Made by a program: the position numbers and the translations under genes. Below the pieces are notes generated by a model. That model worked only from the letters and a program-made list of their open reading frames with translations, was not told the origin of the DNA and did not search any database. From the IMG/VR virus record IMGVR_UViG_2600254985_000007: 28,904 bases of DNA. One strand, written 5' to 3'. How positions within the stretch are numbered: position 1 is the first letter of the stretch; each line of letters begins with the position of its first letter. This document shows positions 1 to 28,904 of the stretch, one piece after another. The DNA comes from a virus. Its lineage: Duplodnaviria; Heunggongvirae; Uroviricota; Caudoviricetes.

Positions 1-1464
<1,464 letters not shown>

Positions 1465-1495
1465 TTATGAATGATGATGGTTGTAGAAATGCGGA

Positions 1496-1828
1496 TTAAA
1501 CGATGCTGATTGCAGTACCGGCGAACGCGTTACGTTTAATGTTGTCGTCGGTGACGGCAGATGGCCAGAGGACATCTTCAATACGGAAAGAGCCAGATTT
1601 GTAATATGCCAGTTCCGCGCTGTTCTGGTCTGCGGTTACAGCCAGGATGCCCATTGCCGCGCCAGCATGAGCACCATCCCAGACGGTCAGCTTGCCAGAA
1701 GTGGCATCCAGCATGAGCGGCGTCATGGCTGGAGTGGAAGCCGTCAGTTCGCCAGGACCATACGCAGTGTGCGCCGGGTCGCTGTTACCGAGCGGCTGGT
1801 TATGTGTGAAAACTTCAGTAATTGCCAT
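1496..1828 (-). CDS. D: head decoration protein, lambda gpD family
   Basis: 110 aa, ending ...FAGTAISIV; matches lambda gpD length and conserved blocks ([23 protein letters not shown]-like). Confidence 0.92.
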
Positions 1829-1837
1829 GATAGCCTC

Positions 1838-3181
1838 TTAAACGGGGGTGTTTAACAAATCGTCAGCGGCATCAGAAGATGCGCTACCTGCTTGGAGTGC
1901 ACCGGGTGCTGTTTCCATCAAACGATCCAGCGCCGTATCGGTACGCATCTGGGCACTTTGCGGTGCAGCAGCCAGAATGCGCTGTGCGCTCTCTACCGTC
2001 ATACCCGGCGTTTCGGCCAGTGCTCGCGCCTGTGACTCACGCCCTTTAGCCTCGTCGCAGTTCAGGATGCCCATGATGCGACTATTCTCTGCAGCTACTG
2101 CTGCAGTAACCTGCGCACTGACATCTACAGGGGCTGCTACGGAAGCAATTGTCGTGTCAACGGTAGTGGCCTGTTCAGCTGATGCAGTTGTCTGAGTTGC
2201 TGCCTGGTCAACTGGCTTAGTGGTCACAGCTGATGCAGAAGGTGATGGCATAGTTCCTCCAAGGGTTGTTTTTTTGCGTCTGTCGAGTGCTTCGCGCATC
2301 ACGCCGAGCGCATCGGTATTGTTAACAAGTTCATCCGCCAGCCCGTTATCCAAAGATTCCTGGCCGGAGAATACTGCCGCTTCGGTGTCCAGCACGTCCT
2401 GAACAGACATGCCGGTATAAGCGGAAACCTTTTCGGCAAACATCTGACGAGTGGCATCGATACGCGTCTGGAAATCAGCACGCACATCTTTCGGAAGCTT
2501 TTCGTAAGGGTTGCCGTCGACCTTGCGATCGCCGCTGTAAATCAGCGTGACCTCAACGCCGTTAGTTTTGAGCGCAGCGCCATAGTTACTGTGCGCCATC
2601 ATGACCCCAATGGAGCCGGTTCTGGCCGTTTGTGTGACCAGCCGTCGCGATGCCGAACTGGCAATAAGCTGACCTGCACTGCAGTTCATGTCATTGGCCA
2701 GCGCCCAGATGGGTTTGATATCGCGCATACGGGCAATAATGTCGGCGCAGTCAAACGCCCCGGACACCATTCCACCCGGCGTATCCATATCCAGAAGAAT
2801 GCCGTCAACGCCGGGGTCACTGATTGCCTGCTGCAGGCGAGCAATGATCCCGTTGTAACCCGTCATCCCGGAATAAGGCTGAAGCGCACGGGTTTTACTG
2901 ACCAGCGTGCCGGAAACCGGCAAGACCGCGATACCATTTGCCACCTGATAGCTGCGTGATGGACGGGGATCCATGTCATCATCCTCACCAAACAGCGCCA
3001 GCGGTTCGGCTATTTGTCCGGCATCAAGCGTGATGCCAGAGACGGTATCTGTCAGCCGGGTGATGCCCAACTGGCCAGCCAGCGCGCAAAAGAAAACCCG
3101 CGCATAGGCGGGTTCAAGCATCAGCGGCTCATTAAAGGCCATACTGGCAATATGCGGAAGATTACGCAGCTCGTGCGCCAT
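1838..3181 (-). CDS. C: head maturation protease/scaffold, lambda gpC family (S49 peptidase); Nu3-like scaffold expected in-frame in the 3' half
   Basis: 447 aa in the lambda C position between B and D; ClpP/S49-like core; Ala/Thr/Gln-rich C-terminal scaffold-like region. Confidence 0.9.
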   Translation of the reverse strand: MAHELRNLPHIASMAFNEPLMLEPAYARVFFCALAGQLGITRLTDTVSGITLDAGQIAEPLALFGEDDDMDPRPSRSYQVANGIAVLPVSGTLVSKTRALQPYSGMTGYNGIIARLQQAISDPGVDGILLDMDTPGGMVSGAFDCADIIARMRDIKPIWALANDMNCSAGQLIASSASRRLVTQTARTGSIGVMMAHSNYGAALKTNGVEVTLIYSGDRKVDGNPYEKLPKDVRADFQTRIDATRQMFAEKVSAYTGMSVQDVLDTEAAVFSGQESLDNGLADELVNNTDALGVMREALDRRKKTTLGGTMPSPSASAVTTKPVDQAATQTTASAEQATTVDTTIASVAAPVDVSAQVTAAVAAENSRIMGILNCDEAKGRESQARALAETPGMTVESAQRILAAAPQSAQMRTDTALDRLMETAPGALQAGSASSDAADDLLNTPV

Positions 3182-4754
3182 CTTGCTCCTCCTCGTTTGA
3201 TTTTTTCACTCCGGCCTCAAAAGCTGCAGCGGCCCATGCCGGTGGTTTCAGACCCGCAGCACGACGCTCCATGGTTTCCCGGACCTGCTGGGCAAAAATC
3301 TCCTGATAATCATCACCGCGTTTGGCGCACTCTTTTTCATACGTGCTGAGACCTGCCTCAATGAGCATGACGGCCTCCTGTACCTCTTTCAGCCCGTCAA
3401 TTGCCATTCGACCAGAGCCAATCCAGTTGGCATTCCCCCAGGCTGTTCTCGCCTCCTGGAAACTGAACCGGGCTTTCGAAGGAAGCGTGACCACGCGGCG
3501 GACAATCGCCTCTTCAAGCCAGCAAAGAAACATCTGACAGGCCTGTCGGGATGCCACAAACTTGCGACGCCCCATAAAGTACGCCCAGGACTCGTTAGCA
3601 CTTGCGCGTGCGGTCGAGTAGCTCATCTGCGAATAGTTTCGCGAAAGCTGCTCATACGACACACCAAGCCCAGCGGCAATATAACGCAGCAGGGACTGTT
3701 CAAAAGTCGAGTAGCCGTTATCGGTATCCTGCGCCGACTGAAGGTTGAGAGAATCACCCGGCAACAGGTGTGGAACCCTTGCCCCACCCAGGCGAACAGG
3801 CGCAGCTGAGTAATAGGACGCCATTTCACCGAGCCAGCCCGTAAGTTTGCTCTGCTGCTCTTTATTATCCGCGCCGAGAATAAAGTCCATCGCCGATTGG
3901 GTATCCAGTTCACTCTCGATGGTAGCGGCATACATAGCCTTCACTATCGCGCTCTGGAGCTGGGTATTTTGCAGGGTATCGAGCATTTTCATCTGCTCCA
4001 TCACGCTGTAAAACGCATTGGCCCCACGGGTCTGTCCATCCTCCATCGGTTCGAATACATGGATAAATGAAGGTCGACCGCCGGGTAGTTCGCGAGGAAT
4101 GTAGGTCCAGTTCTGCGCCATCCAGCCGGGATAACCATCGTCGCTGACGTAATATCCCAGCGCAGCACCGCTATCATTTATTTTCACACCGGCGCGACAG
4201 TTCCGGGTATCACCGATATTATTCGGATTGCTGACGCGCTTCGGACTGACCATTTTGAACTGAGTACGGAAAAGACGCGTTGAATCGCTGTCCCAGGTCG
4301 CCTGCGTGCATAATTCACCGTTAAACGCGTGCATGGCCACACCTTCTCGGATCATCATCGTAAACGTTCGCTTACGCTCGGCATCAATCCCGCAAAAGTC
4401 GTCCTCGGCATACTCGTTCCAGGCGGCTTCTACATCCCGCGAAAATGCGCGTGAATCCTCCTCATTGATGCCAAGATAGCGCCAGCTCGGTCGATAGCTG
4501 AGTCTGAAAAATGACCCGACGATGTGGTCCTGGTGGAGCTGCACGGCGTTTGCCGCATAGCCATTATTTCTGACCAGATCGTCAGCACGGGCATTTCCGC
4601 GCGAGAAGTTAGGCAGAAGAGCCGCATCAGCACTTTCGCTTGGTGGATTCCAGCCCCGCAACTGACCACCAAACCCTCCGCCGCCGCCATGATACCCCGC
4701 GTATTCCCGGAGGGATGTTTTCCCGTCAGGACCCACTAAAGATGGTATTTTCAT
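3162..4754 (-). CDS. B: portal protein, lambda gpB family
   Basis: 530 aa, N-terminus [38 protein letters not shown]... typical of lambda B; overlaps C start as in lambda. Confidence 0.93.
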
Positions 4755-4957
4755 ACGTAAAACCTTGCAGGCCCCTGGCGTCGTGATGTGGTACCAACCT
4801 GAGATTCAAGGTCAGCAATATACTTTTTGAGATCGGTGACTGAGGTAGCTGTAAATTCCACTCTTCGACCGTCTTTCTGTACCGTCGCCACGCGCTTTCC
4901 CATCATCAGGTCATGTAACGCAGCGCGCGCGGCATCCAGTTCAGTCTGTGTTGCCAT
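4751..4957 (-). CDS. W: head-tail joining protein, lambda gpW family
   Basis: 68 aa, [32 protein letters not shown]... matches lambda gpW; ATGA overlap with B. Confidence 0.92.
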
Positions 4958-6879
4958 TATTCCTCTCCAGACAATGCCCGCGCGTAATCCGCCAGGGTCT
5001 TGTTATTGTTACGGGTGCCTTCTTCCTCCAGCAGGCTGGCAAGAAGTGAATCAAGGTTAAGCTGCCAGCGGGATATGCTTATACGCAGCGCCGCCAGTGC
5101 ATAAACAAAGCAATCGAGCGCCTCATTTCGTCGTTTTTTGCTGTCCCAGACGATCTTTTTCTTTCCGTCTACCCATTTTTCCACCTGCTCTTCAGCTGTT
5201 AGTTGTTGGGCCTCTGTTAGATCGTAGATTTCTGGGTTATTCGGGAAATGAACCGCTCCCGCCAGCGGCTCGTCTCTTTGCGCCACCAGCGTGAAACGGT
5301 TATAAATCTGCTCTTTTGCGGTGTCTGTTCCTACCTCTGTGAGGTAAACACCATTCTTGTTACGCTTGCGTGGCATGTTCGCCACCGGCTTTCCATAAAC
5401 CGACGCCCCCTTTATAGGGATCACACGAAACAGACCGTGTTTTTTTGAGCGGTTGTAGACGATGGTGGGGTCAATACCGCCGATATCCCAGCAGATACGG
5501 GATACCGACATTTCCACGCCATTCTTTCGGAGATAGGTTTTGTTAATCGCCTCGTCCACCCTGACGAGGGTCGCTTCATCATCATGACGGCCCATAATGA
5601 TCTGCCGGTCAATCAGCCAGCTTTCCTCACCGGGCCCCCATCCCCAGACGCGCATTTCATATCGATCCAGTTGGGAGTCGATCCCGGCTGTCAGATAAGC
5701 AACACGCTCCGGTACGGATGCCCCGAAGAACTCTTTGCGTTCGGCCATGAGCTCCGCGTCAGGCCGTTCACCAATTTTAGGCTCCCATGTTTCGCCCAGA
5801 GTGGTGTTCACGAAGGTTTTACGCTTTCCTGTATCCCCTTTCGTTTTTAGCCAGTCTTTAACGATCTGAACCCAGGTGGTAAACGGGCTGTATGCCGTCC
5901 AGATGTGAAACGTCACGCTGTCTGGCGGGTCGATTTCGGTGCCTGTTGATGAAAACCAGGATAAACCGTCGCGCGTCCAGATCCCGGTGGTGTCGCAGAT
6001 GTAACGAGCTTCAGTGAAATCCAGCTCCTGCTGCTTAATGACGCAGGCATTATGTTCACACAGGTAAAAGACGCTGGAGGGTTCGCCCGGTGTCCATTTC
6101 AGCCCGAACGGGGTCTCTTTGTCGCCGAATTTAAGGTACTGCTCTTCACCACAGTGCGGACAGGCAACATGAAAACGCATGAAATGCCCGGACTCGCTGG
6201 CAGCACGCTCAATCTGGCAGGTCCCCTTTGTTTTTGGCGTTGAGCCGCGAATAGATTTGGGCCAGACAGACCCCTCAATACGTTTATCACCCAGGAACGT
6301 CGGGGATCCCTCTTTCTCAATATCTTCATCGAATGCCGCCAGTTCATCGTAACCGGCGACATCGACCGATTTCTCACGATAGTTTTTCGCCGCTTTACCA
6401 CCCAGACACCAGAACCCGCGACCGTTGGAGAAGCGTTTCATACTGAGCGTATTGTCCCGGTGCTTTTTTCCATACCAGGGGGCCAGCGCCAGAAGTGACG
6501 GAATATCGCGAATCGTCGGCTCAACATGCGACTTCATAAAGTTTTCGGCGTCACCATCAGTAGGCAGCCAGATAAGGGAATTTCGCTGCTTGTGCTGAAT
6601 AAAATACGCATAAACACCCAGCAACATTTTTGAATAGCCAACACGGGCAGACTTAACAACGTTGACCTCACGTATGTAATCGTTACCCATCGCATTCATG
6701 ATCGCGCGTTGAAACGGCAACGTTTCCCAGCGCCCTTCCTGGTAGGCCGACTCTTTGGGGAGATAGTAATTATCGTCTGCCCATTCAACCGCCGTTTGCG
6801 GCTCAGGTCGGTACAGCGAAAGTAGACCCGCGCGCGCAGAGTGCTGCAGCCCCTTAACCTGACTGTTCGATATATTCAC
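4957..6879 (-). CDS. A: terminase large subunit, lambda gpA family
   Basis: 640 aa with colinear resemblance to lambda gpA (N-terminal [19 protein letters not shown]...). Confidence 0.95.
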
Positions 6880-7399
6880 TCAGCAACCCCGGTATTATTT
6901 CATCCAGCGCAGCTGCTTTGTTCATGGCTTTAATGATGTCCTTCTTGAGGAAATCAATATGTCGGTTTTCCAGCTCCGGGAAGCGCCGCTGAACCGACAG
7001 AGGAACTCCATCAAGAATGCTGGCTACTTCTCCGGCCATCCGCGACAGCACGAACGTGCAGAATGCGGTTTCCACCACCTCAGCGGAATCTTTTGCATTT
7101 TTTAGTTCCTGGGCATCTGCCTGCGCTCGGGTGAGGCGGTGACGCTCATAGTCAATCGTACCAGGCTGAAGGTCGGATTCCGATGCAAGACGAAGGTCTT
7201 CCACCTCCTTCCGTAATTTCTCATTCTCAATCGCCGCGTCGCGTGCGGAATACCATTCGATAGCCGCGGAAGATTCATAGAGGACCTCATTACCTTTTCC
7301 ACCGCCACGTGCTACAGGCATTCCCTGATCCTGCCAGTTCTGAATGGTTCGCACGCTGACCCCAAATATTTCAGAAAGACGCTTTTTGTTGACCTCCAT
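6854..7399 (-). CDS. Nu1: terminase small subunit, lambda Nu1 family
   Basis: 181 aa, MEVNKKRLSEIFGVSVRTIQNWQDQGMPV... matches lambda Nu1 (winged HTH N-terminus); overlaps A start. Confidence 0.95.
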   Translation of the reverse strand: MEVNKKRLSEIFGVSVRTIQNWQDQGMPVARGGGKGNEVLYESSAAIEWYSARDAAIENEKLRKEVEDLRLASESDLQPGTIDYERHRLTRAQADAQELKNAKDSAEVVETAFCTFVLSRMAGEVASILDGVPLSVQRRFPELENRHIDFLKKDIIKAMNKAAALDEIIPGLLSEYIEQSG

Positions 7400-7640
7400 A
7401 GCTCACTCCATACACAAAAACAGAGAAAGGAAACGCCCTCTGGCTATTTAGCCGTTTTTAAGGCTTATCATTTCCTTTCTTTTCAGGGGGTGTTTACAGT
7501 TAAAACAATGAATTAGCGAGAAGAAGAACGGAAACGGCAAATGCCTGAAAATTTTCATAAATAGCGAGAATCTGCGAGGTCGCCGCCCCGTAACAAGGCG
7601 GATCGCCGGAAAGGACCCGCAAATGATAATAATTATCAAT
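7400..7640 (-). other. cos: cos packaging site region; cosN 12-nt cohesive-end sequence at 7577-7588, cosB toward Nu1
   Basis: Minus strand reads GGGCGGCGACCT (lambda cohesive end) followed by a CGC..TCGCTATTTATG block resembling the lambda left end. Located directly upstream of Nu1. Confidence 0.85.
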
Positions 7641-7646
7641 TGCATA

Positions 7647-8375
7647 CTATCGACGGCACTGCTGCCAGATAACACCACCGGGGAAACATTCCATCATGAT
7701 GGCCGTGCGGACATAGGAAGCCAGTTCATCCATCGCTTTCTTGTCTGCTGCCATTTGCTTTGTGACATCCAGCGCCGCACATTCAGCAGCGTTTTTCAGC
7801 GCGTTTTCGATCAACGTTTCAATGTTGGTATCAACACCAGGTTTAACTTTGAACTTATCGGCACTGACGGTTACCTTGTTCTGCGCTGGCTCATCACGCT
7901 GGATACCAAGGCTGATGTTGTAGATATTGGTCACCGGCTGAGGTGTTTCGATTGCCGCTGCGTGGATAGCACCATTTGCGATAGCGGCGTCCTTGATGAA
8001 TGACACTCCATTGCGAATAAGTTCGAAGGAGACGGTGTCACGAATGCGCTGGTCCAGCTCGTCGATTGCCTTTTGTGCAGCAGAGGTATCAATCTCAACG
8101 CCAAGCGTCATCGAAGCGCAATATTGCTGCTCACCAAAACGCGTATTGACCAGGTGTTCAACGGCAAATTTCTGCCCTTCTGATGTCAGAAAGGTAAAGT
8201 GATTTTCTTTCTGGTATTCAGTTGCTGTGTGTCTGGTTTCAGCAAAACCAAGCTCGCGCAATTCGGCTGTGCCAGATTTAGAAGGCAGATCACCAGACAG
8301 CAACGCGCCACGGAAAAACAGCGCATACAGAACATCCGTCGCCGCGCCGGACAACGTGATAATTTTATGACCCAT
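7647..8375 (-). CDS. hypothetical phage accessory protein (242 aa), between lysis cassette and cos
   Basis: ORF with SD AAGGAA 7 nt upstream of the ATG; no family recognised. Shares a conserved ~110-nt leader with the Rha gene. Confidence 0.7.
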   Translation of the reverse strand: MGHKIITLSGAATDVLYALFFRGALLSGDLPSKSGTAELRELGFAETRHTATEYQKENHFTFLTSEGQKFAVEHLVNTRFGEQQYCASMTLGVEIDTSAAQKAIDELDQRIRDTVSFELIRNGVSFIKDAAIANGAIHAAAIETPQPVTNIYNISLGIQRDEPAQNKVTVSADKFKVKPGVDTNIETLIENALKNAAECAALDVTKQMAADKKAMDELASYVRTAIMMECFPGGVIWQQCRR

Positions 8376-8747
8376 GATTTATTTCCTTTTAGACGTGAGC
8401 CTGTCGCACAGCAAAGCCGCCGAAAGTTAACGGTTTGCCCAGGCTCACAACTGAAAGACTTTCTACGGTGTGCGCGTGCGATGCGCGTAGAAGACTGATT
8501 TATCAACCTGTCTTTATATCAGGATTCATTACCTGACTATTTGTGGGTAAAGTTCGTAGTGCGCTGATCGTGCAAAATGATTTTAGTTGGGAACAGTTCG
8601 CAACTCTGTCCCATAAAAATCAGCATATTCCCATCTATCCCATATCCAGCGCATTGACCATCGGGATACTGAAGGGAGATTCCATCATCTCTTAGAAAGA
8701 TCACCATCTCTTTTGTTTCAATTTGCATATAGCTACCTGGAGGATTT

Positions 8748-9362
8748 ATGAATACAAGGATTTTCATGGACTATTACCATGAGATTGATTTTCCATCTTT
8801 ATTCGCGAGAGCAGTGGAAAGCGATGACGATGTGGGTACTACATTGCGCATTCACCTACTTTGTGAGCGCATGGTCGAAGCATGGATATGCGCATGCTGT
8901 GACTGCCAAGATCTCTTTGGAAGAGATAAAAACAAACTTTTAATCGAATGTAATACTAAAATATCCATGGCGGGAAACCTGGGAATCCCCCCGGAACTTA
9001 TGAAATCACTTAAAACCATCAACTCAATGCGTAATGACCTTGCACACAATCCATCAATACAAAGCATTGCTGATTCAAGGATCCAGAGCCTGAAGGATAC
9101 TCTGACTGAATACTTTAAACAGCATCCAACGGAACCCAGCATGGAAGAATCAAAACTGGGTATTTTTAACGCCGAGAATCAATTAACCGAAGAAGTTTCC
9201 TTAGATAGTGACAGTTCAAAAAACAGACTTAAGTTAATCTTGCTGTTCAGCAAGTTAATGCAGGCGTTAATGCAATTAGTTGCAGCTAATCATAATGGGC
9301 GCTGGGATAACCAATTTAGCCAATTCGTTTACCATGTGACCATGAACGCAACAAAGAGATAA
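8748..9362 (+). CDS. hypothetical protein, AT-rich opposite-strand gene; contains an R-x4-H motif (possible HEPN-like fold)
   Basis: 204-aa ORF on the opposite strand to all flanking late genes; GGAGG upstream of the ATG; markedly AT-rich; contains MRNDLAHN. No family assignment possible by eye. Confidence 0.65.
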   Translation: MNTRIFMDYYHEIDFPSLFARAVESDDDVGTTLRIHLLCERMVEAWICACCDCQDLFGRDKNKLLIECNTKISMAGNLGIPPELMKSLKTINSMRNDLAHNPSIQSIADSRIQSLKDTLTEYFKQHPTEPSMEESKLGIFNAENQLTEEVSLDSDSSKNRLKLILLFSKLMQALMQLVAANHNGRWDNQFSQFVYHVTMNATKR

Positions 9363-9433
9363 ATCCAAGCCCGTTTTGTACGGGCTGTTGCATTATCACA
9401 GGCACTCAGTGAATGCCTGCTGTAATGCCGCGA

Positions 9434-9952
9434 TCAGCCAATCAACAATTCTGGCTGCGTTACCTGCATGATGTGCTCATGTTCGAGCTCCAGGACGCGC
9501 TTCTCTTTCTTCCGCTCGTTCATCAAACGGCTTCCGATCGTGCCTTTCAGCTTTGAGCGCGTTTCTTTGATGGCGTAGCGATGCTGCAATTCTTCACCCA
9601 TCGCCATGCGCCGGTTTAGCTGCTCGGCCATCCAGTTGAAGGCATTGATGTAACACTCCTTCACTGCGGCAGCTGTTTTGCCAGTGAATCCCATCACTAG
9701 CATCATGCATCCGTCGCGGGTGATGTTATACATAGGCTGAACATCGCCATTTTTATCAATGAAATCAATGGGCGCAAAATTGCGCTGGGTGAAGTCATCG
9801 GAGCATTTCAGGTTACGTATGGCACGCAAAACGTCTTTGTGTCGCTTGCCAAAGTAATCCGCCACCTTGAGTGATGTGGTGATTATCTTGTTGTCGAGGG
9901 TCGTGACCATTTCGCGGAAGTCGAAGGCCGGAATAACTGACGGATTATTCAT
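9434..9952 (-). CDS. rha: phage regulatory protein Rha family
   Basis: N-terminal block ...ITTSLKVADYFGKRHKDVLRAIRNL... is typical of Rha (Phage_pRha) proteins. Start assigned to the internal ATG at 9950-9952 (MNNPSV). Confidence 0.75.
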   Translation of the reverse strand: MNNPSVIPAFDFREMVTTLDNKIITTSLKVADYFGKRHKDVLRAIRNLKCSDDFTQRNFAPIDFIDKNGDVQPMYNITRDGCMMLVMGFTGKTAAAVKECYINAFNWMAEQLNRRMAMGEELQHRYAIKETRSKLKGTIGSRLMNERKKEKRVLELEHEHIMQVTQPELLIG

Positions 9953-10094
9953 AGCGTCTTTACCTTTTAGAAAGTGAGCCTGTCTCACAGAAAAGCCGCC
10001 CGAGAGAGGTCGCCACCTATAACGGCATTTCTCAGGCTCGCTTACTGAAAGGCTCTCGTTAATATGCGCGTGAGATGCGCGTTTACTGCGGACA

Positions 10095-10119
10095 TAAAAA
10101 AGCCCCGCATCGCGAGGCT
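10095..10119 (-). terminator. intrinsic terminator downstream of Rz
   Basis: Minus strand GCCTCGC-GAT-GCGGGGC hairpin (7 bp with one G-U) followed by TTTTTTAT. Confidence 0.6.
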
Positions 10120-10150
10120 CATTAAATTGACTTTGTGATTTGCAAAAAAA

Positions 10151-10609
10151 TTATTTCAGGCATTGCGTCCTGATGTATTCCTGCAGGTAGTTAACCTGCG
10201 CGGTTATCCTGTCGATTCCACTTCGGAGACGGTAATAATTGAGTTCAGCATCTGCTGTAAGTCTTGGGCTTTCTCCATCGCCCATGCTGCTGGCTCCGGT
10301 CGTTGACTTTGCACAGGTGGCGGCGACTTGCAGCCGCTTACGGCCAGCAATGACATCGCTATGCAGACGCTCAATGGTTTCTTTCGCATCAGCCAGTTCT
10401 CCGGTGTATTTGGCATCCAGTGCAGCGACATCACGCTGACGGGTCTGCATGTCTTTGATGGTGTCGTTAGCCAGGCGGAGACTTTTGGTGGCTTTGTCGC
10501 GCTGGTCTTTGTAGGTGATGGCGTTGTCGCGGTAGTGGTTAATGGCCCAGGCCATGGAAACCAGCAGGCAGATAACGACAGCGCAGATGATTGCGGTTAA
10601 TCGGCTCAT
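10151..10609 (-). CDS. Rz: i-spanin Rz
   Basis: [39 protein letters not shown]... closely resembles lambda Rz; ATGA overlap with the endolysin stop. Confidence 0.9.
10204..10389 (-). CDS. Rz1: o-spanin Rz1 (lipoprotein), embedded in the +1 frame of Rz
   Basis: [27 protein letters not shown]...: signal peptide with lipobox LAVSGC and a proline-rich mature part, nested inside Rz as in lambda. Confidence 0.8.
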
Positions 10610-11100
10610 TTCTGGCCCCACTCGCAGACTTCACGCTCAATCTCGCGCCGGGTGATCAGCCCCTTCCACTGCTTGCCGCCAGCATAAGTCCAGCGCTGCA
10701 GTTCTTTACACGCACCCGGAACATCACCGGAGTTCAGCTTCTTCAGCAGCGTCGAGCTGGCAAAAGCACCAGAGCCAACGTTATAGGTGAAGGAGTAAAG
10801 CGCGGCGCGGGTTGGCTCAGGGATGCGAACCTTGATCAGCGGGTCGATGGCGCTTGCCACCTTTCGCAGATCTGCCTTAAGCAGGTTGTCACACTCTTTG
10901 TCGGTATATCGGTGACCGCGGCGAATGTCGGTACCAGTGTGCCCATCGCAAACGGTCCAGACGCCGACCACATCCTGATAGGCGTAATAACGCCGACCTT
11001 CGAGTCCATCCGCATTGCCCAGCATTACTGCAGCAATAGTGATTGCCCCTGATCCGCCAACAATGGCACCCACCAGCTTATTCCTCAACGTTGGGTTCAT
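10606..11100 (-). CDS. R: SAR endolysin (phage lysozyme, P21 R-like)
   Basis: 164 aa; N-terminal Gly/Ala-rich signal-anchor-release segment then ...[26 protein letters not shown]...[28 protein letters not shown], resembling P21-type lysozymes. Confidence 0.9.
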
Positions 11101-11302
11101 CTCGGCTCCTGCTGCGGCGGTTGTCTTCGCGGATTTTGAAATAGAGATTTGTCAGATACGTCATTACGGCAATGATGATACCCACCAGCACGCCGATAGC
11201 GTTCCACTGCTCGGGGCTGTAGGCATTCAACATGCCGTTTAGGATGCTCCCGGCTGAAGCGCCATAGGCAGCACCAGTGGTTAGTTTGTCCATGCGATAC
11301 AT
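11078..11302 (-). CDS. S: pinholin (class II holin, S21-like) with dual-start motif
   Basis: 74 aa, [19 protein letters not shown]...[28 protein letters not shown] resembles P21 S; overlaps the endolysin start. Confidence 0.88.
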
Positions 11303-11339
11303 ACTCTCACCTCGCTTTGTGCGAGTGCTGTTGCTAGGA

Positions 11340-11366
11340 ATAAAAAAGGCCGCCGAACGGCAGCCT
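11340..11366 (-). terminator. intrinsic terminator in late leader just upstream of holin (tR'-like)
   Basis: Minus strand GGCUGCC-GUUC-GGCGGCC hairpin followed by TTTTTTATT. Confidence 0.65.
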
Positions 11367-11563
11367 TGTATTGATTGATAGTTTCCGGAGCTTCTTTCTC
11401 GCTAGGAAAGCAAAAAATTAAACAATCCTTAAGAATAGCCAGTTGATGCAAAAAATAATTAGCTTTTCAAATAGTTTTTAGCTGTTACCATTTCCACTAA
11501 GTTATGGCTTTACCTCTTTGTGGATAAAAGAAAGACAAGCGGGTATGAGATTGAGTCGTTATT

Positions 11564-11598
11564 GCGGAGAGGGGTGATGTCGTTCTCCGCGTTTTTTT
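11564..11598 (+). terminator. plus-strand intrinsic terminator-like hairpin in the Q-S intergenic region
   Basis: GCGGAGA ... TCTCCGC stem followed by GTTTTTTT on the plus strand. Confidence 0.45.
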
Positions 11599-11627
11599 GG
11601 CTCGAAGCGATTTAGGCCACAAAGAAA

Positions 11628-11669
11628 TAAAAAAAGCCCAAGGCGTTAACCTCGGGCTTGAATTTTTTT
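11628..11669. terminator. bidirectional stem-loop terminator about 40-75 nt downstream of the pR' start
   Basis: AAGCCCAAGG-CGTTAA-CCTCGGGCTT hairpin flanked by A7 on one side and T7 on the other. Confidence 0.55.
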
Positions 11670-11709
11670 GGCTTCGGAACGACTGAACGTATTCCCAGCG
11701 TTAGAGATG

Positions 11710-11738
11710 AATCTATCCAGTTTTTCCGCGAAATGCAA
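11710..11738 (-). promoter_or_regulatory. late promoter pR'-like (sigma70), immediately downstream of Q
   Basis: Minus strand TTGCAT-N17-TAGATT, placed as lambda pR' between Q and the lysis genes. Confidence 0.55.
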
Positions 11739-11780
11739 TACCTATTTCCTATATATTTTCAACATTAGGGAAAATTATTT

Positions 11781-12590
11781 TCATCTCGTTACTTTTGAGA
11801 GAATGGAATCAGCCATAGACTCCTGTTTATGGCATTCGGCGACCAACTCCTCAAATAGCGGCTGAAGTTGCTCATATGCCGCCGTTTTCTTTATCTCCGC
11901 AACAGTATTAACGCCCTCAATTACCGTTGAGAACTTAAGCCTGGCGTAACCTCTACCACCGCAGCGGTCGCAGGCTTTCATTACTGGAACGCCCTGGCGA
12001 TCGCTTTCTGCCTTGTCCAGCACCTTACCTTTGCCATGGCAGCGACACGAATTGCTGATAACGCCTTTTCCGTTACACGGCTTGCACTTAACTCGCACCA
12101 CCTCACGCGCCTGTGTCCAGCTCTCCCAGTCGCTTGGGCGAACGGCACGCGACATTTTCGACCAGTAAGGCGGTTTCCCCCATGGGTATGAGACCTTGTT
12201 GGTAAACACTTGCGCCTCTGTAAATCCGCCACCATCACAGCAATCACATTTTCGAGTGCTGGCAGCACTTCTTGAATAATCCTGGTATGCAAAAGCGCAG
12301 AGAACCTTAAGCACGCCTGACCGAGCTGATTCATCGAGTTCAGACAGTGCTCTGAATTTACCTGATAACTTACGTGCCTGCTCATAGAGTCTCTCCAGTG
12401 CTATATCTGGGCTGCTAATGCCGATTTTCGAGAGGTAAAGATCGAAACCAAACCCGCACTTGTGGCCAGCAAGGCCAAGCGCCGCCATAACGTCAGTGCC
12501 GGTGAGACTGTCTGATGCGGTTGCGCGAGGAGAGTCACTGAACATCGGTGATTTAGGCGCAAAGTATTTAGCGATTGATTCGAGGTTCAT
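11781..12590 (-). CDS. Q: late gene antiterminator Q (lambda Q family, longer than lambda Q with extra Cys-rich segment)
   Basis: MNLESIAKYFAPKSPMFSDSPRATASDSLTGTDVMAALG... and C-terminal ...VAECHKQESMADSILSKVTR match lambda Q; central region has additional CxxC pairs. Confidence 0.88.
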   Translation of the reverse strand: MNLESIAKYFAPKSPMFSDSPRATASDSLTGTDVMAALGLAGHKCGFGFDLYLSKIGISSPDIALERLYEQARKLSGKFRALSELDESARSGVLKVLCAFAYQDYSRSAASTRKCDCCDGGGFTEAQVFTNKVSYPWGKPPYWSKMSRAVRPSDWESWTQAREVVRVKCKPCNGKGVISNSCRCHGKGKVLDKAESDRQGVPVMKACDRCGGRGYARLKFSTVIEGVNTVAEIKKTAAYEQLQPLFEELVAECHKQESMADSILSKVTR

Positions 12591-12702
12591 TATGCGGCTT
12601 CCTTCTGTGGCTGGTGGGTTTTGGTCTGGCTGTGCTTTACTATTGGCGGCATGCTGGCGCGCTTAACGCTTTCGGCCTGGTATCGGGTTATCTCGTCTCT
12701 GG

Positions 12703-12909
12703 TCATGATGGCCTCCGATTCCAGGCGCGAATTGCATCGCGCTTTGTTGGATAGGTGTCAGTTATCGGCTTAATCAAGCATTGCTTTGTTGAACAACCGG
12801 CGTAGACACCATCACCATCAGAAAAAAGTTCTGCGCCGCCGCCACAGAACGGACACTCAAGCAGAAAAGCCCAATGAGGTAGCTTGAGATCGAATATCAT
12901 TGGTTTCAT
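12703..12909 (-). CDS. Lar-family restriction alleviation-like zinc-ribbon protein
   Basis: 68 aa with CPFCGG...GCSTKQC zinc-ribbon pattern, placed in the nin region between NinG and Q. Family assignment from motif only. Confidence 0.5.
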   Translation of the reverse strand: MKPMIFDLKLPHWAFLLECPFCGGGAELFSDGDGVYAGCSTKQCLIKPITDTYPTKRDAIRAWNRRPS

Positions 12910-13547
12910 GCTGCCTCCCGCTGTTTCAGTGCTTTGAGCTTGTCGCGGTACTCATCCCGGATCCGGATGAAGTCTTCACGGCGGTAGTTGGTCATTTCGT
13001 GGGGACCATTGAGCCAGTTGACGTATCCCTGACCGTAACGAGCGACCAACCCAGCTTCGTATTGCTGCGCCACGGTCGCCTCTTTGGCGGTGTACTTGCC
13101 AGCTCCGGCATTACAGGATTTGCACTGCTTATGGGCGTTGCGTTCTTCAAAGCGCAGTTCAGGGTAAGCACCTACTGTCTTGAAATGGCCGCAATCCCAC
13201 TGGCCACCATGCAGATCAGGCGGATTGGTCTCGCCGCAGCTGATGCATGGCAAATCGGCGTCGCGCGCACGGATAAAGGCGTTGAAAGCTTTCTGAGCCT
13301 GAGCCTTGTAGTATCCGTCTGGCCTGAGCTCTGCCAGCCGCTCCTTGCGGCGTTTGCGCCCGTCCTTTTCAGCCTCTTTTTGCTCCTTGATGCGCTTAGC
13401 CGCGGCTTTCACCTTCTCCTTCTTGCGTTCTTCCATTGCGAGGATTGCGCCATGCTCCGGGCTGCACCACCGGATCCGGATGTCGTGGAATTTCGGCACG
13501 AAGTATTCACCGCATACTTTGCACTTACGGCGGGATGGTTTACGCAT
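12906..13547 (-). CDS. ninG: recombination protein NinG (Rap family)
   Basis: [16 protein letters not shown]...WCSPEHG...[21 protein letters not shown]...[15 protein letters not shown] matches lambda NinG. Start set at the internal ATG 13545-13547. Confidence 0.88.
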
Positions 13548-14208
13548 GGGCACCACCTTGAACCTGTACCAGCGTGAGGTTTCCGCAGAACACGGCACCA
13601 GTATCGATGTACATCTGGTTGGCATACTTCAGGGGCTGGCGCGCAGGGGTGTGGCCGAAGATAAACAGATCAGCACCAGCTATCGGCGAGACAATGCCGT
13701 CCTGAGCGTCGCTAACCCGTTCACGATTCCAGATGACCATGTCTTTCGGGACCGGCTTGTCGAACGCATATTCGTTATGCGGGTAGTCAGCGTGGCAGAT
13801 AACGATTTTACGTTCAGCGGTAACCAGCTCGATGACGAATGGCAGGCTGGCCGATTTATGAACCAGAGCCTTAGCCAGCACCTCTTTTTCATAATCAAGA
13901 CTGAAGAACCACACGCCGCCGTTTTCCAGCCAGTGGTTAACGTTTCCATACTCCGATAGCCCATCAATCATCATCTGCTCATGGTTACCTCGCACAGCCC
14001 GGAACCAAGGCATAGTAATCAGCTCCAGGCACTCGACGTTTTCCGCGCCGCGGTCAACAAGGTCTCCAACCGAAATCAGCAAATCACACGCAGGGTCGAA
14101 CGAAACCTTTTCGAGTTCATTCATCAGCAGCGTGTAGCACCCATGCAGATCGCCGACGACGAAAATATTGCGCCAGTCAGCGCCATTAATGCGTTGATAC
14201 ATGCTCAT
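13540..14208 (-). CDS. ninI: serine/threonine protein phosphatase (lambda PP, NinI family)
   Basis: ...[52 protein letters not shown]...[11 protein letters not shown] matches lambda phosphatase. Start at ATG 14206-14208, ATGA-coupled to the ninE stop. Confidence 0.92.
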
Positions 14209-14375
14209 GCAGATTTTCTCCTCGCCGCGAGTCGCAGCCATTTCTGATCCACCAGGCGGGCGGTGTAGTCTTTCAGGGTCGGGATATCGGATGGCTTAAC
14301 CGCGGGCTTAGGCTTGCGGCGCGCCGGAACGCGAAAGATTTCGTTTGTGATGACGCGGGAAAGTGGAGTTGACAT
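14205..14375 (-). CDS. ninE: NinE-like small protein (56 aa), below the ORF-track size cutoff
   Basis: Manual translation [56 protein letters not shown] resembles lambda NinE (...KPKPIPK...WDIRWLRRRARK). Start overlaps the NinB stop (TGATG). Confidence 0.7.
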
Positions 14376-14830
14376 CAGGCCTCCTGCTTATCGCGCAGCA
14401 CCTGAAATTCGCTGCTTTGAGGGATTGTGAGCACCAGGCCAAACTGAGCGCACCAGCCTTCCACCTGGCACATGAAATGGTGCATGTCGCCAGTGTCCAG
14501 ATCGGACGTGTGGCGGAGTTCTAATTCAATCGTCTTAATTCCGGTGACGAAATCGGTGTACTCAACCTCTTCATAACCCAGATAAGTTTTTTTGAGGTTT
14601 CGCTTTACCCATGCAGGCGTTGCGTCAGTGCGCCCAGACTTGATCAGGTAGTCGCTTATTTCCTTGTACCAAACGTGGCTCAGACTATTTTGTGAAAGGC
14701 TTCTCTTCTCGCGCCAGTCTTTGAGTTGGAGCCGGAAGCACTCACCGTTTTCGAGAAGTGGCTTCAGATGCTGAGTGATAGCACCAAGATTTCCACGGTG
14801 TAGCTTGATGCCGTCTTTGGGGATAATCAT
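14375..14830 (-). CDS. ninB: recombination mediator NinB (Orf family)
   Basis: Start at ATG 14828-14830 preceded by AAGGAGG; contains the RSLSQN motif and overall resemblance to the NinB family. Confidence 0.7.
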   Translation of the reverse strand: MIIPKDGIKLHRGNLGAITQHLKPLLENGECFRLQLKDWREKRSLSQNSLSHVWYKEISDYLIKSGRTDATPAWVKRNLKKTYLGYEEVEYTDFVTGIKTIELELRHTSDLDTGDMHHFMCQVEGWCAQFGLVLTIPQSSEFQVLRDKQEA

Positions 14831-15050
14831 ACGGCCTCCTTGACGGAAACCGAAGAATACAGAAAATCGCAGGTGCATTTCTGCATCTGTGACAAGGTGA
14901 GAAGTTCATATTGTGGTCGCATTTAAGTCCCCTTAAATGCGCAGAAGTCTGCCAGGGTTGTTCAGGCCGCTGGCAGATTTATTATGGCTCGTTGATAGTG
15001 TTTTATCAAACGTTGCTTGACGTTTAGTTATGCGTCGAATGGGTTCTGCA

Positions 15051-15770
15051 TCACTTCACCTTCCACTGCGGTGCTACTGCAATCATCGCGCGGTATGCAG
15101 CCTGCATGTCGTTGTCATCATCGTCTGTGTACGGAGCCGAATCCCATGCTGCACGCATATCCGGAGTAAGCTCAACCGGCACCATCACCCAACCATCTGG
15201 AATCACCGGAGAGTTGCCACCCTGAACAGTAGGCATATCCGGACCTTTGCGAATCGCCCTGGCAAGTTCGATTTGGTCGTCGTACAACCAGTCACCTGTT
15301 TGCGGATGATTGGCTTCTGCCAATTGTGCAGCCCACTCCAGGCCGTCTTTGTGTCCTTGCAGATAGTCCAGCGGTAACTCATCACTATTACTTACAGGTT
15401 CGGCCTGAAGCATGGCGGCGCGATAGGCGTTCCAGCCGACAGCTTTTCCGTGTTCAAACGCGCTGTCAAAGTCATCATCAATTTCCATCGCAGCGGGCAC
15501 AGATACCGGCGCTGGCGGGGCGGTGTAAAGCGGCGTTACTTCTCGCAGCTGGGCGGCATAAGCATTGCCACTATCGAAGCTGACGTTGTTTTTTGCGCCG
15601 CCGCCTGACAGTAGCCACGCCACAGGCTCCGCTTCGAGCGATGCCAGCGCTAGCTTCATCGCAGCGAGCGCCATCGCCGCGTCTTCGTTCACTGCGCCTG
15701 GCGTAGCATCTCGCTCTTCTTCAAGCTCCGCGATAGTCTTCAGTAGCCATTCTTTGGTAATGGTGCTCAT
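15051..15770 (-). CDS. hypothetical acidic protein (239 aa) in the ren/nin position between P and NinB
   Basis: ORF with start ATGA-coupled to an upstream 21-codon ORF following P; acidic, Ala-rich; no family recognised. Confidence 0.65.
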   Translation of the reverse strand: MSTITKEWLLKTIAELEEERDATPGAVNEDAAMALAAMKLALASLEAEPVAWLLSGGGAKNNVSFDSGNAYAAQLREVTPLYTAPPAPVSVPAAMEIDDDFDSAFEHGKAVGWNAYRAAMLQAEPVSNSDELPLDYLQGHKDGLEWAAQLAEANHPQTGDWLYDDQIELARAIRKGPDMPTVQGGNSPVIPDGWVMVPVELTPDMRAAWDSAPYTDDDDNDMQAAYRAMIAVAPQWKVK

Positions 15771-15833
15771 GGGTTAGTCCTCAGTATCCTACGCAGGGCT
15801 GCAAGAATCTGCCCGCGGATTGTTATGTTCATG

Positions 15834-16523
15834 TCACACCATCCCGTTCGACTTGTTGCGGTTGTACTTGGCCAGCAGCAGCTGGATCGGCGTCGGCCCT
15901 TGCTCGGCAGCTGGTGCGGCAATAGCCCGGCGTACCGGCGGCACTGGCTTACCCTCGGTGACGCGCCTTTCCCACATGTCCAGCAGATCGCCTGCCTCGC
16001 GTGCCAGTTCACCATGCGTTAACTGGCGCTCGGTGCTGCGGTGGCGCAATTCTACGCAAATGTGGTACATGACCGGCTGCGACCATGGAAATTGCTCGCT
16101 GGAGATGAATTCGAACGAACGATTACGCCATTCCCAGTACTCGGCGATCACCTGGTCAACGTTGACGCCCAGCGCGCCGCCGCTCTGCTTGCACCAGGCG
16201 ACGAACTGGCCCGGCGACGGCAGGAATGGGCGCTCCTGGCGGCGGGCAATGCGCATGCCGGCATCGACCTGAGCCATGGTGTGGATCCCGTTCTCCTGAA
16301 ACGCCAGCAGCCACTGACGGCGGAATTCGTTCAGGTCTTCCTGGGTGCGGAAGTTCGCCATGCTGGCCGGGAACGCGGCGCGCAGCTCGTTGAACAGCTT
16401 GTTGAATACCTGCGCCACCTGCTCGACCGGCGCGCACTCCTGGTACTGCTCTGGCAGGTTATGGGCCATGCGGCTCATCTGCTCGCGGTCGTGGTTACGC
16501 ATCTGCTCTGCAAGAGATTTCAT
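15834..16523 (-). CDS. P: replication protein P (DnaB helicase loader), lambda P family
   Basis: MKSLAEQMRNHDREQMSRMAHNLPEQY...RPFLPSPGQFVAWC... matches lambda P. Confidence 0.93.
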   Translation of the reverse strand: MKSLAEQMRNHDREQMSRMAHNLPEQYQECAPVEQVAQVFNKLFNELRAAFPASMANFRTQEDLNEFRRQWLLAFQENGIHTMAQVDAGMRIARRQERPFLPSPGQFVAWCKQSGGALGVNVDQVIAEYWEWRNRSFEFISSEQFPWSQPVMYHICVELRHRSTERQLTHGELAREAGDLLDMWERRVTEGKPVPPVRRAIAAPAAEQGPTPIQLLLAKYNRNKSNGMV

Positions 16524-17428
16524 CGGATCACCCCATAGGCCCAGTCAGTGTTGTTGAAGTCCAGATCTGGCTTGACAGCGCGCTGCTCACCTCCGGCGTT
16601 ACGCTGCATTGTCAGCTTGTCCCACTGCTTACGCAGGCTTTCGGGACTCAGGATGTTGGTCTGCCAGAAGTGGTGTTTGCTAGCCCAGTCATACAGCGCG
16701 CAGATGTCCTGGTGCGACCGGTTGTCTATCTGGCGCATCAGGCGAACAGTGTTAGACCAGGAGGTCATGTCCGGGGCTTTGCAGGTTGGGTTAATCAGCT
16801 TCACCCTGGAGGAAATCCACTTAGCTGTCTCGAGGTCTTCAGCAGAGCCCCACTTCGCACCGGATGGTGTGTAGACCGCAGCTTCAGGATGAGTTGATAA
16901 AAATTTCTTCAGACGTGCGTCAGAGGATTCGTCAGAATTCTCGGACGAAGATCTTTTAATACTGTTCTTGTTCTTGTATTGGGTGTCTACCGTTTTCGGG
17001 AAGGTTATTCCTGATTTCGGGAAGGATTTTCCCGTTTTCGGGAATTTTCTTCCCGTTTCCGGTTTGTCTAAAATCCATGCTGAAAGGTCAGTGTTTACAC
17101 CGACGATTTTCATCATGCCCTGCTTCTGTGAAAAGATGATTTTGCGTTCTGCGAGAGACTTAAGCGCGTCCGATACATGCGTATCGCTCAGGCCCGTAAG
17201 CTCGGCAATAACCGTATTTGTCACGCGGTCCTGTTTCTTGTTCCAGCCGTAGGTAAGCCAGATCACCGCCTCAAAACATTGCCATTCCCGGCCTGACAGT
17301 CTCAGGCGAGGCTTAAGCTGTTGGATCTCGTTAGCGACCTTGGTATACCCGTTCGACAGGTCGGCCATACGACCTCCCGGTTGTTCGGTTTTATTTGGGA
17401 AATTGATTATTTCAGCGGTGTTTGACAT
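16520..17428 (-). CDS. O: replication initiator O (lambda O-like), contains origin iterons
   Basis: N-terminus MSNTAEIINFPN...TYGWNK... is lambda O-like. Internal repeated GKSFPKSGITFPK coding segment corresponds to DNA iterons. Start set at ATG 17426-17428. Confidence 0.88.
   Translation of the reverse strand: MSNTAEIINFPNKTEQPGGRMADLSNGYTKVANEIQQLKPRLRLSGREWQCFEAVIWLTYGWNKKQDRVTNTVIAELTGLSDTHVSDALKSLAERKIIFSQKQGMMKIVGVNTDLSAWILDKPETGRKFPKTGKSFPKSGITFPKTVDTQYKNKNSIKRSSSENSDESSDARLKKFLSTHPEAAVYTPSGAKWGSAEDLETAKWISSRVKLINPTCKAPDMTSWSNTVRLMRQIDNRSHQDICALYDWASKHHFWQTNILSPESLRKQWDKLTMQRNAGGEQRAVKPDLDFNNTDWAYGVIR
16968..17060. repeat. ori: ori iterons (four or more tandem copies of a TTTCGGGAA-type repeat) inside the O gene, followed by an AT-rich stretch
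   Basis: CCGTTTTCGGGAAGG / TGATTTCGGGAAGG / CCGTTTTCGGGAAT / CCCGTTTCCGG direct repeats, the classic arrangement of lambdoid ori within O. Confidence 0.8.
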
Positions 17429-17513
17429 ACTTACTCCCGTTACTTGCCGTAACACAGTGTGATAAGGGCCTTTGAAGTTACCGCTTCAAGGGCTTTTTCT
17501 TTTCTTGTGCCTC

Positions 17514-18056
17514 TCATATAACCCCCAGCATCGATGTAACCATCGTCATCAGCGGTCCTACCTGCTCCGGCATGAGGCGAAACAATGACGCTATGCCCTC
17601 GCTTACCTCCTTCATTTTCTGGTGCTCAGGCGCGTTCAGGAGAACGGCTTGCTTTGCTTCTGAACATTCCTTCATGGCAGATGCGATCAGCGACATGGTG
17701 TCGTTCTGCGGCGCCAGGCGTGTACGAAACTCAACAGGAAGAACAGCCATGATTGCCGGGGTCAGTTCTCTAACGTTCTCGCGGTACTGATCGGAGTCGA
17801 AGCGGTTATCCAGAAAGCGAAAAAGTTTCTGGCGCGCCCTGCTGATGTCTTCTGGGAAGCTGATGGCGGTACCGCCCTGCTCCCGGTATTCGTTGATGAT
17901 CAGCGCTGACACTACGTCCTGATTGTCCAGGGACGACGACCATGCACGGACCGCATCGCGGATTTTGTCGTGACCTGGCTCCGCCTTAGGTTGAGCGCGG
18001 TTTATCATCGCTCCCGGGTGTATTCCGGTATTGTGTTGATACGCAAGTGAATGCAT
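17514..18056 (-). CDS. ydaT: YdaT-like protein in the cII position
   Basis: Segment ...INEYREQGGTAISFPEDISRARQKLFRFL...LTPAIMAVLPVEFRTRL... resembles Rac YdaT; follows the Cro-like YdaS gene. Start codon uncertain (alternative ATG at 18006-18008). Confidence 0.6.
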   Translation of the reverse strand: MHSLAYQHNTGIHPGAMINRAQPKAEPGHDKIRDAVRAWSSSLDNQDVVSALIINEYREQGGTAISFPEDISRARQKLFRFLDNRFDSDQYRENVRELTPAIMAVLPVEFRTRLAPQNDTMSLIASAMKECSEAKQAVLLNAPEHQKMKEVSEGIASLFRLMPEQVGPLMTMVTSMLGVI

Positions 18057-18086
18057 TGCTTTCCATTTCGTGGTTAGAGCCGCCGG

Positions 18087-18308
18087 TTAGGCGGCAAAGA
18101 TACCTGGATATAGAACTTCGCGAGGAAGTCCGGTTACTTCTTCGTATTTACGCATTTTTGTTACTGGAAGGCTGCCACCTCGCTTTTTAAGCATATTGAT
18201 GGCCTGAGGCGTTACGCCGACCTTTTCAGCAAGCACCTTTTGAGAGCCGCCCACTGCATTAATGGCTTTCTCAAGCGGGGTGCTGGCGTTGGATTTTTTG
18301 TTGATCAT
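18087..18308 (-). CDS. cro: Cro-like HTH repressor (YdaS family)
   Basis: 73 aa with HTH ...GSQKVLAEKVGVTPQAINMLKKRGG...; divergent from cI across an operator-containing intergenic region. Confidence 0.85.
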   Translation of the reverse strand: MINKKSNASTPLEKAINAVGGSQKVLAEKVGVTPQAINMLKKRGGSLPVTKMRKYEEVTGLPREVLYPGIFAA

Positions 18309-18338
18309 GTTTTGCTCCGCTCATGTGTAATCAACACC

Positions 18339-18367
18339 ATGTTAATTCATGGCGTGGATTAAATCAA
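18339..18367 (-). promoter_or_regulatory. PR-like promoter for cro within the OR operator region (operator repeats at 18328, 18361, 18385)
   Basis: Minus strand TTGATT-N17-TAACAT upstream of cro; three direct AAATC(A/C)ACA repeats in the cI-cro intergenic region. Confidence 0.5.
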
Positions 18368-18425
18368 CATTATGGTGATGGAAAAAATCCACATGTTGTT
18401 TACCATGCATGGAGCGGAGGGTTTT

Positions 18426-19136
18426 ATGAGCAGCATTTCTGAAAGAATTAAATTTTTACTGGCAAGGGAAGGCTTGAAGCAGCGGGATTTGGCTGAGGCT
18501 TTGTCGACTAGCCCACAGACCGTCAACAACTGGATAAAAAGAGACGCGTTAAGTCGTGAGGCGGCGCAACAAATATCTGAAAAATTCGGTTATTCTCTTG
18601 ACTGGTTATTAAATGGAGAGGGTTCTCCAAAGAAGGATCTGGAGAGCAACATCCCGCCAGAGTCTGAGTGGGGAACTGTCGACGCTTGGGACAAAAATAC
18701 CCCCCTACCTGACGATGAGGTGGAAGTACCGTTTCTGAAGGATATCGAGTTTGCGTGTGGTGATGGACGAGTACACGATGAGGATCACAACGGTTTTAAA
18801 TTGCGCTTTTCAAAAGCAACGCTCCGTCGAGTTGGAGCCAATAGTGATGGTTCTGGTGTCCTGTGTTTTCCTGCATCAGGAGACAGTATGGAGCCAGTCA
18901 TTCCTGATGGTGCAACTGTAGCTGTTGATACTGGTAATAAGCGAGTTATTGACGGCGAACTCTACGCCATCAACCAGGGAGATCTGAAGCGCATCAAGCA
19001 ACTTTATCGCAAACCAGGCGGAAAAATTCTAATCAGAAGCATTAATCGTGATTATGACGACGAAGAGGCCGATGAGGCAGATGTCGAGATAATCGGTTTT
19101 GTGTTCTGGTACTCGGTATTGCGATATCGCCGATAA
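18426..19136 (+). CDS. cI: CI-like prophage repressor (HTH plus S24 LexA-like peptidase domain)
   Basis: HTH ...LKQRDLAEALSTSPQTVNNWIKRD... and C-terminal S24 signature ...PASGDSMEPVIPDGATVAVD...GELYAINQGDLKRIKQLYRKPGGKILIRSINRDY. Start at ATG 18426 with GGAGG SD; the track ORF begins upstream at 18372. Confidence 0.9.
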   Translation: MSSISERIKFLLAREGLKQRDLAEALSTSPQTVNNWIKRDALSREAAQQISEKFGYSLDWLLNGEGSPKKDLESNIPPESEWGTVDAWDKNTPLPDDEVEVPFLKDIEFACGDGRVHDEDHNGFKLRFSKATLRRVGANSDGSGVLCFPASGDSMEPVIPDGATVAVDTGNKRVIDGELYAINQGDLKRIKQLYRKPGGKILIRSINRDYDDEEADEADVEIIGFVFWYSVLRYRR

Positions 19137-19165
19137 TTTTAGTGGCCTGAAGAGACGTTTGGGTG

Positions 19166-19237
19166 ATGAGAGAATATCTGATAGTAGGCGTGGTTACTTT
19201 GCTCTCGGTTGTTGCGATCGTGCTTATGGTGGCCTGA
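19166..19237 (+). CDS. candidate 23-aa hydrophobic peptide (MREYLIVGVVTLLSVVAIVLMVA)
   Basis: Manual translation of a short ORF between cI and the next gene; entirely hydrophobic apart from the first residues; weak SD. Lies between two ~28-bp direct repeats. Confidence 0.3.
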   Translation: MREYLIVGVVTLLSVVAIVLMVA

Positions 19238-19272
19238 TGAGACGTTTTGGTGAAAGCATATAAGGACTGTTG

Positions 19273-20139
19273 ATGGAAAACACTGGCTTACACGATGTTA
19301 ATTTTTCACTTAGATATGACGGTTTGGATGCTGAAAAGCATGAGATTGAACTTTCTTCGCTCGGTGAATCGCTAAAGGGATTTTCGAAGATATTAGCTAC
19401 AGCTGGAACCTTCGCATTAACCCAAAAGTACTCGCGAAGCACCTCAACTCAAGAGGTTAAAATTTACGCTACCGAAGCTAGGGCCAATTGTTTTTCTCTT
19501 GATACTATCATGAATTTTATCAGTCAGTCTCAATTGTTCTCAGGGTCTGCGGGGGCTATACTTGGCGCATTAGTGCCTTATATCTTCGCTAAAAACTCGC
19601 AGAAGAAAGAGGAAATGAAATACCTAAAAGAAGCACTTGAGAAGGCAATTGAGGCCCTCGGAAATAAAGATAAAGATACCATCTCAGGTCTAATCTCAGT
19701 GATTGACAAGATGGCTAGTGAGTTACGCCCATCAGTTAGACAGGCAGTTTCCCCCATCGGTACCACCTGTAATAAGATAAGCGTCACACCGGGGAATGGT
19801 TTCAAGCCTGCTGTAATTGATGAGCAAGATAAAGCAGTAATAGACCAGTTGGACGACGACGAAGTTCTTGGCTTAAGGGAGTATCGAATCTTCCTTACTG
19901 AATTCGACGCTCACCGAATGACCGCTAAAGTCATTATAGAAGGTGATGATTCAGATAAGCGCATCTCAGCACAAATAAGCGATCCATCTGCTTCAAAGGC
20001 AGACAACCCGTATCTCATTTCACTTAGTCGTTTTCTGTCAACGGGTCTAAGTCATGAGTCAGCGGTAAAAGTAACTGCCAAAGCAGCAGTTAGAAAAGGG
20101 GCTATTAGTAAACTTTTCATAGTTGATATTGAGCTTTAA
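19273..20139 (+). CDS. hypothetical protein (288 aa), AT-rich cargo gene in the rexAB position downstream of cI
   Basis: ORF with AAGGA SD 6 nt upstream of ATG 19273 (track start at 19270 is TTG); lower GC than flanking genes; followed by an intrinsic terminator; no recognisable family. Confidence 0.75.
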
Positions 20140-20142
20140 CAA

Positions 20143-20166
20143 CCGGCCACCGCGCCGGGTTTTTTG
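20143..20166 (+). terminator. intrinsic terminator ending the cI-cargo transcript
   Basis: CCGGC-CACCGC-GCCGG hairpin followed by GTTTTTTG, 4 nt after the stop codon. Confidence 0.7.
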
Positions 20167-20169
20167 TGC

Positions 20170-20379
20170 CTACTTCACAGCTTTACTACCCTTCCTGACT
20201 ATCTCAGCTGCATCCCTGTTCACACCCTTACCTATCACGTTTCCCGTTTCCTTCCGGTACCGTTCCAGCTTGTCGATGATGTTTTGCTGGGTCATAGGTA
20301 AATCTGCCAGTGACAACTCCATGACCGCCCGCCCCATGGCGTGAACCATCATGTTCACTCTTTCTTCATCCAAGTCCAT
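20170..20379 (-). CDS. hypothetical small protein (69 aa), divergent from PL and convergent with the rex-position gene
   Basis: Strong SD (AAGGAG-N6-ATG); MDLDEERVNMMVHAMGRAVMELSLADLPMTQQNIIDKLERYRKETGN...; no family recognised. Confidence 0.7.
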   Translation of the reverse strand: MDLDEERVNMMVHAMGRAVMELSLADLPMTQQNIIDKLERYRKETGNVIGKGVNRDAAEIVRKGSKAVK

Positions 20380-20433
20380 TACCCACTCCTTTTTGATGTT
20401 TTTTTCAGCATATCACTTATGCCACCAAAAAAT

Positions 20434-20520
20434 AAATCAACATAAAAATCAACAGTAAACGATTAAATCAACAAAATAAATCCACAAGGTGTTGACCTAC
20501 AAATCCACATGATGTTTAAT
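20434..20520 (+). promoter_or_regulatory. OL operator cluster (five direct AAATC(A/C)ACA repeats) with PL-like promoter TTGACC-N17-TTTAAT (20492-20520)
   Basis: Repeats at 20434, 20446, 20465, 20478, 20501 match those in the cI-cro intergenic region; near-consensus sigma70 promoter reading rightward into the early-left operon. Confidence 0.65.
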
Positions 20521-20560
20521 TACTCCATCGAAACGAAACATCGACAGCTGAGCGAAGTTA

Positions 20561-20592
20561 GCCAGCGGCGGACAGCAAGTCGCCTGCTTTTT
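20561..20592 (+). terminator. imperfect stem-loop with T-tract in the PL leader (candidate early terminator or antitermination-associated structure)
   Basis: GCGGCGGAC...GTCGCCTGC pairing with a bulge, then CTTTTT, about 35-65 nt downstream of the predicted PL start. Confidence 0.4.
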
Positions 20593-20936
20593 AACAACAT
20601 GCAGATTTACAGCGTCAATGACCTGTTAAGACCCCTACACGTAAACGTGCTGTATCACCGGGTGCGATCCGGTCGGTGAGAGAGTATCCCCGCGCGAGAG
20701 CGAGAACGGCGTGAGAACGGGCAACACTGGCAGGGAGTTGGCGCTGACCAATACAGGGAATGTTATGGGATGTGGTGAAGGGTTCATGGACGGGAATATG
20801 TCGCACGTAAAGCGGCGAGGCCCGAGGAGCTATTGCCGAAGATAAGTAGGCCGAATCGGGTCGAAATGGGTCTCCCACCTACCACATCGCCAAAGCATTT
20901 CTCCCGCATCAGCGGGTAACGACAGAGGGTAAGGGG

Positions 20937-21233
20937 ATGATCGACGACATCAAGCGCATCGACTCAATGATAAATGCGCTTCGCAATATGAAACAGGACA
21001 TCAAGCGTCAGCAGAAACTAAGTGAAATAAACAGTTTAGACCTGTCGCCGAAGCAAGCTCAAAAGCGCAATGCCGATGCTGACTGGATTGCGATGGAACA
21101 GATTAAGCGTCGGCATGAGCTGCACGCTCTGTCTGTTGAGCTTGGGTTCGCTGAGCGCCGGGAAAGTTATGCTCCATTTGAATTAACTGACGGGTGGCAC
21201 CGATTCGACCACAAGCCGCGCGAACCTCAATAG
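20937..21233 (+). CDS. hypothetical protein (98 aa), first ORF of the early-left operon
   Basis: ORF with purine-rich SD; basic and charged; no clear Arg-rich N-like motif. Confidence 0.6.
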   Translation: MIDDIKRIDSMINALRNMKQDIKRQQKLSEINSLDLSPKQAQKRNADADWIAMEQIKRRHELHALSVELGFAERRESYAPFELTDGWHRFDHKPREPQ

Positions 21234-21255
21234 CCGCCTAACCAGCGGCTTTTTC
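21232..21255 (+). terminator. intrinsic terminator after the first early-left gene (tL-like)
   Basis: AGCCGC-CTAACCA-GCGGCT hairpin followed by TTTTT. Confidence 0.6.
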
Positions 21256-21388
21256 ATACCTGGAGTCATTTACGAGTGGCTCAAGTTATGACAACCGGCG
21301 GCCATCCACCGACCATTGAAACACTGAATAAATGCGTTGAAGTCTTGTATTAACCGTTCCGTTCGCCGCGATAAGGCCAAGAGGATTT

Positions 21389-21598
21389 ATGAGTGATTTG
21401 GAGTTGGGCTTAAAGATATACGCATTATGGTTTGTCGGGACGTTTCTGCTCGACATAGCAATCAACTCGCTGACGAAAAAAGAACATCGCCAGCCACTTT
21501 CAAAACTAGCCATTGACCATGTACGCATGTCTTCCGCAATAACCATTGTGGGCCTGATTGTGTGCGGTATGGGCTGGTTCTTATTCAAGGTGGTGTGA
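21389..21598 (+). CDS. small predicted membrane protein (69 aa, two hydrophobic helices)
   Basis: Two hydrophobic segments (IYALWFVGTFLLDIAI and AITIVGLIVCGMGWFLF); sits where kil/sieB-type genes lie in lambda. Confidence 0.6.
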   Translation: MSDLELGLKIYALWFVGTFLLDIAINSLTKKEHRQPLSKLAIDHVRMSSAITIVGLIVCGMGWFLFKVV

Positions 21599-21599
21599 G

Positions 21600-21758
21600 A
21601 TGACAGTCACCCACAACGGCAAGCAGTACACCGCCAAAAAGCTCAACGATAACGAGTGGCAGCTGACGTCGGTATCTAACCCGCGTGAAAAGCTGACGAT
21701 GAACCGCTGGCATATGAAGCTGGCTGGCCTCCTGGAACAGGTTGAGGTGAAGGCATGA
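21600..21758 (+). CDS. hypothetical small protein (52 aa)
   Basis: Start at ATG 21600 with AAGGTGG SD (the track ORF begins upstream at 21558); MTVTHNGKQYTAKKLNDNEWQLTSV... Confidence 0.5.
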   Translation: MTVTHNGKQYTAKKLNDNEWQLTSVSNPREKLTMNRWHMKLAGLLEQVEVKA

Positions 21759-21964
21759 TCAACCACTACGGCACCACCCCGCTCATTCGCCAGTGCGTCA
21801 CGCCCGGCATGATGGCATTGCATGAAGGCCGCACATATCGCGTCTCAGCAGTCATTCAGGAGCGCAAATGGGTCTACCTGCACACCGACGCAGAAATCAT
21901 CCGCCTCAGTGACTGCGTGATTGACGTCCTTCTGGACGGTCACGGCAACCCTCTCACCCATTAA
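21755..21964 (+). CDS. hypothetical small protein (69 aa)
   Basis: ATGA-coupled to the preceding ORF; no family recognised. Confidence 0.5.
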   Translation: MINHYGTTPLIRQCVTPGMMALHEGRTYRVSAVIQERKWVYLHTDAEIIRLSDCVIDVLLDGHGNPLTH

Positions 21965-21974
21965 GGACTTTGTC

Positions 21975-22811
21975 ATGGAAACTAAATTTCTTTCTGACGG
22001 CCGTAAGGTCGTTGTCGTTGGTGCGTTGAATAATCAGGAAACGATCGTCCAGGAAGTGTTTGTCACGCAGCAGGGTGATGAAATCCCTGGTGGCGAGCGT
22101 TTTGTGGTGAAGAGTCTACATGACCAGCCAGTTGAATCATGGTTGTCTCGTGAAAAAGCAAAACAAGAAAAAGCCCTTGCTGATGCGAAGTTGAAAATTG
22201 AAAAGATCAACTCGGAAATTAGCAACCTACAGAATACATTAAGTTTCTGGAGAGAAATGGTTAAGCAGGTAAAAGCGTTCTCAGATCATATCAATGATGC
22301 TGACCTGGACCATTTCGCAGATGTAATGACCGGGCAGGTTAAATTTGCCATTCGTCGTGATTACGGTGTGCCGTCCATTGAAAGATATGAAGATTTTATG
22401 TCTTCAATTGACAACTACTATGGGCGTAAGAAATTTGAAGGTATCAAGTGCTTATCTCTTTTGGGCAGCACTAATGGAGATATAGCTTTACGAGTAAATT
22501 GCTATTCAGATGGCAGTGGTGGAAGCGATACGGTTGAGTTCTACAAGACTATTGAAGAAGCCAGGCAGTGTGTTAAGCGCATTGCCCTGGAAAAACTCAA
22601 TGGTAACGGCCTGAGCATTGATGATGTCAAAAAGTGCCGCAATATGGGCATTGTTTTCAGCAGGGATGAGTTACAAAAAATCAAAGAACGCCTATTCTCT
22701 GCATCGGAAAAGAATCTCGCCCACTACCAAGAGAACTTCGATAAGCAAGTTGCTCAGATAAATGACGGCAAGCTGGCTATAGAGAAAATGCTTAACGAAG
22801 CAATCAACTAG
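21975..22811 (+). CDS. hypothetical protein (278 aa), AT-rich cargo gene in the early-left operon
   Basis: Start at ATG 21975 with AAGGA SD (track ORF begins at 21921); low GC; predicted coiled-coil centre; no family recognised. Confidence 0.7.
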   Translation: METKFLSDGRKVVVVGALNNQETIVQEVFVTQQGDEIPGGERFVVKSLHDQPVESWLSREKAKQEKALADAKLKIEKINSEISNLQNTLSFWREMVKQVKAFSDHINDADLDHFADVMTGQVKFAIRRDYGVPSIERYEDFMSSIDNYYGRKKFEGIKCLSLLGSTNGDIALRVNCYSDGSGGSDTVEFYKTIEEARQCVKRIALEKLNGNGLSIDDVKKCRNMGIVFSRDELQKIKERLFSASEKNLAHYQENFDKQVAQINDGKLAIEKMLNEAIN

Positions 22812-22915
22812 CCATATACGCATTTTCAGATCCATAGGCAAATAACCCTTAACCAATTCAACTGCTGCCTGTCACCAGAGGGCGAGATCTGCACATCAAA
22901 ATTTCAGGAGAAACC

Positions 22916-23884
22916 ATGAGCGAAGTAACGGACTTAACTGTCATCGAAATCAAGCCGGAACAGGCCCCAGTGCTTTACGTAGCGGGCGGCCTTGATGCTT
23001 ATCTCGAGCAAATCCGCCAGGCAGTAAACGAAGTGCCGGACCTGTCCACGAAGAAAGGACGTGACCGTGTCGCCTCTCTGGCAGCGCAGGTATCACGCAG
23101 TAAGACGGCAATTGAAAAGCCGGGCCGAGAGTACCTGAAGCGCCTGAAAGAGGCTGTGCGACCTGCTGAGGCCGAAATTAAGCGTTTCGTTGATGCATGT
23201 GACGAGCTTCGCGACGCAACCCGCCGCCCACTCACCGAATGGGAAGCCGAGCAGGAACGCATTAAGGCTGAAGAAGCCATGAACGCGCTGCACGCCGAAG
23301 CGCTGGAAATGAACATCAAGTTCGATCAGGAGTTGGCGGCCAAGTTCGAAGCAGACCACGAAATGGCTCTGCTGATGAACAAGGATTTCGACCGTGACCG
23401 CGAAGAGCAGCGCCGCCTGGCGGAACAGGCTCGGCGTGAGCACGAAGAGCGCATTAAGCGCGAAGCAGCAGAACAAGCCCGCCGAGATGCCGAAGCGAAG
23501 CACAAAGCGGAGATTGAAGCCGCAGCGCGCCGTGAAGCTGAAGAGAAAGCACGTGCAGAGCTGGCTGAACGCCAGCGCATTGAAGCGGAACAGCGTGCGG
23601 AACGCGAGAAGAAGGAAACCGAAGAGCGTGCGCGCCGCGAAAAAGAAGAAGCCGTTGCCGCCGAGCGCCGCCGCCAGGAAGAGGCAGAAGCCGCCCGTTT
23701 GGTCGAAGAGCAGCGCAAAGCTGAAGAAGAAGCGCGCCGAGCCGCAGACAAAGAGCACCGCCGCACCGTCAATCGTCGTGTCTACGCAGATCTGATTGCT
23801 CAGGGCATCCCAGAAGAATACGCACAGAAAGCAGTGCTGGCGATCGCTGGCGGCAAAGTGCAGGACGCGCACATCAAATATTGA
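22916..23884 (+). CDS. hypothetical phage protein with Glu/Arg/Ala-rich low-complexity coiled-coil core (322 aa)
   Basis: SD AGGAG upstream; globular N- and C-termini around an EAR-rich repeat region; immediately upstream of the recombination module. Confidence 0.7.
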   Translation: MSEVTDLTVIEIKPEQAPVLYVAGGLDAYLEQIRQAVNEVPDLSTKKGRDRVASLAAQVSRSKTAIEKPGREYLKRLKEAVRPAEAEIKRFVDACDELRDATRRPLTEWEAEQERIKAEEAMNALHAEALEMNIKFDQELAAKFEADHEMALLMNKDFDRDREEQRRLAEQARREHEERIKREAAEQARRDAEAKHKAEIEAAARREAEEKARAELAERQRIEAEQRAEREKKETEERARREKEEAVAAERRRQEEAEAARLVEEQRKAEEEARRAADKEHRRTVNRRVYADLIAQGIPEEYAQKAVLAIAGGKVQDAHIKY

Positions 23885-23891
23885 GGCAAAC

Positions 23892-24173
23892 ATGAACGCA
23901 TACCTCACTTACGACCGCATCGAAGAACGGCGCTGGGTTGAGCAGCAACTCACCGACGAGAAAGAGAAGTGGATCGACGACCGGGCGAAAGAACTGATCG
24001 CCATGTTCCCGAAATATGCTCTGCAAATGAGTAGCCTGTTTCTCCCAAAAGAAGCGCAAATGGCACTAGTCGGTGAAAAGGCAGAGGAAGCCTATAACGA
24101 CTATGTCACACGCATCTGTTACGACCGCGCCGAAGAAGAGTGGGATCGCCTTCATCCAATCTGCCCATTTTAA
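23892..24173 (+). CDS. hypothetical protein (93 aa)
   Basis: Start at ATG 23892 with GAGG SD after the stop of the preceding gene; MNAYLTYDRIEERRWVEQQL... Confidence 0.55.
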   Translation: MNAYLTYDRIEERRWVEQQLTDEKEKWIDDRAKELIAMFPKYALQMSSLFLPKEAQMALVGEKAEEAYNDYVTRICYDRAEEEWDRLHPICPF

Positions 24174-24182
24174 GGAGGGACT

Positions 24183-25100
24183 ATGAGCTTAACCCTTGTT
24201 GATTTCGTCAAACAACAGGAGCCGCTTTTCATTAAGGCGGCCACTGACGAGCGGATGGTGTGGGCGAAGGAAAGTCAGTTCGCCATCCAGCTATTTCAGA
24301 ACAACGACTACCTCGCGAAAGTTGCATTCCAGAACCAGACCAGCACACAGAACGCGATCATCAACGTTGCGGCTATCGGTATTTCGCTAAACCCAGCTCA
24401 GAAGCTGGCTTACCTGGTTCCGCGTAAAGGGGCTATTTGCCTCGACATCAGTTACATGGGCCTGATGCACATCGCGCAGCAGTCTGGCGCCATTAAGTGG
24501 TGCCAGTCGGCTATTGTTCGAAGAAACGACCAGTTCCGCCGCGAGGGGCTCGATAAGCCGCCGATCCACATCTACAACGACTTTGATACTGAAGAGCAGC
24601 GCGGGGACATTGTAGGGGCGTATGTAACGGTAAAAACTGACGATGGTGATTACCTTACCCATACGATGCGCATCGATGCCATCTACTCCATCCGTGACCG
24701 GTCTGAAGCATGGAAGAAGTACAAATCTGACAACAGCAAGAAGTGTCCATGGGTCACCGATGAAGAGCAGATGATCCTAAAGACGGTCGTGAAGCAGGCA
24801 GCAAAATACTGGCCTCGACGTGAGCGCCTGGATGCCGCCATCGACCATGTTAATACCGAGGGTGAGGAAGGTATCAACTTCTCAGCAGAACGCCAGCCAG
24901 AACGCGATGTAACCCCAGCAGGAGACGAAATTATCAAGGAGATTAACGACGTCCTTATCGCAATGGATAAGACATGGGAAGAAAACCTGCTCCCAGTCTG
25001 TTCGCAAATTTTCCGTCGTGATATTCGCGATTCATCCGAGCTTACCCAAGCCGAGGCAGTTAAGGCCTTAGGCTTCCTCAAGAAGAAGGCGGCAGCATGA
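24183..25100 (+). CDS. recT: RecT-family single-strand annealing protein
   Basis: AAGGAGG SD; conserved RecT-like blocks (...[15 protein letters not shown]..., ...[24 protein letters not shown]...). Confidence 0.85.
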
Positions 25101-25777
25101 CACCAGAAATTATCCTGGCCCGGACCGGCATAGATGTGTCCACCGTAGAGCAAGGTGATGAAGCATGGGCCAAATTAAGGCTCGGAGTTATTACTGCCTC
25201 TGACGCTCACAACGTCATTTCCAAGCCTCGATCTGGCAGCAAATGGACAGACATGAAAATGTCCTACTTCCACACCTTGCTCGCCGAGGTATGCACCGGT
25301 GTAGCGCCAGAGGTTAACGCCAAGGCGCTGGCCTGGGGCAAGCAGTACGAAGAAGACGCCCGCACCCTCTTCGAGTTCACCACTGACGTGAAAGTCACGG
25401 AGTCTCCGATCTTGTTCCGTGACGAGAGCATGCGCACCGCCTGCTCCCCTGACGGCCTGTGCAGTAACGGGTTCGGCCTTGAGCTTAAATGCCCTTTCAC
25501 CTCCCGCGACTTCATGAAATTCCGCCTTGGCGGTTTCGAAGCCATCAAGTCTGCGTACATGGCCCAGGTGCAGTACAGCATGTGGGTGACCGGAAAAGAC
25601 GCATGGTTCTTTGCAAACTACGACCCGCGCATGAAACGCGAAGGCATTCACCACGTCGTCGTTGAGCGGGATCCTCAGTACATGTCCGATTTCAACGAAA
25701 TGGTGCCGGAGTTCATCGAGAAGATGGACGAGGCGCTGGCAGAGATCGGCTTCACGTTCGGGGAACAGTGGAAATGA
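25097..25777 (+). CDS. exo: lambda-type 5'-3' exonuclease (Exo/YqaJ family)
   Basis: 226 aa, near colinear with lambda Exo ([35 protein letters not shown]...[33 protein letters not shown]...). Confidence 0.95.
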
Positions 25778-26202
25778 AACGCACACCATTCTACCGCAGG
25801 CCCGGGCGAGCCGGGCAATTCTCCGGCCTCCGTGAACGCGTTATCTGGATGATTCAGACGCGCGGCCGCCCGGTCACTGGCAGCGAAATCGCCGAGAAGT
25901 TTGGCGTATCGCTCATTGAGTTTAACCGGGTCGCCAACGGCATCACCCGCGGCACCGGACAGATAGCGCAGATCGTTGAGTCGGAAAAATGGATCAACGA
26001 GGACGGCATCTGCGACCGGACATTCGACCTGGTTACGAAGCCAAAGGTCATTACGCCGCAGGGTAAATCTCGGCTGTTCACCCGGCGCGCCATAGAGCAG
26101 TCGCAGGAAGGCAGGCGGCAGGAGTGCATTGAACGTGCAGCACGCCGTCGCCGCCTGATTGCTCAGGGCCTCTATATCGACGAAATGGAGTCCATCCTAT
26201 GA
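25774..26202 (+). CDS. hypothetical protein (142 aa), Arg-rich
   Basis: ATG 25774 overlaps the exo stop (ATGA); a GTG at 25768 is an alternative start; no family recognised. Confidence 0.55.
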
Positions 26203-26351
26203 CTCACGCTCACGACGACATCAGCGTAGGCACACTGTGCCTCCCCTTCATTGGTAACTGCTGGCTAATACCATGGGGTGAAGTGGTCAGCAATCCATTA
26301 AAGGCGCAGCGGCTCGCTGAGGAATATCGGGAAAGGCAGGAGGCAGCATGA
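26199..26351 (+). CDS. candidate small ORF (50 aa), translationally coupled on both sides
   Basis: Manual translation [50 protein letters not shown]; ATGA overlaps with the upstream stop and the dam start; below the ORF-track cutoff. Confidence 0.35.
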   Translation: MTHAHDDISVGTLCLPFIGNCWLIPWGEVVSNPLKAQRLAEEYRERQEAA

Positions 26352-27233
26352 GATACGGATCTGTTTGCAGTGGAGCTGCGGCGATGCCCATAGAAGAACC
26401 GGCGCTGCGCAGCTGGCAGCGCCCGTTCCTTAAATGGGCTGGCGGCAAATATTCGCTGCTGCCGGAACTGGATCGTTTGATCCCCGCAGGTAAACGCCTT
26501 ATTGAGCCTTTTGTGGGTGGCGGCTCGGTGTTCCTTAACTCAGACAAGCACGAACGCTTCCTTCTGGCTGACGTCAGCGCTGACCTGATTAACCTGTATC
26601 AGATGCTGGCGGTGGTCCCCGATTCGGTGATCTATGAGGCAATGAAGGCATTCAGGCATCTTAATGATGCCGAAAACTATACGTTAATTCGTGAAGCATT
26701 CAACGCGCAGCGGCTGGATGCGGTCGAGCGTGCAGCAGCATTCCTTTACCTCAATCGGCACTGCTTCAACGGCCTGATTCGTTACAACCTGGACGGTTTT
26801 TTTTAACGTCGGCTTTGGGAAATATAAAGCGCCATATTTCCCGGAAGAAGAGATCAAGGCATTTAAGCGGAAGGCTCACGCATGCGTATTCATGAATGCA
26901 GGCTTCAGGCGCACGCTCGCGCTGGCAGGTGATGGTGACGTCGTTTACTGCGATCCGCCTTATGAGCCGCTTCCCGGCACCGCTGGTTTCACTAACTACG
27001 CGGCTGGTGGGTTCTCATGGGATAGCCAGGTAGAGCTTGCGGAAAGCTGTGTGGCAGCCCACCAGCGGGGGGCAAAAGTGGTGATCAGCAATTCTACCGC
27101 ACCGCGCGTAATTGAACTTTACGAACAGCACGGCTTCAATCTGCACCGCGTCAGTGCTCGCCGGGCTATATCCAGCAAAGGCAGTACCCGCGAAACAGCG
27201 AGTGATGTCGTAGCCACTTTGGGAGTGCAGTGA
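26348..27233 (+). pseudogene. dam: Dam-like N6-adenine DNA methyltransferase (D12 class), split by a frameshift in a T8 homopolymer at 26797-26804
   Basis: First ORF carries ...FLKWAGGKYSL... and PFVGGGSVFLN (AdoMet-binding); second ORF carries DPPY. Removing one T from the T8 run restores ...YNLDGFFNVGFGKYKAPYFPEEEIKAF..., colinear with E. coli Dam. Confidence 0.85.
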
Positions 27234-27475
27234 TGATGAAGCTGATTAATCGCAGTAAGCAATCACCTATTGGTCGCCGCGCTTGCGATGTTGCGCTGGC
27301 AGCTCACTTGCAAACATATGGCGACTATGGGCGAAGCAAGATGAAAGAGACTTATACGGTGAAGGTTGAAGGCGTGAAAGTCTGGGTGGAGGTGGTGAAC
27401 CGAAAGGCGAGCTACGTGGCCACAGCGATGACCGGCATGCGCCGTCTCCGCTCCCTGCCCGGGCAGGTTGGTTGA
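27230..27475 (+). CDS. hypothetical protein (81 aa)
   Basis: ORF overlapping the dam stop; no family recognised. Confidence 0.5.
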   Translation: MMMKLINRSKQSPIGRRACDVALAAHLQTYGDYGRSKMKETYTVKVEGVKVWVEVVNRKASYVATAMTGMRRLRSLPGQVG

Positions 27476-27516
27476 AAAAGATTTTGAATGGCCCGAACGG
27501 GCAACTGGAGAGAGCT

Positions 27517-27714
27517 ATGGATGATATTTTGGTAACGTCAGACCTGACCAGTCGCTACAAAATTTCACGCAAAACCCTTTGGTCATGGCAAAGTGCAGAC
27601 ACAATGCCTCGGGGCTTCGTATGCCCGTTCCCACCCCCTGACTGGCCCGGCAACCCTAACCGCTGGCGCTCTGAGTCAATCAAAGAGTGGGAGGATAAAA
27701 AGAAGATAAATTAA
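27517..27714 (+). CDS. xis: AlpA-type excisionase / transcriptional regulator
   Basis: Small HTH protein ([25 protein letters not shown]...) convergent with and overlapping the 3' end of int; GGAGAG SD. The track ORF starts upstream at a TTG. Confidence 0.65.
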
Positions 27715-28904
27715 CTGAAGGGCTCTCCGATGATCTCTTCAAGATGGCTCTGCCAAACGCGGAGCCAGTGTTTCTGATCATCGATATAGTCATGAAGGTT
27801 GTAATGCGCCATAACCCCCACCATCTGATGCCCGAGCAGCTTTTCAATTACGTGCGGCGGGCAACCTAACTCAGAGAGATTTGTGGCTATCGTCCGCCTC
27901 ATATCATGAAGCGACCACTCTGCCATACCTGTTCCATTCCAAATAGAACGGGCGTAATTGGATGCCACAGGTGAATGAACGGGCGAATCTTTGATCCCGC
28001 CATCAATTTTACGTTGTGAAGTCACCAGGTGATTGGTGTTTATTTTCTTGAGGTGATTTCTGACCAGGTTAACGGCGGCGTCTGAGAGTCCCCTTCTAAT
28101 ATGTACCCGAGTTTTATAACTGCCCGCAGGCACGACCCACTCATTATCATCCAATCGAAACCATGATCTCTCACTAAGTCGAATCTCAGCCGTACGGCAT
28201 CCGGTAAGCATAATAAATTTCACCAGGAAAACGGACTCTATCGACATATGGCTTTTCAACCACTGATAGATTTTGCGCAGATCGTCATCGTCCATCCTGC
28301 GAGTTCTCTTTTTAGGCTTTTGCCCGACATCAGATGGCAGTAATCCCTCGAGTGGGTTTGAGGCGATCACACTTCTGTTAACGCAGAACCTAAACGCCCG
28401 TTTGCACAGCGAAAGCATGTAATGAGCCATCACCCTGCTTTCTATAGAATCGAAGACGTTGATCCAGTGCATTTTCGCTGTGTTATCGACTTTGACATTC
28501 TTCATCGGTTCGGCGATATGTTTCTCAAACACCTGGCGATAGTAATCGACTTTAACTAGCCCGTTAGCGATACAGTGCCTTTCAATCCAGTAATTGAACG
28601 CTTCGGCAACGGACATCGCTTCCTGTCGGGTCTGCTTATCCAGCTTCACCTGCTCTCGCGGATCCAGTCCCTCAGTTAACCAGTTTCTGAATTGTTGGCG
28701 ACGCTCTCTTGCCTGGGTGATACTCATTGCAGGATAATCACCAACATTGAGTTTTACCGCTTTACCGGCCCAGCGATACCGATAGAAAAATGATATTTTT
28801 CCGGCCTGGCTGATTCTGGCGTTGAGCCCGTGCGAATCAGAAATAATCTCGATATCATCTCTTTTCTTGCCGAGCGCCTTCCTGAGCTTTGTGTCGGTGA
28901 TCAT
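27711..28904 (-). CDS. int: tyrosine site-specific integrase, P4-like family
   Basis: 397 aa; N-terminal arm-binding-like region (...[20 protein letters not shown]...) and C-terminal catalytic region (...[15 protein letters not shown]...[18 protein letters not shown]). Start codon is the last three bases of the window, so promoter and att are outside it. Confidence 0.9.

Follow-up and report, generated by a model that had tools for sequence, protein, structure and literature searches.

A predicted HEPN-superfamily protein of the HepS family in the tai–ati defence cassette of phage phi80

The AT-rich segment between the lysis and packaging genes of the window (the whole stretch of DNA analysed, 28,904 nucleotides) is best read as the tai–ati defence and counter-defence cassette of phage phi80, encoding a HEPN protein that would engage the tail-tip protein J and is probably activated by it, together with Ati, its neutralizer. 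We put the probability of this reading at about 0.8. That the gene is taiEcA and that it serves in defence is practically certain. The taiEcA/atiEcA pair is already known and experimentally characterized, and the finding itself therefore brings no new biology. The one useful new link provided by this analysis is the family homology between Tai and HepS.

Locus, cassette and flanks

The whole window is phage phi80, reverse-complemented, as judged by nucleotide identity: positions 8400–9450 match phi80 (JX871397, NC_021190) in a megablast search with 100% identity over 1051 nt in reverse orientation. Identical sequence is also present in E. coli laboratory strains with phi80 derivatives, for example DH5alpha. 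In the phi80 annotation, the 204-aa ORF is PHI80_63 (orf63) and a small divergent ORF is PHI80_64 (orf64); He et al. (2024, Nat Commun 15:7539, PMC11364771) named the former taiEcA, for 'tail assembly inhibition', and the latter atiEcA. Our cassette thus shows no sequence difference from the published pair and has the same divergent 'non-contiguous operon' layout. The calculated mass of TaiEcA, 23.4 kDa, is compatible with the 26.1 kDa of its 3xFLAG form (PMC11364771). According to the phi80 annotation, the minus strand of the window carries the late operon and PHI80_63 is transcribed against it. A preliminary description made from the letters of this DNA had pointed to a plus-strand gene of 204 aa opposed to its neighbours, and rha, the small ORF, orf66, Rz, lysozyme, holin, Nu1 and terminase do indeed all lie on the minus strand. 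Absent from that description was the second gene in the AT-rich stretch, divergent from tai, which is the functional partner. The features are collected in Table 1.

Table 1. Features of the tai–ati locus and its neighbourhood, in positions of the window
Feature	Position	Strand	Remarks
Nu1	6854-7399	-	After PHI80_66 and cosQ/cos; terminase next
orf66 (PHI80_66)	7647-8375	-	Neighbour of ati; J-tail-tip-like segment
tai–ati cassette	8493-9390		Low-GC insertion with conserved flanks on both sides
atiEcA (PHI80_64, orf64)	8537-8767	-	Small beta-protein antidote (predicted fold), on the late-operon strand; phi80 annotation
Candidate sigma-70 promoter for tai	8654-8681	+	TTGACC, 16-nt spacer, GAGATT; within the ati coding sequence, weak
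taiEcA (PHI80_63, orf63)	8748-9362	+	204-aa defence protein, assigned to the HepS-type HEPN family; antisense to the late operon
HEPN R-x4-H codons, R95-N96-D97-L98-A99-H100	9030-9047	+	Residue conservation and HepS alignment
GC-rich hairpin	9368-9386	+	6 nt past the tai stop, inside the cassette; possible weak terminator of tai
Conserved hairpin element	9391-9427		Directly after the rha stop; right boundary of the cargo slot
rha	9434-9988	-	Late operon; phi80 annotation
Rz/Rz1	10151-10621	-	After lysozyme; a terminator follows, then rha
Q	11781-12590	-	Followed by pR', holin and lysozyme (late-operon order)

The stretch from 8520 to 9430 had been described as AT-rich, and its GC content of 41.4% compares with 51.7% for the window as a whole. 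Just 0.4% of 911-nt windows reach so low a value, and each of them overlaps the same spot; the cassette itself has a GC content of 0.40–0.41 compared with 0.517. Its flanks (8377–8492 and 9391–9427) are 898 bp apart in phi80 and 167 bp apart in phage mEp390. An unrelated E. coli prophage has the tai–ati gene pair between its lysis and packaging genes; the pair is also found in Citrobacter prophages carrying another packaging module and, elsewhere, beside an HNH/terminase module or within tail gene clusters. The suggestion of horizontally acquired accessory cargo has therefore held up: the pair forms an 898-bp low-GC cassette that also turns up in unrelated phage backbones and at different genomic locations. 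A tblastn search of 50,697 sequenced phages detected a Tai homologue only in phi80 and in one Salmonella phage (27.7% identity). Judged as a moron, the locus shows insertion and deviant composition as well as a hairpin after the tai stop; no convincing promoter was seen, and constitutive tai expression is known from the literature (PMC11364771).

The position of a tai promoter depends on where ati starts. As annotated in GenBank, Ati has 76 aa, and its ORF shares 20 nt with the start of tai. Met14 (ATG at 8728) is the start in most Ati homologues and in the RefSeq annotation of an E. coli prophage. By this comparison of homologues, the ATG at 8728 is more likely to be the start of Ati, which would give a protein of 63 aa and a 19-nt spacer to tai. 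Because this spacer is so short, a tai promoter would be expected to lie inside ati. A sigma-70 scan at standard threshold found no tai promoter; a relaxed scan returned the candidate in Table 1, which fits 8/12 consensus positions and whose local conservation is confounded by coding constraint.

Two convergent hairpins, at 9369–9387 and 9409–9429, had been proposed to separate the gene from rha. The first is real: a perfect 7-bp stem (9368–9374/9380–9386) with a folding energy of -15.5 kcal/mol (z = -3.8). The second is displaced to the left, at about 9399–9421 (arms 9390–9408/9410–9428, 79% complementarity), and folds significantly on the minus strand only (-18.5 kcal/mol, z = -2.7). A terminator scan called neither hairpin as a canonical intrinsic terminator, because the T-run is poor in both, and a search for known RNA families across 7300–10300 found none. 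The right-border element occurs well beyond phi80. Its 35-nt core (9393–9427) recurs without a mismatch in at least 120 IMG/VR viral contigs, and the hairpin element is also present in many Klebsiella and E. coli phages. In 28 of these at least 120 contigs the left flank accompanies the core at a distance of 153–1426 bp, and the space between the two is filled by varied low-GC cargo, mostly of unknown function. Cargo genes found between these flanks include some for membrane proteins of 176–192 aa and one for a DUF6236 protein. The lysis–packaging slot bounded by this conserved element seems a good place to find more unknown cargo genes.

TaiEcA as a HEPN protein and its relationship to HepS

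The 204-aa TaiEcA sequence alone has no match in Pfam or NCBIfam, and a single-sequence search of PDB sequences returned nothing meaningful; two CARF_HEPN models of PADLOC match it weakly (E = 0.004–0.012). In the absence of a clear single-sequence match, a family profile and a structure model were needed to establish the link to HEPN proteins and HepS. A word-indexed homologue search gave 19 clusters, all Enterobacterales-type, and R95, N96, A99 and H100 are invariant across these 19 close homologues. A profile search of 1.84 billion representatives at E <= 0.001 returned 210 proteins. Among the representatives, clustered at 50% identity, 151 are full-length, and 149 of these carry R-N-x-x-[A/S/G]-H at the equivalent site. 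In an alignment of 139 representatives, the mean column identity is about 16%, and the only nearly invariant positions other than the initiator are H36, E40, K71, R95, N96 and H100 (R in 137, N in 138 and H in 138 members). When the 139 members were scanned individually against Pfam, HEPN_RiboL-PSP was weakly matched in 41, Abi_2 in 28 and HEPN_Cthe2314 in 24, while other members match HEPN_Apea, Swt1, HepT and Csm6_HEPN.

The AlphaFold2 model of TaiEcA (pLDDT 84.5, pTM 0.82) comprises a helical bundle, one beta hairpin and a disordered stretch formed by the C-terminal 17 residues (188–204). The predicted structure contains the all-alpha, up-down helical bundle core of HEPN proteins. The characteristic R-x4-6-H motif is present as RNDLAH (residues 95–100), with an asparagine following the arginine, a position at which HEPN proteins usually have N, D or H. 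The C-terminus is conserved in spite of its predicted disorder, with W186, N188 and Q192 as the conserved residues. Together, the family alignment and the model support the assignment of TaiEcA as a standalone HEPN-superfamily protein.

The octapeptide MRNDLAHN, highlighted in the preliminary description for its R-x4-H arrangement, corresponds to residues 94–101. That description had called the motif by itself weak evidence: the R-x4-H is there, yet its conservation is far above that of a chance match. It had also named two outcomes that would speak against a HEPN-type protein, a missing bundle and an unconserved motif; on examination, both a HEPN-like helical bundle and a conserved motif were found, and the family profile, in addition, matched HepS.

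HepS is encoded by Gifsy-1 and was described by Sargen et al. [quoted passage not shown] It is made constitutively as an inactive tetramer, and during J synthesis it binds a 32-residue J segment (lambda 902–933, with F924 as the key residue). Once J is bound, the N- and C-terminal segments of HepS become ordered and together form a shared beta sheet, and two active sites open. RNA cleavage needs R100 and H105, and the H105A mutation abolishes protection. According to Sargen et al., the block of tail-tip folding and tRNA cleavage act jointly. Gifsy-1 itself is tolerant by having an isoleucine at the F924 position, and HepS homologues were reported without partner genes (all PMC13043305).

Several comparisons connect TaiEcA to this protein. 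The 139-member family profile, run against PDB sequences, hits HepS (9oij_A) at E = 1.1e-18, and hhalign of the Tai family against HepS gives a probability of 98.4% (E = 6.8e-15). A direct BLASTP of TaiEcA against HepS aligns only 30 residues around the motif, with 47% identity, and the overall identity is about 23% over 115 aligned positions. With the TaiEcA model as the query, the top four Foldseek hits are chains of HepS (probability 1.00, TM 0.50–0.60), and the structural similarity of the modelled protein to HepS takes in the whole protein and not just a generic HEPN core. Residues R95, N96 and H100 of TaiEcA align with the catalytic R100, N101 and H105 of HepS. Non-catalytic relatives of the MtlR type score below HepS. 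By profile and predicted structure, TaiEcA and HepS are members of one homologous family. Our literature search found no paper linking Tai with HEPN proteins or HepS: the HepS paper mentions neither Tai nor phi80 (PMC13043305), the two papers do not cite each other, and the Tai paper assigns no fold and does not contain the words HEPN, domain or motif (PMC11364771).

The two proteins also differ. Y20, I107 and K78 of HepS, which are important for activation or tetramerization, are not conserved in TaiEcA. HepS acts 'solo' and its prophage relies on a silent J variant, whereas the TaiEcA clade comes with the conserved partner Ati and does not qualify as 'solo'. Lambda triggers HepS but is blocked by none of the Tai versions tested; the specificity of the two systems therefore differs. 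Cleavage of tRNA has been demonstrated for HepS and not for TaiEcA. In HepS, the terminal segments become ordered only when the trigger is bound, and the conserved, disordered C-terminus of TaiEcA may be a parallel to this. What the systems share is the route of escape: in both it leads through one and the same region of the phage protein J. Residues 1029–1120 of phi80 J align with lambda J 840–931, and F1113 is the equivalent of lambda F924.

Mode of action and alternative readings

The block that a phi80 lysogen imposes on HK106, HK544 and HK578 depends on tai (PMC11364771). The defence works for the population as a whole: at low multiplicity of infection the culture is protected, and at high multiplicity it lyses. 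DNA entry, as seen in Southern blots and cos-plasmid transfer, and replication of the infecting phage are normal, but the infecting phages yield tailless capsids only. In escape mutants, the substitutions fall in the C-terminal portion of J, the central tail fibre, and the C-terminus of phi80's own J is of the Tai-sensitive type. The Tai protein is found in the lysogen, and expression of Q reduces its level. Deletion of orf64 (ati) lowers the phi80 titre, and the survivors contain insertions in orf63. Binding of Tai to Ati has been demonstrated for the SalB pair; Tai–J binding could not be demonstrated, J being insoluble. He et al. attribute the effect solely to direct steric inhibition, which they set apart from abortive-infection systems (all PMC11364771). 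An abortive-infection or toxin-type role had been suggested for the gene from its sequence, and defence is proven for this very gene, albeit there in the form of a tail-assembly blocker.

We propose the following sequence of events. In the lysogen, constitutively expressed taiEcA would supply a standalone HEPN protein of the HepS family. When another lambdoid siphophage replicates, Tai would most likely engage the C-terminal, central-straight-fibre part of nascent J; we infer this contact from the J escape mutations and from the behaviour of HepS. With J engaged, no tail tip and hence no tails would form, and only non-infectious tailless particles would be released. [quoted passage not shown] HEPN RNases are metal-independent and have a composite, dimeric active site; RNase activity of TaiEcA is suggested by analogy with HepS, and a nuclease step activated by the trigger, for which HepS homology and the extreme conservation of the motif argue, appears rather probable to us. 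During phi80's own lytic cycle, Tai would be neutralized by Ati, whose sole source is the Q-dependent late transcript; this transcript also crosses tai in antisense. The Tai-sensitive C-terminus of its own J would be the reason why phi80 carries atiEcA, and the retention of F1113 in phi80 J fits the published need for an antidote. The common family membership of TaiEcA and HepS and the escape via the same part of J make a dual mechanism the most likely one. We are inclined, if only slightly, towards its full form, in which the published block of tail assembly is the visible half and binding of nascent J by Tai both sequesters the initiator of the tail tip and allosterically switches on a HEPN anticodon nuclease, with Ati as the inhibitor.

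The published interpretation can be maintained in a form in which Tai is a purely steric blocker that binds J or another tail-tip factor, the HEPN fold serves as a scaffold and the motif has no catalytic part in defence. We consider this unlikely. The motif residues R, N and H are kept in 137–138 of the 139 aligned members at a mean column identity of about 16%, and retention at such divergence is hard to account for unless the active site is under selection. In HepS, moreover, the trigger binds far from the motif, cleavage requires R100 and H105, and protection is lost in H105A (PMC13043305); the lower scores of the non-catalytic MtlR-type relatives point in the same direction. Should TaiEcA prove to be a trigger-activated nuclease, the claim of direct inhibition as opposed to abortive infection would need revision, and 'tail-tip-sensing HEPN defence protein' would become a suitable annotation for the approximately 210 family representatives.

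A pair of small neighbouring genes that includes one for a HEPN protein also brings to mind a toxin–antitoxin addiction module, in which a constitutively toxic Tai would always be held in check by Ati and the prophage thereby stabilized; the selection of tai-inactivating insertions upon loss of ati would agree with this (PMC11364771). Published data largely refute such a classical module, and we regard it as very improbable. Tai is present in the lysogen, whereas ati lies on the Q-dependent late transcript. Tai was expressed from pBAD without Ati in non-lysogens that were used for plaque assays, and deletion of ati lowers the phage titre on induction and does not make the lysogen sick (all PMC11364771). 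The two genes are divergent and not co-transcribed, and Ati has neither an MNT fold nor a known antitoxin fold: the adjacent, co-transcribed MNT antitoxin of a type II HEPN-MNT module was not found at the tai–ati locus. Scarcely credible is a function in superinfection exclusion, some other non-defence moron function or a chance ORF. The location among late genes is typical of exclusion morons (compare cor or bor), but exclusion is refuted by the normal entry of phage DNA (PMC11364771), and TaiEcA is predicted to be a soluble helical bundle with no membrane segment. The roughly 210 family representatives at E <= 0.001 mean that tai is no chance ORF.

Other known systems resemble the tai–ati pair in part. 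Tha/Ith of S. aureus prophages (Rostol et al. 2024) is an entirely different system in the account of Sargen et al. (PMC13043305), in which Tha is a non-specific RNase triggered by a different tail protein. Tab of P. aeruginosa prophages is, as cited by He et al. (PMC11364771), likewise a prophage tail-assembly blocker with a self-protecting counter-defence protein; the citation, through which we make the comparison, reports no HEPN motif. Set against HEPN-MNT (HepT/MntA), Csm6/Csx1, AbiD/F (Abi_2) and RnlA/LsoA, TaiEcA lacks an MNT partner, a CARF domain and a direct Pfam match. Its proposed activator, by analogy with HepS, is a phage structural protein in place of antitoxin loss or a cyclic oligoadenylate.

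Ati and orf66

In phi80 and at all five further distinct loci examined, tai is preceded at a distance of about 20 nt by a divergent, Ati-like ORF, with an identity to Ati that goes down to 40%. The Ati model (pLDDT 86.9) is a small, four-stranded beta meander, and a structural search with it returned no significant neighbour; in particular, neither an MNT nucleotidyltransferase nor a known antitoxin fold was found. The late transcript necessarily crosses all of tai in antisense before it reaches ati, which fits the published decrease of Tai upon expression of Q (PMC11364771). If the proposed dual mechanism is correct, Ati would rank as the first protein known to inhibit a HepS-type sensor-nuclease and, given nuclease activity of TaiEcA, a tool to study how HepS-type nucleases are switched off. 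Two other ideas about Ati were rejected. A resemblance to the trigger segment of J, perceived by eye and suggestive of mimicry, was not above chance when tested. The label 'Fur-regulated protein' was equally without foundation: the best Fur-box match has 12/19 positions, a score reached by 82% of shuffles.

The neighbouring orf66 was considered as a constant member of the system and rejected in that role: it is missing from the other tai loci, and its single deletion has no reported defect (PMC11364771). Its product has two parts, an N-terminal domain of some 80 aa that is widespread (N15 gp59-like) and a C-terminal one restricted to the phi80 type. Residues 83–142 of orf66 resemble phi80 J 1063–1129, with 33% identity over 67 residues, and the C-terminal part matches the Pfam family Phage_Tail_Tip (PF09327) at E = 5.7e-5, over the gathering score. 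PF09327 spans lambda J 845–972 and therefore includes the HepS trigger. More speculatively, it is conceivable that orf66 interacts with sensors of this kind, either as a decoy or as a modulator; its J-like segment contains the counterpart of the phenylalanine in the trigger. The 1.8-kb block comprising orf66, ati and tai (7624–9431) is 97.4% identical in another, unrelated E. coli prophage backbone.

A J-like segment in orf66

The Tai paper (PMC11364771, 2024) and the HepS paper (PMC13043305, 2026) describe homologous HEPN proteins, with phage escape running through the same region of the tail-tip protein J. Neither paper cites the other, and the literature searched yielded no publication that connects the two names.

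A J-like segment is found in orf66, the gene next to ati, the antidote gene of tai (see table below). In a two-sequence BLASTP comparison, residues 83–142 of orf66 resemble residues 1063–1129 of phi80 J (67 aa, 33% identity, E = 5e-4). The Pfam family PF09327 (Phage_Tail_Tip), the J domain that contains the HepS trigger, also matches orf66 with a score exceeding the gathering score (E = 5.7e-5). In the alignment, Phe126 of orf66 is paired with Phe1113 of phi80 J, the equivalent of the key trigger residue Phe924 of lambda J. The product of orf66 could modulate tail-tip sensors or serve them as a J-like decoy. He et al. reported no defect when orf66 was deleted singly (PMC11364771).

The N-terminal 80 residues of orf66 are widespread and similar to gp59 of N15 and phiKO2, and the C-terminal J-like part is confined to phi80-type copies. 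A 1.8-kb block comprising orf66, ati and tai (window 7624–9431) is 97.4% identical to positions 5174–6994 of L002, a locus in an E. coli prophage whose backbone is otherwise unlike that of phi80, featuring a DUF1441 small terminase and a ClpP–capsid fusion and lacking rha.

Features around the tai-ati pair
Feature	Window position	Strand	Description
orf66 (PHI80_66)	7647-8375	minus	adjoins ati; final gene ahead of cos
PHI80_65	8199-8498	plus	annotated 99-aa ORF, antisense to the orf66 start
Left-flank sequence	8377-8492		other border of the cargo slot
ati (PHI80_64)	8537-8767	minus	GenBank: 76 aa, 20-nt overlap with tai
35-nt hairpin element	within 9391-9427		directly past the rha stop codon

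Borders of the cargo slot

At least 120 viral contigs of IMG/VR (loci L012–L131) carry an exact copy of the 35-nt hairpin element. In 28 of the 120 matches listed, the left-flank sequence lies on the same strand at a distance of 153–1426 bp. The intervening DNA has a low GC content and differs among these 28 contigs. It codes for membrane proteins of 176–192 aa, a protein of the DUF6236 family, others of the DUF551 family and a lipoprotein resembling BamE; several further ORFs have no family. The tai-ati pair itself is present in only three of the 120 contigs among the matches listed. The slot between the two flanks looks like a hot spot for cargo with conserved borders.

Gene annotation and tail-cluster loci

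Most ati homologues, including the RefSeq copy in another prophage, begin at Met14 of the GenBank product, so the annotated start probably lies too far upstream and the ORF is overlong. Starting at the ATG at 8728, ati would encode 63 aa and be separated from tai by a 19-nt spacer. The seeming conservation of the 13 extra residues overlaps opposite-strand codons of the tai N-terminus. The database name of Ati homologues, ‘Fur-regulated protein’, is unsupported here: the top Fur-box match in window 8350–9450 scores 12/19, a value reached by 82% of shuffles. PHI80_65 is probably not a real gene; no PHROG family was found for it, and it carries no annotation in the RefSeq copy of the orf66-ati-tai block.

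The pair also sits within tail gene clusters at two loci encoding more distant Tai relatives (47–51% identity), L006 (3782–4606) and L007 (218–1059), where its tail neighbours are a tail terminator/Big_2 major tail gene and a minor tail gene. Insertion at these sites places sensor and antidote in the operon that produces the trigger.

Follow-up and report, generated by a model that had tools for sequence, protein, structure and literature searches.

The antirepressor gene of phages P1 and P7 is under the control of an RNA. In their immI region, c4 is a processed antisense RNA of ~77 nt that acts in trans on icd-ant, two of its loops being complementary to sites overlapping the ribosome-binding site (RBS) of the target. 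In IncI-alpha and IncB plasmids, translation of a leader peptide opens a stem in the repZ/repA leader, and an antisense Inc RNA blocks a loop. The hok mRNA of the hok/sok system is metastable, with alternative long-range pairings, a 5'-3' fbi pairing and a 3' processing signal. Long leader hairpins of lambdoid phages (the RNase III hairpin of the lambda N leader, the alternative structures of cIII) hide the Shine-Dalgarno sequence (SD) and respond to a host factor. The Pistol ribozyme, which is often found in phage DNA, pairs the loop of its 5' hairpin with an internal loop of a downstream hairpin, in a pseudoknot of 6 bp. In FourU and ROSE thermometers, the SD is paired to a U-rich strand, and mismatches weaken the helix. 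Features of each of these systems recur in a leader that precedes two accessory genes of phage phi80.

The window, that is the whole stretch of DNA analyzed (28,904 nt), was identified as phage phi80. An earlier note on this DNA had claimed that the regions upstream of rha and of a gene encoding a 242-aa protein are similar to each other. The similarity is real, and position and coding strand are as claimed: the leaders at 9950-10080 (rha, minus strand) and 8373-8486 (242-aa gene, minus strand) align locally with a score of 72, far above the values obtained with 1000 dinucleotide shuffles (mean 15.5, sd 2.2, maximum 27; z = 25). The blocks ACGCGCATC-CACGCGCA, CTTTCAGT, GAGCCTG, GGCGGCTTT-CTGTG-GACAGGCTCAC and CTAAAAGG are identical in both leaders (MAFFT). 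Two copies of the core CTGTGNGACAGGCTCAC, and no more, are present in the window, where 0.2 are expected, and a covariance model derived from homologues picked out only these two sites in the whole window (120.5 and 108.8 bits), the next best match reaching 11.7 bits. The element is also strongly conserved in related phages and prophages. The proposed inverted repeat is present too, with the correction that the 5' arm of the rha copy reads GCGAGCCTG and not GTGAGCCTG. On balance, we favor the view that each region is a copy of a structured mRNA leader of 110–140 nt, acting in cis on the next gene (Table 1).

Table 1. Predicted elements of the two phi80 leaders and neighboring features (window positions).
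Feature	Position	Strand	Remarks
Intrinsic terminator after Rz/Rz1, GAGCCTCGCGATGCGGGGCTT + T-run	10094..10120	-	13 nt upstream of rha leader; annotated in JX871397
rha leader, P1 hairpin GCGC-AUCUCAC-GCGC	10066..10080	-	MFE fold, RNAalifold; 100% paired with G-U variants
rha leader, P1 loop UCUCAC	10070-10075	-	Pseudoknot 1, 5' strand
rha leader, element b CGAGAG	10053..10058	-	Pseudoknot 2, 5' strand; contiguous with anti-SD
rha leader, P2 5' strand CCUUUCAGUAAGCGAGCCUG	10033..10052	-	Anti-SD CCUUU at 10048-10052
rha leader, apical part: P3 AGAAA/UUUCU, P4 GCCGUU/GGCGGC, P5 AGGU/ACCU	9989..10032	-	
rha leader, internal loop b' CUCUCG	10001-10006	-	Pseudoknot 2, 3' strand; within apical part
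rha leader, 6-nt bulge a' GUGAGA	9983..9988	-	Pseudoknot 1, 3' strand
rha leader, P2 3' strand CAGGCUCACUUUCUAAAAGG	9963..9982	-	SD AAAGG at 9963-9967
rha CDS from conserved ATG, 172 aa, Phage_pRha	9434..9952	-	Same ATG position used with many cargoes
242-aa-gene leader, P1 hairpin GCGC-AUCGCAC-GCGC	8472..8486	-	
242-aa-gene leader, P1 loop UCGCAC	8476-8481	-	Pseudoknot 1, 5' strand
242-aa-gene leader, element b GAAAGU	8458..8463	-	Pseudoknot 2, 5' strand
242-aa-gene leader, P2 5' strand CUUUCAGUUGUGAGCCUG	8440..8457	-	Carries anti-SD (U)CUUU
242-aa-gene leader, apical part	8410..8439	-	b' ACUUUC (pseudoknot 2, 3' strand) at 8422-8427
242-aa-gene leader, bulge a' GUGCGA	8404..8409	-	Pseudoknot 1, 3' strand
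242-aa-gene leader, P2 3' strand	8385..8403	-	SD AAAGG at 8385-8389
242-aa cargo gene (PHI80_66, N15 gp59-like)	7647..8375	-	Start codon after leader

The leader begins with a predicted GC hairpin of 4–5 bp (P1), shown by covariation. What had been described as a direct-repeat motif, CACGCGCA, turned out to be the two halves of its 4-bp GCGC/GCGC stem. Covariation also shows a putative long-range pairing, pseudoknot 1, of the six loop bases with a 6-nt bulge located in the 3' strand at the upper end of P2. This bulge has the consensus GUGNGA, and the central bases of loop and bulge are complementary in all 174 instances (108 of them unique), as U-A in 99, G-C in 55 and A-U in 20. The change of the central pair recurs within three of the four leader classes, which are defined by the hairpin arms. 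In a genome scan, the ~36 real matches from Enterobacterales were all complementary at pseudoknot 1, whereas of ~21 chance matches in GC-rich genomes, which served as a control, only 3 were. The helix is 100% paired in an unbiased MAFFT alignment; with the divergent class E included, 99.7% is paired and four of the six positions display two-sided changes. Three further positions have changed in a compensatory manner in the divergent classes (e.g. CCGCAU/AUGCGG and ACGCCC/GGGCGU). Copies within one genome carry different pseudoknot 1 alleles in five of seven genomes, which is about chance level. As a curiosity, it was considered whether the 7-nt P1 loop resembles an anticodon loop.

The remainder of the leader is predicted to form a rod-like hairpin (P2–P5), in whose basal helix P2 (~20 bp) the anti-SD (CCUUU or CCUA) pairs with the SD (AAAGG or UAGG), again shown by covariation. 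The basal P2 pairs carry two-sided changes, CCUUU/AAAGG, CCUA/UAGG, CCUUA/UAAGG and UCUUU/AAAGA all being found, as expected of a translational operator or switch in which the SD is sequestered by an upstream anti-SD. In class E, the SD is located at the very base of P2 and is weakly paired. P2 comprises about two helical turns, with C-A and U-U mismatches conserved at fixed places. MFE folding yielded the same structure for both window copies, with the SD paired, and the stability of the long hairpin ranges from -38 to -45 kcal/mol. P1, upper P2 and P3 were predicted independently by RNAalifold, which left the bulge unpaired. Across the nested helices 90% of the cells are paired, compared to 75.5% in shuffles and 30–49% when the partners are slid, and 23 pairs changed on both sides; cells here are sequences, not events, and recombination complicates the independence of the changes. 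The sequences stem from mobile elements of one bacterial order, about 5–6 lineages, and both the padded alignment (A3) and the pseudoknot 2 alignment were built by custom scripts with fitted offsets. Folding with covariation across homologues supports the hairpin, including its SD.

Covariation further shows a second candidate pseudoknot. The 6–8 nt immediately 5' of the anti-SD (element b) are predicted to pair with an internal loop on the 3' side (b'), placed by the same covariation one helical turn further up the rod. The position of pseudoknot 2 is shared by 78 of 82 unique leaders, more than 20 of its haplotypes covary, and element b adjoins the anti-SD in all classes. In a helix-anchored test on 47 distinct haplotype pairs, 83% of the pseudoknot 2 cells were paired against 54% in shuffles (maximum 58.8), and 111 cells showed a two-sided change against 30; an earlier version of the test, using 8-mers at a fixed anchor, was too noisy (6.3 vs 5.6 pairs). 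Across classes, the energy needed to open lower P2 increases in parallel with the duplex energy of pseudoknot 2 (-8.6/-4.2, -11.4/-7.8, -13.4/-7.1 and -16.8/-10.6 kcal/mol for lower P2/pseudoknot 2). By nearest-neighbor energies the closed state is favored by ~2–7 kcal/mol, and hence pseudoknot 2 could be a mere folding intermediate.

Judged from these sequence comparisons, the leader is probably a cis-acting translational switch that buries the RBS of accessory genes. Since element b is contiguous with the anti-SD and ~31 bp of the rod lie between b' and the base of P2, formation of pseudoknot 2 would exclude the SD/anti-SD helix, and the leader would therefore have two translational states. 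We infer this exclusion from hand-worked A-form geometry; a compact fold in which all helices coexist, save for a few frayed base pairs, could still be accommodated. In the OFF state, the full P2 would bury the SD. In the ON state, pseudoknot 2, tethered by pseudoknot 1, would pull the anti-SD away. Because formation of pseudoknot 2 need not await synthesis of the SD strand, the ON state may be co-transcriptional and transient; alternatively, a factor, a ligand or temperature might set the balance between ON and OFF. The role of the switch may be to gate or limit the synthesis of potentially harmful antirepressor-like and other cargo from an abundant late transcript.

Akin to c4, the leader would be an RNA brake on an antirepressor gene, with regulator and target on one transcript, and in both cases two short pairs of complementary elements (a', b' with a2, b2) covary between phages. 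However, c4 covers the RBS directly, whereas the pairings of the leader are intramolecular and neither extends over the SD, and P1 has only 15 nt. Antisense control of the c4 type was rejected, as the Rfam family C4 gave no match and a' and b' are located 15–40 nt upstream of the SD and leave it free. The IncI-alpha/IncB rep leaders likewise have a hairpin loop that pairs over ~100 nt with a short sequence near the RBS stem, in a pseudoknot that decides on translation, but contain one pseudoknot and not two. No conserved leader ORF was found in the class A and B leaders inspected (the rha copy contains three codons, ATG CCG TTA TAG, leader L007 a longer ORF, and the 242-aa-gene copy, phi80 copy A, none), and a promoter scan revealed no antisense promoter at the window leaders; control of the rep type was discarded on both counts. 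With hok mRNA the leader would share mutually exclusive, individually covarying pairings that control access to the SD, and a folding order during transcription that matters, but it lacks the toxin/antisense pair, the fbi pairing and the 3' processing signal, and sequence and fold are unrelated. The lambda N and cIII leaders differ in sequence and have no pseudoknots. The Pistol RNA measures only ~50 nt and has the partner strand at the 5' side of its inner hairpin; Rfam Pistol did not match, and the conserved pistol core is not apparent in the leader. FourU and ROSE elements are simple hairpins without tertiary pairings, whereas the phage leader is very stable and has two covarying pseudoknots.

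Searching the whole window with Rfam 15 at gathering score gave no match (C4, Pistol, twister, hammerhead, HDV-like, thermometers and phage sRNAs included). At E values up to 10 over 7400-10400, four weak chance matches appeared (asX2, snoU105B, mir-627, isrJ), with 18–22 bits against thresholds of 37–86. A search for tRNA and tmRNA was negative. We found no description of the motif in the literature searched on rha/phi80/IHF, KilA-N, antirepressor leaders and prophage pseudoknots, and neither Rha nor antirepressor leaders come up in the 224-motif paper (PMC5737381). The folded leader is apparently undescribed, and common in prophages of gut bacteria.

The earlier note had suggested that each leader contains its own promoter. 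The intrinsic terminator which it reported upstream of the rha copy is present (stem 10100-10120, followed by a T-run), and the proposed promoters found no support. A scan revealed no sigma-70 consensus promoter in either window leader. Furthermore, 98 of 116 distinct contexts have a terminator-like hairpin with a T-run no more than 45 nt upstream, and in 44 of those only 2–3 nt separate it from the P1 hairpin, so that there is no room for a promoter. The P1 loop covaries with a bulge ~85 nt downstream, and P1 would therefore have to be transcribed. Of 240 contexts, 109 have an Rz-like ORF upstream on the same strand, and none has one on the opposite strand. The motif sits in the late operon, right after an intrinsic terminator. 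We infer that the leader is most likely transcribed when the late Q-antiterminated transcript reads through this terminator. A phage 'moron' with its own promoter was rejected: cargo of foreign composition between terminators is indeed found, but neither leader has a sigma-70 consensus promoter, the putative promoter region is part of the folded RNA, and the terminator abuts P1. IHF has been said to regulate the rha gene (PMC4936722, citing Henthorn & Friedman 1995). Within 8373-8520 and 9950-10130, no match to the IHF consensus WATCAANNNNTTR with up to one mismatch was found, and an IHF-regulated promoter, as proposed for rha in the literature, was set aside for want of a consensus site in or next to the leaders. 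A LexA site (CTGT-N8-ACAG) does not fit, the leader motif being CTGT-N3-ACAG, and a marbox matches poorly.

Of the 'cis-regulatory RNA or DNA element' that had been proposed, the shared RNA-acting element with its SD-containing hairpin is what covariation upholds; the DNA alternative fared badly. It would make the GCGCA repeats an operator or activator site, put a -10 element into the A/T-rich linker and treat the hairpin as separate. The repeats do lie 11 bp apart, which is one helical turn, -10-like hexamers (TATAAT, TATTAA) occur in some linkers, and TTCACA is found 16 bp upstream in P22-like contexts. However, the hexamer is not conserved across classes, and the missing consensus promoter, the terminator that often ends 2–3 nt before the repeat and the covariation of the repeat region with the distant bulge all make this reading highly improbable; RNA covariation and the abutting terminator were also the grounds for rejecting the repeats as a response-regulator or operator site with the linker as -10. 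G-U variants also fit RNA pairing on the coding strand: there are 7 such cells in P1 and pseudoknot 1 and 16 in the pseudoknot 2 core, with no A-C cell in either. Were the antisense strand the functional one, as a sar-like transcript across the SD or as single-stranded DNA with the mirror-image fold, these 23 cells would turn into A-C against none at present. There is a precedent in P22, whose ant gene is controlled by the antisense sar RNA, and the conserved C-A mismatches of P2 would become G-U pairs. It is because of these mismatches that a strand test over all helices is ambiguous (90.0% paired in sense, 90.6% in antisense), and the test is informative for P1 and the two pseudoknots only. 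Given further that a conserved antisense promoter is impossible inside variable cargo genes, that the upstream terminator in phi80 is not bidirectional, and that the SD/anti-SD logic is meaningful on the coding strand only, we give the antisense strand hardly any credence.

Other readings retain the RNA on the coding strand and assign it a different task. The leader might be an element of RNA processing or stability, cut by RNase III in P2 or by RNase E in the U-rich stretch that precedes P1. Cleavage, not refolding, would then free or destroy the SD and release the cargo mRNA from the late polycistronic RNA, with P1 and the pseudoknots shaping or protecting the new 5' end. The anatomy of P2, with its two turns and fixed mismatches, is suggestive; RNase III sites of similar anatomy control translation in the lambda N leader and in T7 mRNAs, and the terminator hairpin directly before the leader could shield the upstream fragment at its 3' end. 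Nevertheless, neither the strict covariation of two separate 6-bp long-range pairings nor the constant abutment of element b on the anti-SD is explained by processing, which we regard as unlikely. A riboswitch-like sensor or a self-cleaving ribozyme, in which the state of the SD helix would be set by a small molecule, ion or protein bound to the double-pseudoknot core, or by cleavage that this core catalyzes, appears very unlikely. A double pseudoknot, invariant unpaired or mismatched nucleotides and balanced alternative structures are typical of such RNAs, but no Rfam family, ribozyme classes included, matched, the cargo genes have no common metabolic theme, and the invariance may mostly reflect the narrow taxonomic range. 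It is doubtful, too, that the leader represents a new class of sensor RNA, in which the double-pseudoknot core binds a metabolite, ion, nucleotide messenger or protein, or senses temperature, and flips the switch. A signal would in that case activate antirepressor-like genes and other cargo at a particular point in the late phase, and phages would swap the leader between genes as a portable 'plug-in' translational gate.

The leader that we interpret as a translational switch precedes at least 13 unrelated cargo families, among them Rha, KilA-N, P22 antirepressor-N, T5orf172 and HNH, and its distance to the ATG is constant despite this diversity. The motif is present across Enterobacterales, in Stx-converting, P22-like, phi80-like and Klebsiella phages among others, and one class of it in 953 of 5426 complete E. 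coli genomes (~18%). That the element marks a junction for accessory-gene exchange, as had been suggested, is supported by the variety of its cargo. Near-identical Rha genes bear two very different leader classes, and truncated and recombinant leaders exist. The cargo enclosed by the two phi80 copies is AT-rich, as had been noted: the region of the 204-aa gene has a GC content of ~0.40-0.42, compared to ~0.44-0.57 in the flanks. Upstream of rha is a terminator, and the convergent rha and 204-aa genes are separated by terminator-like hairpins.

Mapping of the leader corrects start codons that databases have set inside it; the GTG annotated as the rha start in GenBank falls within bulge a'. If the proposed fold and function are true, a structured RNA has gone unnoticed in a very common sequence. 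It would provide portable translational control for antirepressor-like genes (Rha, KilA-N, P22 Ant-N), the regulation of which is largely obscure, and a specific clue to the 40-year-old Rha/IHF phenotype of phi80 and P22. The design would be unusual, in that an anti-anti-SD acts by topology, pulling the neighboring strand, and not by pairing with the anti-SD. As a compact and modular switch with at least three apparently orthogonal kissing-pair 'alleles', it could also be tried out and reused in synthetic biology.

Two leaders, one in front of rha and one in front of a gene for a 242-aa protein, share long identical blocks when aligned, as the earlier note had claimed, with a local alignment score of 72 versus 15.5 ± 2.2 (maximum 27) in 1000 dinucleotide shuffles. 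The core CTGTGNGACAGGCTCAC occurs exactly twice in the window (0.2 expected), and a covariance model built from homologues gave 120.5 and 108.8 bits at the two sites and at most 11.7 bits in the rest of the window. The earlier observation of paired leaders stands. A BLAST search against phage records revealed 100% identity of both regions to Enterobacteria phage phi80 (JX871397); the window runs in reverse of the phage orientation and spans the joined cos site. On the minus strand the order is a Q-like gene, pR', holin, lysozyme, Rz/Rz1, terminator, rha, the convergent 204-aa gene, small ORFs, the 242-aa gene PHI80_66, cos and the terminase genes. Both leaders lie on this strand, that of the late operon.

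What had been described as a direct-repeat motif is really a hairpin (P1) whose loop kisses a bulge, as loop/bulge covariation reveals. By eye, the variable base in GCGC-N-TC-N-CAC-GCGC was first seen to track that in CTGTG-N'-GACA. Among the fetched loci, 174 instances (108 unique) comprised T/A (99), G/C (55) and A/T (20) without exception. Grouped by hairpin-arm class, the loop base was T or G in class B, A, G or T in C, A or G in D and only G in A; these states do not reduce to three clades. A genome scan offered a natural control, with complementarity in every true leader but in only 3 of about 21 chance matches from GC-rich genomes. When 41 diverse leaders were aligned with plain MAFFT, the P1 stem (GCGC/GCGC) and the 6-bp loop-bulge helix, pseudoknot 1, were 100% paired, with G-U variants (GU, UG) that included one U-G in pseudoknot 1; its central pair was G-C in 24, U-A in 11 and A-U in 6 leaders. 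On the model-based alignment pseudoknot 1 was 99.7% paired, with both sides changed at four of six positions (U-A 39/C-G 15; G-C 30/U-A 18/A-U 8; A-U 54/C-G 1; C-G 39/U-A 3).

Minimum free energy (MFE) folds of both window copies (-45.1 and -40.4 kcal/mol) consist of P1 and a single long hairpin, in which the Shine-Dalgarno sequence (SD), (A)AAAGG, pairs with CCUUU(C) while two 6-nt loops on the 3' strand stay open. From the same 41-leader alignment, RNAalifold independently predicted P1, the upper end of the long hairpin and the helix that follows it, left the six bulge bases unpaired and showed covariation at one pair (A-U 18, G-C 12, C-G 9). Because MAFFT lost the register of the basal stem across classes, a padded, register-true alignment was scripted. 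It was limited to structural segments padded with N, each sequence being allowed one fitted offset and no more than a single 1-nt bulge, and the aligner left it unaltered. In this alignment 90.0% of 2412 cells pair, versus 75.5% in shuffles and 30-49% with slid partners, 23 of 37 pairs have changes on both sides, and covariation scores 0.371 versus 0.146; two of the alignments were fitted by our own scripts or by the covariance model. Pairings of the basal helix P2 include CCUUU/AAAGG, CCUA/UAGG and CCUUA/UAAGG. Conserved C-A mismatches and a U-U mismatch occupy fixed P2 positions in every class, and one variant locus (L195) carries C-G at the first of these sites. They might adjust the stability of the helix, exist as protonated C-A wobbles or provide a site for a nuclease or protein.

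A second pseudoknot connects the linker behind P1 with the rod. Element b, the last 6-8 nt of the linker and directly 5' of the anti-SD, is complementary to b', the other open loop of the 3' strand, located between P5 and P4, for example CCCGAG/CUCGGG, CUCAGAA/UUCUGAG, CACAGAA/UUCUGUG, CGAUAA/UUAUCG, UCCCAGAG/CUCUGGGG, UCCUGGAG/CUCCGGGG and UCCCUAAG/CUUAGGGG. The best linker-to-apex helix lies at this place in 78 of 82 unique leaders. Over 8 columns, 47 distinct haplotype pairs were 83% paired, compared with 54% (maximum 58.8) for shuffles and 34-55% for slid partners; both sides had changed in 111 cells versus 30, and the 6-bp core held 16 G-U and no A-C cells. A complete leader of Trabulsiella guamensis (L236) has both pseudoknots intact; a T-run replaces its start codon, so that it is either decayed or has another use.

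The phi80 copies differ in both kissing pairs (UCUCAC/GUGAGA and CGAGAG/CUCUCG at rha, UCGCAC/GUGCGA and GAAAGU/ACUUUC at the 242-aa gene). Further two-leader phages are represented by loci L050, L152, L213, L233, L199 and L134, and at the loci checked for both pseudoknots the copies were unlike in at least one. Differing pairs might avoid cross-pairing in trans; the pseudoknot-1 allele differed between copies in 5 of 7 genomes, which is not above chance.

Close Rha homologues were fetched by protein similarity, and all 80 had a model match ending at the Rha ATG. About 33 of these scored only 40-60 bits and form the divergent class E, which played no part in forming the hypotheses. Every element is retained in class E under different sequences: GCGC-ACCGCA(U)-GCGC for P1, CCGCAU/AUGCGG for pseudoknot 1 and CGUCGA/UCGACG or CACCGA/UCGGUG for pseudoknot 2; in the MFE fold the ACC directly after element b pairs with the GG of the SD. 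At the level of sequence, class E is an independent confirmation of the leader structure. Summed over all helices, pairing is 90.0% on the coding strand and 90.6% on the other; this overall equality arises because each conserved C-A mismatch of P2 would turn into a G-U pair in the complement. P1 and both pseudoknots contain 23 G-U and no A-C cells; hence a functional RNA fits the coding strand only, and only there does SD/anti-SD pairing have meaning. PHI80_65, annotated antisense to one leader, is probably not a real gene.

Coordinates of features (positions in the window unless a homologous locus is named)
Feature	Position	Strand	Remarks
rha leader	9950-10080	-	
242-aa-gene leader	8373-8486	-	
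Annotated rha (PHI80_62) start	9953-9988	-	GenBank start is GTG at 9988, inside the a' bulge
ATG with conserved SD	9952		Same position serves many other cargo genes
P2 mismatches (examples)	10047/9968, 10039/9976		
204-aa gene	8748-9362	+	AT-rich; between both leaders; convergent to rha
PHI80_65	8199-8498	+	Hypothetical protein, 99 aa; antisense to entire 242-aa-gene leader and start of PHI80_66
Tandem repeats	16990-17062		Three 31-nt repeats, spacing 21 nt (CCGTTTTCGGGAAGG..TTCC..)
Trabulsiella guamensis leader	L236:2858-2983		Pseudoknot 2 CCAUGAG/UUCAUGG
Second copy, more distant than class E	L134:2122-2250		P1 GCGCC/GGCGC; pseudoknot 1 ACGCCC/GGGCGU; pseudoknot 2 ACAGAG/CUCUGU

BLAST found the rha-type leader in 191 phage records, which comprise Stx1/2-converting phages, P22-like phages (HK620, CUS-3 and epsilon34, for example) and phages of Klebsiella, Salmonella and Enterobacter; the 242-aa type was found in 51. 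Two pattern scans of viral contigs each yielded at least 120 loci. A scan of one genome per species gave about 36 true copies, all of them in Enterobacterales (Enterobacteriaceae, Pantoea/Erwinia, Arsenophonus, Chimaeribacter, Symbiopectobacterium). The leader set has a narrow taxonomic range, with few truly independent lineages and frequent recombination among leaders. Three more copies lay in MAGs labelled Cellvibrionaceae, Bacillota and Collinsella; binning contamination seems likely, since over the leader two of them match the scan's E. coli copy exactly and the third is identical to a leader common in viral contigs. Phages listed under Actinobacillus and Elizabethkingia carry leaders near-identical to the enterobacterial ones. 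Counting the rha-type leader alone, 953 of 5426 complete E. coli genomes have it, with up to four copies each, and in none of them is it annotated as RNA; a CDS, mostly of the Rha family, is listed under most matches.

The terminator reported upstream of the rha copy was confirmed. Of 116 distinct contexts, 98 have a terminator-like hairpin and T-run no more than 45 nt upstream; the stems vary in sequence between contexts, and in 44 of these the hairpin ends only 2-3 nt before P1. In 109 of 240 contexts an Rz-like ORF precedes the leader, always on the leader's own strand; elsewhere other late-region genes are seen. Neither a consensus promoter, which had been proposed for each leader, nor an IHF consensus was found in the window leaders. 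The leader would arise from the Q-modified late transcript through terminator read-through. According to PMC4936722, rha lies in the late operon and harms phage growth when IHF, 'which regulates the rha gene', is absent.

The genes that follow the leader form 13 unrelated clusters (Phage_pRha; KilA-N; P22_AR_N; Rha+ANT; T5orf172/MUG113; HNH_3; a GT2-like 485-aa protein; an N15 gp59-like 242-aa protein; several unknowns), across which SD-to-ATG geometry is constant. As this conserved SD and ATG are present at rha and the equivalent GTG frame of the 242-aa copy runs into a stop, the annotated rha start probably lies 12 codons too far upstream; Actinobacillus phage pPE4 has its KilA-N gene starting from the same GTG. 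Truncated or recombinant leaders in viral contigs (L086, where the 3' two-thirds are fused to unrelated DNA; L131, L161, L173, L177 and L201, where the P1 box and linker precede unrelated sequence or a terminator) are evidence for recombination breakpoints within the leader. The 204-aa gene had no Pfam match, a weak PADLOC match to the CARF_HEPN model (E = 0.004) and an RNDLAH (Rx4H) motif in its product. The Rx4H motif is typical of HEPN RNases, and the gene is a candidate for abortive-infection or defence cargo. Elsewhere in the window, tandem repeats resemble iterons, presumably of the phage replication origin.

The spacing of a' and b' equals P3 (5 bp) plus P4 (6 bp), one helical turn, and hence both face the same side of the rod; the linker from P1 to b (6-11 nt) could bridge them. 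Element b adjoins the anti-SD at the base of the 20-bp P2, and b' lies about 31 bp up the rod. By a steric argument made by hand from A-form dimensions, pseudoknot 2 would require at minimum the basal 5-10 bp of P2, the SD helix, to be open, even with the rod folded back at the a' bulge. Full P2 would hide the SD, and pseudoknot 2, aided by the pseudoknot 1 tether, would free it; from two pairings that would exclude each other, both of them preserved by compensatory change, we infer a switch. Pseudoknot 2 can already form while the SD strand is still to be made, so the open state may last only briefly, during transcription. By nearest-neighbour energies the closed state is the more stable one, by a few kcal/mol. 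By class, the energies of lower-P2 opening and of pseudoknot 2 are -8.6/-4.2, -11.4/-7.8, -13.4/-7.1 and -16.8/-10.6; cost and strength rise together (Spearman 0.74, with only about four independent classes), which suggests a tuned balance of two states. Folding kinetics, temperature, a host protein, a ligand or RNase cleavage could tip it.

In c4-icd/ant of P1/P7, an antirepressor is braked by two covarying complementary pairs on one transcript; in the IncI-alpha/IncB rep leader, a loop-to-distal pseudoknot decides translation; hok mRNA adopts metastable alternative pairings. The leader resembles all three in logic. It is not a member of these systems: it has neither leader peptide nor antisense gene, it folds differently, and its complementary elements leave the SD uncovered. 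The pistol ribozyme shares the pairing of a hairpin loop with an internal loop, in mirrored topology, and no Rfam model matches the leader. Judged against open-access text, outside which an older description may exist, we file it as a new family among structured cis-acting mRNA leaders that gate the SD, whose design would be an unusual, topology-driven double pseudoknot.

Follow-up and report, generated by a model that had tools for sequence, protein, structure and literature searches.

Gene 40A of bacteriophage phi80 probably encodes a single-gene phage-defence protein in a cargo slot behind the repressor gene

Gene 40A of bacteriophage phi80 encodes a 288-residue protein that is probably a new single-gene phage-defence protein. 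We put this reading at about 55%, and it is the best of those considered because the 40A family follows repressor genes in many prophages and the slot that it occupies holds the defence proteins BstA and PD-Lambda-2 elsewhere. The protein belongs to a family of two named domains, DUF7946 and DUF7947, with a fold that appears to have no solved relative.

The stretch of DNA that was analysed (the window, 28,904 nucleotides) is phage phi80, with 100% identity. The features of the region between the repressor gene and the left operators are listed below with their window coordinates and strand.

18426..19136, plus strand: cI repressor gene (HTH and S24 peptidase; Pfam Peptidase_S24 9.9e-20, Phage_CI_repr 2.5e-10)
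19144..19166, plus strand: first cI-3' relic, non-coding, GGCCTGAAGAGACGTTTGGGTGA; the same letters encode ..WPEETFG* in lambda
19163..19237, plus strand: small hydrophobic open reading frame, putatively coding, MMREYLIVGVVTLLSVVAIVLMVA from GTG 19163, or 23 codons from ATG 19166 (MREYLIVGVVTLLSVVAIVLMVA, 19166-19237)
19231..19253, plus strand: second cI-3' relic, in the leader of the 40A cassette, GGCCTGATGAGACGTTTTGGTGA
19273..20139, plus strand: gene 40A, 288 residues, with AAGGA 6 nt 5' of the ATG
19303..19845, plus strand: DUF7946 region (residues 11-191), a small beta/alpha N-terminal domain followed by a helical bundle
19528..19596, plus strand: conserved Gly/Ala-rich hydrophobic helix followed by a Lys-rich flank (residues 86-108)
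19861..20136, plus strand: DUF7947 OB-fold beta-barrel (residues 197-288)
20143..20166, plus strand: intrinsic terminator separating the convergent genes 40A and orf69; GC stem at 20143-20158, then T6
20170..20379, minus strand: orf69, a conserved small gene of 69 residues on the pL/OL side of the slot (phrog_3975, 7e-35)
20407..20415, minus strand: candidate extended -10 element for orf69 (TGaTATGCT), from alignment with HK639

The coordinates given by an initial annotation made from the sequence alone, comprising the cI stop at 19136, three open reading frames and the terminator, are correct to the base. Its reading of the ribosome-binding sites also holds, with a good Shine-Dalgarno sequence (AAGGA) ahead of ATG 19273 of the 288-residue frame and a strong one (AAGGAG) 6 nt before ATG 20379 of the convergent 69-residue frame. 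The cargo does fill the position that rexAB would take, between cI and OL and on the repressor strand. The lower GC content that had been noted is real, though modest, at 0.40-0.45 in 19100-20150 versus 0.47-0.57 in the flanks. The terminator consists of 5 GC pairs and a loop of 6 followed by GTTTTTTG, flanked by a run of A and, on the opposite side, a run of T. These elements fit an intrinsic terminator, as proposed, and the fold energy of the stem is unexceptional by itself (z -0.5). The description of the cargo as uncharacterised is wrong if it is taken to mean unannotated, as the 288-residue frame is phi80 gene 40A (PHI80_46), which has been listed in the X13065 record since 1988. A literature search returned no paper that mentions the 40A protein or its DUFs.

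The annotation of JX871397 contains cI, with pRM and the OR operators upstream of it. The slot is anchored upstream by cI, and its transcription is presumed to start from pRM. A consensus scan revealed neither promoter-like nor terminator-like sites between cI and 40A in phi80. With 40A on the cI strand and no terminator intervening, its expression in the lysogen is to be expected. On the far side of the slot, the OL operators lie at window positions 20435-20454, 20479-20497 and 20502-20520 according to the GenBank record, and pL reads rightward. The open reading frames of the region are not chance occurrences, as indicated by the Pfam matches of 40A, by the phrog_3975 match of orf69 together with its dN/dS of 0.13 against HK639_46, and by the hydrophobicity score of the small frame relative to shuffled sequence.

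The claim that the 288-residue protein contains no named domain is out of date. Residues 11-191 match Pfam DUF7946 (3.8e-62, 210 bits) and residues 201-286 match DUF7947 (1.2e-20, 73.8 bits), both against a gathering cut-off of 27, and the protein matches phrog_5147 at 2e-156. Among 97 close homologs, PF25678 is present in every one and PF25679 in all except a few truncated proteins. The DUF7946 and DUF7947 family has 632 representatives (approximately 630 clusters at 50% identity), nearly all of which are 270-300 residues long and carry both domains. The family spans Gamma-, Beta- and Alphaproteobacteria and elements with unrelated virion types, and some homologs are found in elements that show no prophage genes. 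It is under purifying selection, with dN at 0.2-0.3 and dS saturated. No conserved partner gene was found among the family neighbourhoods.

The AF2 model of 40A (pLDDT 82) consists of three parts: the N-terminal domain, a helical bundle that includes the hydrophobic helix, and a C-terminal OB fold. Judged from this model, the N-terminal domain appears to be new. The invariant residues of DUF7946 are Arg-14, Asp-16, Gly-17, Asp-19, Ala-20, His-23 and Asn-72-Cys-73-Phe-74, so that the N-terminal site follows the pattern D-G-x-D-A-x-x-H / N-C-F. Those of DUF7947 are Asp-212, Arg-230, Asp-237, Pro-238, Tyr-247 and Lys-270, and a role as a ligand-sensing domain is proposed for it. The hydrophobic helix at residues 86-108 reaches a Kyte-Doolittle 19-mer value of 1.67, where the classical membrane threshold is about 1.6; 34 of the 35 homologs have values of 1.2-2.2 here, and only the divergent P0096 does not. 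Its summed Hessa-type dG is +3.4 kcal/mol, with a family median of +2.9. In the AF2 model a three-helix bundle begins with this segment, which is packed as in a soluble protein. By sequence it would be a borderline membrane-spanning helix with marginal insertion.

No match of 40A to validated defence families was obtained with the PADLOC and NCBIfam profiles beyond weak N-terminal matches. One is to PADLOC PDC-S42 (1.1e-5, 23 bits), where residues 9-136 align weakly with profile positions 4-130 of 302. The other is to NCBIfam LAPAL_fam NF053583 (1.2e-5), again in the N-terminal part, and its score of 24.8 bits lies below the cut-off of 60.

At least 12 different prophages carry a 40A homolog directly 3' of the repressor gene and in the same orientation. 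The hosts or prophages concerned are E. coli 730V1 and N68, Klebsiella, Enterobacter, Morganella, where the loci have two repressor variants, Vitreoscilla, Neisseria, three Mannheimia prophages and a metagenomic group. The repressors upstream are of several unrelated types, and the gap between repressor and homolog is 16-84 nt, or 447 nt in Klebsiella. In a Vitreoscilla prophage a homolog adjoins a SIR2/ThsA-like PDC-S25 protein. Outside prophages, a homolog adjoins KwaA/KwaB and PDC-M36A in a Nitrosovibrio element that encodes a P2-type replication protein (GPA). Some family members occur in non-defence settings, namely a phage structural module, positions beside IS elements and the core chromosome.

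The slot itself is marked by a remnant of a repressor gene. The first relic differs at one position from the last 23 nt of lambda cI, and both relics lie within a direct repeat of 30 nt (19137-19166 and 19224-19253, 87% identity). The first relic is best described as a module junction or recombination scar. The motif is present in at least 120 IMG/VR contigs, where 5 repressor clusters precede it and 28 cargo clusters follow. The cargo of the relic-defined slot in other prophages includes BstA (1.4e-123, in prophage L060), PD-Lambda-2_A (2.5e-42), PDC-S43 and PDC-M63, among others, and the HigB and YafO toxins also occupy it. In E. coli 730V1 only one relic copy is found, directly after the cI stop codon. 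A 332-residue slot occupant of similar layout (L105) was considered as a relative of 40A, and hhalign did not establish the relationship (E 0.03, probability 1.6%). A hammerhead ribozyme was likewise considered, as the repeat contains CUGAUGAG...GAAA; there is no Rfam match in 18000-21500 (E up to 5) and no excess folding of the leader, and the motif is the 3' end of lambda cI.

The three frames had been described as one cassette, which does not agree with their distribution. When other prophages were searched for the same arrangement, 40A, the small frame and orf69 recurred in separate combinations. The small frame has the highest hydrophobicity of the 338 small open reading frames of the window, and its score was reached in none of 20 shuffled windows. 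In 16 distinct contexts, whose upstream and downstream neighbours differ, its core is almost unchanged. Elsewhere it stands ahead of at least 9 other cargos; conversely, 40A lacks it in 730V1, where the gene begins 46 nt after cI, as well as in Morganella, Vitreoscilla, N68 and others. A role as partner of 40A was rejected on these independent distributions. The small frame is instead an independent, putatively coding mini-cassette flanked by the two cI-3' relics. Its Shine-Dalgarno sequence reads as weak, it is annotated neither by PGAP nor in JX871397, and the predicted peptide would have a single membrane span. The leader RNA folds no better than shuffled sequences (z +0.84), and no minus-strand promoter consensus was found in 19137-19272.

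The same independence holds for orf69, which is unannotated in JX871397. An identical protein (WP_000362427) adjoins a different cargo in ABWA45, a hypothetical gene and a YafO toxin, and the HK639 homolog stands next to three other genes. A function as partner or self-immunity factor of 40A was considered, and orf69 was rejected as a specific partner for this reason; it belongs to the pL side and is not specific to 40A. In Klebsiella a 67-residue gene at this position belongs to a different PHROG, with a match to phrog_3975 of only 0.06. The candidate -10 element of orf69 lies about 20 nt from OL3 (20435-20454) and is kept in HK639 despite differing operators. It may be a promoter element of orf69; the consensus promoter scan did not call it.

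The following mechanism would account for a defence function. Gene 40A is single-gene accessory cargo of the cI-downstream slot. In the lysogen it would most likely be transcribed together with cI from pRM, and its product would most likely guard the cell against attack by other phages. A ligand that arises during infection, a nucleic acid or else a protein of the phage, would be bound by the OB-fold domain DUF7947. This would activate the DUF7946 module, comprising the invariant site that contains Asp, Asp, His and Cys and the Gly/Ala-rich helix. The activated module would then halt the infection in the style of abortive infection, most plausibly at or in the inner membrane. The membrane step is uncertain because the dG of the helix is about +3 and AF2 packs it in a soluble three-helix bundle. 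The analysis shows which gene this is, its family and fold, its conserved position and the defence genes held by the slot, whereas lysogenic expression, the defence function and each step of the mechanism are inferred.

Phi80 lysogens do not allow T4 to plate, and in them the yield of P1 falls 10-fold (PMC2885432). The cI-40A-orf69 region is 100% identical in DH5alpha, on which wild-type T4 forms plaques (PMC5812732). Gene 40A is thus insufficient for the T4 block of full phi80 lysogens and is unlikely to be their T4-exclusion gene. It is also distinct from the known phi80 defence TaiEcA, which is orf63, near Q (PMC11364771).

Several other functions were weighed against defence. An accessory role in lysogeny, in which 40A tunes repressor stability or induction or provides another kind of lysogenic conversion, is unlikely, yet it has points in its favour: the gene is tightly coupled to many repressor types, its OB fold could bind ssDNA, the SOS signal, and T4, the sole exclusion phenotype that could be checked in the literature, does not fit 40A. 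The unusually easy, 'hair-trigger' induction of phi80 (PMC2885432) would also suit such a role. A repressor-specific role would not explain the homologs that lie away from any repressor, as in the element with Kiwa, PDC-M36 and GPA, in the phage structural module and at IS-flanked positions, and the slot exchanges 40A for validated defence genes. We consider it still less likely that 40A is a superinfection-exclusion protein that is anchored in the inner membrane by its helix and blocks genome entry like P22 SieA, HK97 gp15 and Sie2009, instead of sensing an infection already under way. The conserved hydrophobic helix followed by a Lys-rich flank would suit a bitopic protein with its N terminus out and its C terminus in; against such an anchor stand its marginal insertion and its place in the AF2 bundle. 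The 87 N-terminal residues read as net negative. The lysogeny module beside the repressor, where 40A lies, is likewise the location of the lactococcal Sie2009 gene. Entry blockers are bound to a particular injection route, for which the breadth of hosts and elements in the 40A family is unusual, and the invariant Asp, His, Cys and OB-fold residues suggest ligand binding or catalysis instead. Resistance of phi80 lysogens to some phages (PMC2885432) is consistent with exclusion.

A toxin-antitoxin or addiction module, in which the small peptide would be a type I-like membrane toxin with 40A or orf69 as its partner, is very improbable, given that the peptide unit, 40A and orf69 each occur independently. 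The idea draws on the exceptional hydrophobicity of the small frame and on the likeness of the peptide in size and composition to toxins of the Ibs type such as IbsC (MMR and then a hydrophobic run). It also draws on the slot, which holds the HigB and YafO toxins in other prophages and two other small hydrophobic frames at the same place in a Klebsiella prophage. Against it, neither Sib nor another antitoxin RNA is matched by Rfam in 18000-21500 (E up to 5), no significant RNA structure is present, and the Shine-Dalgarno sequence of the putatively translated peptide is weak. A virion or morphogenesis role, which a distantly related NCBIfam family suggests by its name ('LAPAL motif-containing putative phage structural protein'), is extremely unlikely for 40A. 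The weak N-terminal NF053583 match falls well short of its cut-off, and the gene belongs to the immunity region in phi80 as in most of its relatives, shares the strand of the repressor and has a terminator ahead of pL. One homolog group does lie between head genes, where it stands among KilA-N and RhuM accessory genes.

Defence remains the reading that we prefer for 40A. More tentatively, and at somewhat less than even odds, we propose that DUF7946/DUF7947, with phi80 gp40A as type member, may be an unrecognised single-gene defence family with an OB-fold sensor, a new effector domain with the invariant Asp-Asp-His-Cys site and a conditionally membrane-active helix, that its cassette is swapped by recombination at the cI-3' relic, and that it forms an unnoticed defence background in the cloning strains in widest use. 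Gene 40A is unchanged in DH5alpha, DH10B, TOP10, JM83 and XL10-Gold, so that the proposal is testable with strains present in every laboratory. If 40A is a defence gene, its presence in cloning hosts might bias phage and defence-system assays carried out there. Prophage-borne immunity would also gain a family with a new fold and several hundred clusters, and one of the few genes still unexplained in a classical phage's immunity region would have a function. Because the 23-nt relic recurs with so many repressor and cargo types, it offers a simple way to mine lambdoid prophages for defence cargo by sequence.

When 40A is compared with lambda RexA/RexB, the position between the repressor gene and OL/pL is the same, as are the cI strand and the lack of a terminator in between, and the logic proposed for 40A, a sensor with a membrane-acting effector, is similar. 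The proteins themselves are dissimilar, as had been stated at the outset: hhalign of a 35-sequence 40A profile gave probabilities of 0.3% for RexA and 0.4% for RexB, and the PADLOC Rex models did not match 40A. Lambda has two genes in this place whereas phi80 has one, and instead of a multi-pass channel protein the only candidate membrane element of 40A is one marginal helix. An analogy of the small peptide and a cytoplasmic protein to RexB and RexA had been drawn. It fails given that the small frame and orf69 are distributed independently of 40A; the peptide is a separate unit that is not inherited together with 40A, which has a hydrophobic helix of its own. No anti-T4 phenotype is assignable to 40A, in contrast to the Rex system, which excludes T4 rII mutants by collapsing the membrane potential; none of the papers found dealt with rII mutants.

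BstA, the abortive-infection protein of prophage BTP1 (PMC8585504), is also single-gene cargo directly 3' of a prophage repressor, is of similar size (about 300 residues) and has homologs in the identical junction-defined slot of other lambdoid prophages. The two differ in fold, as BstA contains an N-terminal KilA-N-like DNA-binding domain (PMC8585504) and 40A consists of DUF7946 and an OB fold. The BstA profile did not match 40A, for which the PADLOC scan gave PDC-S42 alone. PDC-S42, a proposed single-gene defence candidate, shares with phrog_3243, phrog_33593, phrog_13337 and LAPAL_fam a size of about 275-300 residues and an N-terminal part of approximately 130-190 residues that corresponds to the DUF7946 part of 40A. 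The matches to 40A are weak, however (1e-5 to 2e-3), and leave its C-terminal domain uncovered. PD-Lambda-2, PDC-M63 (DUF6932) and the cargos of YafO or HigB type are unrelated to 40A as proteins and are mostly systems of two or three genes, but they are interchangeable with it as occupants of the slot behind the same cI-3' relic.

All coordinates of the initial annotation proved correct when the ORFs and features were re-read in the window. The locus, with the two copies of a lambda-type cI relic described below, is arranged as follows:

stop at 19136, plus strand: repressor ORF (cI), from the sequence
19144-19166 and 19231-19253, plus strand: the two relic copies, from the match to the lambda cI 3' end
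19166-19237, plus strand: small hydrophobic ORF of 23 codons, from the sequence
19273-20139, plus strand: 40A, 288-aa ORF, with the Shine-Dalgarno sequence AAGGA ahead
20143-20166, plus strand: GC stem with a T-run, from the sequence
20379-20170, minus strand: orf69, 69 aa, with AAGGAG ahead
20435-20520: OL, per the GenBank record; pL then reads rightward to nutL and N
20937-21233, rightward, downstream of pL and nutL: N, per the GenBank record

Because pL reads rightward, orf69 diverges from it and converges on 40A. The lower GC content reported for the cargo is real though modest (0.40-0.45 versus 0.47-0.57 in the flanks).

Phage phi80 (JX871397, NC_021190) and this region share 100% identity. 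The cI-40A-orf69 segment (window 18300-20600) is also 100% identical in DH5alpha, DH10B, NEB 5-alpha/10-beta, TOP10, JM83, XL10-Gold, EPI300, and other laboratory strains, whose copies belong to a defective phi80 prophage. The 288-aa ORF is named "protein 40A" (PHI80_46) in GenBank, and it is present, truncated, as 40A/40B in the 1988 entry X13065 (locus L002). There, the gene (2974-3603) appears as two products, "40A" of 209 aa with "40B" of 95 aa inside it; as the entry agrees with the modern sequence at 99.6% identity, a sequencing error probably accounts for the split. 40A is a gene already known, yet uncharacterised. A DUF7946 gene of ~68% nucleotide identity occurs in ~78 further E. coli genomes. 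In the E. coli copies, PGAP calls the minus-strand phi80 "cII" (17514-18056, 180 aa) a "toxin YdaT domain-containing protein", and the adjoining cro-like gene matches the Pfam family YdaS_toxin at 29.8 bits, just below the cut-off of 30. Both genes probably encode regulators misnamed as toxins.

The small ORF is flanked by a 30-nt direct repeat (19137-19166 and 19224-19253) containing the motif GGCCTGA[A/T]GAGACGTTT[G/T]GGTGA. Apart from one mismatch, this equals the 23-nt 3' end of lambda cI, which specifies ..WPEETFG and the stop (lambda L034, 1828-1850). A scan of IMG/VR for the motif gave at least 120 contigs (loci L046-L165). Some of these keep the motif as the genuine coding end of their lambda-type repressor gene; elsewhere the repressor is a different one and, as happens in phi80, the motif is a non-coding relic right past the repressor's stop codon. 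Among the relic loci listed there are at least 5 upstream repressor clusters and at least 28 downstream cargo clusters. The commonest cargos include BstA (representative, 1.4e-123), the HigB-type toxin PD-Lambda-2_A (representative, 2.5e-42), PDC-S43 (DUF3024), PDC-M63A (DUF6932), and an NYN-domain protein. The slot holds a hypothetical gene and a YafO toxin in E. coli ABWA45, PDC-M63A/B in CB7286 and KL53, and three unknown genes in HK639. Much of this cargo is thus validated or candidate defence. Since both repressors and cargos vary around it, the relic looks like a conserved module or recombination junction at which prophages would swap lysogen-expressed cargo, and it offers a practical handle on this exchange hotspot.

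The 57 nt between the relics are almost invariant across at least 16 distinct contexts (L032, L033, L066, L089, L092, L096-L098, L119, L127, L134, L144, L147, L154, and L162). The relic-57 nt-relic unit encodes MMREYLIVGVVTLLSVVAIVLMVA and varies in just two ways: codon 2 of the GTG-started frame is either ATG or ATA, and a single M is replaced by I. The unit is preceded by at least five kinds of sequence and followed by at least nine, one of them a bare terminator. In hydrophobicity the small ORF ranks first of the 338 small ORFs in the window, and its score is reached in 0 of 20 shuffled windows; against a coding role, its Shine-Dalgarno sequence is weak, it is called in no annotation, and its variation is too slight to reveal coding constraint. 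It is best regarded as a mini-cassette of its own with putative coding capacity, and the unit may represent a small membrane peptide, an RNA, or a mere mobile scar. E. coli 730V1 lacks the small ORF, a single relic joining cI to 40A. The ORF was therefore rejected as a RexB-like partner of 40A, being an independent unit that also accompanies other cargos, and the three-part cassette with a RexB/RexA-like layout proposed earlier falls with it. Two other loci carry ORFs worth recording here. In a Klebsiella pneumoniae prophage, repressor and DUF7946 gene are 447 nt apart, and this spacer (L016, 4554-5000) contains two small hydrophobic ORFs left uncalled, MRIGIAFPASVFIIAVAFLAWFILCGYATPGT and also MSDLVIPILITLLIIGLVGIVLRLDKIFFKRRSGRDDFE, positioned like the small ORF in phi80, and in L092 an ORF beginning MRIGIAFP.. 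follows the phi80-type unit.

On sequence evidence, orf69 is a real gene under purifying selection: it matches phrog_3975 at 7e-35, with a dN/dS of 0.13 against HK639_46. It is called by PGAP and absent from the JX871397 annotation. An identical protein borders other cargos (E. coli ABWA45), and the HK639 homolog adjoins pL beside a different cargo, which assigns orf69 to the pL-side backbone and removes it from the 40A cassette. The segment from orf69 to pL has ~80% nucleotide identity to three Enterobacter phages. A TGnTATGCT element (20407-20415, minus strand), ~30 nt upstream of the orf69 start and ending ~20 nt from OL3, is common to phi80 and HK639 even though their operators differ. This element may be the orf69 promoter, and its conservation near OL3 hints at a small divergent gene, possibly under cI control.

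Pfam assigns 40A to DUF7946 (aa 11-191, 3.8e-62) and DUF7947 (aa 201-286, 1.2e-20), and the protein belongs with phrog_5147, a PHROG of unknown function. Its other matches are weak and confined to the N-terminal part: the PADLOC candidate PDC-S42 (1.1e-5), three other PHROGs, and the NCBIfam LAPAL_fam, which at 24.8 bits lies below the cut-off of 60. Comparison with RexA and RexB found no similarity to 40A, as had been proposed. A word-indexed search that reached 30% identity gave 97 relatives, from Enterobacterales, Morganellaceae, Vitreoscilla (Neisseriaceae), and metagenomes, and a genome scan extended the family to Pasteurellaceae, Neisseria, and more distant Proteobacteria. An exhaustive profile search yielded 632 cluster representatives, with 149 scoring below 1e-30; nearly all are 270-300 aa long with both domains covered. 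Across 35 diverse members, D16, G17, D19, A20, H23, L27, G36, and C73 are invariant in the first half, and P161, G163, D212, R230, D237, P238, Y247, and K270 in the second. The dN is 0.2-0.3, with dS saturated.

The AlphaFold models are confident for full-length 40A (pLDDT 82, pTM 0.67) and for residues 1-195 (pLDDT 83, pTM 0.83). The product of this conserved, one-gene cargo combines a new N-terminal domain with a conserved hydrophobic helix and, at the C-terminus, an OB fold. The slot that holds the gene is probably co-transcribed with the repressor. The helix (aa 86-108) is Gly/Ala-rich, is followed by a Lys-rich flank, and occupies the same place in 34 of 35 homologs. Its Kyte-Doolittle 19-mer values are 1.2-2.2, the Hessa-type insertion energy sums to about +3 kcal/mol, and the AF2 model packs it into a bundle; it may span the membrane, dip into it, or never touch it. 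A 332-aa protein, the first gene past the relic in L105 (IMG/VR), has a similar layout: an N-domain precedes a hydrophobic helix with KKY.. behind it, and then come a helical stretch and, at the C-terminus, a beta domain. Its in-register match to the OB domain of 40A is insignificant (hhalign E 0.03), and the two proteins may be very distantly related.

Same-strand homologs of 40A come directly after the repressor in E. coli 730V1 (46-nt gap) and N68 (66 nt), K. pneumoniae (447 nt), Enterobacter (81 nt), Morganella (34 and 58 nt), Vitreoscilla (57 nt), Neisseria (24 nt), and a metagenomic group (29 nt). In Mannheimia, three different prophages have the homolog after the repressor, at 16 nt, at 84 nt, and with a 75-aa ORF intervening; in Erwinia, the two have a small membrane gene and a gene with a Tlde1 domain between them. 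The repressors include S24-type proteins of several clusters and one 131-aa type without the S24 domain, and the conserved element across loci is the cargo, not the repressor. The Vitreoscilla prophage (L020, 6661-8274) encodes a 537-aa SIR2/ThsA-like protein, PDC-S25 (2e-142), directly after the homolog and before the early-left genes, which places two candidate defence genes in one immunity slot. In Nitrosovibrio tenuis (L010, 5908-9944), a small mobile element has a compact island of defence genes, in which a P2 GPA-type replication gene precedes the homolog, KwaA and KwaB (Kiwa), and PDC-M36A. Other repressor-free homologs lie beside IS elements or primase-type elements, among accessory genes within a phage head module, and, in one case, in the core chromosome. 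These loci share no conserved partner gene.

The strongest argument for a defence role is positional: 40A occupies exactly the relic-marked slot that carries defence cargo elsewhere, which makes it a candidate defence gene. Of what the initial annotation proposed, the position, the absence of homology to Rex, and this candidacy stand, and the three-part layout does not. We put the probability that 40A has a defence function of any kind at roughly 0.55. A specific sensor-effector scheme of abortive infection is possible but doubtful; here 40A would be expressed from pRM, its OB domain would sense an infection-derived ligand, and the DUF7946 module would act, probably at the membrane, to stop infection. 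A lysogeny accessory other than defence is an unlikely reading of 40A. A membrane-anchored entry blocker is quite improbable. A toxin-antitoxin system involving the small peptide is very improbable; that 40A is a structural protein is scarcely credible.

Published phenotypes were also considered. According to a 2010 paper, phi80 lysogens interfere with other phages, T4 failing to plate on them and P1 yield falling 10-fold; the paper does not name the responsible gene (PMC2885432). The phi80 defence already known, TaiEcA, is encoded by orf63 near Q and targets the tail assembly of lambdoid phages (PMC11364771). DH5alpha, which has an identical cI-40A-orf69 region, supports plaque formation by wild-type T4 (PMC5812732). 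40A is therefore unlikely to be the gene that blocks T4 in phi80 lysogens, since it is not sufficient for the block unless it is unexpressed in DH5alpha. No mention of DUF7946, DUF7947, PDC-S42, or the protein accessions was found in the literature searched.

The 40A family is sizeable, structurally new, and testable at once in standard strains. The idea that it is defence cargo will not surprise specialists: if 40A is a defence gene, it would be repressor-linked prophage defence cargo, of a kind already well known.

What the first reader, a model, noticed from the sequence alone, without database searches (positions are those of the whole stretch)
19142..19256. Pair of ~28-bp direct repeats bracketing a 23-codon hydrophobic ORF
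TGGCCTGAAGAGACGTTTGGGTGATGAG (19143-19170) and TGGCCTGATGAGACGTTTTGGTGAAAGC (19229-19256) are near-identical direct repeats about 86 bp apart. The first contains the start and the second the stop of an ORF encoding MREYLIVGVVTLLSVVAIVLMVA, a single hydrophobic helix of the kind seen in type I toxins and small membrane regulators. The repeats could instead be an insertion scar from acquisition of the downstream cargo gene, or an RNA element.
Basis: seen in the sequence. Interest (0 to 1): 0.5.

Follow-up and report, generated by a model that had tools for sequence, protein, structure and literature searches.

The report
Repressor-tail repeats flanking a tiny membrane gene
The two repeats in phage phi80 are leftover copies of the last 24 bases of a lambda-type repressor gene that mark where phage gene modules get swapped, and the 24-codon hydrophobic reading frame between them is a conserved, never-annotated candidate micro-gene found in dozens of related prophages and in the lab strains DH5alpha and DH10B.

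Summary
The window is the phage phi80 immunity region, and the repeats lie in the 136-bp cI–40A spacer. In detail: 19142-19166 and 19229-19253 match at 23/25, 87 bp apart, with 0 expected by chance.

**The repeats.** Each is the 3' terminus of a lambda-type cI gene (TGG CCT GAA GAG ACG TTT GGx TGA, WPEETFG-stop). In phi80 both copies are non-coding relics. In relatives, mosaic breakpoints fall at these "tails".

**The 57-nt core.** It is a single conserved cassette, 98.7% identical across about 62 loci from Escherichia-, Klebsiella- and Enterobacter-type prophages. It sits next to 10 upstream and 22 downstream contexts.

**Evidence it codes for a protein:**
- All 6 polymorphic sites are third codon positions.
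- Two diverged 23-24-codon paralogues keep the frame and the hydrophobicity.
- The GTG start overlaps the stop of true cI genes, or follows a strong ribosome-binding site.
- The neighbouring slots hold YoaK-family and other small membrane ORFs.

**Not supported.** There is no RNA structure, no own promoter and no type I toxin features. In phi80 itself the ribosome-binding site is weak and expression is untested.

**Verdict.** The repeats are recombination-junction relics around a probable new small membrane protein gene.

The parts
18426..19136 (+). phi80 cI repressor gene (236 aa), whose operon (pRM) contains everything below
   Evidence: 100% match to JX871397.1 with cI annotated. Pfam Peptidase_S24 E=8e-20 and Phage_CI_repr E=2e-10.
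19140..19166 (+). Left 'cI tail': a non-coding relic of the last 8 codons plus stop of a lambda-type cI (TAG TGG CCT GAA GAG ACG TTT GGG TGA). It is in frame with phi80 cI but lies behind its TAA stop and a further TAG.
   Evidence: 23/24 identical to the lambda cI 3' end. The same 24-27 nt is the true CDS end in HK542, 2G7b and S107, and a relic after H-19B cI. In 120 IMG/VR loci, 75 of 128 copies end a cI-sized ORF and 53 are relics, with 45 different continuations after the TGA.
19163..19237 (+). Small ORF 'X': GTG(19163)/ATG(19166) to TGA, reading (M)MREYLIVGVVTLLSVVAIVLMVA. It is a candidate single-pass membrane peptide, unannotated in GenBank and RefSeq.
   Evidence: ORF listing. Hydrophobicity rank 1 of 247. 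Conserved in about 62 loci with only third-codon-position polymorphism. Paralogues X' and X''. Not annotated and not in the protein collection.
19167..19228 (+). Unique core of the cassette (between the two tails)
   Evidence: The 57-nt part 19172-19228 shows 98.7% mean pairwise identity and 5 polymorphic columns across 49 distinct loci. Identity is 89% for the left tail, 85% for the right tail, and 31-36% for the flanks. Every true tandem-tail locus in unbiased scans carries this same core.
19229..19253 (+). Right 'cI tail' relic (G TGG CCT GAT GAG ACG TTT TGG TGA, WPDETFW-stop). Its first 9 nt supply the last two codons and the stop of ORF X. It travels with gene 40A.
   Evidence: Identical tail plus 40A occurs directly behind a different cI in E. 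coli TC24, without X.
19273..20139 (+). Gene 40A: downstream cargo in the cI-N accessory slot (DUF7946 + DUF7947), function unknown
   Evidence: Annotation. Pfam DUF7946 E=4e-62 and DUF7947 E=1e-20. Weak PADLOC hit PDC-S42 E=1e-5. phrog_5147.
20143..20168 (+). Terminator-like hairpin plus T-run right after 40A; probable end of the pRM operon
   Evidence: scan_promoters_terminators: CCGGCCACCGCGCCGG followed by GTTTTTTGTG.

Best explanation
The feature has two layers.

(a) The direct repeats are two copies of the 'cI tail', the last ~24 nt (WPEETFG-stop) of lambda-type repressor genes. Among heteroimmune lambdoid phages this short patch is the only conserved sequence between the repressor gene and the variable accessory slot (the rexAB position in lambda). 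It therefore serves as the crossover point where repressors and downstream cargo are reshuffled. In phi80, whose own cI ends 27 nt earlier, both copies are untranslated relics brought in with the modules to their right.

(b) The segment between them is a tiny gene of 24 codons. Its GTG start is built from the tail's GGGTGA, and its stop comes from the next tail. It encodes one transmembrane helix.

The gene is transcribed with cI from pRM/pRE. In phages with a true lambda-type cI its start overlaps the cI stop (GTGA), so terminating ribosomes can reinitiate. In other phages a GAGGTG Shine-Dalgarno inside the tail serves it.

I infer that the peptide inserts into the inner membrane of the lysogen. 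There it would act like other prophage accessory products of this slot, modulating a host membrane protein or excluding other phages.

Shown: the identity of the repeats, breakpoints at the repeats, conservation of the cassette, and codon-position and paralogue patterns. Inferred: translation in phi80, membrane insertion, and the physiological role.
For: **Repeats are the cI tail.**
- Lambda cI ends ...CAG TGG CCT GAA GAG ACG TTT GGC TGA.
- The same tail is in-CDS in HK542, 2G7b and S107 and is a relic after H-19B cI.
- About 100 phage records match only window 19141-19171.

**Junction role.**
- KL53 has phi80 cI + tail-X-tail + other cargo.
- CB7286 has H-19B-type cI + tail-X-tail + other cargo.
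- TC24 has another cI + a single tail + 40A.
- 45 different sequences follow the tail in 128 copies.
- The X cassette has 10 upstream and 22 downstream contexts.

**Cassette conservation.** The core is 98.7% identical, against 85-89% for the tails. Unbiased tandem-tail scans recover only this core.

**Coding evidence.**
- All 6 polymorphic sites in X are codon position 3: 4 synonymous and 2 Met-to-Ile, p about 0.001. With the unbiased set only it is 5/5, p about 0.004.
- No frameshift or nonsense mutation occurs in 65 loci.
- Paralogues X' (MMRDYLIVGTVTVLTATVIFLIVA, L175) and X'' (MREYLIVGAVTLVSLIVIAFIVV, L359) keep length, frame and hydrophobicity despite 22 and 17 nt differences out of 69 (simulation p=0.016 and 0.003).
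- GTG is kept in 61 of 62 loci.
- The GTG overlaps the stop of 216-240-codon cI genes in L161, L176, L180 and L192; in L106 and L173 the same tail ends cI reading frames cut off by the contig (151 and 112 codons).
- A GAGGTG SD (-9.4 kcal/mol, 4-5 nt spacing) is present in 32 of 62 loci.
- In L106, L175, L191 and L194 the cassette is followed directly by an intrinsic-terminator hairpin. In three of them X is the only cargo of the cI operon; L175 also carries Z and X'.

**Neighbourhood.** The same slot holds YoaK-family (NF033821, E=2e-18) and other single-TM micro-ORFs with strong SDs and abundant synonymous divergence.
Against: - In phi80 itself the SD is weak (-2.9 kcal/mol). cI stops 27 nt upstream, so direct stop-start coupling is lost.
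- 27 of 62 loci have ATA instead of the ATG, leaving only a GTG start.
- X is almost invariant, so the selection test rests on 6 sites and two paralogues. For X'' the number of amino-acid changes is not lower than random (p=0.285).
- High identity across contexts could also reflect recent spread by recombination.
- No gene caller or curator has ever called it.
- No family matches it.
- No expression data were available here.
Confidence: 0.6

Rival explanations
1. The repeats are cI-tail junction relics as above, but the sequence between them is non-functional DNA. It would be a hitchhiking spacer, for example a remnant of an old cargo gene, trapped between two recombination hot spots. It would look conserved only because it spread recently.
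For: - The core is nearly invariant (98.7%), which is what a young sequence would show.
- The SD in phi80 is weak.
- Half of the loci lack the ATG.
- It has never been annotated and is not in the 15-billion-protein collection.
- Among isolated phages in INPHARED only phi80 carries it.
Against: - All 6 polymorphisms are at third codon positions.
- X' and X'', 25-32% diverged at the nucleotide level, keep start, stop, length and hydrophobicity.
- The cassette persists between 25-bp direct repeats that should delete it easily.
- Four prophages carry it directly in front of a terminator.
- No longer ancestral ORF was found.
Confidence: 0.27
2. The ORF is the toxin of a type I toxin-antitoxin pair (Ibs/Sib-, TisB-, Hok-like), kept silent by an antisense or nearby small RNA.
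For: It is a short, extremely hydrophobic peptide starting MMR, reminiscent of IbsC (from memory). It ranks 1 of 247 for hydrophobicity.
Against: - No promoter-like site exists on either strand inside 19137-19272.
- Neither strand shows stable RNA structure (z +1.41 and +0.62).
- Rfam found nothing.
- The flanks are non-homologous between loci, so there is no room for a conserved antitoxin gene.
- The ORF lies in the repressor operon, which is on in every lysogen.
Confidence: 0.03
3. The repeats and core act at the RNA or DNA level. Candidates are a processing or attenuation signal in the pRM transcript, a ribozyme (the right repeat contains CUGAUGAG ... GAAA), or a DNA site such as the aba self-immunity element found just downstream of cI in phage BTP1.
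For: - Nucleotide conservation of the core is very high.
- The position and size resemble the 63-bp aba element of BstA loci (PMC8585504).
- A CUGAUGAG motif is seen directly in the sequence.
Against: - Rfam gathering and E-value searches give no hammerhead or other hit.
- Fold energies are no better than shuffles.
- The two repeats are direct, not inverted.
- The cassette is linked to 22 different cargoes, so it cannot be a cargo-specific immunity site.
- Third-position-only polymorphism and frame-preserving paralogues are not expected of a non-coding element.
Confidence: 0.06
4. The whole 87-bp unit is a decayed tandem duplication of the 3' end of a cI gene, and the ORF is the frameshifted relic of the last beta-strand of the S24 domain.
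For: - There is a superficial resemblance of EIIGFVFWYSVL (phi80 cI) to LIVGVVTLLSVV, and of TCGGTATTGCGAT to TCGGTTGTTGCGAT.
- The unit ends in a cI tail.
Against: Local alignment of the core against the 3' coding region of phi80, lambda, S107-type, L175 and L359 cI genes is not better than shuffles (p=0.08, 0.43, 0.10, 0.10, 0.37). The WPEETFG frame of the core contains three stops.
Confidence: 0.04

Closest known systems
Mosaic module boundaries in the cI-N region of lambdoid phages (modular theory 'linker' sequences; Degnan et al. 2007, as cited in PMC8585504)
   Same: A short conserved patch flanked by unrelated modules. It is shared by heteroimmune phages, and natural recombinants break exactly at it. 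The cI-N region is already described as a hotspot of mosaic diversity.
   Different: Here the patch is identified as the last 24 nt of lambda-type cI. It is shown to persist as a non-coding relic behind unrelated repressors (phi80, H-19B, TC24) and to occur in tandem around a micro-gene. I could not read Degnan 2007 or Rotman 2012, so I cannot say how much of this they noted.
Accessory genes co-transcribed with the repressor from pRM: lambda rexAB, 434 hex, BTP1 bstA
   Same: The position immediately downstream of cI is the same, and so is the operon. 434 hex is even reported to overlap the 3' end of the repressor gene (PMC3564112). These products act in lysogens on exclusion, abortive infection or repressor stability.
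   Different: Those are 144-279 aa (Rex), 158 aa (Hex) or larger proteins with experimental phenotypes. X is 24 codons and has no data.
Validated E. coli small membrane proteins YoaK (32 aa) and YoaJ (24 aa)
   Same: X is a single hydrophobic helix of the same size class. A YoaK-family ORF (NF033821, E=2e-18) sits next to X in several prophages. In K-12, yoaK is followed 2 nt later by the 24-codon yoaJ.
   Different: X does not match the YoaJ model NF011343, and BLASTP finds no alignment. Any relationship is one of gene class and neighbourhood, not demonstrable homology.
Type I toxins (Ibs, TisB, Hok, DinQ)
   Same: Short, very hydrophobic peptides.
   Different: X has no antisense RNA, no own promoter and no structured leader, and it is constitutively co-transcribed with the repressor.

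Membership tests
3' terminus of lambda-type cI genes ('WPEETFG-stop tail') | Nucleotide identity to the last 24 nt of lambda cI (TGGCCTGAAGAGACGTTTGGCTGA) | tested here: met
   Copy 1 is 23/24 and copy 2 is 21/24 against the lambda sequence. The same element occurs in about 100 phage records.
3' terminus of lambda-type cI genes ('WPEETFG-stop tail') | Forms the translated end of a repressor CDS | tested here: not met
   In phi80, cI stops at TAA 19134-19136 and a TAG follows. Both copies lie outside any long ORF. They are relics, as are 53 of 128 copies in IMG/VR loci.
Mosaic junction / linker sequence of lambdoid phages | Conserved patch bordered on both sides by non-homologous sequence in different phages | tested here: met
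   Flank identity is 31-36%, against 85-89% in the tails. There are 45 different continuations after the tail.
Mosaic junction / linker sequence of lambdoid phages | Natural recombinants with breakpoints at the patch | tested here: met
   KL53, CB7286 and TC24 compared with phi80.
Small membrane proteins (50 aa or fewer, single TM helix) | Hydrophobic stretch long enough to span the membrane | tested here: met
   20 consecutive hydrophobic or small residues after MMRE. The best 19-residue KD mean is 3.01, rank 1 of 247.
Small membrane proteins (50 aa or fewer, single TM helix) | Reading frame under purifying selection in relatives | tested here: met
   6/6 polymorphisms at codon position 3 and no disrupting mutation in 65 loci. 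X' and X'' keep frame, length and hydrophobicity (p=0.016 and 0.003). Caveat: few informative sites.
Small membrane proteins (50 aa or fewer, single TM helix) | Ribosome-binding site or translational coupling | tested here: inconclusive
   The phi80 context is weak (-2.9 kcal/mol). 32 of 62 relatives have GAGGTG (-9.4), and four or more have a GTGA overlap with a true cI stop.
Small membrane proteins (50 aa or fewer, single TM helix) | Protein or ribosome footprints detected | not testable with these tools
   Public DH10B Ribo-seq exists (GSE152664, PMC7536230) but raw reads cannot be analysed here.
Type I toxin-antitoxin system | Antisense or adjacent small RNA gene with its own promoter | tested here: not met
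   No promoter-like site on either strand in 19137-19272. The flanks are not conserved between loci. No Rfam hit.
Type I toxin-antitoxin system | Structured toxin mRNA leader that limits translation | tested here: not met
   Fold z-score +1.41.
Type I toxin-antitoxin system | Toxicity on overexpression | not testable with these tools
   Needs an experiment.
Hammerhead ribozyme | Match to the covariance models (CUGAUGA...GAAA core with three helices) | tested here: not met
   No hit at gathering threshold or at E<=10, despite the CUGAUGAG...GAAA string in the right repeat.
YoaJ / YoaK families | Match to NCBIfam NF011343 (YoaJ) or NF033821 (YoaK) | tested here: not met
   X, X' and X'' give no hit, while the controls YoaJ (E=1e-16) and the neighbouring ORF Y (E=2e-18) do. 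BLASTP of X against YoaJ gives no alignment.

The most novel reading that the evidence does not exclude
The repressor operon of lambdoid prophages in Escherichia, Klebsiella and Enterobacter carries a shuffled array of micro-genes for single-helix membrane peptides: X, X', X'', a YoaK homologue, Z and W. The array is delimited and exchanged through copies of the cI tail, a cassette system that runs on homologous recombination. X would be a previously unseen peptide family that is made in every lysogen, including DH5alpha and DH10B. It would alter a host membrane function such as phage DNA entry, a transporter or a sensor kinase.
Probability: 0.25. Interest if true: 0.7.

Novelty: new member of a known kind. 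Interest (0 to 1): 0.5.

Why it matters
phi80 is a classic phage, and its immunity region sits in the chromosomes of DH5alpha, DH10B/TOP10 and NEB 10-beta. An unannotated membrane peptide expressed from the repressor operon would therefore be present in the most widely used cloning hosts.

More generally, gene callers miss 24-codon genes. The slot next to prophage repressors is known for defence and exclusion functions, so a family of micro-proteins there is a plausible and directly testable source of lysogenic-conversion phenotypes.

Identifying the repeats as cI tails also gives a concrete, sequence-level example of how heteroimmune lambdoid phages swap repressor and cargo modules. It explains why fragments of a lambda-type repressor gene turn up behind unrelated repressors.

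Tried and rejected
- **RNA element or ribozyme.** The right repeat contains CUGAUGAG...GAAA. Rfam over the whole window at gathering threshold found nothing. Rfam in E-value mode on 19050-19350 gave only noise, E 4-8. RNA folds of both strands were no better than shuffles.
- **Promoter or terminator inside the spacer.** None found.
- **Core as a decayed duplicate of a cI 3' coding region.** Alignments to five cI genes were not significant.
- **Core as the N-terminal stump of a longer cargo protein.** tblastn against 50,697 phages found only phi80. A degenerate scan for the first 9-10 codons in IMG/VR recovered only the standard cassette.
- **Protein-database look-ups.**
  - Five spellings of the peptide, and X' and X'', are absent from the 15-billion-sequence collection.
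  - The search for homologous proteins and the search for related loci refuse queries this short.
  - Pfam, NCBIfam, PHROGs and PADLOC give no family.
- **Relationship to YoaJ.** Rejected by model and by BLASTP.
- **Prophage YoaK-homologue DNA in E. coli complete genomes.** No match.
- **Literature.**
  - Rotman 2012 (phi80 genome) and Degnan 2007 are not held.
  - The string WPEETFG occurs in no held paper.
- **Other scans.**
  - The genome-contig scan of the tail mostly returned lambda-like DNA on short contigs of unrelated taxa and no tandem copies.
  - Most metagenome hits to the tandem-tail pattern were chance matches; 8 were real.
  - Two further degenerate family scans found only one extra relative each or chance hits.

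Full report
**Where we are**

Window 18900-19500 is 100% identical to phage phi80 (JX871397.1/NC_021190.1, minus strand). Transferring that record's annotation gives these window coordinates:

| Feature | Window coordinates | Strand |
|---|---|---|
| cro-like gene 30 | 18087-18308 | - |
| OR/pRM | about 18330-18406 | |
| cI | 18426-19136 | + |
| unannotated spacer | 19137-19272 | |
| gene 40A | 19273-20139 | + |
| OL/pL | about 20435-20520 | |
| N | 20937-21233 | + |

The finding lies entirely in the cI-40A spacer. This is the position that rexAB occupies in lambda. Neither GenBank record nor RefSeq annotates anything there.

**Observation check**

The repeats are real. The repeat finder reports 19137-19166 against 19224-19253, 87% identical over 30 nt, with spacing 87. 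The 25-mer GTGGCCTGAAGAGACGTTTGGGTGA occurs twice in the window within 3 mismatches and never in 100 shuffles.

The similarity stops at the TGA.

The ORF runs from GTG 19163 or ATG 19166 to TGA 19235-19237. It starts in the last bases of repeat 1 and stops in the first bases of repeat 2. It is the most hydrophobic of the 247 short ORFs in the window.

**What the repeats are**

A 201-bp query across the spacer matched about 100 other phage records only at window 19141-19171. These include H-19B, many Stx phages, HK542, HK244, 2G7b and Salmonella S107/S135/S137. The match always falls at or just after their cI genes.

Reading those loci shows that the repeat is the 3' end of lambda-type cI:
- Lambda ends ...GCT AGT CAG TGG CCT GAA GAG ACG TTT GGC TGA, which encodes ASQWPEETFG-stop.
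- HK542, 2G7b and S107 carry it as the true end of the CDS.
- H-19B carries it as a non-coding relic behind an unrelated cI.

In phi80 the first copy follows cI in frame but sits behind TAA TTT TAG. The second copy reads WPDETFW-stop. Both are therefore relics.

In every phage the sequence becomes unrelated one or two bases after the TGA. In 120 IMG/VR loci found with the tail pattern, 75 of 128 copies end a cI-sized ORF and 53 are relics. Forty-five different sequences follow the tail.

**The tails are recombination junctions**

Three E. coli prophages show the breakpoints directly:
- KL53 has phi80 cI, tail, the small ORF and tail, then a different cargo.
- CB7286 has an H-19B-type cI, the same tail-ORF-tail, and that other cargo.
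- TC24 has a third cI, a single tail identical to phi80's right copy, and 40A, with no small ORF.

One repeat copy does mark the cI-cargo junction. [quoted passage not shown] 2007, as cited in PMC8585504).

**The core between the tails is one conserved cassette**

Three scans define the cassette:
- A scan that preserves the amino-acid sequence found it in 48 IMG/VR contigs.
- Scans that fix only the two tails and leave the spacer free found 55 viral hits. Every one that was a true tail pair carried this same core at spacing 87.

The cassette is also in Enterobacter intestinihominis (L041). Its flanks resemble Klebsiella, Enterobacter and phi80-like phages.

Across 49 distinct loci, identity falls away from the core:

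| Segment | Mean pairwise identity |
|---|---|
| 57-nt core | 98.7% (5 variable columns) |
| left tail | 89% |
| right tail | 85% |
| flanks | 31-36% |

There are 10 upstream and 22 downstream context clusters.

In E. coli complete genomes the cassette occurs in 67 records. Most are phi80dlacZ lab strains such as DH5alpha, DH10B, TOP10 and NEB 10-beta.

**Is the ORF a gene?**

Six lines of evidence support coding:

1. All six polymorphic sites in the 75-nt ORF are third codon positions. Four are synonymous and two change ATG to ATA (Met to Ile). None of the 65 loci has a frameshift or stop. One metagenome contig (L212) has four extra changes near the start but keeps an ATG-initiated ORF.
2. 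Two diverged relatives exist.
   - In L175 the order is true cI, a 41-codon single-TM ORF (Z), X' (MMRDYLIVGTVTVLTATVIFLIVA), tail, X, tail, terminator.
   - In L359 a true cI is followed by X'' (MREYLIVGAVTLVSLIVIAFIVV) and a degenerate tail.
   - Both relatives keep start, stop, length and hydrophobicity despite 22 and 17 differences in 69 nt. Random substitution does this with p=0.016 and p=0.003.
3. Translation signals are present in relatives.
   - GTG is retained in 61 of 62 loci.
   - In L161, L176, L180 and L192 the GTG overlaps the stop of a 216-240-codon cI (GTGA). L106 and L173 show the same overlap with cI frames cut by the contig end.
   - In 32 of 62 loci the tail variant GATGAGGTG supplies a strong SD 4-5 nt upstream of the GTG (-9.4 kcal/mol).
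   - X' and X'' have SDs of -6.3 and -5.6 kcal/mol.
4. In L106, L175, L191 and L194 an intrinsic-terminator hairpin follows the right tail (-15 to -16.6 kcal/mol). In those prophages the small ORFs are the whole cargo of the cI operon.
5. The same slot holds other micro-ORFs that are clearly genes.
   - Y (32 aa) is a YoaK-family small membrane protein (NF033821, E=2e-18). It has strong SDs and heavy synonymous divergence in 18 contexts.
   - Z (39 aa) is seen on at least 1000 contigs.
6. The ORF is extremely hydrophobic.

Three points count against coding:
- In phi80 the SD is weak (-2.9 kcal/mol), and cI stops 27 nt upstream.
- The informative sites are few. For X'' the count of amino-acid replacements is not below random (p=0.285).
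- There are no expression data.

**What it is not**

- It is not an RNA element. Rfam finds nothing and neither strand folds better than shuffles. The CUGAUGAG...GAAA string in the right tail is part of the WPDETF codons, not a hammerhead.
- It carries no promoter or terminator of its own.
- Together with non-conserved flanks and its place in the constitutively expressed repressor operon, this argues against a type I toxin-antitoxin pair.
- The core is not a recognisable duplicate of a cI coding end.
- It is not the stump of a longer protein.
- It matches no family, including YoaJ.

**Most likely mechanism**

Shown:
- The tails are shared homology patches at which repressor genes, the X cassette and cargo genes have been recombined in many combinations.
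- X carries its start in one tail and its stop in the next, so it moves with either neighbour.

Inferred:
- X is transcribed from pRM/pRE with cI, as hex is in 434 and rexAB in lambda.
- It is translated by stop-start coupling or through the tail SD, and it inserts as a single helix into the inner membrane.
- It then acts on a host membrane component to the benefit of the lysogen.
- In phi80 its translation may be low.

**Comparison, novelty and score**

The junction role fits the known modular mosaicism of lambdoid phages. The identification of the patch as a cI tail, and its tandem use around a micro-gene, is a refinement of that picture.

X is a candidate new family within the known class of small membrane proteins and prophage accessory genes. 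I rate it "new member of a known kind", with interest 0.5.

It is not surprising in principle, but it is concrete and present in standard lab strains. It can be tested with existing DH10B ribosome-profiling data (GSE152664). Confidence in the combined explanation is 0.6. It is about 0.95 for the identity of the repeats and about 0.6 for a translated, selected peptide.

Noticed in passing
L203 ~4107-4205 (+), L210 ~636-734 (-), L216 (metagenome OGWT01000105.1) just downstream of X; also L336-L357: A 32-codon ORF (MRIGIAFPVIVFIVAVAFMAWFVVGGYATPGG) follows the X cassette and ends inside a third cI-tail copy. It belongs to the YoaK family of small membrane proteins (NF033821, E=2e-18). It occurs in 24 IMG/VR prophage contigs with strong SDs and much synonymous divergence, so YoaK homologues are prophage cargo in the cI-N slot.
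   Followed up: partly
L175 8192-8266 (-) and L359 ~4414-4485 (-): These are diverged paralogues of the phi80 small ORF. X' (MMRDYLIVGTVTVLTATVIFLIVA) lies in tandem with X. X'' (MREYLIVGAVTLVSLIVIAFIVV) lies directly after a true cI. Neither sequence is in the protein collection.
   Followed up: yes
L175 8279-8404 (-); L163, L165, L194 and about 14 X loci: A third small single-TM ORF family, Z (39-41 aa, e.g. MSDLIIPILITLLIIGLVGIVLRLDKIFFKRRDERDDFE), sits between cI and X or after Y. It is annotated only as a hypothetical protein and is seen on at least 1000 contigs, mostly Klebsiella. In L166 a further ORF, W (MDMRKYLAIIIAAALAALIVWQWVLDVG), lies between X and a 40A homologue.
   Followed up: partly
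window 20170-20379 (-): A 69-codon ORF between 40A and OL is not annotated in the phi80 GenBank record. It matches phrog_3975 (E=7e-35), and a similarly placed 219-nt ORF in E. coli TC24 is annotated as a hypothetical protein. It is probably a real, overlooked phi80 gene on the opposite strand.
   Followed up: partly
lambda L010 ~1690-1725 (-); L003 2645-2680; L004 2612-2645; L203/L214/L169/L172 upstream of the left tail: A second short recurrent segment (GGCAAGGTGTTCTGGTCGGCGCATAGCTG) follows the cI stop in lambda. It reappears after the right tail in 8 X loci and before the left tail in 5. The post-cI spacer is therefore itself built from shuffled short blocks.
   Followed up: partly
window 19273-20139 (+): Gene 40A is DUF7946 + DUF7947. 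It has a weak hit to the PADLOC candidate defence family PDC-S42 (E=1e-5) and to NCBIfam LAPAL_fam (E=1e-5, below cutoff). The GenBank note 'acetate kinase superfamily domain' was not reproduced by Pfam.
   Followed up: partly
L012, L013, L016-L018, L020, L022, L023, L025, L026, L030, L031, L034, L036, L037, L040, L042 (genome contigs): The lambda-type cI tail occurs on short, often low-coverage contigs in assemblies of unrelated taxa such as Limosilactobacillus, Desulfovibrio piger, Capnocytophaga, Kitasatospora, Fusobacterium and Helicobacter cinaedi. This looks like lambda or vector DNA contamination of those assemblies.
   Followed up: no
window 17514-18056 (-): The gene annotated as phi80 cII (180 aa) is labelled 'toxin YdaT family protein' by RefSeq in the KL53 and TC24 prophages. 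The two annotations of the same position conflict.
   Followed up: no

Follow-up and report, generated by a model that had tools for sequence, protein, structure and literature searches.

A conserved AriR-like gene missing from the phage phi80 annotation lies beside the OL operators behind a predicted promoter of its own

The immunity region of phage phi80 contains, next to the OL operators, a gene for a 69-aa protein that is absent from the reference annotation and very probably encodes a distant homologue of the E. coli connector protein AriR (YmgB). Conservation across phages points to a promoter that travels with the gene and stands back to back with PL. The explanation that best accounts for these observations, and to which we give somewhat better than even odds, is that of an AriR-like gene with its own promoter against OL, acting on host signalling. 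What is new, judging from the sequence, is a minimal phage-borne AriR-type connector with a predicted promoter of its own set against OL; what was already known is the gene, solely as "hypothetical" (RefSeq, PHROG 3975).

A gene overlooked in the phi80 immunity region

The window (the whole stretch of DNA analysed, 28,904 nucleotides) represents phage phi80 in reverse orientation: the 2.1 kb compared around the 69-aa gene are 100% identical to the phi80 genome (JX871397.1). Transfer of the phi80 annotation, together with our own reading of the sequence, gives the following map.

18087-18308, minus strand: cro (gene 30), annotated in JX871397.1
18426-19136, plus strand: cI, annotated in JX871397.1
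19273-20139, plus strand: gene 40A, annotated in JX871397.1
20140-20168: GC-rich hairpin CCGGCCACCGCGCCGG between the convergent 40A and 69-aa genes, from a terminator scan and folding
20170-20379, minus strand: protein-coding gene of 210 nt for the 69-aa protein, from the ORF list and conservation; very probable distant AriR/YmgB homologue
20386-20391, minus strand: Shine-Dalgarno sequence AAGGAG, followed by 6 nt and the ATG, read from the sequence
20937-21233, plus strand: N, annotated in JX871397.1

The minus-strand ORF with its AAGGAG-N6-ATG start at 20379, first described in an earlier note on this DNA, is seen directly in the sequence. The minus strand 5' of the ATG reads ...aaaaAGGAGtgggtaATG, and relatives keep a GGAG or GGGG box at the Shine-Dalgarno position. 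Codon-level comparison of nine homologous loci gave dN/dS values of 0.04-0.25 for the ORF; against locus L007 it shows 9 synonymous and 0 non-synonymous changes. Substitutions cluster at third codon positions of the 69-aa frame, and because both this bias and the selection follow that frame, the antisense ORFs on the plus strand were excluded.

The family is widespread. It comprises about 490 homologues at 90% clustering, from Escherichia, Enterobacter, Kluyvera, Citrobacter and other genera, all of them named "hypothetical". A search of 1.8 billion proteins returned 51 representatives at 50% clustering, and at least 319 viral contigs in IMG/VR encode a relative. The protein matches PHROG 3975 (E 7.1e-35, residues 2-65 against profile positions 5-68 of 68), a phage family to which no function is assigned and whose entry gives no fold or regulatory context. 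A repetitive protein of 1312 aa among the representatives (P0158) was rejected as a low-complexity, coiled-coil artefact, and an 81% identical protein on a 1.7-kb contig labelled "Bacillota MAG" (L010) was attributed to probable mis-binning and not to a wider host range.

Outside the phage records the ORF has been called before. In DH10B, where the stretch is 100% identical, PGAP/RefSeq predicts exactly the same 210-nt ORF (WP_000362427.1, "hypothetical protein"). Altogether 64 complete E. coli genomes, among them those of DH5alpha, TOP10, NEB10-beta, XL10-Gold and JM83, contain the identical DNA, and strains carrying phi80dlacZdeltaM15 retain both the 69-aa gene and cI. Among the database sources that name the protein, none says more than "hypothetical". 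The ORF is absent from the annotation of both phi80 GenBank records, the complete genome and the 1988 early region (X13065). Within the ORF, X13065 lacks 2 nt at one point and 1 nt at another, with truncation and a changed C-terminus as the result, and these deletions are probably the reason why it was overlooked; the 2012 genome record omits it too. A search of Rfam with both strands gave nothing credible at the gene. We are all but certain that the ORF is a genuine gene missed by the phi80 reference annotation.

The gene keeps its position while its neighbours change

The gene occupies the same position in HK639 and HK225, where it is annotated as "hypothetical", and in SW-37 and ENT1. The same holds for ten genomes drawn from different species and for two loci belonging to an Erwinia/Pantoea-type subfamily with 45% identity. 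In every locus examined it is linked to OL and cI, and the layout of the relatives repeats that of phi80: the PL operon (N, kil) runs in one direction from PL and the operators, the 69-aa gene runs in the other on the opposite strand, a terminator follows, and a variable cargo and then an S24-type repressor gene read towards it. The CI protein of phi80 itself carries a Peptidase_S24 domain according to Pfam. As an intrinsic terminator the hairpin CCGGCCACCGCGCCGG would serve the cI-40A transcript well and the 69-aa gene, for which its tail is UUGUU, less well; HK225 and HK639 have the same hairpin 3' of their homologues.

The cargo at the rex position differs from phage to phage. Where phi80 has 40A, HK225 has genes similar to HK97 gp48/49, HK639 an HTH regulator and other genes, and an Erwinia locus HicAB; in one locus (L012) cargo is absent, and cI directly follows the homologue of the 69-aa gene. 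BLAST found a 40A homologue beside the gene in 0 of 14 relatives. Moreover, 40A and the 69-aa gene converge on a common terminator and are thus not co-transcribed. The proposal in the earlier note that the product might be a partner of the rex-position gene finds no support here, since the cargo varies or disappears in relatives while the 69-aa gene stays.

The repressor varies as well. The small proteins of phi80 and HK639 share 87.5% identity, compared with 22% for the CI proteins, and because of this disparity the target of the small protein is likely to be a conserved one and unlikely to be specific to an immunity type. By comparison of loci, heteroimmune lambdoid prophages of Enterobacterales retain the 69-aa gene as a constant component of their phi80-type immunity regions.

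The protein is very probably a distant relative of AriR/YmgB

Used as a single-sequence query, the 69-aa protein matched no family in Pfam (E<=1), NCBIfam or PADLOC, and no PDB entry by phmmer. The domain search suggested in the earlier note is therefore empty for the sequence itself and leads to AriR/YmgB when the family profile is used; the link surfaced solely through the profile and the structure. For the profile we aligned 30 diverse family members (A1); a closer alignment comprised 8 sequences (A2). The conserved pattern in A1 consists of A-x-G-x-A-V-x-E-L, then KLE..R, and then the near-invariant GNVIGKGxxRDAAExVRxG. AlphaFold2 with A1 produced a model with a pLDDT of 94.3 and three helices at residues 5-24, 31-44 and 48-67, in which the last of these motifs, the most conserved stretch of the family, spans helix 3 (H48-67) and the loop that precedes it.

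The predicted three-helix model could be superposed on the crystal structure of YmgB. Bundles of three helices are, however, a common fold. When the A1 profile was searched against PDB sequences with hmmsearch, 2oxl_A (YmgB) was the sole significant match (E 6.7e-5), with the next at E 0.36. Likewise, hhalign of A1 with E. coli AriR gave E 2.9e-5 and a probability of 73.8% over 50 aligned columns, pairing phi80 residues 14-63 with AriR residues 33-82, while the AriR paralogues YcgZ and YmgA matched the family more weakly than AriR did. In the profile and hhalign alignments, phi80 R55 is placed opposite AriR R74; this residue is invariant in the 8 sequences of A2 and an arginine in most, not all, of the 30 members of A1.

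The relationship is remote. Only 3 of the 30 members match YmgB in Pfam (PF10798), the best at 16.6 bits and so short of the 22.3-bit gathering cut-off, and the phi80 protein itself has no match to PF10798 at E<=1. Its identity to YmgB is 25%, and the BFVD viral structure library yielded no significant match. We consider it very probable, from profile comparison and the predicted structure, that the 69-aa protein adopts an AriR-type fold and shares ancestry with AriR. At the level of sequence the family is a distant relative or sister family of AriR that falls outside PF10798 as now delimited. Because of the low identity, the sub-threshold Pfam scores and the lack of an N-terminal extension, partners in common with AriR cannot be assumed. 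A literature search that covered neither the 1988 transcription papers nor the 2012 phi80 genome paper found no report of an AriR-like or YmgB-like phage protein or of DUF2767, and no mention of the identifiers of the protein or locus.

The fold also bears on the idea, raised in the earlier note, that the gene encodes a regulator. In the sense of a DNA-binding protein this finds no support: no HTH family was found for the 69-aa protein in Pfam or NCBIfam in a search in which cI and cro were clearly positive, and the AriR/YmgB fold is that of a protein-binding connector.

One family member, P0126, is a chimera whose first 25 residues match DUF2767 (PF10965, E 4e-11) and whose remainder belongs to the 69-aa family. 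This suggests that a DUF2767 family of similar size recombines into the same gene; the phi80 protein itself has no DUF2767 match in Pfam.

A putative extended -10 promoter faces the OL operators

The features between the start codon and PL are as follows.

20407-20415, minus strand: putative extended -10 element TGATATGCT with the hexamer TATGCT at 20412-20407, from conservation
20430-20435, minus strand: putative weak -35 hexamer TTATTT, 17 bp from the -10 hexamer, a role that we infer
20434-20442, 20446-20454 and 20465-20473, plus strand: three direct repeats of AAATCAACA, a strong half-site, in distal OL, from a repeat search
20435-20454, 20479-20497 and 20502-20520: three CI operators, annotated in JX871397.1
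20479-20497 and 20502-20520, plus strand: the proximal OL operators among these, dyads of the form AATCCACA-N3-TGTnnAnn that overlap PL, from annotation, sequence and the 23-bp repeat D1
20492-20497 and 20515-20520, plus strand: PL, with -35 TTGACC and -10 TTTAAT, from the JX871397.1 annotation and the sequence

The OR and OL operators supplied the half-site consensus. The window contains 8 copies of AAATCMACA, where 0.68 are expected, a count reached in 0 of 100 shuffles; five copies lie in OL (20434, 20446, 20465, 20478 and 20501) and two in OR. Beside the 69-aa ORF the three identical AAATCAACA repeats are spaced 12 and 19 bp apart. The first of them, at 20434, is 55 bp from the ATG, as the earlier note had stated, and its claim that the gene reads away from PL agrees with the PL annotation of JX871397.1 at 20492-20520. 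The GenBank operator at 20435-20454 covers distal OL half-sites, of which the nearest copy adjoins the putative -35 hexamer. The phi80 sites closest to the putative promoter are thus direct repeats of one half-site and form no dyad. An 8-nt repeat, TGATGTTT, at 20394-20401 corresponds to the weak half of OL1; it has no partner half-site and was judged a chance occurrence.

On the gene strand the upstream sequence reads ...TGTTGATTTATTTTTTGGTGGCATAAGTGATATGCTGAAAAAAACATCAAAAAGGAGTGGGTAATG. Of the 69 distinct upstream sequences, which represent 97 loci, 64 have a TGnTAnnnT element 32-44 nt 5' of the ATG. This element usually takes the form TG(A/C)TATGCT and is kept both in heteroimmune phages and in the distant Erwinia/Pantoea subfamily. 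The putative -35 hexamer sits in an A/T-rich block, ATTTATTTTT, that is conserved across immunity types (alignment A3), and most upstream sequences keep this block about 17 bp 5' of TGnTAnnnT. The TGnTAnnnT element is retained even though at least 6 unrelated types of operator repeat lie further upstream.

Motif strength by itself would not have revealed a promoter. A simple sigma-70 consensus scan reported none in 20380-20480, but the scan demands that the second base of the -10 hexamer be A and misses the annotated PL as well. Similarly, TGNTATGCT occurs once in the window, which is not significant alone. Since the single motif is not significant and the scan is negative, the support for a promoter lies in conservation across phages and not in motif strength. 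On this ground we think that a sigma-70 extended -10 promoter at 20415-20407, travelling with the 69-aa gene, is probable, and transcription is predicted to start near 20400. An older report of a rightward transcript that reads out of OL in the direction opposite to PL, or of footprints on the three direct repeats, may exist.

Operator geometry and possible control by CI

In every immunity type that could be resolved (the phi80, HK639 and L008 types), the type's own operator or half-site lies directly against the -35 block. In phi80, half-site 20434-20442 adjoins the -35, and the annotated operator 20435-20454 is centred at about -44 from the predicted start. The corresponding sites of the HK639 type (ATAAC-N4-TGAAT) and the L008 type (ATAGC-N4-GGAAT), whose operator specificities were confirmed from their own OR regions, are both centred at about -42.5; at phi80 PRM, the middle operator is centred at -42. 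The repeat search revealed no operators that overlap the -10, the spacer or the core of the putative promoter.

The earlier note had read this arrangement as a mirror of PRM/PR and as a second divergent promoter pair at OL. The second pair is favoured by the conserved extended -10 between the ATG and the repeats, a predicted element that the consensus scan does not bear out. As for the mirror, the likeness to OR of lambda and phi80 lies in the outline: in both cases promoters stand back to back with repressor sites between them, the second promoter at OL being a predicted one, and the promoter directed into the immunity region has an operator or operator-like site in contact with its -35. The correspondence is not exact, however. 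At OL about 127 bp separate the predicted start sites, compared with about 81 bp at PR/PRM, the OL pair has no OR3-like site, and the promoter of the 69-aa gene, with its predicted extended -10, may not need activation, unlike PRM. On sequence grounds, then, a divergent promoter pair at OL is geometrically reasonable without being an exact PRM/PR mirror.

Some control of the 69-aa gene by CI appears to us an evenly balanced proposition on this geometry, and we give its expression in the lysogen equal weight. Extended -10 promoters depend little on -35 contacts, and the lambdoid immunity region keeps genes that are expressed in the prophage. Because the 69-aa gene lies inside that region and an extended -10 needs little from the -35, expression in the lysogen is likelier than strict repression by CI. 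In the reading that we prefer, the gene would be driven by its own extended -10 promoter, back to back with PL and with the distal OL half-sites against the -35 region, and its expression, more likely in the lysogen, would be either constitutive or adjusted by CI that occupies a position of about -42 to -44.

The alternative that comes nearest is the model of the earlier note, which differs from the preferred reading solely in the sign of regulation. Here CI on the distal OL half-sites would occlude the -35 and keep the gene silent in the lysogen; it would be an early gene, expressed together with PL after infection or induction, whose product acts on host physiology or, via ppGpp, which affects lambdoid development, on the choice between lysis and lysogeny. 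The contact between half-site 20434-20442 and the putative -35 hexamer is what such repression would lead one to expect, and other immunity types retain operator-like sites in the corresponding position. However, a site 5' of the -35 is a poor position for repressing an extended -10 promoter, no operator covers the -10 or the spacer, and the gene resides in the immunity region, where prophage-expressed genes are kept. We regard this model as possible, though doubtful.

Possible targets of the 69-aa protein

AriR activates the Rcs system via RcsC, independently of RcsF, with mucoidy, increased capsule and decreased curli as the outcome (PMC3509220; PMC11709261). It also binds SpoT, which raises ppGpp; R74 is a surface arginine of helix 3, and its substitution abolishes SpoT binding with Rcs activation retained (PMC10704370). 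By analogy, the 69-aa protein would bind neither DNA nor repressor and may use helix 3, its highly conserved element, to engage a host signalling protein that is itself conserved, and the phage would in this manner reprogramme its host through an AriR-like connector action. That Rcs or SpoT is the actual target is a tentative suggestion drawn from the same analogy, and on balance we think it rather unlikely. Against it, the one paper on a phi80 (Lula) lysogen that was searched makes no mention of mucoidy.

The protein could instead act on the phage switch. By binding RecA, CII, Cro or the conserved C-terminal S24 domain of CI, it might, as an anti-repressor or stabiliser, influence immunity, induction or the establishment of lysogeny. 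Linkage of the gene to OL and cI in every locus examined would suit such a role, and so would a small helical protein with one very conserved surface. Nevertheless, the protein does not co-vary with CI (87% versus 22% identity between phi80 and HK639), and its closest relative in both structure and sequence has RcsC and SpoT of the host as its targets. RecA-dependent cleavage inactivates phi80 CI, and the S24 self-cleavage domain in CI makes an anti-repressor unnecessary; no LexA box is visible upstream of the 69-aa gene. A role in the switch consequently seems improbable to us.

Still lower, and in our view very improbable, ranks the reading of the product as a small DNA-binding regulator (another Cro-like or Hha-like factor, for instance) or as a protein that works together with 40A. 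The gene does adjoin 40A, and a DNA-binding, Hha-like role was reportedly proposed for YmgB in its 2007 structure paper. Against this, searches of Pfam, NCBIfam and PADLOC gave no HTH or other DNA-binding family match, relatives have unrelated cargo in place of 40A or, as in L012, none, and the two genes, which converge on a common terminator, are not co-transcribed. Finally, a chance ORF or a non-coding element (an RNA gene, or a spacer between the terminator and OL), which the omission of the ORF from both phi80 GenBank records might suggest, is refuted by the strong purifying selection in the 69-aa frame, the wide conservation of the family and the confident structure prediction, and there is no Rfam match.

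Implications for phi80 lysogens and cloning strains

A classical model phage, part of which resides in the most-used cloning strains, thus still has a conserved immunity-region gene that is unannotated in its reference. The link to AriR/YmgB turns this gene into a concrete hypothesis, namely that its product activates Rcs, with effects on capsule, curli and phage adsorption, or shifts SpoT towards ppGpp synthesis. If the AriR-like reading is true, DH5alpha, DH10B, TOP10 and JM83 would carry an extra Rcs/stringent-response regulator, because phi80dlacZdeltaM15 retains the gene and cI, and full phi80 lysogens would carry it too. An active protein would bear on biofilm, envelope-stress and stringent-response work in phi80 lysogens and phi80dlacZdeltaM15 strains, and would suggest a phage origin of, or phage traffic in, the AriR connector family. 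Lysogeny by phi80 is a known contaminant and confounder of ppGpp and persister work (PMC5727415); a connection of the 69-aa gene with this confounding is speculation. The distal OL sites, for their part, may have a role beyond PL, in that they may control or face a second promoter, as OR does PRM.

Comparison with known systems

The nearest known protein, AriR/YmgB (b1166; PDB 2OXL; PF10798), is a small connector of the ycgZ-ymgABC operon, whereas the phage gene is encoded singly. AriR has an N-terminal extension of about 30 residues that the phage protein lacks, and the phage family has its own invariant motif, GNVIGKGxxRDAAE, unlike AriR. The two also differ in their regulatory setting, since AriR is under BluR/MarA control and the phage gene lies beside a phage operator. 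A version of AriR wired to distal OL, in which repressor occupancy sets Rcs/capsule signalling and/or SpoT-dependent ppGpp, is conceivable on the sequence, though we hold it to be distinctly unlikely.

The region between OL and OR is the part of the lambdoid prophage that is transcribed in lysogens. Like the immunity cargo found there (rexAB of lambda, nun of HK022 and 40A of phi80), the 69-aa gene lies between OL and OR, and by this likeness it, too, may plausibly modify the host. Cargo of the rexAB/nun/40A type is variable and co-transcribed with cI, whereas the 69-aa gene is constant across heteroimmune relatives, lies on the opposite strand and has a predicted promoter of its own.

Mosaic organization of the OL/PL region and the small gene

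Comparison with phage HK225 (L004) located a mosaic boundary close to the start of the small gene. The OL/PL region and the putative promoter of the small gene, which encodes a predicted AriR/YmgB-like protein, are ~97% identical between HK225 (3340-3500) and phi80 (window 20380-20530), but the small proteins themselves share only 46% identity; the mosaic junction therefore lies almost exactly at the ribosome-binding site. A second form of mosaicism was found inside the coding sequence. P0126, a family representative at 50% clustering, is a natural chimera, with a DUF2767 match (Pfam, E 4e-11) over residues 1-25 and 70% overall identity to the phi80 protein across the rest. The chimera points to DUF2767 proteins as small proteins of analogous or related kind that enter the same gene by recombination.

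On the opposite side of the operators, the initial ~25 nt downstream of PL (CCATCGAAACGAAACATCGACAGCTG; window 20521-20550, plus strand) are near-identical across heteroimmune relatives (loci L003, L004, L006, L007, L009, L011, L013 and L015), and this transcript start is common to N-dependent phi80 and to HK639 with its put-like antiterminator RNA. Further downstream, the nutL-to-N leader (20585-20901, plus strand) matches over 150 Stx-converting phages at ~95% identity; in those it is either unannotated or carries only “hypothetical” ORFs. The leader is a widely shared, non-coding mosaic segment.

Gene 40A and the 1988 sequence

The rex-position gene between cI and the small gene was annotated as follows:

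19270-20139, plus strand: gene 40A, rex-position gene; Pfam DUF7946 and DUF7947; PHROG 5147

A Pfam search of 40A did not bear out “acetate kinase superfamily domain”, its designation in GenBank, and the gene product weakly matched PDC-S42, a PADLOC candidate defence family (E 1e-5). Lysogens of phi80 reportedly block T4 and interfere with P1 (PMC2885432), and 40A is an obvious candidate for this effect. Its reading frame is 288 aa long in the modern sequence, versus 209 aa plus a separate “40B” in the 1988 record X13065.1 (L002). Relative to window 20170-20379, positions 3955-4205 of that record carry a 2-nt deletion, a 1-nt deletion and two substitutions within the small ORF. Sequencing errors thus influenced how the region was annotated historically.

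Comparison with host stress-signalling systems

In many relatives (HK639, ENT1, L011, L013, L014 and L016), a C directly precedes the putative -10 hexamer of the small gene (TGCTATGCT), at the site homologous to window 20412-20416 (minus strand), where phi80 itself has an A instead. This C resembles the preference of sigma-S for C at position -13 (CTATACT is an example). On the chromosome, the ycgZ-ymgABC operon depends on sigma-S.

In a Pantoea/Erwinia-type prophage (L020), the PL-side region (3594-3956, plus strand) encodes a protein with an Anti-adapt_IraP domain, a further case of a lambdoid prophage with a small host-signalling “connector”. The iraM gene of E. coli K-12 also adjoins the ycgZ-ymgABC cluster and e14.

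Follow-up and report, generated by a model that had tools for sequence, protein, structure and literature searches.

The leader of the early-left (PL) transcript of phage phi80 was found to combine a small 5′ hairpin, a boxA of the rrn type and a conserved 137-nt folded RNA, and we consider it likely (probability approximately 0.7) that the three parts together form the cis-acting PL antitermination signal that corresponds to phi80 nutL. The window (the whole stretch of viral DNA analyzed, 28,904 nt) contains this leader at positions 20521–20936. As we picture it, the small hairpin, the boxA and then the 137-nt RNA, closed by helices P0–P2, would make up a composite nut-type signal. An rrn-type boxA is the binding site of host NusB/NusE, and Nus factors would be loaded onto RNA polymerase by the boxA and the folded domain as these emerge; the first phi80 gene, as the literature annotation has it, would contribute its product as well. 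The modified polymerase would then pass terminators tL1A and tL1B and transcribe kil, gam, recT, and the remaining operon. Loading of Rho would also be hindered by a leader that is G-rich, C-poor, highly structured, and untranslated; boxA-recruited Nus factors are able to prevent Rho-dependent termination even when N is absent (PMC5725501). Both the antitermination activity of the folded domain and its protein partners are things that we infer. An earlier sequence-only reading of this DNA had named an RNA-based element among the possible sources of antitermination, and a large conserved RNA structure was indeed present in the leader, which supports that suggestion as far as antitermination potential is concerned.

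Window positions 20100–21300 matched phage phi80 (JX871397/NC_021190) in reverse orientation at 100% identity; identity to the older phi80 records M11919 and X13065 was 99.4–99.8%. In the window, the cI, cro, cII, and kil ORFs coincided exactly with the mapped features of JX871397. Judged by sequence identity, 20521–20936 is thus the leader of the phi80 early-left transcript. The JX871397 annotation, mapped to the window, places the OL operators (three CI sites overlapping PL) at 20435–20454, 20479–20497, and 20502–20520, and this annotation and the sequence together give a PL −35 element TTGACC at 20492–20497, a −10 element TTTAAT at 20515–20520, and a start near 20527. The same record marks a "putative nutL boxA" (20585–20593), a "putative nutL core" (20638–20649, identical to hairpin P3 described below), and a coding sequence for "early transcription antiterminator protein N" (20937–21233, plus strand); no nutR is annotated in JX871397. 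The title of M11919 refers to the "cI immunity region encoding the N gene," and the record marks the N protein, tL1, and a "nutL regulatory signal" at 661–938, which corresponds to window 20548–20825 and includes the whole 137-nt domain. In X13065, the 98-aa ORF is likewise named the N gene. The feature lines of these three GenBank records (JX871397, M11919, and X13065) are the basis of the phi80 functional claims used here, including the requirement for N. The nut-type reading is supported by the complete identity to phi80 with its annotated PL, nutL boxA and core, N, and tL1, and by the fact that the M11919 nutL signal covers the entire domain.

The leader extends for approximately 410 nt from the PL start to the first ATG at 20937. 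Its GC content was 0.50–0.65 over 20550–20950, compared with 0.28–0.35 directly upstream, in agreement with the earlier description of a GC-rich untranslated leader of approximately 400 nt after PL. G was more frequent than C, with GC skew reaching +0.45, and this positive skew across the leader is consistent with a nut-type signal. The PL transcript begins with a small palindromic hairpin of approximately 20 nt (20526–20545, CCATCGAAACGAAACATCGA). The same CCATCGAAACGAAACATCGA start was observed in three other leaders (L008:2507-2525, L024, and L138), after which the leaders diverge and continue into either the 137-nt RNA or the put-like RNA of the HK639 type.

A hairpin with a 5-bp stem, GGCGG-ACAGCAAGT-CGCC (20567–20584, plus strand), adjoins the boxA, the stem being followed by TGCTTTTTAA. 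The boxA itself, TGCTTTTTAACAA (20585–20597, plus strand), is of the rrn type and agrees with the rrn consensus TGCTCTTTAACAA at 12 of 13 bases. It was nearly invariant across 27 representative homologs and read exactly TGCTCTTTAACAA in TL-2011c, APSE-2, and others. Because homologous leaders read TGCTCTTTAACAA, GCTCATTAACAA, or GCTATTTAACAA at this position, the conserved feature is the boxA and not a U-run. In approximately 19 of the 27 representatives, a hairpin of unrelated sequence ends 0–3 nt 5′ of the boxA.

The sequence-only reading had taken a stem-loop with a T-tract at 20561–20592 for a real early terminator that stops PL transcripts and had found no boxA. The stem does exist (20567–20584), but its T-tract is the boxA at 20585–20597, annotated as putative nutL boxA in JX871397, so that neither the terminator role nor the lack of a boxA can be upheld. 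The GC-rich 5-bp stem followed by TGCTTTTT does resemble a terminator and was flagged by a lenient scan; however, that scan yielded 9 such sites in the region against 4.2 ± 2.2 expected, the stem is short with a loop of 8–9 nt, and the U-run begins 3 nt past the stem. Relatives with the same layout have an interrupted T-run after the hairpin (GCTCTTTAAC, GCTCATTAAC, and GCTATTTAAC), and the hairpin is therefore not conserved as a terminator. An early terminator at 20567–20584 was thus rejected as highly improbable.

The conserved multi-helix RNA domain occupies 137 nt of the plus strand (20610–20746) and was delimited with RNAalifold, pair counts, and a covariance model. At least 120 IMG/VR contigs were collected with a pattern taken from the best-conserved stretch; they contained 97 distinct variants, from which 27 representatives with <93% identity were selected. 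The structure was derived from RNAalifold and manual inspection of the comparative alignment, the first compensatory changes having been spotted by eye. Downstream of the boxA and a spacer of 12–30 nt (approximately 12 nt in phi80), the elements follow in the order P0, P1, P2, P3, P4, and P5, all on the plus strand. P0 (20610–20618 with 20738–20746), P1 (20622–20627 with 20729–20734), and P2 (CCC with GGG, 20633–20635 with 20719–20721) enclose three hairpins: P3 (20638–20649), P4 with its invariant loop GCGAUCCGG (20655–20679), and P5 with a GAGA loop (20690–20709), which varies in length among homologs, in which the loop is often GAGA. A boxA was located upstream of the domain, at a fixed distance, in all 27 representatives.

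In alignment A3, 93.7% of the cells were paired, compared with 30–43% when the 3′ partners were slid by 1–3 columns, and 16 of the 28 pairs showed compensatory change, with both sides altered. The covariation score was 0.341 vs. 0.166 in shuffled alignments, and none of the 500 shuffles reached the observed value. A covariance analysis across homologs, which the sequence-only reading had proposed as a check, thus gave a clear positive result. The frequent G-U pairs assign the structure to the plus strand, that is, to the PL sense. A protein-coding reading of the leader was rejected: the compensatory changes, the G-U pairs, and the variable-length indels in P5 are unlike coding constraint. The covariance model matched the window once, at 20583–20747 (164 bits, E = 3e-33). 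Strong covariation, a single match per locus, and the invariable presence of an upstream boxA all argue for a nut-type signal. Conversely, the model gave no match to a second copy in the PR operon, which is contained in the window, and this lack of a rightward copy, unlike the situation in nut and put systems, counts against it.

P0 was strong in most types and was formed by different sequences (CAGCGTCAA/TTGGCGCTG, AGCACA/TGTGCT, and CAGCACAT/ATGTGCTG), but duplex energies showed that the APSE and HK225 types lack it, and it is therefore not universal. Duplex energies were used to judge P0 because MAFFT misregisters both P0 and the phi80-type P5. P3 has a stem of 3–4 bp and a loop that differs between homologs (UAAA, AUAAAA, ACAAA, or UUUAAU); such variability is unexpected for a protein-specific boxB and counts against the nut-type reading. 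Invariant nucleotides were found in loops and junctions (GCGAUCCGG, GUUAGC, GYGAA, and CAACAC). Single-sequence folding gave z-scores of −1.6 to −1.9 and mispaired P2, P3, and P5, so the comparative structure was preferred. No Rfam 15 family matched the window at gathering score, and only chance-level matches were obtained for 20380–21400 at E values up to 10.

BLAST searches showed the leader to be a mosaic. The segment 20585–20901 or 20585–20772, beginning exactly at the boxA, was 94–96% identical to many Stx-converting phages; 20394–20734 was 97–99% identical to HK225; and weaker matches (71–80%) to 20621–20735 were found in Klebsiella, Edwardsiella, and Hamiltonella (APSE) phages. The RNA occurred once per phage in >120 viral contigs (one covariance-model match per locus), many of them nearly identical, so that locus counts represent non-independent events. 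It was also present in 224 of 5426 complete E. coli genomes (approximately 4%), where no annotated feature lay under the RNA among the matches listed. In all seven loci inspected for this purpose (phi80, TL-2011c, Edno5, L017, L024, L142, and L145), the RNA came immediately after a promoter-like sequence, which was located downstream of the repressor gene. ENT1, which carries a put-like RNA of the HK639 type, was rejected as a homolog and dropped from the alignment.

Intrinsic terminators followed the RNA in most loci. Within 800 nt downstream, a strict search identified a sense-strand intrinsic terminator in 74 of 111 loci, compared with 5 of 111 for the antisense strand. These terminators had at least 10 different sequences and were located 160–700 nt away. 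In phi80, tL1A (AGCCGC-CTAACCA-GCGGCT followed by TTTTT; 21232–21254, plus strand; detected by the scan and annotated in JX871397) lies directly behind the first gene, as the sequence-only reading had noticed when it placed a second terminator there, and JX871397 annotates the rho-dependent terminator tL1B at 21428–21465 (plus strand). The arrangement matches the PL–nut–tL1 layout across these non-independent loci, and the sense-strand bias together with the position of tL1A supports a nut-type signal.

The first PL gene (20937–21233, plus strand) encodes the 98-aa protein that three GenBank records call N. Its family corresponds to Pfam PF26859, which the sources name "regulator," and is widespread in Enterobacterales. 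The protein did not match Pfam N_peptide (PF25694), whereas the same profile recovered HK97 N (57.8 bits) and the N of L139 (62.8 bits), and BLASTP against HK97 N revealed no similarity (E = 0.42). Disorder and an N-terminal Arg-rich motif are traits of lambda N. No Arg-rich window was found in phi80 N, and no Arg-rich N-like ORF was found in the leader or in the whole window. The AlphaFold2 model (pLDDT 90.5) predicts an antiparallel helical hairpin and a beta hairpin; a Foldseek search with this model against the PDB returned no significant match (best E = 0.6). The non-significant matches include the RNA-polymerase secondary-channel factors DksA2 and Gfh1, but these are generic helical hairpins and provide a hint only. 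By motif, profile, and predicted fold, phi80 N is not a lambda-type N. The earlier statement that no recognizable N gene is present was therefore correct for a lambda-type Arg-rich N and incorrect in that the first gene is the annotated phi80 N. That this protein is unlike any N, with no Arg-rich motif and a predicted folded structure, counts against a nut-type signal.

The boxA and the folded RNA could instead act autonomously, with host RNA polymerase and the Nus complex only, like HK022 put or rrn leaders; phi80 "N" would then be an unrelated early regulator, so named because it is the first ORF. We regard this as a possible but distinctly less probable explanation, and equally tentative is the broader proposal that boxA plus the 137-nt junction RNA ranks with N/nut and put as a third class of early antiterminator in phages, one in which the nascent RNA and the host Nus complex would render RNA polymerase resistant to termination with no need for a phage protein. 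As judged from their distribution, the RNA and the phi80 N family appear to be largely uncoupled. They occurred together in only 7 of 120 RNA-bearing loci, essentially phi80 itself, and phi80 N homologs were mostly found without the 137-nt RNA; this mutual independence counts against the nut-type reading as well. Homologs of phi80 N were observed in four other settings. In L138, the homolog follows a put-like RNA of the HK639 type; in L139, it is immediately downstream of a true N_peptide gene; in L140 and L141, a different Arg-rich protein and a terminator come before it; and in phages of non-lambdoid genera (Kagunavirus, Caminolopintovirus, and Feofaniavirus) and in Morganella phage Mecenats66, it sits in small-gene arrays and has no leader. 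The RNA had no universal protein partner, the most common being Kil (61 of 120 loci), and was far better conserved than any downstream gene. The first gene after the RNA varied by locus and included a 70-aa basic protein in HK225, a Rha-like regulator in Oslovirus Stx2a phages, and a 3-codon mini-ORF in some loci. In the Stx2a Oslovirus TL-2011c, the RNA is followed by a strong terminator (L006:7318-7339) and the first PL gene begins at 7505, yet a tblastn search of the first 50 kb of the 60.5-kb genome, where all early genes lie, detected neither an N_peptide or phi80 N gene nor any other N-like gene. In Edno5 (L014) and L047, a classical nutR, consisting of boxA and GCGCC-GAUACA-GGCGC, is located on the minus strand between cro and cII, with boxA starting at 735 and 6909, respectively, but the PL operon, in which the 137-nt RNA stands alone, has no such boxB; Edno5-type phages encode an Arg-rich N in the leftward operon. 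On the other side, the name N is given to the 98-aa ORF in M11919, X13065, and JX871397, presumably on the strength of functional assays, and in three Xenorhabdus prophages (L142, L143, and L145), a phi80 N homolog again lies downstream of the RNA. Moreover, N-like proteins directly follow the RNA in several loci, being either Arg-rich and 51–56 aa long (L017 and L024) or "TAR"-tailed and devoid of an Arg-rich motif (L117 and L142), and a factor may be encoded elsewhere. Thus, the annotation calls for phi80 N, whereas the comparative data favor a mechanism that would use host factors only or be promiscuous.

Other explanations concern the first gene or the next terminator. The folded leader might mainly govern the first gene through RNase III processing, mRNA stability, or Nus/boxA translational repression, which we regard as unlikely for the 137-nt domain. 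The lambda N leader and suhB are precedents for control of this kind, and the lambda N leader is processed by RNase III. In the second half of the phi80 leader, folding and BLAST identified a long imperfect hairpin (20756–20901, plus strand), of which 20766–20895 shared approximately 91% identity with the DNA that separates boxB from the N start codon in HK97 and 933W-type phages; in HK97, the homologous hairpin lies between a P22-type boxB (GCGCUGACAAAGCGC) and the N start codon. A small hairpin, CCCGC-ATCA-GCGGG (20903–20916, plus strand), precedes the ribosome-binding site and is shared with HK639, where it is located upstream of HK639_44. As with the RNase III hairpin of the lambda N leader, the nut region is upstream of 20756–20901 and the ribosome-binding site of the first gene downstream of it; the two hairpins have no detectable sequence similarity, and RNase III processing of the phi80 hairpin is predicted by analogy. 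By this analogy, the 20756–20901 hairpin probably controls processing or translation of the first gene. The occurrence of this hairpin in the HK97 and 933W N leaders, directly upstream of unrelated first genes, would fit a role of the whole leader in first-gene control, as would the long interrupted helix formed by P0–P2. The lambda N leader is highly structured, and translational repression through boxA and Nus factors is known (PMC5725501). However, in many loci the 137-nt domain is followed by differing sequences, by a terminator that precedes any gene, or by the 3-codon mini-ORF, so that there is no common regulated gene, and the invariant GCGAUCCGG, GUUAGC, GYGAA, and CAACAC nucleotides exceed what a plain RNase III helix needs. 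Very unlikely, in our view, is a riboswitch-like attenuator in which the domain would sense a ligand or factor and thereby adjust to the state of the cell how much transcription passes the next terminator. The multi-helix junction, its strongly conserved unpaired bases, and the presence of a downstream terminator in most loci would suit such a device. Against it, no alternative pairing joins the domain to the terminators, which are of many unrelated sequences and 160–700 nt distant; the constant partner of the domain is a Nus-factor site, the boxA; and no Rfam family matched.

The antitermination signal proposed here resembles the lambda-type nut sites (lambda, P22, phi21, and HK97/H-19B) in its position just past PL and before the first gene and tL1, in the presence of a boxA (20585–20597), and in a small hairpin with an A-rich loop (P3), annotated as the nutL core. 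It differs in that the phi80 boxA is rrn-like, whereas the lambda boxA is degenerate, and in that the phi80 "boxB" is one arm of a 137-nt domain with a loop that is neither conserved nor GNRA-like. With a variable P3 loop embedded in a larger fold, the leader has no lambda-type boxB, as had been noted before. Also unlike lambda-type nut, there is no nutR copy, with a single model match per locus, and the phi80 partner protein lacks an Arg-rich motif, falls outside N_peptide, is predicted to be folded, and is evolutionarily uncoupled from the RNA.

At approximately 70 nt, put RNA folds into two stem-loops; it lacks a boxA and comes in an L and an R copy (PMC9378689). The phi80 RNA is like HK022 putL/putR and the HK639 put-like element in being a folded RNA at the start of an early operon in phages without a recognizable N, and the PL transcripts of phi80 and HK639 have approximately their first 45 nt in common. 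HK022 put acts without a phage protein and is blocked by mutations in the beta-prime zinc-binding domain; for the phi80 RNA, comparative hints suggest that it may likewise act without a phage protein. Unlike put, the phi80 RNA is a 137-nt junction present in single copy with a boxA 5′ of the fold, and the covariance model had no match in the put-like leaders of HK639, ENT1, and L138. An HK022 put-like element, which the sequence-only reading had put forward, is therefore not what the leader contains: by size, fold, copy number, and boxA, the RNA falls outside the put family.

In the rrn antiterminator leader (boxB hairpin, boxA, and boxC), the hairpin precedes the boxA. The phi80 leader has the same order, with a hairpin directly 5′ of a boxA that agrees at 12 of 13 bases with the consensus, and the downstream RNA is untranslated and structured. 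The APSE-type sequence TGCTCTTTAACAATTTA is one that we take to match the E. coli rrn leader. By eye, no GU-rich boxC-like element was found after the boxA, where the spacers read ATGCAGATTTACAGCGTCAA or AGCAAAGTCGGAACAGCACA. Unlike the rrn leader, the phi80 element includes a three-hairpin junction and is placed in phage early operons upstream of intrinsic terminators.

The locus itself is already known, and its boxA and P3 were previously flagged as putative. Keyword and sequence-string literature searches found no description of the 137-nt RNA or of phi80 nutL; in the sources searched, the larger fold and its family appear to be undescribed, as does the independence of the fold from phi80 N. 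If the proposed signal is correct, then phi80 nutL would be a large RNA fold supported by covariation and not a boxA–boxB pair. Among the carriers of the RNA are Stx2a-converting phages in which an N gene is lacking although a terminator stands before the first early-left gene. How lambdoid phages without N pass their early terminators becomes testable, as does the question of whether phi80 N is an antiterminator at all. Should the RNA represent a third class, it would be used by N-less lambdoid phages, including Stx2a phages of the O104:H4/Oslovirus type, and phi80 "N" would be an early regulator that had been given the wrong role. Being compact, the element is also a candidate part for the engineering of processive transcription.

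Several minor observations were made in the same loci. The TAR-tailed proteins, encoded by L142:2757-2993 and by an L117 ORF that starts approximately 359 nt past the RNA domain, end in ...RKSSTVTARG or ...GGITARA, which resembles the C-terminal ...AG(H/Y)RK..(L/V)TAR of HK97-type N proteins; from this resemblance, they may be variants of N whose RNA-binding part is different. The 3-codon mini-ORF (MKH*; ATG AAG CAC TAA) lies approximately 30 nt past the RNA domain in L026, L124, and approximately 15 other loci, is preceded by a strong Shine-Dalgarno sequence (AGAGGAG), and is reminiscent of the lambda bar minigenes. Another conserved non-coding motif of the early-left region consists of a duplicated CTTGACTGTGGAA (Edno5 and L143), after which GGAAAGCG..GCGCGCCGGGCGYGGATAAAYAYCCCGGCA follows (Edno5 and HK639), upstream of N-like or phi80 N genes; its sites are at approximately 3010–3110 in L014 (Edno5), L143:2895-2960, and, in HK639, L008:3040-3110.

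Coordinate arithmetic against JX871397 showed that the window crosses the phi80 cos junction between 1–7576 and 7577 onward, and it therefore represents a prophage or a circular/concatemeric form rather than the map of the linear virion. The minus strand contains, between OL and the terminator of gene 40A, a 69-aa ORF (20170–20379) that is unannotated in JX871397, divergent from the OL/PL region, and conserved (phrog_3975, E = 7e-35); HK225_042 in HK225 and HK639_46 in HK639 are apparent counterparts by size and position only. Gene 40A (19270–20139, plus strand) lies behind cI, in the position of lambda rexAB. It matched Pfam DUF7946 (E = 4e-62) and DUF7947 (E = 1e-20) and not the "acetate kinase superfamily" given in the record, and it may be an exclusion or defense gene.

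Follow-up and report, generated by a model that had tools for sequence, protein, structure and literature searches.

The closest described systems are found in the early-left region of phage lambda, where Ral, CIII, Kil, Gam, Ea10 and SieB are encoded by dispensable genes that form mosaic cassettes, stand first after N and depend on pL and N for their expression. Gene 41 of phage phi80 appears to be alike in all of these respects; however, its product of 278 aa is several times the size of Ral, CIII and Kil and about twice that of Gam, and its place in the operon differs. In lambda, ral, sieB, ea10 and cIII all lie upstream of kil and the interval between kil and gam holds no gene, whereas in phi80 gene 41 is found downstream of kil, in that very interval. 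A sequence-only reading of this DNA had put the gene where lambda carries ral, sieB, cIII and kil; the early-left assignment held, while the exact spot has to be moved past kil, before gam.

Members of the Ea22 family share an early-left N-domain, coiled coil, C-domain build, and gene 41 likewise encodes an early-left lambdoid protein in which globular ends are combined with a central coiled coil. Nevertheless, lambda Ea22 has 182 aa and is encoded between xis and exo, the gene-41 protein has 278 aa and is encoded between kil and gam, and the hhalign probability for the pair is 0.2% (0.3% for lambda Ea10). Pfam scans of the gene-41 family detected none of Lambda_CIII, Ral, SieB, Lambda_Kil and Gam; the neighbouring kil and gamL are recognised by PHROGs. 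As judged from these comparisons, gene 41 resembles the accessory early-operon genes of lambdoid phages in kind and stands outside their families.

Gene 41 in the early-left operon of phi80

The window, that is, the whole stretch of 28,904 nucleotides that was analysed, corresponds to phage phi80 (Lula), and the open reading frame at 21975-22811 on the + strand is its gene 41 (PHI80_41). In a blast comparison the DNA was 100% identical to PHI80_41 in the GenBank phi80 record JX871397, of which the window is the reverse orientation, and tblastn with the encoded protein also matched phage phi80 at 100% identity. With megablast, the gene was found in 64 complete E. coli genomes at no less than 99% identity, and the cloning strains DH5alpha, DH10B, NEB 5-alpha, NEB 10-beta and XL10-Gold carry it at 100% identity in the phi80dlacZdeltaM15 prophage. 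The gene is thus already annotated, as a 'hypothetical protein' by the depositors and as a 'zf-TFIIB domain-containing protein' by RefSeq/PGAP, and its family is catalogued as PHROG 16901; searches by accession, PHROG number and peptide strings in the literature outside the phi80 genome paper (J Bacteriol 2012) retrieved no report on either.

A mechanical reading frame on the + strand spans 21921-22811 and opens with a TTG inside kil. The ATG at 21975 gives a product of 278 aa, and the corresponding methionine is the first residue of every homologue in a 38-sequence alignment; therefore, 21975 is the real start, and the 278-aa gene of the earlier reading is upheld. This ATG is preceded by a Shine-Dalgarno-like AAGGA and separated from the kil stop codon by a gap of 10 nt.

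Gene 41 is placed in the pL (early-left) operon, with kil on one side and agt and gamL on the other (Table 1). A consensus scan of the + strand revealed no promoter or terminator beside the gene, an Rfam scan of the region matched no family, and the direct repeats found there were chance or low-complexity matches. Position and scan together indicate that gene 41 is transcribed within the N-dependent pL operon, and the presence of pL, N, tL1 and kil upstream agrees with the early-left placement.

Table 1. Features of the phi80 early-left region and of gene 41, in window coordinates.
Feature	Position	Strand	Basis or remark
cI	18372-19136		JX871397
Gene 40A	19270-20139		JX871397; rex position, adjoins cI
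pL	about 20492-20520		JX871397
N	20937-21233		JX871397
Terminator tL1A	21232-21254		JX871397; listed as after N
Terminator tL1B	21428-21465		JX871397; after N
Antisense ORF pair 44/43	about 21558-21823		JX871397
kil	21755-21964		JX871397
Gene-41 cassette, in phi80, absent from Enterobacter phage CobraSix	21956-22851	+	blastn; flanks about 92% identical
Shine-Dalgarno-like AAGGA	21963-21967	+	7 nt upstream of ATG; read from sequence
Gene 41 CDS, PHI80_41, AFV29177.1, 278 aa + stop	21975-22811	+	100% identical to JX871397
N-terminal beta module, aa 1-55, four predicted strands, most conserved part	21975-22139	+	alignment; AlphaFold2 pLDDT 55-66
Long helix, aa 56-105, predicted coiled-coil stalk	22140-22289	+	AlphaFold2 helix; heptad periodicity
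Central alpha/beta domain, aa 106-229 (predicted)	22290-22661	+
Gly-rich hairpin loop YSDGSGGSDT, aa 177-186	22503-22532	+	between model strands 170-175 and 184-190
C-terminal amphipathic helix, aa 230-278, least conserved	22662-22808	+	AlphaFold2 helix 230-277, pLDDT 91-96
Intergenic linker upstream of agt	22852-22910	+	79% identical to CobraSix kil-gamL spacer
agt ('anti-toxin for Gam')	22916-23884		JX871397
gamL	23889-24173		JX871397
recT	24183-25100		JX871397
exo	25097-25777		JX871397

The composition of gene 41 sets it apart from its surroundings. Its GC content is 42.5% against a window mean of 51.7%, its GC3 is 0.45 while the neighbouring kil, agt, recT and exo have values of 0.73, 0.59, 0.62 and 0.71, respectively, and just 1.7% of 837-bp segments are more AT-rich; the gene had indeed been singled out earlier as AT-rich relative to recT and exo.

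Enterobacter phage CobraSix offers a natural comparison, since its Kil protein and the phi80 one share 93% identity and the DNA of its gamL-recT-exo block is 92% identical. In this phage, kil is followed by a 70-bp spacer and then by gamL, with neither gene 41 nor agt between them, and in blastn the homology to phi80 resumes at 23869. As the linker that precedes agt in phi80 matches the CobraSix spacer, gene 41 and agt count as two distinct insertions when CobraSix is taken as reference, and the linker itself marks a module boundary. Since a near-identical phage exists that lacks gene 41, the gene is dispensable. In a further locus (L042), a kil gene with 99% identity adjoins a gene-41 allele with only 52% identity, so that a mosaic joint coincides exactly with the gene boundary. 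The absence from CobraSix, this joint and the atypical base composition together show that gene 41 is a mobile accessory gene. Presence or absence between near-identical phages combined with atypical composition makes it moron-like in the broad sense; the promoter and terminator of its own that define a classical moron were not detected in the consensus scan of the + strand.

Conservation and predicted architecture of the gene-41 protein

The PHROG 16901 HMM (phrog_16901, 'unknown function') matched the protein over its full length (E 4.9e-141), aa 1-274 aligning to profile positions 2-275 of 275. A word-indexed search returned 220 relatives, all of them unnamed or 'hypothetical', and an exhaustive profile search over 1.84 billion cluster representatives (clusters at 50% identity) gave 1598 clusters at E<=1e-3, 421 of which reached E<=1e-30. 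Among the best 150 of these 1598 clusters, nearly all proteins were 255-291 aa long, with four shorter ones of 196-224 aa, and in all but six the match covered more than 250 of the 276 positions of the profile. The family includes pdc_045 of Pantoea phage PdC23 (72% identical to gene 41), AHZ95056 of Pseudomonas phage phiPSA1 (42%) and proteins of Yersinia, Proteus and Xenorhabdus prophages; full-length homology, the four-part architecture and an early-operon place in temperate phages are common to its members. In genome scans the hosts were Enterobacterales, Pseudomonas, Halomonadaceae and the alphaproteobacterium Robiginitomaculum, as well as the Bacteroidota Chryseobacterium, Kaistella and Lentimicrobiaceae.

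Conservation is concentrated at the N terminus. In the Bacteroidota and Robiginitomaculum copies, identity to phi80 is 57-72% over the first 60 residues and 25-29% over the whole protein. The 38-sequence alignment contains 20 invariant columns, and 19 of these fall within aa 4-53 (K4, L6, G9, K11, V12, N19, E22, I24, V25, F29, G34, G40, E41, F43, K46, L48, D50, P52 and V53); G120 is the single invariant column beyond this segment, and G164, D179, S181, G182 and A196 are at least 90% conserved. To describe selection, codon alignments of 78 distinct alleles from the fetched loci were analysed. Between close pairs, dN/dS was 0.05 in the N module, 0.10 in both the first helix and the central domain, and 0.145 in the last helix, and gene 41 is a genuine protein-coding gene under purifying selection. 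Between distant pairs synonymous sites are saturated (pS about 0.82), and the N module is still 70% identical, against 16-26% for the helices and 33% for the central domain. Because this identity persists despite the saturation, the conservation acts at the protein level and is not the trace of recent recombination.

The N module was not found in any other architecture, either with an N-only profile or among 30 metagenome loci retrieved through N-module peptide patterns, in all 30 of which the central domain was also encoded or the copy was visibly broken. Short proteins matched by the N-only profile proved to be fragments: of two cases checked on long contigs, one was a frameshifted and the other a stop-interrupted copy, and we reject 'N-only' proteins as a separate architecture, these being frameshifted or truncated copies. 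A 91-aa neighbour in a Proteus prophage showed a weak tblastn likeness to the N module that a hhalign probability of 0.4% rules out.

AlphaFold2 with the 38-sequence alignment produced a model with a mean pLDDT of 78.9, in which four short strands in aa 1-45 are followed by a helix (56-105), an alpha/beta domain (108-225) and a second helix (230-277). The low pLDDT of the N module (55-66) probably arises because its near-invariance leaves no covariation signal; possibly, the module also folds only within an oligomer. For helix 56-105, the family-averaged hydrophobicity has a power of 43 at period 3.5, compared with 0.6-2.7 at periods 2, 3, 4 and 5, and the only other strong peak, with a power of 25 and a period of 2.3, corresponds to the 7/3 harmonic that a heptad repeat should produce. 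With a 3.5-residue periodicity and a predicted helix, this segment has what is generally asked of a coiled coil. The C-terminal helix peaks at 3.6 residues. The two helices that flank the central domain are of near-equal length (50 and 48 residues), and we infer that the second packs antiparallel to the first. The earlier suggestion of a coiled-coil centre is therefore to be revised, the coiled coil being assigned to aa 56-105 and the centre, aa 106-229, to a globular alpha/beta domain; the Gly-rich loop YSDGSGGSDT, in turn, was correctly recognised and contains D179, S181 and G182, the best conserved, nearly invariant residues of the central domain. D179 and S181 are its only conserved polar residues.

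When the central domain was remodelled separately (aa 104-232, 113-sequence alignment), pLDDT was 91.4 with a pTM of 0.81. No structural relative was found among solved structures or viral predicted structures (BFVD), where the best Foldseek hit was an uncharacterised Vibrio phage protein with an E-value of 0.018, and the domain is a candidate new fold. In overall plan, a long helix, a beta-rich insert and a second long helix of similar length, the protein recalls prefoldin; however, the prefoldin insert is a beta hairpin and that of gene 41 a 124-aa alpha/beta domain. Weak Prefoldin_2 matches occurred in 4 of 38 family members (best E 2.5e-4, below threshold), and we put them down to coiled-coil composition rather than kinship. 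The protein has no transmembrane segment and is predicted to be soluble. Its pI of 5.75 and net charge of -4 make DNA mimicry unlikely; the N module has a pI of 4.6.

Genomic setting of the relatives

The context of gene 41 was surveyed in 69 viral and 19 genomic loci plus several additional contigs, and throughout this survey the gene has the same orientation as an early operon of a temperate phage. Where the phage is lambdoid, the gene is found downstream of the repressor and one to three genes past an N-type antiterminator, and in three loci (L033, L045 and L047) it follows N immediately. Downstream modules vary and include RecT/Exo, Erf, Sak4-like AAA_24, SSB, RdgC and Dam, MT-A70 or C5 methylases. 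No conserved immediate neighbour emerged from the 69 viral and 19 genomic loci, even when neighbours were clustered with phmmer. The commonest downstream neighbour is agt; nevertheless, 154 phage records contain agt and 10 contain gene 41, and three loci (L007, L011 and L014) have gene 41 but no agt, so that an obligatory functional link between the two was rejected. On plasmids we found just three copies, all decayed and all in Klebsiella phage-plasmids, where they adjoin recA, gp32 and a 5'-3' exonuclease; the family was not found on conjugative plasmids.

Possible functions of gene 41

Sequence searches of Pfam, NCBIfam, PADLOC and PDB with the gene-41 protein gave no match above coiled-coil noise, which bears out the earlier impression that no motif could be recognised by eye; homology to a characterised housekeeping protein, the finding that would have spoken against that reading, was searched for as well and none was detected. 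The sole PADLOC-DB match (PDLC01142, E 0.0028, 15.9 bits) covers aa 53-124 and is of coiled-coil character, and no anti-phage defence component was matched in that database beyond such noise. The globular domain showed no fold similarity to solved anti-defence or host-takeover structures (for example Ocr, ArdA, Gad1, Tad1/2, Acb, Acr and Gam), and no catalytic family was matched by HMM or fold. Profiles of the N module or the central domain alone, run against a 5.8-billion-protein set, Pfam, PHROGs and PDB, returned fragments of the family itself, besides hits due to chance, [FeFe]-hydrogenase and the LgBiT tag among them. Weak hits to Prefoldin_2, FliD_N, MKT1_C, SpiroCoCo, HMG-CoA synthase ('GSG') and SadA ('DGSGG') were discarded as reflecting coiled-coil or Gly-loop composition.

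Considering that: (i) gene 41 is a dispensable, horizontally mobile cassette, (ii) it holds a Ral-like slot, the earliest after N, (iii) it is independent of any fixed phage partner, being found in RecT/Exo, Erf, Sak4-like, SSB, RdgC and methylase contexts alike, and (iv) its N module is conserved across bacterial phyla; we tentatively favour the hypothesis that its product, an oligomer without enzymatic activity, binds a component of the host that is universally conserved and so serves counter-defence or host takeover. The preservation of the N-module sequence across phyla implies a partner that is invariant across bacteria, and two helices of similar length flanking a globular insert suggest a stalk with functional ends that oligomerises through its coiled coil. 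The two near-equal helices would pair into this stalk and hold the N module and the alpha/beta head at opposite ends. The N module would grip a partner common to Proteobacteria and Bacteroidota, perhaps a core protein of host DNA or RNA metabolism or a universal ligand, and the more variable head and stalk would block, bridge or sequester it. During lytic growth the phage would gain early protection or control of the host, much as it does from Ral, Gam and Kil, rather than a core phage function. The host-modulating role suggested by the sequence-only reading fits the mobile cassette, the early slot, the lack of a fixed partner and the conserved N module, all of them indirect indications. Several observations weigh against a host-directed binder. 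No likeness to known anti-defence or host-takeover proteins was found by sequence or, for the globular domain, by fold, the family is missing from conjugative plasmids, although many anti-defence genes are carried there too, and selection is purifying rather than diversifying in all domains.

The constant setting within DNA-metabolism clusters fits equally well an accessory of recombination or replication that would engage DNA intermediates of the phage or work with SSB, RecA or another universal hub of DNA metabolism. Gene 41 adjoins the gam-recT-exo block in phi80, lies upstream of Erf in PdC23, comes directly after SSB and RdgC in Litchfieldella and beside recA, gp32 and the 5'-3' exonuclease in the Klebsiella phage-plasmids, and elsewhere is near RecT, SSB and Sak4-like genes; a DNA structure or the SSB tail, both universal, would explain a cross-phylum N module. 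We nevertheless regard this role as unlikely, because the presence of gene 41 is independent of the recombinase type and its neighbours are not conserved, because CobraSix keeps gam-recT-exo without it, because the acidic N module and whole protein are not typical of a DNA binder, and because no similarity to known mediators or annealases is seen. A different argument can be built on the conserved residues themselves. Within 55 aa, the N module holds an unusually dense set of conserved charged and His residues (K4, D8, K11, E22, E27, E41, K46, H49 and D50), and K4, K11, E22, E41, K46, D50 and H49 could mark a catalytic or metal site as well as a binding surface. If such residues, possibly together with the conserved DGSGG loop, formed a catalytic or metal/nucleotide site, a universal substrate, either a small molecule or a nucleic acid, would account for the conservation across phyla. 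That gene 41 encodes an enzyme seems to us quite improbable all the same, given that no catalytic family was matched, that 55 aa in four strands offer little room for an active site, that the restriction of conserved polar residues in the head to D179 and S181 argues against an enzyme there, and that a coiled-coil build is more usual for a binder or scaffold.

Roles in the lysogen have still less to recommend them. Resistance to T4 and interference with P1 have been reported for phi80 lysogens (PMC2885432), and an accessory, AT-rich, moron-like cassette in the region of lambda sieB could in principle supply a superinfection-exclusion or abortive-infection protein that guards the lysogen. However, with pL, N and the tL1 terminators ahead of it and no promoter detected for itself, gene 41 should stay unexpressed in a lysogen; the PADLOC match is limited to coiled-coil noise, a transmembrane segment is lacking, and gene 40A, which adjoins cI in the rex position, is a better candidate for such phenotypes. 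The exclusion variant considered in the earlier reading is accordingly less likely, and we give it very little chance. Slimmer still is the chance that gene 41 modulates the lysis-lysogeny decision in place of a missing cIII, for instance by inhibiting FtsH or Lon through amphipathic helices: cIII is not annotated in phi80, gene 41 adjoins kil as cIII does in lambda, and the protein has long amphipathic helices, but Pfam scans found no Lambda_CIII similarity, CIII is smaller than the protein by a factor of five, the family extends to Bacteroidota and Pseudomonas phages with unrelated regulatory circuits, and CobraSix manages without it. As for the TFIIB-type zinc-ribbon protein that the RefSeq/PGAP name implies, it is almost certainly not what gene 41 encodes. 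In favour of this reading are the RefSeq name and its copy in the annotation of Pantoea phage PdC23. Against it, PF13453 is absent at E<=0.1 for the phi80 protein and at E<=1 in 38 family members, the four cysteines of the phi80 protein are scattered and form no CxxC pair, and in the 38-sequence alignment the Cys columns are neither invariant nor nearly so; judged by sequence, the 'zf-TFIIB domain-containing' label is unsupported and can be regarded as refuted.

What goes beyond the ordinary in gene 41 is the cross-phylum invariance of its 55-aa N module, together with a confidently predicted central domain that has no structural match. Carried to its full extent, the host-directed binder that we favour would represent a new class of phage early effector, in which an oligomeric stalk and an unseen alpha/beta fold are joined to a 55-aa module that targets one invariant bacterial component, neutralising a widespread defence or seizing a core host machine; this stronger version strikes us as rather doubtful. 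If the proposed role is true, gene 41 would give a handle on a target that is bound in the opening minutes of the lytic cycle by temperate phages whose hosts are widely different bacteria, and the N module would be a ready-made probe for it; should gene 41 prove to lack a phenotype, it would simply add to the conserved phage ORFs. Work on the gene is straightforward, since phi80 is genetically tractable and common cloning strains carry it. Its RefSeq name, 'zf-TFIIB domain-containing protein', calls for correction; the label has already been copied to Pantoea phage PdC23 and to several Enterobacter entries.

Gene 40A as a candidate for prophage-expressed defence

As a candidate for a defence function expressed from the prophage, gene 40A of phi80 is better placed than gene 41, the 278-aa gene between kil and agt (21975-22811 of the window). 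This preference is based on its position, which is that of rexAB in lambda, on its Pfam matches to DUF7946 (E 3.8e-62) and DUF7947 (E 1.2e-20), on a weak match to the PADLOC candidate PDC-S42 (E 1.1e-5), and on the T4 resistance and P1 impairment reported for phi80 lysogens (PMC2885432). Gene 40A is also AT-rich, with a GC content of 42%.

Features discussed, by source sequence
Feature	Sequence	Coordinates	Strand	Remarks
Gene 40A	phi80 window	19270-20139	+	between cI and pL
PHI80_44	phi80 window	21558-21823	+	hypothetical protein (GenBank)
PHI80_43	phi80 window	21558-21823	-	hypothetical protein (GenBank)
Short spacer	phi80 window	22852-22910		upstream of agt
agt	phi80 window	22916-23884		annotated antitoxin
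Low-complexity stretch	phi80 window	23250-23750		E/A/R-rich, within agt
Spacer remnant	phi80 window	23850-23890		upstream of gamL
kil-gamL junction without agt	CobraSix (L095)	4710-4781		
Spacer	CobraSix (L095)	4713-4773		upstream of gamL
Decayed gene 41 copy	Klebsiella pneumoniae (L072)	5001-5600		111-kb phage-plasmid-like contig

Product name and decayed copies of gene 41

In RefSeq NC_021190 and in WP_ entries, gene 41 is named a 'zf-TFIIB domain-containing protein' (RefSeq/PGAP). This name is unsupported, since PF13453 was matched by none of the 38 family members (the aligned homologues, PHROG 16901) and a CxxC pair was not found in the gene 41 protein. The same name has spread to other phage annotations, such as pdc_045 of Pantoea phage PdC23.

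A decayed copy of the gene is carried by SSU5-like Klebsiella phage-plasmids (CP110757, CP056499 and CP037443); its frame runs for 57 codons before a stop, the similarity continues to about residue 134, and genes for gp32, a 5'-3' exonuclease and RecA lie just upstream.

The agt region and its boundaries

According to the annotation, GamL is toxic without agt. In the phi80-like Enterobacter phage CobraSix, the gamL-recT-exo block (92% DNA identity to phi80) directly follows kil and agt is absent; either Gam is tolerated alone in this phage, or its dependence on agt is conditional. Genes resembling agt were found in 154 phage records; their product is frequently misannotated there as 'TolA protein'. 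Within phi80 agt, the low-complexity stretch has a GC content of about 60%, an AT skew of up to +0.55 and numerous imperfect direct repeats, and long spurious ORFs overlap it on both strands.

The spacer that precedes agt in phi80 ends in ...ATCTGCACATCAAA..CAGGAG and recurs in CobraSix, and a remnant of it, GCACATCAAA, persists in phi80. This spacer resembles a boundary sequence for cassette exchange.

PHI80_44 and PHI80_43 are antisense to each other and overlap completely, and it is likely that at most one of them is a real gene; the PHI80_44 ORF is kept in some related phages.

Follow-up and report, generated by a model that had tools for sequence, protein, structure and literature searches.

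A fixed extra T in a homopolymer tract has probably made damL of phage phi80 a pseudogene

Introduction

The damL gene of phage phi80 is in our judgement a pseudogene (probability about 0.85). In this reading one T was added to a run of seven (T7) by replication slippage, the resulting run of eight (T8) was fixed in the phi80 lineage, and neither of the two fragments of the methyltransferase is active. The evidence consists of the identity of the region with phi80, the distribution of T8 and T7 among phi80 copies and related loci, a nearly identical allele that is intact, and a gene in which no other lesions were found. From these we infer slippage as the mutational mechanism and the loss of activity.

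Replication slippage would have placed one T into an in-frame T7 (GGT TTT TTT AAC, coding for G-F-F-N). The T8 allele would have been fixed before the wild-type and dlac lines of phi80 separated, leaving T8 in every sequenced descendant. The TAA stop that results would part the AdoMet-binding half of the protein from the rest of the recognition hairpin and the catalytic DPPY half, and because the halves are parted neither fragment would be expected to methylate DNA.

That damL is split, and that slippage may be involved, is already known from the public annotation of phi80. The GenBank record JX871397 carries the entry 'damL: DNA adenine methylase pseudogene, disrupted by a frameshift; potential for slipped-strand DNA synthesis (-1 or +2)', the RefSeq PGAP label for the gene is 'DNA adenine methylase, frameshifted', and PMC9764419 lists 'damL (pseudogene)'.

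Identity of the window

The window, which is the whole stretch of 28,904 nucleotides that was analysed, corresponds to phi80 over most of its length. By BLAST, window positions 7577-28904 match phi80 46150-24823, and window positions 460-7588 match phi80 7129-1, so that cos is joined as in a prophage. Window positions 1-459 are from E. coli cynS. PMC11148124 describes this junction between the capsid gene and cynS for the defective phi80dlacZdeltaM15 prophage, and from its sequence the window is identified as that prophage, carried by laboratory E. coli of the DH5alpha/DH10B type.

Phage phi80 (JX871397, NC_021190) matches the region that includes damL (26300-27300) at 100% identity, and so do the chromosomes of DH5alpha, DH10B, TOP10, JM83, XL10-Gold, EPI300 and further laboratory strains. 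Compared with damL of JX871397 (26494-27379) and its surroundings, the window shows no base difference over at least 21 kb, and the T8 run, the frame break and the slippage repair that has been proposed are alike. The two copies differ in their setting, as the window copy is located in a defective prophage with the capsid-cynS junction at ~460 whereas JX871397 is a viable phage.

Several further observations were made on the ends and joints of the window. At the left end, a 475-aa ORF on the minus strand (1-1428) consists of the phi80 major capsid gene (to ~phi80 7129) fused to cynS, and the lone mismatch to phi80, at window position 476, falls within the capsid-cynS junction zone (460-476). 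At the joined cos (7577-7588), the two segments aligned by BLAST to linear phi80 have 12 bases in common, equal to the annotated length of the cohesive end. At the right end, int lies on the minus strand (27711-28904); the window ends at the int start codon called by PGAP, and the start given in JX871397 is 15 nt further upstream, outside the window.

Organization of the damL locus

The T run consists of exactly eight T residues, read in the sequence context ...CTGGACGG TTTTTTTT AACGTC..., and the reading frame at the tract is ...TAC AAC CTG GAC GGT TTT TTT TAA CGT.... The TAA codon closes the Dam (D12-class) frame directly after T8. The coordinates of the features discussed here are collected in Table 1.

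Table 1. Positions of damL, its parts and its two neighbours in the window
Feature	Position	Strand	Remarks	Basis
DUF1317 gene, upstream neighbour	26199..26351	+	Stop overlaps the damL start (ATGA, 26348-26351)	ORF, PGAP
damL, D12-class (Dam) adenine methyltransferase pseudogene (PHI80_34)	26348..27233	+	Frameshifted	100% identical to JX871397 26494-27379
5' fragment of damL	26348..26806	+	152 codons; AdoMet-binding motif I and first half of the DNA-recognition hairpin	ORF, PF02086
MRYGSVCSG, first 9 codons	26348..26374	+	Relic of a C5-cytosine methyltransferase domain	Identical to the starts of C5+Dam fusions
Motif I, F-V-G-G-G (FxGxG)	26510..26524	+	AdoMet binding	Aligned to EPFVGAGSV of E. 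coli Dam
3' reading frame of damL	26778..27233	+	+1 relative to the start frame; remaining hairpin and catalytic domain	Open from 26778
T8 run	26797..26804	+	Ancestral T7 (GGT TTT TTT AAC) with one inserted T	T7 in relatives
Premature TAA	26804..26806	+	UUU-UAA, a 'slippery run plus stop' context	
Catalytic motif IV, D-P-P-Y	26952..26963	+		Aligned to DPPY of E. coli Dam
DUF4060 gene, downstream neighbour	27236..27475	+	Start abuts the damL stop; GenBank start is GTG 27230	

The first-pass annotation, which was made from the window alone, had described a D12-class methyltransferase split into two ORFs at 26348-26806 and 26892-27233, and the ORF list and the Pfam profile PF02086 confirm it. The 5' ORF encodes 152 aa with the C-terminus ...RYNLDGFF*, and the 3' ORF encodes 113 aa. 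It had further stated that removal of one T from 26797-26804 yields a protein colinear with E. coli Dam, and this also holds. In silico, the deletion gives a 294-aa protein (~33 kDa) that reads ...YNLDGFFNVGFGKYKAPYFPEEEIKAF... across the junction, with ...YNLDGFFNVGFGK... as the junction peptide. The frame-restored DamL aligns to E. coli Dam (PDB 4rtj/2g1p) with 233.9 bits over residues 24-289, and the alignment is gapless across the junction (RYNLDGFFNVGFGKYKAPYFPE in phi80, RYNLRGEFNVPFGRYKKPYFPE in E. coli Dam).

The family assignment was examined with PF02086. The frame-restored protein covers profile positions 1-253 of 253 (E 4.9e-58; 197 bits, with a cut-off of 22), of which the 5' fragment covers 1-130 and the 3' fragment 167-253. 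Motif I is found 5' of the frame break and DPPY 3' of it. The repaired protein has the full-length profile as well as motifs I and IV expected of a D12-class enzyme. A single uninterrupted frame is absent from damL itself, in which TAA at 26804-26806 intervenes and the +1 frame encodes the second half. As encoded, damL is best classified as a pseudogene of the Dam (D12) family and would not be a functional member of it.

No other run in the window is as long as eight nucleotides, and shuffles of the mononucleotides give 1.4 runs of at least this length on average. The run alone is statistically unremarkable. It becomes meaningful because it overlaps the frame break exactly and because relatives have T7 at the same place.

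The gene is part of the leftward early (pL) operon, which contains gam, recT, exo, a hypothetical gene, DUF1317, damL, DUF4060, xis and int. The damL stop codon, TGA at 27231-27233, overlaps the GTG/ATG starts of the DUF4060 gene (27230-27238), and the sequence GGGAG at 27221-27225 is located 7-10 nt upstream of the DUF4060 start. The premature stop would leave ~425 nt untranslated before DUF4060, and this could result in polarity unless the stretch is covered by N antitermination. No Shine-Dalgarno-like sequence that would serve the second ORF's own expression is visible upstream of the ATG at 26892, and no promoter-like site was found on the + strand between 26100 and 27800.

Length of the tract in phi80 copies and relatives

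The length of the tract was determined in public assemblies using a query of 135 bases that carries T7, against which a T8 copy gives a span of 136 bases. All 59 phi80-bearing E. coli assemblies (59/59), DH10B (NC_010473) among them, have T8, each at 99.3% identity to the T7 query over a 136-base span. T8 is also present in both phage records. One of the matching records, NZ_CP188139.1 from E. coli TUM22769, is a 48,378-bp sequence counted as a plasmid, with the phi80 damL region at 29349-29484; it could represent phi80 in excised or circular form, assembled separately.

Additionally, a pattern scan that allowed 6-10 bases at the tract recovered 3 genome, 18 viral and 8 metagenome loci. The only scan loci with T8 were three environmental contigs (L009, L021 and L033), all of which match phi80 at 99.7-100% identity over 1.9-5.8 kb. 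T7 was found in 23 distinct related contexts with 87-97% identity, and wherever the locus spans the whole gene in these T7 relatives the ORF is continuous (290-856 aa). The natural E. coli isolates that matched best, ET846, ET896, 730V1 and ET791, have the T7 length and are annotated with intact Dam-family methyltransferases. At the consensus level, neither T7 nor T9 was found among the phi80-identical sequences (59 assemblies, 2 phage records and 3 contigs), and T8 was not found among the diverged relatives recovered by the scans and as BLAST homologues.

Since tracts with fewer than six T residues fall outside the scan pattern, the scan is blind to conservation of the tract, which was instead read from the codons of the BLAST homologues. 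SEN34 and SW-37 have GGT TTT TTC AAT at the tract, and the Dam homologues of Klebsiella, Salmonella and Escherichia phages have NKFN or NQFN at this site, without the tract or the Phe-Phe pair. The absence of the tract from these more distant homologues indicates that T7 is an incidental codon choice of one subclade and no hypermutable element under maintenance.

One locus has a tract of a different length. In Apirhabdus apintestini (CP138906.1; L006), the gene on the reverse strand (947-1480 and downstream) has T6 and a -1 frameshift, and after in silico repair a second frameshift is encountered further downstream, near ...AHQRG. This T6 allele would be either an independently decayed copy or the product of homopolymer errors in the assembly, and it carries little weight. 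It was considered as evidence of a mutational hot spot and was discounted on account of the second frameshift.

Age of the frameshift and origin of the phi80 form

The nearest intact allele is found in an Enterobacter bugandensis prophage (CAXYPO010000002.1; L008). It shares with phi80 the N-terminus MRYGSVCSGAAAMPIEEP and the gene neighbourhood and differs in having T7 instead of T8, which results in a continuous ORF of 293 aa. The protein is identical to the repaired phi80 protein at 289/294 residues (98%). The two genes differ by 14 synonymous and 4 non-synonymous codons, of which 5 and 2, respectively, are 3' of the tract, and compared with the Enterobacter allele damL contains no further stop or indel. 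This lack of other damage indicates that the single-T insertion is recent and is the only lesion in damL.

In many relatives the same DUF1317/DUF4060 locus encodes a fusion protein of 610-856 aa that has both a C5-cytosine methyltransferase (PF00145) and a Dam (PF02086) domain; PF00145 was confirmed in two of the loci, L003 (1324-3498) and L012 (5826-8396). Examples of the fusions are the 724-aa protein of E. coli ET846 (WP_370559866.1) and the 610-aa protein of Citrobacter phage Omnitron. The DNA of their Dam domains is ~92% identical to that of phi80, and the fusions have T7. Unlike the fusions, phi80 damL has lost the PF00145 domain in frame and carries the frameshift. Codons 1-9 of damL are identical to the fusion starts in L003, L004, L010, L012 and others, which indicates that the phi80 form descends from a fusion by in-frame loss of the C5 domain. 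This loss is older than the frameshift because the Enterobacter prophage has the same loss. In other relatives the N-terminus is short and unrelated (MNYGFVNVCVEQ..., MSYCAEISRQ...), which indicates that the 5' end of the gene is modular.

Expression of damL by recoding

The pseudogene interpretation supposes that damL is dead, and two published observations speak against this. A tract of T8 is long enough for measurable slippage of E. coli RNA polymerase (PMC6260861). In addition, a 2026 paper (PMC13449921) relays from Rotman et al. 2012 (J Bacteriol 194:6802) that phi80 DNA gave a different BamHI pattern once damL was deleted, and it suggests methylase activity. The change in the BamHI pattern is ambiguous, as fragment sizes shift with any deletion.

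These observations can be accommodated by a leaky gene, which we regard as unlikely. In transcription from pL, RNA polymerase would skip a U on T8, or the ribosome would make a +1 shift at UUU-UAA by re-pairing of tRNA-Phe, and full-length, active DamL would make up a few percent of the product. Either route restores the exact ancestral sequence ...DGFFNVGFG..., the downstream damL frame is undamaged, and PMC13449921 offers a hint that the restriction pattern depends on damL. The slippery motif is present, in that U8 is followed by UAA and UUU in the P site can pair anew with the UUU of the +1 frame. Koscielniak et al. place slippage of E. coli RNA polymerase at runs of at least 7 T (PMC6260861), a length that T8 exceeds. 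The same paper measured ~10% rescue by one-nucleotide deletion at poly(T8) with a gfp reporter, and the M2.MboII methyltransferase carrying an added T (T8) was rescued likewise. Baranov et al. gave 9 nt as the length at which selection against such runs usually sets in (PMC1088944). For the translational route, 'shifty stops', which are stop codons after slippery runs, raise frameshifting (Weiss et al. 1987, cited in PMC5009743).

Against this, the frameshift is conserved in no relative. The frame is kept in all 23 related contexts, phi80 alone has T8, and the relatives either have the in-frame T7 or are without the tract, so there is no sign of programmed recoding. The RNA 3' of the tract is unremarkable (96 nt, -23.7 kcal/mol, z = -1.0 relative to shuffles), and no clear Shine-Dalgarno-like stimulator is seen in CTGGACGG upstream, although a stimulatory element is not required for transcriptional slippage. 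A conserved programmed frameshift was rejected for lack of conservation and of notable downstream RNA structure. Lambda N antitermination, which acts on pL-type transcripts, cut deletion slippage by ~40% (PMC6260861). Moreover, any effect of DamL would be masked by host Dam in dam+ cells.

If the gene is leaky, the extra T would be an attenuator and not a knockout, with a few percent of full-length DamL made during lytic growth of phi80; we hold this to be improbable. It could provide enough methylation of phage DNA to matter in dam-deficient hosts or against GATC-sensitive defences, without the cost of full Dam overproduction. Active DamL made through slippage would be expected to contribute a little adenine methylation when phi80 lysogens are induced, and it would be a natural example of the T8 rescue known from reporters.

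Phase variation and sequencing error

The first-pass annotation had proposed slipped-strand phase variation and had named a fixed pseudogene and a sequencing error as alternatives. As a contingency locus, the tract would toggle between T7 and T8 in the DNA and turn DamL ON or OFF in populations of phage or lysogens. Phase-variable methyltransferases classically have a homopolymer within the ORF, the GenBank entry raises -1 or +2 slippage, and T6 in Apirhabdus apintestini is a second length variant at the tract. On the other hand, contingency loci call for longer tracts than eight A/T nucleotides where the host is proficient in mismatch repair. At the consensus level no length polymorphism was found in the 59 assemblies, 2 phage records and 3 contigs, and the phi80-bearing strains include lineages that have been separated by classical genetic constructions (strain history, PMC11148124). 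The ON allele is absent from the phi80 copies and the OFF allele from the relatives, the tract is lost in more distant homologues and thus not maintained across them, and the Apirhabdus copy, having its second frameshift, is decayed or comes from an error-prone assembly. The proposal of phase variation is therefore unsupported, and we consider it very unlikely. The assemblies report the consensus only, in which low-frequency T7 revertants in cultures would be invisible.

At the DNA level, damL thus appears to behave as a stable pseudogene and not as a switch. A fixed pseudogene, the first of the two alternatives, is the best interpretation, as T8 is invariant and the orthologues are intact with T7. 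The first-pass annotation had set beforehand that a fixed T8 together with intact orthologues would point to a plain pseudogene, and this was the outcome of the comparison.

The other alternative, that the true tract is T7 and the gene intact, has a negligible chance of being correct: homopolymers are error-prone on several sequencing platforms, but T8 is present in 59 independent assemblies from many laboratories, in the phi80 genome, whose authors explicitly annotated the frameshift (JX871397), and in three unrelated metagenome/viral contigs, which exclude an error.

Significance

The phi80 remnant in DH5alpha, DH10B, TOP10, JM83 and other cloning strains of this kind thus encodes only a broken Dam, the gene being one T away from intact. 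Beyond bookkeeping damL matters little, and leakiness would not change views of phage methyltransferases or of phase variation.

Comparison with known systems

In phasevarions, such as those of the mod genes of Haemophilus, Neisseria and Helicobacter, longer repeats are kept from strain to strain and vary in length between close isolates. damL resembles the mod genes in having a simple repeat in a methyltransferase ORF, the length of which sets the frame. It differs from them in that the tract is short, is not maintained across homologues and is not polymorphic.

The T8 mutant of M2.MboII (+T372) and the gfp reporters (PMC6260861) resemble damL in having a one-nucleotide insertion that creates T8, with a stop nearby. 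In those cases the frame was restored by E. coli RNA polymerase in a measured fraction of transcripts, whereas for damL we infer it only. A further case of rescue by transcriptional slippage is tssM of Citrobacter rodentium (PMC4256274).

The closest well-known enzyme is E. coli Dam. Motif I, DPPY and the equivalents of K9, N120, L122, R124 and Y138 are common to E. coli Dam and phi80 DamL, and Y119F, P134G and R137K are substitutions in the phi80 protein. The frame break in phi80 falls between the equivalents of R124 and P134. We take the roles of these residues, including those of the R124 and P134 equivalents in the hairpin, to be as described by Horton et al. in 2006. Unlike E. coli Dam, which is a GATC N6-adenine methyltransferase, phi80 DamL is phage-borne, is an orphan and is frameshifted inside the recognition hairpin.
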